Source: an uncultured archaeon
Lineage (GTDB): Archaea > Asgardarchaeota > Lokiarchaeia > Sigyniarchaeales > SOKP01
Length of the DNA stretch: 11,491 nt
Assembly: GCA_964583985.1 (NCBI GenBank)
Contig: CAZOYD010000060.1
Span: 1-11,491 of the forward strand
Direction: 5' to 3'
Shown: one piece after another, positions 1 through 11,491 of the stretch
Numbering within the stretch: position 1 is the first letter of the stretch
Layout: every line of letters begins with the position of its first letter
Notes under the pieces: model-generated
What the model was told of the DNA's origin: nothing
The model's database searches: none
The model's input: only the letters and a program-made list of their open reading frames with translations
Translations under genes and position numbers: made by a program

Positions 1-73
1 TGTTATATTAAAATATTTTAATCTATCATTAATTTTATGAAACTAAAATTAAATTGTTATAGGTCTTCTATAA

Positions 74-544
74 ATGAGTGAATTAAATTTAGGTGATTTG
101 AAGATAAATCAGCTAGGATATGTCTATAAAGATATTAAAAAACAAGCTAAAATTCTTGAGGAAAAATTAGACATGCCTAAGTTTGCATATCTCGAGAATA
201 AACCCACTAAGTATCTATATCGAGGAAAAGAATCAACTATTCAGACTATTATTGGTTTTAGCAGATCTCTAAACGTTCAAGTAGAATTGATACAACTTAA
301 AAAAGGAGAATGTATATTTAAAGAATTCTTGGATGCAGGAAAAGAAGGACTCCATCATTTTGGCGTGTTTGTAGATGATGTTGATGCTATAATAAAAAAA
401 TACAGAGAAAAAGGATATCAAGTCGTTCACGAAGGTTTAACAGCAGGGGTACAAAAAGTTGCCTACATAGATACTTATGAAGATTTTGGAGTATATATTG
501 AATTCCAGCAAACAAAACAAAGAAAGAAAAGAAATAAGATATAA
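74..544 (+). CDS. VOC (glyoxalase / methylmalonyl-CoA epimerase-like) family protein
   Basis: 156 aa with VOC beta-alpha-beta-beta-beta motifs and likely metal ligands: INQLGYV, VELIQ, EGLHHFGVFVDD, YIDT...YIEFQQ. Substrate cannot be assigned. Confidence 0.85.
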   Translation: MSELNLGDLKINQLGYVYKDIKKQAKILEEKLDMPKFAYLENKPTKYLYRGKESTIQTIIGFSRSLNVQVELIQLKKGECIFKEFLDAGKEGLHHFGVFVDDVDAIIKKYREKGYQVVHEGLTAGVQKVAYIDTYEDFGVYIEFQQTKQRKKRNKI

Positions 545-549
545 TTTCA

Positions 550-2592
550 TTAAATTTTTATATTTTCTTTTAATAAACCCTTCACATCTGAAGTACCACC
601 AACATAAACAGAATAAGAGATCTTTTCAATCTCCCATTTCTCAGTTTGAGGATTATACCATGCAAGATTAGATTTTTTAACCTTGATAGTAACGTTTTTG
701 GTTTCATTAGGTTCCAAACTAATTCTAGTAAATCCTTTTAGGAGTTTTTTAGGGCGATCAACCTTAGAATTTTCAAACCCTATGTAAAGTTGAACAATTT
801 CATCTCCCTTCAGAGATCCCGTGTTTGTTACTTCAACATTTGCGATTATTTCATTTTCAGTAGAATTTAATTGAAAGTTGTCATATGAATATGATGTGTA
901 GCTCATTCCAAAGCCAAATGGAAAAGCAGGTTGGGTATCATTTTTCTCCAATAAGGTGTATCCGTGATAGTAGCCATATTCCATCTCATCCGCATTTTTA
1001 TCAAACGCGGGTAAATCTATTGGATCTTTTGGAATGGTAAAAGGTAATTTACCGCTTGGATTTACGTTTCCAAAAAGTATATCAGCTAGTGCTCTTCCTC
1101 CTTCCATGCCCGAGTACCAAGCCATTATAATCCCTTTAACATTATTTTTCCACTCCTCCATCAATATTGCTGATCCTCCAATAAGCACGACAACAACGTT
1201 TTTATTTATTTCTGAAATTGAGTTTATGAGCCGAATATCTTGAATTCTCAAACCAAGTTCGTCTCTGTCACCACCTATCGTTTTCCCTAGAATTTTTATG
1301 TATTCTCCTTCGTTCATGTAAGTACATCCTACAACTATTACAACAGCATCAACTTCCTTTACAACTTTTTGTGTTGTTTGAATATCCGTACCATCTTGAT
1401 AAATAATTTCAATCTGAGAATCCATTAAATCTTTAATTCCTTGTAATGGGGTAACCACATTATCCTGTCTTACATTACTACTACCATGATCTCCTGTATT
1501 CTTTAAATCAGCTAACTTCCCTATCACTGCTAATTTTTTCAGTTTCTTTATATCGAATGGTAAAATCAAATCATCGTTTTTTAATAAAACCATGCTCTTT
1601 TCTGCTGCATTCCTCGCTATAGAAACATGTTCCTTACAACCAATCAATGACTTAACATATTCTTCGGGATCTATTTTAGTCGTAAATTTCAAAGTAGTTC
1701 GGATTATCCTTCTTGCTGCATCATCAATCAAATCCATAGGAACTTGTTCTGATTCTACTAATTTTATAAGGTTTTTACCATAGTACTTCGCTCTGGGCAT
1801 TTCAACATCTAATCCTCCATTAATGCCCTTTAATGTATCTCGCAAACCTCTAAACCAATCTGAATGTACAAAACCTTTAAAACCCCATTCATCTTTTAAA
1901 ATCTTTCTTAATAAGTAAGCGTTATGTCCACAATATTCTCCTCGCACTTTATTATATGCTGACATTACTGTTGCACATCCTTCTTCAACACAACGTTTAA
2001 AATGAGGAAGATAGACTTCTCGCAATGTTCTTTCATCCATCTTAACATTTATCTTAAAACGGGCATTCTCCTGATCGTTTGCAGCAAAATGCTTAACAGT
2101 GGCCATAACATTATGATGTTGAACCCCTCGAACTAAGGCAGCTCCAAATTCACCCAAGAGGAAAGGATCTTCTCCATAACTTTCTTGAGCACGTCCCCCT
2201 GCCGGATGTCTCAAAATATTTATACATACGCCCCCAAAGAGATTTCCCCCGTGTGCTCGTACTTCTTTTCCAATAACATTTCCTACTCTTTCCTCTAGAT
2301 TGATATCCCACGTAGCTCCTCTTGCCATTGATACTGGAAAACAAGTCGATCCCGGAATGATAACACCTCTGGGACCGTCAGTAAATCGAAATGTAGGTAT
2401 TCCCAAACGATCCACACCCCCTCCAGGAACGGCTCGCTTAAACAAGCCTCTATCAATAAAGATGTATTTAATAAATCCATTACCGGACATTAAATGTATT
2501 TTTTCTTTCAAGTTTAATTCATTTAAGAGTTTTTCGACCAAGAGTTCTATTTCTTCATCATTCATGCCCTTCTTAATTTCAGTTTGCATCAT
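550..2592 (-). CDS. Glycoside hydrolase family 3 (beta-glucosidase, BglX-like) with C-terminal fibronectin-III-like domain; no signal peptide
   Basis: 680 aa. GH3 motifs: TDGPRG, GRAQESYGEDP, VKHFAAN, MSAYN, nucleophile SDW, GLDVEMP, VLLKN, NPSGKLPFT, FPFGFGMSYT, and FnIII EIVQLY...LKGFTRISLEPNETK. Exact start Met is uncertain. Confidence 0.95.
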   Translation of the reverse strand: MMQTEIKKGMNDEEIELLVEKLLNELNLKEKIHLMSGNGFIKYIFIDRGLFKRAVPGGGVDRLGIPTFRFTDGPRGVIIPGSTCFPVSMARGATWDINLEERVGNVIGKEVRAHGGNLFGGVCINILRHPAGGRAQESYGEDPFLLGEFGAALVRGVQHHNVMATVKHFAANDQENARFKINVKMDERTLREVYLPHFKRCVEEGCATVMSAYNKVRGEYCGHNAYLLRKILKDEWGFKGFVHSDWFRGLRDTLKGINGGLDVEMPRAKYYGKNLIKLVESEQVPMDLIDDAARRIIRTTLKFTTKIDPEEYVKSLIGCKEHVSIARNAAEKSMVLLKNDDLILPFDIKKLKKLAVIGKLADLKNTGDHGSSNVRQDNVVTPLQGIKDLMDSQIEIIYQDGTDIQTTQKVVKEVDAVVIVVGCTYMNEGEYIKILGKTIGGDRDELGLRIQDIRLINSISEINKNVVVVLIGGSAILMEEWKNNVKGIIMAWYSGMEGGRALADILFGNVNPSGKLPFTIPKDPIDLPAFDKNADEMEYGYYHGYTLLEKNDTQPAFPFGFGMSYTSYSYDNFQLNSTENEIIANVEVTNTGSLKGDEIVQLYIGFENSKVDRPKKLLKGFTRISLEPNETKNVTIKVKKSNLAWYNPQTEKWEIEKISYSVYVGGTSDVKGLLKENIKI

Positions 2593-2691
2593 TTTAACTT
2601 TAAACTAAATTTTTAATTTTTAATTATGTATAATAAAATTGTATTGTAAAGAAAATTATTCTTGTTTTTTCTTGATTGCTAAATGAGAAAA

Positions 2692-2713
2692 AAGATTTAA
2701 ATCACTAAATCTT
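2692..2713. promoter_or_regulatory. Inverted repeat AAGATTTA-N6-TAAATCTT over a TATA-like element in the divergent GH3 / methyltransferase intergenic region
   Basis: Perfect 8-bp arms at 2692-2699 and 2706-2713, preceded by a purine run (BRE-like GAGAAAAAAG) and overlapping TTTAAAT, about 45-60 nt upstream of the 2755 start. Confidence 0.35.
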
Positions 2714-2754
2714 ACCACAATCAGCTTTAATTGATATTAATTGAAATGATTTGA

Positions 2755-3798
2755 TTGAATTCCTTAGAATTAACCCTTTCTGCGATTGGAGATATTCCTG
2801 AAAAAATACCATTTAATCCTTTCATAATGCACTTAGCAGCATCATTAATGCACGTTGATTATAATGCTAATTATTGCCGAAAACCAGAGATATTGGCAGA
2901 TGCTCAAATAGGATGCTCTAACTATTTTGGAATAGATCATGTTAATGTTTCAACTGATGCTTATAGAGAAGCTAGTGCTTGGGGTGTAGAAATTGATTGG
3001 ACTAGTCATACGCCTGTAGCAAAAAATCATATAAAGATTTCTGAGTTTGAATCATTAGAGATCCCGGATTTAACTTCAAGCGAACGAATAATGAATCGTG
3101 TAAAAGCAGTAAAACTTTTATCTGAAAAAGTTGGCGGGAACCAATGTATCATAGGATGGATTGAGGCTCCGTTTGCAGAAATATGCTGCCTTTTTGATCT
3201 AGTGAACGTATTGAAATTATGTCATTATAATGATTGGGATAAAAGGATTAAATCATTGATAGACCGTATATTACCCGTTCAAAAAGAGTTTGCAAAATTA
3301 CAAATTGAGGCTGGAGCTGATATTATTGGTGCTGGAGACTCTGCGATCTCTCAAATCGGTCCTAAGCGATATGAGAAATGTTGCTTAGATGCCACAAAAG
3401 ATTTATTTCATTACGTGCAAACTGAAGTCCCTGTTCTTTATCACATATGTGGAGACAATTCGGTCATTGATAAAGAAGGGAATGATATGCTGAAATTAGT
3501 TTCAAGCACAAAAGCTGCTATATTGGATTTAGATTATCAAGTTGATTTGAAGATCGCAAAACAAAAGATTGGTGCAAGAAATTGCATCAGAGGAAACACC
3601 AATACTCAAGTATTGGGAAGCTCAAGTTATTCTGTCAAGGATGTCATGGATGAAGTGGAGAAAACTATTAATAATGGGAAACCTGGCGGAAAATACATGT
3701 ATGCTGCTGGTTGTGAATGGCCATGGGCACCAATTGAACTAGCAAGTCGAAATTTAGGTATTGCAAAATGTCTCGTTGAAACAATGGGAAAGTATTAG
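2755..3798 (+). CDS. Uroporphyrinogen decarboxylase-fold protein, MtaA/CmuA-type methylcobamide methyltransferase (MT2-like)
   Basis: 347 aa, TTG start. Motifs EASAWG, GWIEAPFAE, QIEAGADII, Zn-binding YHICG, RGN and the third Zn ligand in AAGCE. Confidence 0.85.
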   Translation: MNSLELTLSAIGDIPEKIPFNPFIMHLAASLMHVDYNANYCRKPEILADAQIGCSNYFGIDHVNVSTDAYREASAWGVEIDWTSHTPVAKNHIKISEFESLEIPDLTSSERIMNRVKAVKLLSEKVGGNQCIIGWIEAPFAEICCLFDLVNVLKLCHYNDWDKRIKSLIDRILPVQKEFAKLQIEAGADIIGAGDSAISQIGPKRYEKCCLDATKDLFHYVQTEVPVLYHICGDNSVIDKEGNDMLKLVSSTKAAILDLDYQVDLKIAKQKIGARNCIRGNTNTQVLGSSSYSVKDVMDEVEKTINNGKPGGKYMYAAGCEWPWAPIELASRNLGIAKCLVETMGKY

Positions 3799-3802
3799 AA
3801 GA

Positions 3803-5320
3803 TTATTCGATTTTATGACCTCCAATATTAATGGAAATGTTAGATCCATCCAATCCTTCCATTTTCCTATAATCTGCTATAGATCGATGAGAAACTAATT
3901 TTATGTATTCATCTAATTCATTTAAAATACCCGTATTATAATTCGGACCCACCTGTGTTTTCAATATCTCATCAACTCTTTCCTTTGCGATCTCCATTAG
4001 ATCTTTAGATCCATTCCGCATCCATCTTCCACGTTTCTCTCTATTGATCAATGGCGGTACGTATATTTCCTTTCTCGTATTTTTTACAGAATGTTTTGTA
4101 CCAAGGTAATTTTTATTCGTTGAAATTACTTTTTCTATTTCATCTCTGGCAATGGTATTAGAGTTAACATCTATGCCATTTAATCCTCTTTTTAATATTG
4201 CAATCAATTCATCATCAATCACTAATAGTTCTAATGCTTCAGATAAGGATGATTCATAGGTTCCCGCACATGTGATGTAATTATGACCTGCATTTATCGC
4301 TGCTGAAAGACCCATAAATCGTTCATAACCGTTTTGAATGTCAAAACATTTGGAATCTGTTAGTGCTCCAGAACCCTTGGATGGAAATCCATAAAATTGA
4401 GCGAGTTGAGCAGCAGCAATAGTTAATAACGACATTTCCATCGAACCATAAGCAATGTTTCCAGTTAAAGGATCCATGATTGTGTTTGTAGATGCATAGA
4501 GAATTGGCGTGCCAGGATTGATAATTTGCGTTAGTACTATAGTAGAAAGTACTTCCATATTTGCTTGAGTCAATACTCCTGCAAGAGTGACTGGAGCAGA
4601 AGATCCAGCACTTGCGGCAGCACTAATTAATATTGGTTGATTGAATTTTGCAAATACAAATAAGCCGTTCAATAGTATTTTTTCAAGTAATAAAGGTGAT
4701 GTAGGATTAAATACCCCAATCAATCTTGGTTTCTTCAATAACTCTTCTTCTCCGCCAACTATTATTGATGCAAGTCTCATCATATCGGTACTTGCCATCC
4801 TACCATAACAACTCATCCCATAAGGCTTTAAACTATGTTTACCCCACTCTCGGATCGTTTGACAATGCAGTTCTGTAAAAGGGACATCACTCGGCCAGAC
4901 ATCCATGTGGGAGCAATCAATATTATCTAAAGCATTAATAATCCTCAAATGATCGATTGCATCCTTAAGTGTCGCTTTTCTGATACCTTTTTTATTTGAT
5001 GGATCAAGAACATTAATAGCTGCGCCAAAAGTACCGAAATGGACGCTTTTAGTGTTAATATGCATTTTATAATTGCCATCTGGTCCCCATAGTGAAAATT
5101 CGGAGGGAACTTTTTTTAATTGATCTTTAATTAACCCTTGGGGTAACTTCACGAAAAATTCCTTATCTTTTTTTAAAACGGTGGCTCCCTTTTCTTTCAT
5201 TATTTTTCGTGCTTCTTCAGAATCAATCCTGATTCCTACTTCTTCTAAAAGGCTTAGTGAAGTTTCATGAATTTCGGTGATTTCATCTTTTGACAATACT
5301 TCCAATTTACTTAGTTTCAT
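3803..5320 (-). CDS. Trimethylamine:corrinoid methyltransferase (MttB) superfamily, non-pyrrolysine member
   Basis: 505 aa. Motifs IHETSLSLLEEVGI, NPTSPL, AGSSAPVTLAGVL, QIINPGTP, TDSKCFDIQNGYE, LLVIDDE. The residue just before TDSK (pyrrolysine position) is Leu (CTA, 4361-4363) and the frame has no internal amber codon. Confidence 0.93.
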   Translation of the reverse strand: MKLSKLEVLSKDEITEIHETSLSLLEEVGIRIDSEEARKIMKEKGATVLKKDKEFFVKLPQGLIKDQLKKVPSEFSLWGPDGNYKMHINTKSVHFGTFGAAINVLDPSNKKGIRKATLKDAIDHLRIINALDNIDCSHMDVWPSDVPFTELHCQTIREWGKHSLKPYGMSCYGRMASTDMMRLASIIVGGEEELLKKPRLIGVFNPTSPLLLEKILLNGLFVFAKFNQPILISAAASAGSSAPVTLAGVLTQANMEVLSTIVLTQIINPGTPILYASTNTIMDPLTGNIAYGSMEMSLLTIAAAQLAQFYGFPSKGSGALTDSKCFDIQNGYERFMGLSAAINAGHNYITCAGTYESSLSEALELLVIDDELIAILKRGLNGIDVNSNTIARDEIEKVISTNKNYLGTKHSVKNTRKEIYVPPLINREKRGRWMRNGSKDLMEIAKERVDEILKTQVGPNYNTGILNELDEYIKLVSHRSIADYRKMEGLDGSNISINIGGHKIE

Positions 5321-5440
5321 GATTAGCTTATCATAAATTATTATAAAGTGAGATATAATTCTTTTAAAAGTTGAATAATTTTATATTCATGTAAAGTTAA
5401 ATCTAATTTATTATCCTAATTAATTAATGTTGATCATAGC

Positions 5441-6403
5441 ATGAATATAAATTTAGATATGCTCAAAAAACTTGAAAAATCTATTAATACATTGAATCCG
5501 GAAGGCGGGTTAATTCCTATTAATATTCTTGGGTATGGTGAAATTAGTCTAGTATTTGAACTTGTAGATGATCCAGAGAAATTAGCTTATAAAAGGATCC
5601 CCATATTTGATACTGAAAAACAAGTCAAAAGACATATCTGGGCTTATAAGGAGTATAACAGGATTCTAAAAGAAGATATCGGTTTAAATCTTCCAGATTA
5701 TGATGTTGCATGGTTTAAAGATGATAAAGATCACATTCAGTTTTATTGTGTTCAAGAAAAAATACCTGCTGAATCTGTAGGAAATCGTGTAATTCACGTG
5801 TTGCCCAAACAAGAAATTTTCAATCTCATCCTATTAGTAATGAGAGAAATGAAGAAAGTATGGGGTTTCGCTAAGAATAACAAAAAAATTGATGTAGGCA
5901 TTGATGGACAGATCTCTAACTTTGGTGTGATTGGATTCAATCCAAATTCACCAAAAATAGATATGGATACAAGATTGTGCTATTTAGATACCAGTACACC
6001 TATGTTTCGTATAAATGGTGTTGAAGCAATGGAAGCAGTATTATTTTTAAAAAGTACTCCATGGTTTTTGAGCCCACTCGTAAAAGCAGCATTTCTTGAT
6101 GAAGTTATTGATCGTTATTATGATTGGCGGTTGGTTACTATTGATCTAATTGCTAATTTTTTTAAAGAGCAAAGACCTGAACTTATTCCTGGTTTAATTA
6201 GACTAATTAATAAATTTTTTAAGGATGAAGCAAGTGAATTCAATATAGATCCAATTACATTTATAGAAGTCGATAAATATTATAAAAATGATAAGATGAT
6301 CTGGGTAATTTTTCAAAACGCCAGGAAAATTGATAGATACATTAAAACTAAATTAAGTCATAAAAAATATAATTTCTACTTACCTGGAAAAATTAAAAGG
6401 TAG
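5441..6403 (+). CDS. Uncharacterised protein with protein-kinase-like motifs (probably DUF6206 family)
   Basis: 320 aa. LGYGEISLVF (Gly-rich loop-like), LAYKR (beta3 Lys), GIDGQISNF (DxxxxN), CYLDTS (DFG-equivalent). The DUF assignment is from recall and was not searched. Confidence 0.65.
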   Translation: MNINLDMLKKLEKSINTLNPEGGLIPINILGYGEISLVFELVDDPEKLAYKRIPIFDTEKQVKRHIWAYKEYNRILKEDIGLNLPDYDVAWFKDDKDHIQFYCVQEKIPAESVGNRVIHVLPKQEIFNLILLVMREMKKVWGFAKNNKKIDVGIDGQISNFGVIGFNPNSPKIDMDTRLCYLDTSTPMFRINGVEAMEAVLFLKSTPWFLSPLVKAAFLDEVIDRYYDWRLVTIDLIANFFKEQRPELIPGLIRLINKFFKDEASEFNIDPITFIEVDKYYKNDKMIWVIFQNARKIDRYIKTKLSHKKYNFYLPGKIKR

Positions 6404-6589
6404 ATAATTAAAAATAGTGAAATTTTATATTTCATATGAAAACGAGACCTAGGGTTTATTAAGTTATTAGAATCATCAAGCATAAATGATTTGGAAAGCG
6501 TGCACATTATCCCTGAACAAAAAAGATTATTACCTACCAAGAAATGGAAAATTTATGAATTTTGGAAAGGAAATGTCATGTGATTAAAA

Positions 6590-7162
6590 ATGATTAGGGC
6601 ATTTATTGCAATTGAATTGAAAAATCCAGAAACTTTGGATAATATCGAAACTTTTTCATTGAGGTTAAAGAAAAATCAACCAAAAATTAAGTTAGTGAAG
6701 CCAGAAAACCTTCACATGACTATCAAATTTCTTGGAAATATCACGGAAGAGTTAGCTTCTCAAACATACTATTTCCTTATGGACGAAATCAATTTAAACA
6801 TGTTCAAAGGACGCACTTTCAACTACTCTCTCAGAGGAGTTGGCCAATTTAATAAATTTACCGTGTTATGGATTAAGATGGAGGGCGATATTCAATTCAT
6901 TCAAGAGATCAAGGAGAAAATGGAAGAAGGGTTATATGCTCGTTTAAAAATTCCAAAAGATAAAAGAACTGAGTTTAAACCCCATTTAACTATTGGGAGA
7001 TTGAGGAAAGAAAAAATCGATTATAAAAACCTAAATTCTCTCAAAAATATCATTAATGAAAATAAAACTAGTAATTTTGGACCCTTTACAGTAGATCGGG
7101 TAGTACTGAAGAAATCTGTATTAACTCCACAAGGACCAATTTATTCGGATTTAGAATATTAA
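6590..7162 (+). CDS. thpR: RNA 2',3'-cyclic phosphodiesterase (2H phosphoesterase, ThpR/LigT family)
   Basis: 190 aa. N-terminal RAFIAIEL, two HxT motifs (NLHMTIKFLG, FKPHLTIGR), C-terminal SVLTPQGPIY. Confidence 0.93.
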   Translation: MIRAFIAIELKNPETLDNIETFSLRLKKNQPKIKLVKPENLHMTIKFLGNITEELASQTYYFLMDEINLNMFKGRTFNYSLRGVGQFNKFTVLWIKMEGDIQFIQEIKEKMEEGLYARLKIPKDKRTEFKPHLTIGRLRKEKIDYKNLNSLKNIINENKTSNFGPFTVDRVVLKKSVLTPQGPIYSDLEY

Positions 7163-7170
7163 ATAATACC

Positions 7171-7863
7171 ATGTCAAAAAAAGCTATAGTTTGGGATTTG
7201 GATGGAACATTAATCCATTTTAAAATTAACTCCATAAAAGCTCGGAGAAAGGCGATTCAAGTATTAGTTAATAATGGAATACCCAAAAAGAAATTATCGA
7301 GTACCTTACCCATATTAGATAATATTAGCATATCGAAAATTCTTTTTGATCAGTTTGGAATTCCTAAAAATGAGATTAAAAAGATTTTAAAACTTGTTAA
7401 TGAAGCTATTATAGAAGTTGAATATGATGCTGCAATACATGCAAAGCTAATTGAGGGAATGGAAGAAGTATTGGATTTTGTTAAAGAAAAGAATCTCAAA
7501 CAAGCAATTTTCACTTACAATACACATGAGAATGCTCTAATTTCACTAAAAACTGCAGGAATCCTTGATTATTTTGATGTGATTGCAGGACGTGATGATA
7601 CAACCAATATTAAGCCCCATCCAGATCATTTGAAAGCTATTTGTAATCGTCTTAATGTAGATTGTAATGAAATTATTGTAATTGGAGATACAAGTAAAGA
7701 CATAGAAGCAGCACTTAATGTAGGAGCTCATTCAATAGCTTTAGAAACCAGAATACCAATTTATTTAAATAGAGATCTTTTTCAAAAAGCTGGAAATATA
7801 ATTAAACCAGAAGAAATTCCGCTCCAATTAATAAATGCTATTGAAAGACTTATCTCAAAATAG
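7171..7863 (+). CDS. HAD-superfamily hydrolase (family IA, phosphoglycolate-phosphatase-like)
   Basis: 230 aa. Motif I WDLDGTL, motif II FTYN, motif III KPHPD, motif IV IGDTSKD. Starts 8 nt after the thpR stop. Confidence 0.92.
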   Translation: MSKKAIVWDLDGTLIHFKINSIKARRKAIQVLVNNGIPKKKLSSTLPILDNISISKILFDQFGIPKNEIKKILKLVNEAIIEVEYDAAIHAKLIEGMEEVLDFVKEKNLKQAIFTYNTHENALISLKTAGILDYFDVIAGRDDTTNIKPHPDHLKAICNRLNVDCNEIIVIGDTSKDIEAALNVGAHSIALETRIPIYLNRDLFQKAGNIIKPEEIPLQLINAIERLISK

Positions 7864-7952
7864 AAGAAATTATAAATAACATTCAGACAATTAATGATAT
7901 AGATTTTACTAAAAATCAGAAAATTATAATAAAATAGGTTTAAAGTCAAAAA

Positions 7953-8204
7953 ATGCACGTAGAGTTCGACCTCGACATTTTAAAGCCGCATAATCCTTCA
8001 AATTGGGATTTAGCTTTAGCACTAAAAGAGATAACCGGCGTTACATACGTTCAAATTAAAACCGATGAGATAGACCAAAAAACTACCTCGATCTTCTTAA
8101 ATATTAAATGTTCTGTCGAAGTCGGTTTAGATGCAATTAAAGACAAACTGGAAGACATGAATTGTGCCTTACACAGTGTAGATAGAGTACAAATTGAAGA
8201 TTAA
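7953..8204 (+). CDS. DUF211 domain-containing protein
   Basis: 83 aa. LDILKPHNPS at the N-terminus, EIDQKT, and LHSVDRV at the C-terminus match the archaeal DUF211 pattern (LDVLKPHEP...IHSIDEV). Confidence 0.8.
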   Translation: MHVEFDLDILKPHNPSNWDLALALKEITGVTYVQIKTDEIDQKTTSIFLNIKCSVEVGLDAIKDKLEDMNCALHSVDRVQIED

Positions 8205-8321
8205 GATAGATAAGGCAGGCGATCGAAACGAAGGAATTTGTCACTTATTCGATTATGAACTAATCTGACTCAATTATCATTTTTTTCTAATATTTTTAAT
8301 TATAAAAAAGGGTATGAAAGA

Positions 8322-8675
8322 ATGCCTGATTTAACAATCGCTAAAATACTCCAAGAGAGAGGAGAAATTAATGACGAATTAGATTACGCTCTTATGAATT
8401 ATTTACTTCAAAACAGAGGCTTGGGATTTACAGCGTGCCAACCTCAGTTAGTTGAACTCAGTACTGGTGATAAAGCGATTAAATTAAGTATTGATCACAC
8501 TTTCTTAGGAAAAAATAATGAATTAATGGGTTTAGGGATTGTTGGTACAATATTTGTAGACTACGAGAAATTAGAAATATTATATTGCACTCCCAATGAA
8601 GAATTAGAACGTAATATCAAAAAATTAGAGCAAGCAGGAGTTAAACCTCAATCAAGACCTAAAGGTAAATACTAA
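8322..8675 (+). CDS. Hypothetical protein
   Basis: 117 aa ORF filling the gap in a co-oriented run, with normal globular composition and a downstream T-tract. No family recognised. Confidence 0.75.
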   Translation: MPDLTIAKILQERGEINDELDYALMNYLLQNRGLGFTACQPQLVELSTGDKAIKLSIDHTFLGKNNELMGLGIVGTIFVDYEKLEILYCTPNEELERNIKKLEQAGVKPQSRPKGKY

Positions 8676-8676
8676 A

Positions 8677-8697
8677 AGAGATAGTGCTATTTTTTTA
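8677..8697 (+). terminator. Candidate oligo-T terminator
   Basis: A weak self-complementary segment (ATAGTGCTAT) followed by a run of T at about 8690-8696, just after the stop at 8675. Confidence 0.35.
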
Positions 8698-8766
8698 TAA
8701 TAATAACTCCTTGTAATATTAAGCAAACAAAAATAAATAGTCATAAATTTATATTATTAGATTATA

Positions 8767-9315
8767 ATGTCAGAAAAAGAAAATAAAATAAAATATTTGA
8801 TTCTTGAATACCTTTCGGATGAAAATCTTCAACCTAATAAAATTTCAGACACTAAATTAGAATTTGGATTTCAATTTATCTATCCTCCTGGAAGAGATCC
8901 CCTTGGTCGACCTATAGGAAAAGGAATGGTGGTGTTTATGCCAAAAAACAAGGATTTACTAATCATTTCGGTTGGAACCCAAATTTCAACCCCCCATGTT
9001 GAAGCTCTAGATTCATTAGAAACACCTAAAAAGATGCAATTCTTTATGGATATACGTAAACACTTTCTATTAAAAGACGTCTTATATCGAATTGACATTC
9101 AAAATCATCGTTTTGAAATTTCAGATCAAATATTTCTTTCCAAAAATAAATTTATTCCAAAGAATACATTCTTTAAGAGTATTCGTCGAGTATTTGATGC
9201 CATGGTATATGGTAATATGATTTTATCAGAATATTGTTCAGGAAAAATTAAAATAGAAGATCTTATGAAAAATAAGGATTTTGATCCAGCCTCGGATTAT
9301 ACATTATATTCATAA
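8767..9315 (+). CDS. DUF2299 family protein
   Basis: 182 aa. The pattern ILEYLSDE...FQFIYPPG...VFMPKNKDLLIISVGTQISTPHVEAL...FFMDIRKHFLL resembles the archaeal DUF2299 family (from recall). Confidence 0.65.
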   Translation: MSEKENKIKYLILEYLSDENLQPNKISDTKLEFGFQFIYPPGRDPLGRPIGKGMVVFMPKNKDLLIISVGTQISTPHVEALDSLETPKKMQFFMDIRKHFLLKDVLYRIDIQNHRFEISDQIFLSKNKFIPKNTFFKSIRRVFDAMVYGNMILSEYCSGKIKIEDLMKNKDFDPASDYTLYS

Positions 9316-9339
9316 TAAAATATCTAATGGAAGAACGTT

Positions 9340-9861
9340 ATGGTTTTTAAAGATTGGTTGCAGGCTTTAGGAAAATTAGATTATGTACAAGGTAAATCTC
9401 GACCCAAAATAGATTGTATTTTATGTGGTGTAAGAGATGATGATGATAGAGTGGTTTTATTGAAAATATATTATGATGATCTTCTTTTCATATCATTAAA
9501 TCTCTATCCATATAATCCGGGTCATTTAATGGTTGTTCCTAATCGACATATTATAAAATACATAGATCTTAATAAGGAAGAAATTATTCATATTTCTAGG
9601 ACTATCCAAGGTTTACAAATATTATTAGATGATTTATATCATCCTCTTGGATACAATATTGGCATGAATCAAGGAAAAATTGCTGGAGCAAGTATTGAAC
9701 ACCTGCATTTCCATATTGTTCCGCGTTATGGTGCAGAATTAGGATATATCGATATTGTTGGGAAAACAAGGGTTTTACCGGAGGGTTTAGAATCAGTAAG
9801 AAAAAAACTGGTCTCCAACATTAATAGATTCCTAAATGAGGATTTTTTTAACAAATTTTAG
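9340..9861 (+). CDS. HIT-family nucleotide hydrolase/phosphorylase (Ap4A phosphorylase / Fhit-like)
   Basis: 173 aa. CILC Zn motif, LNLYPYNPGHLMVVP, GYNIGMNQG, AGASIEHLHFHIVPR (histidine triad). Confidence 0.93.
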   Translation: MVFKDWLQALGKLDYVQGKSRPKIDCILCGVRDDDDRVVLLKIYYDDLLFISLNLYPYNPGHLMVVPNRHIIKYIDLNKEEIIHISRTIQGLQILLDDLYHPLGYNIGMNQGKIAGASIEHLHFHIVPRYGAELGYIDIVGKTRVLPEGLESVRKKLVSNINRFLNEDFFNKF

Positions 9862-9887
9862 CATTGCTCTAATTATCTTAAATCCTA

Positions 9888-9910
9888 TAAAATAAAATTA
9901 AAAAAAAAGT
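9888..9910 (-). terminator. Oligo-T terminator of the histone gene
   Basis: The minus strand reads TTTTTTTTTAATTTTATTTT starting about 18 nt after the histone stop, typical of archaeal T-tract terminators. Confidence 0.55.
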
Positions 9911-9926
9911 TACAAATAGTAGTTAA

Positions 9927-10181
9927 TTATCTTGTTGCATTTCTAACATCTGCAGCAGATATTCTTTTGCGCTTCTCATTCTTGCAAATTTTGTGCGCTT
10001 CTTTTGTTGCATCTGCTGCTTTAACTTCAAGAAATTCAATCAATTTATCTAATGCTGCAGCAGCTACTAAATCAGCTCCCTCTTTCTTCATCAACCTTCG
10101 AATAGGAGCTTTCGCAATATATGTTTCAGCTTTTGTTTTTTTAGCAGGTGCTTTTTTTGCAGGAGCTACTTTTTTAGCCAT
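9927..10181 (-). CDS. Archaeal histone (HMf-like fold) with a lysine-rich N-terminal tail, 84 aa
   Basis: Residues 22-84 (IAKAPIRRLMKKEGADLV...EAHKICKNEKRKRISAADVRNATR) align without gaps to HMfB 3-65, keeping A6/P7, R10, K13, G16, A17, V20, L28, L32, E33, E42, A43, R52, K53, I55 and D59. Start placed at ATG 10181 rather than GTG 10199 because a GGAGG Shine-Dalgarno lies at 10197-10193. Confidence 0.93.
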   Translation of the reverse strand: MAKKVAPAKKAPAKKTKAETYIAKAPIRRLMKKEGADLVAAAALDKLIEFLEVKAADATKEAHKICKNEKRKRISAADVRNATR

Positions 10182-10192
10182 TTTTATATTTT

Positions 10193-10197
10193 CCTCC
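10193..10197 (-). promoter_or_regulatory. Shine-Dalgarno (GGAGG) for the histone gene
   Basis: CCTCC on the plus strand, 11 nt upstream of ATG 10181, in otherwise very AT-rich sequence. Confidence 0.6.
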
Positions 10198-10262
10198 ACA
10201 ATTTATTGAAATAATACTCTTATAATATAGATTTATAATTAATAATAACTACGAATTTCTAT

Positions 10263-10270
10263 TATATAAA
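10263..10270 (-). promoter_or_regulatory. Candidate TATA box (TTTATATA) for the histone gene
   Basis: Consensus archaeal TATA on the minus strand about 80 nt upstream of the ATG. A second candidate, TTATAAAT, lies at 10231-10238. Confidence 0.4.
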
Positions 10271-10757
10271 TGTTATGGTTCGAAATAGTGGTTATTGGAG
10301 ATCTATTTGATTGAAATTTTTAGATCTGAAATGTACTAAAACTATTAAGACCGACAAAATGCCACTAATAAAATAATTTTTTATTTTTTATTAAATAATA
10401 AATAAAAATTTTCTGATGATTCTATTTTACTCAATTATTGTTTCAATTAGGAAAATCGATCATACTTTAAGACAATCAAAAAAATGATAAACTTATCGCA
10501 ACTTGTAAAAATTAAAAAATGGATTAGTAGGAATTATTTCTAAATTAACTCTAATATTTTCAGAATTTTAATCCTAAAAGAAGATCTCAAAAGTATGATC
10601 CTATTATTGCATTTGAAGCCTAATTGTACATCTTTTCAGCATAGCTCATCATATTTTTCTTCAATACATTTTTTTTTATTTTTTGAAAAATAAACATTAA
10701 AATAGTAAAGGTTTGATAAGATAGATAGAAAAGAAAGATGAGGGTCAGATTGAATTT

Positions 10758-11491
10758 TTGAATTCACGCGAAAAAACAGAAAAATTCACGGAATCTGAGA
10801 TAGAAAATTCATTACAAGATTTAGGGTTTACAAAAAATGATTCAAAAGTTTTACTAACTCTTGCAAAATATAAAATCTTAAGTCCTGCTGATATAGCAAA
10901 GTTTTCAAATGTTGATCGAGCTCGAGTATATGATAGTCTAAACAGATTAATAGAAAAAGGATTCATTCAAAAAGAACCAGTAAAAAGAGGGGCTAATTAT
11001 CAAGTAATCCCTATTGAAAAAATTTTCAAATCAATCCGGGCTGATTATAAGATTAAAATCGATAAGAGTATGGACATCGAAAAAGCTATTATAGAGTTGG
11101 AAATTGAACAGGACGAAACAGAACCTCGTGTATGGTCTCTGGATACAAGAGAAAAAATAAGAAAAAAGATAAAAGAATTAATCGCCTTAGCAGAAAATCG
11201 AATTTTCTTCATAATAACACCAGATTTACTCATGCCCGAATTAGGGGGTTTTGAGTGGATACTAAAAGAATTATGGAAGAAAAAATTTGCAACAAATGTT
11301 CAAATTGTTATTGCATTAAAATATTATGAATTTCTTAAAGGAGAAATTAAAAAATTATTAAAAGTATCAATTAAGGTTCATTCAATCGAAGGTGATAATG
11401 TCATTCCTTTTGGATTGCTAATAGTGGACGATGAATTTCTACTCACGACATTAGATCAAGTAAAAGAAGCTCCAGAATACACTTCTGGCTT
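10758..11491 (+). CDS. TrmB-family transcriptional regulator / chromatin protein (partial; runs off the window end; absent from the ORF track)
   Basis: Hand translation is open from TTG 10758 (upstream in-frame stop TAG at 10722-10724; GAGGG at 10740) to the window end: ...LQDLGFTKNDSKVLLTLAKYKILSPADIAKFSNVDRARVYDSLNRLIEKGFIQKE... (TrmB winged HTH), a coiled-coil linker, VWSLDTREKIRKKIKELIALAENRIFFI, and LLIVDDEF (PLD-like effector domain). Confidence 0.9.
   Translation, partial: MNSREKTEKFTESEIENSLQDLGFTKNDSKVLLTLAKYKILSPADIAKFSNVDRARVYDSLNRLIEKGFIQKEPVKRGANYQVIPIEKIFKSIRADYKIKIDKSMDIEKAIIELEIEQDETEPRVWSLDTREKIRKKIKELIALAENRIFFIITPDLLMPELGGFEWILKELWKKKFATNVQIVIALKYYEFLKGEIKKLLKVSIKVHSIEGDNVIPFGLLIVDDEFLLTTLDQVKEAPEYTSG

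Follow-up and report, generated by a model that had tools for sequence, protein, structure and literature searches.

A tailed histone of the HLoB type in an uncultured Lokiarchaeial family, with a fixed start and a lysine-rich N-terminal tail of variable length

In this study, a histone gene on an 11,491-nucleotide stretch of DNA from an uncultured Asgard archaeon (hereafter the window, meaning the whole stretch that was analysed) was investigated, and we observed that its product is an ordinary new tailed histone of the HLoB family, a phenomenon that is already published and experimentally characterised in close relatives. We consider it highly probable that the protein functions as a nucleosomal-type histone, with a modifiable polycationic tail, and belongs to the tailed (HLoB-type) histones of Lokiarchaeia. 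With reference to the literature, tailed Asgard histones were described in 2018 by Henneman et al. (PMC6136690), were critically discussed in a 2024 review (PMC10919886) and are mentioned in the HHoB cryo-EM paper and a 2026 survey (PMC13260811), and the HLoB and HMpB families were defined in the July 2026 preprint of Cho et al. (10.64898/2026.07.02.735847).

Gene organization and genomic setting

The window corresponds to contig C60 in a 3.8-Mb genome assembled in 138 contigs. This genome is Lokiarchaeial and shares its order with Ca. Lokiarchaeum ossiferum, and the named relatives are all Asgard metagenome-assembled genomes, in agreement with the initial annotation, which had taken the host to be an archaeon. 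The histone gene is read on the minus strand from an ATG at 10181-10179 to a TAA stop codon at 9927-9929, and the GGAGG of its Shine-Dalgarno motif is found at 10197-10193, with a spacing of 11 nt to the ATG (Table 1). The AT-rich stretch further upstream may serve as an archaeal promoter, and in the orthologues a T/A-rich region that lies 42-52 nt ahead of GGAGG is weakly conserved. A scan for sigma-70 promoters, which is not applicable to archaeal promoters, gave about the same number as in shuffled sequence (6 versus 6.5), and the count of hairpin terminators was 0; the run of nine T residues behind the gene is a candidate terminator, as oligo-T runs are in archaeal termination in general.

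There were no Rfam matches in the whole window, and thus the spacer at 10200-10757, about 560 nt with 26% GC between the histone gene and the divergent gene of a TrmB-family regulator, is without a known RNA family; it also harbors no ORF of at least 50 aa. An antisense ORF on the plus strand (9967-10209, 80 aa) was rejected as a gene, being a low-complexity mirror of the histone gene. Elsewhere in the window, an MttB-family methyltransferase gene (PF06253, E 1e-97) is convergent with a URO-D/MtaA-like gene (PF01208) at 2755-5320, and other genes encode a GH3 beta-glucosidase-type protein (550-2592), a DUF6206 protein (5441-6403), a LigT 2'-5' RNA ligase-like protein, a HAD hydrolase, a HIT protein and the TrmB regulator.

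Table 1. Features of the tailed-histone locus, in positions of the window
Feature	Position	Strand	Details and basis
Tailed-histone CDS	9930..10181	minus	84 aa; translation, PF00808 E 2.5e-10, 445 homologues
Lys/Ala/Pro-rich N-terminal tail	10125..10181	minus	codons 1-19, MAKKVAPAKKAPAKKTKAE
15-nt tandem repeat encoding APAKK-APAKK	10137..10167	minus	2.1 copies, 87% match, Tandem Repeats Finder
Histone-fold domain, residues 20-84	9930..10124	minus	AlphaFold2, Foldseek, HMMER alignment to HMfB
Shine-Dalgarno motif GTGGAGG	10193..10199	minus	near-invariant in 72 unique orthologue upstream regions
AT-rich TATA-box-like stretch, candidate archaeal promoter	10209..10232	minus	inferred only, from sequence
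T9 run, candidate archaeal oligo-T terminator	9900..9908	minus	19 nt past stop codon

Distribution and relationship to the HLoB histones

The distribution of the tailed histone was examined across 399 sampled genomes from the phylum at a match threshold of E < ~1e-17. Matches were noticed in approximately 113 of the 133 species genomes of the window's GTDB family, most of them at least 70% identical, and orthologues at this level of identity were confined to that family. All relatives at 47-64% identity belonged to two sister families within the same order, and the other Asgard classes gave only paralogue-level matches or a different tail type, such as the K/E/P-rich tail of G128. Most genomes of the window's family harbor a single match of at least 70% identity plus several weaker histone matches. 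In the window genome, five PF00808 histones were found, the window protein being the only tailed one; the other four, on contigs C2, C30 (two in tandem) and C16, are untailed or carry a MAKK stub only.

Going by submitter labels, the family would extend to Hodarchaeota, Odinarchaeota, Thorarchaeota and Hermodarchaeota, a spread that was rejected because, by their contig positions, the five loci checked (one for each such label) map to genomes of the window's own GTDB family. These mislabelled loci (L011, L015, L024, L066 and L077) are about 80% identical to the window protein, three of them belong to the window's own genus and one even bears the label 'Nanopelagicaceae bacterium'; the labels overstate the taxonomic spread of the tailed histone. 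Three orthologue genes, L129 (G196:C38), L131 (G228:C7) and L132 (G248:C82), were observed to contain frame-breaking inserts of about 30-59 nt, situated exactly at the junction of tail and fold, past the YIAK codons, in G196 and G228, and in the KRKR loop-2 codons in G248, unlike the window histone gene, which is uninterrupted.

For the phylogeny, a maximum-likelihood tree of the fold only (70 columns) was built from the extractable histones of the window genome, of G138, of the single-contig genome G135 (4.36 Mb) and of a further two Asgard genomes at greater distance, the tailed group being labelled by its fold motif 'KAPIRR'. All tailed 'KAPIRR' proteins made up one clade on a long branch (94/97, branch length 1.81), in which the window protein stands together with the three tailed histones from G138 and the three from G135, the untailed paralogues being outside it; as the alignment is short, the finer branching is unreliable. 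G138 (6.04 Mb, one contig), a member of a sister family, encodes the exact published peptides of HLoB.1, RKRVTAADVIAAE, and of HLoB.2, AKKKTPAKK, as well as the exact Loki-B36 HLoB peptide KKAAPKKAAKPATR, and for this reason we call it L. ossiferum-like. In its fold, the window protein is 63% identical to HLoB.2, compared with 41% to an untailed paralogue of the same genome.

The histones HLoB.1-3 of Ca. L. ossiferum B35 thus share with the window protein the same clade of the fold tree, and they also share the YIAKAPIRRLMK..EGA.LVA and KRKR(V/I/L)(T/S)A.D signatures and a K/A/P tail, about 20-25 residues long, that starts with MAKK. Comparatively, the window protein comes from another GTDB family of the same order and has one tailed copy in its genome where L. 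ossiferum has three, its C-terminus reads DVRNATR and not DVIAAE, Cys66 replaces a Val, and its tail is shorter and clearly built of repeats (APAKK twice). HLoB.2 also has P-A-K-K at mature residues 6-9. In mature numbering, A1-K2-K3-V4-A5-P6-A7-K8-K9 of the window protein stands against A1-K2-K3-K4-T5-P6-A7-K8-K9 of HLoB.2, and with this shared register the methylated K9 of HLoB.2 has a positional equivalent in the window protein.

Various results on HLoB make the tail a plausible substrate of modification, as the initial annotation had proposed for acetylation and methylation. The HLoB proteins are abundant, co-localised with DNA and without their initiator Met; lysine acetylation and methylation of their tails were seen experimentally, and the GNAT enzyme LoHAT2 acetylates HLoB, as well as the yeast H4 tail, and the sirtuin LoSIR2b deacetylates HLoB (10.64898/2026.07.02.735847). 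Abundance, nucleoid localisation and tail modification are known only for L. ossiferum and Hodarchaeales strain HC1 (10.64898/2026.07.02.735847), so that for the window protein the proposal is supported by analogy with HLoB. The window genome was found to encode candidate enzymes, with 3 SIR2 (PF02146), 2 SET (PF00856) and 37 GNAT (PF00583) matches, which are assignments at the level of the family only. As a separate observation, contig C16 of the window genome (L128:899-5230, minus strand) harbors six tandem GNAT genes on the same strand (PF13302 Acetyltransf_3, E 1e-20 to 1e-24), placed directly downstream of a MAKK-stub histone paralogue (L128 5018-5230), with one 89-aa ORF without a family match in between.

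Histone fold and assembly

The histone fold of the window protein was recognised by several comparisons. Pfam PF00808 matched residues 24-82 with 40.9 bits (cut-off 21.4, E 2.5e-10), NCBIfam NF043032 archaea_histone gave 45.6 bits, under its 50-bit cut-off, and PF00125, the family of eukaryotic core histones, gave 19 bits, under its cut-off of 26.4 bits. A phmmer search against PDB sequences matched HPhA, HMfB, HMfA and the Asgard HHoB. With a 64-sequence alignment (A1) as input, AlphaFold2 predicted helices at residues 24-33 (helix 1), 41-68 (helix 2) and, as a short helix 3, 76-83, with a pLDDT of about 90, and the top Foldseek matches of this model were HPhA, HMfA/B and HHoB (target TM 0.83-0.90, rmsd 0.7-0.9 A). 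Lower Foldseek matches, with TM of about 0.66, were chains of eukaryotic nucleosome, H3-H4 or CENP-A-H4 complexes, which we take to be H4. The protein therefore has the same fold as the tail-less hypernucleosome histones HMfB, HTkA, HPhA and HHoB (PDB 1A7W, 5T5K, 1KU5, 9QV5-7).

In the HMMER alignment, residue 24 is aligned gaplessly to residue 5 of HMfB, giving an N-terminal extension of 19 residues over HMfB, and the protein ends at the equivalent of HMfB R65, so that helix 3 is four residues shorter. The retained contacts of HMfB are R10 (R29), the R52-D59 clamp (R71-D78) and K53 (K72), and G16 is also kept. In contrast to the HMfB type, two DNA-contact residues are changed, R19 to L38 in loop 1 and T54 to R73, and so are L46, H49 and L62 (to I65, N68 and N81), the residues of the dimer-dimer four-helix bundle that HMfB needs for hypernucleosomes. 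In the tailed clade as a whole, residues 68 and 81 vary and are polar; the His is kept in every untailed paralogue aligned. As the dimer-dimer residues are replaced and the loop-1 Arg is lost, canonical hypernucleosome assembly is not assured; these changes lower the claim of an HMfB-like hypernucleosome and leave the claim of histone identity untouched.

The same substitutions allow another reading, in which the protein is a specialised variant that does not polymerise and builds no hypernucleosomes. It could, for example, cap or delimit histone stacks, or it could pair obligately with the untailed paralogues in heterodimers, and the tail would offset the weakened contacts of the fold with DNA and between dimers. 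The five changed residues and the early end of helix 3 fit this reading, as do the polar residues 68 and 81 where the untailed paralogues have His, the pattern of mostly one match of at least 70% per genome beside several weaker histone matches, and the work of Henneman et al. in 2018, in which the tailed HA of Heimdall, with H49N, was scored as weak in forming hypernucleosomes (PMC6136690). Against it, HLoB.2 has been modelled and simulated in nucleosome-like and hypernucleosome assemblies (10.64898/2026.07.02.735847), and the equivalents of D59, R52, K53, G16 and R10 are retained in the window protein. We therefore regard it as unlikely, with perhaps one chance in a handful. A bolder form of it, to which we give slightly less credit still, is that the single-copy tailed histone, with its DVRNATR end, Cys66, polar residues 68 and 81 and a loop-1 Arg moved to loop 2, caps or punctuates histone stacks in place of building bulk hypernucleosomes, or acts only in heterodimers with the untailed paralogues, and that the slippage-prone length of its (A/P)AKK tail acts as a fast-evolving charge dial for DNA affinity. 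The nucleosomal-type HLoB histone remains our preferred reading.

Cys66 (codon 66, 9984-9986, minus strand) deserves a mention of its own. It lies towards the C-terminus of helix 2 in a KICK or KVCK motif, immediately follows the equivalent of HMfB L46, and is conserved in most tailed histones of the family, while the HLoB proteins of L. ossiferum have Val at this position. According to a survey, Cys is under-represented in archaeal histones (PMC13260811).

Composition and variability of the tail

The tail begins with MAKK, followed by two APAKK units (residues 1-19), and T20 to A23 form the linker between the tail and helix 1. Its Lys residues are at positions 3, 4, 9, 10, 14, 15 and 17, so that the initial annotation was right in its 19-residue tail ahead of the fold (10125-10181, codons 1-19, equal to the HMMER extension over HMfB) and in its count of 7 Lys within residues 1-17, and the first 20 residues contain 6 Ala and 2 Pro with a net charge of +6. 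In the AlphaFold2 model, residues 1-20 are devoid of secondary structure and their pLDDT is about 50, compared with about 90 for the fold, and the tail is thus predicted to be disordered, as had been suggested. At the window's own Lys frequency (9.5%), at least 7 Lys in 17 residues has a probability of about 6e-4; across a whole proteome such Lys richness by itself is unremarkable, and it is the conservation, which greatly exceeds chance, that makes the case.

The protein search gave 445 homologues, of which 120 were listed, 73-90 aa long. Among the 121 unique family proteins that these make up with the window protein, all are tailed and 120 start with MAKK; the comparison of orthologues across Asgard genomes that the initial annotation had proposed therefore found the tail throughout the listed family, with lengths of 9-26 residues and a median of 18. 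The composition of these tails is 39% Lys, 27% Ala and 11% Pro, with no Arg and little Gly. Folds that are at least 89% identical to the window protein carry tails of 13 to 24 residues, and MAKK is the only positionally conserved part, both length and order being variable in the rest. We infer that tail length shifts quickly as units of the (A/P)AKK type are duplicated or slip. What selection appears to maintain is the composition, the charge and the MAKK N-terminus rather than a fixed sequence, and the variable length and order are easier to reconcile with a role of bulk charge than with a site-specific code.

Tails of a comparable kind occur in several other systems. The Asgard histone HA of Heimdallarchaeota/Hodarchaeales LC_3 (PMC6136690) also carries a Lys-rich N-terminal tail of similar length and likewise has no His at the position of HMfB H49 (H49N), less stable hypernucleosomes being predicted for it; it differs in lineage and tail type, with an RRR exit motif where the tails of the window family have no Arg. 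The paralogue sets of Loki and Hod diversified independently according to the 2024 review (PMC10919886). Eukaryotic H2B and H4 tails and the C-terminal domain of H1 are similarly disordered, Lys-rich and Ala/Pro-containing, with Lys residues that are substrates of GNAT and sirtuin enzymes, but there is no alignable sequence between them and the window tail, which has no Arg, little Gly and a length that varies in the family. On bacterial HU, the PAKKA extensions of actinobacterial HupB/Hlp (PMC5683647) provide repeats of the P-A-K-K type that are added to a small nucleoid protein and contain hardly any acidic residues, though the HU fold is unrelated to the histone fold and the repeats are mostly C-terminal, over about 111 residues. 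Judged from the sequences, the likeness to eukaryotic H2B/H1 tails and to bacterial HU PAKKA tails is one of composition only.

This bears on the initial annotation, which had called the tail eukaryote-like and its PAKK motifs typical of eukaryotic H2B and H1 tails. The first description holds for composition only, with PF00125 below its cut-off, no Arg, a clade restricted to one order and disjoint k-mers, and the second fits the SPAKK of H1.5; PAKKA-type repeats occur on bacterial HU too (PMC5683647). That the tail might be a direct homologue or an ancestor of eukaryotic H2B, H1 or H4 tails could be argued from its Lys/Ala/Pro richness, from PAKK-like words in H1 and H2B and from the H4-taken chains as the nearest eukaryotic structures. 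The restriction of the orthologues and of their nearest relatives to three GTDB families, the Arg-free tails of 9 to 26 residues and the sub-threshold PF00125 score all speak against this, and PAKKA repeats arose independently on bacterial HU. Profile score, sequence comparison and published k-mers revealed no homology of the tail to eukaryotic tails, and the review, which finds no k-mers shared between Asgard and eukaryotic tails, argues that tails are easily gained (PMC10919886). We hold descent from a common tail to be very improbable, and prefer to read the disordered polycationic tail as a product of convergence.

Identity of the product and start of translation

Several close relatives are listed at NCBI under the name 'NFYB/HAP3 family transcription factor subunit', and since PF00808 takes in both kinds of protein, a transcription-factor subunit of the NF-Y/HAP3 type and not a chromatin protein may be considered. 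The best structural and sequence matches are the archaeal nucleosomal histones HPhA, HMfA/B and HHoB, there are no extra domains and the label merely follows the name of the Pfam family, all of which leaves this reading with hardly any credibility.

The start of translation was assessed on genomic loci. Of 80 loci, which come from the genomes of different species, 78 have ATG-MAKK in frame with the fold behind GTGGAGG, a motif that is essentially invariant a few bases upstream of the ATG in 72 unique upstream regions. Across the 78 loci, the nearest in-frame stop upstream is found 1 to 23 codons from the ATG, and within 8 codons in most; with its position varying to this extent, no longer N-terminus is conserved. 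Downstream, the next in-frame starts are a TTG at L30 and an ATG at M31, both within helix 1, in line with the initial annotation, which had argued for translation of the tail from its Shine-Dalgarno motif and from the lack of a Met before helix 1. The GC content of the tail codons (35%) is like that of the fold (38%) and unlike that of the 100 nt upstream (17%), which argues that the tail is not AT-rich intergenic DNA read by accident. The conserved start, the Shine-Dalgarno motif and the GC content support a tail that is translated and under selection. A 90-aa GTG-started ORF given by ORF finders was rejected, as its GTG (10199) sits within the conserved GTGGAGG motif. The least credible reading of all, a tail that is an artefact of annotation with translation starting downstream or upstream at this GTG, has on its side that ORF and two database relatives annotated with such extensions (P0003 and P0048), and founders on the place of the GTG in the ribosome-binding motif, on the lack of a conserved upstream extension, on the deletion of helix 1 that starts at L30 or M31 would cause and on the HLoB.2 peptide AKKKTPAKK, which was detected by mass spectrometry and begins at residue 2 (10.64898/2026.07.02.735847).

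Proposed mode of action and significance

For the nucleosomal-type histone that we favour, the following mode of action is proposed. The fold (residues 20-84) would pair with a second histone fold, as homology to HMfB, HHoB and HLoB suggests, and would bind or wrap DNA through R29, the R71-D78 clamp and K72, again by homology. The tail of about 20 residues would be translated from the ATG at 10181 and would probably lose its initiator Met, because Ala comes next. As a disordered polycation (net charge +6), it may then stick out from the particle around which DNA is wrapped, adding non-specific DNA contact and charge neutralisation, and its Lys residues would be exposed to the acetyltransferases, methyltransferases and sirtuins of the same genome. 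Over evolutionary time, the tail would change as short (A/P)AKK units are added or removed.

The tailed histones of Asgard archaea are relevant to the origin of tail-based chromatin regulation before eukaryotes, a relevance already claimed in the initial annotation, and this question is already under experimental study in close relatives, with HLoB of L. ossiferum. To this, the locus makes a modest addition, a near-universal tailed histone in a second large uncultured Lokiarchaeial family (approximately 113 of 133 sampled species genomes), in which the MAKK start and the ribosome-binding site are strikingly constant and the tail quickly changes in length by gain and loss of short repeats.
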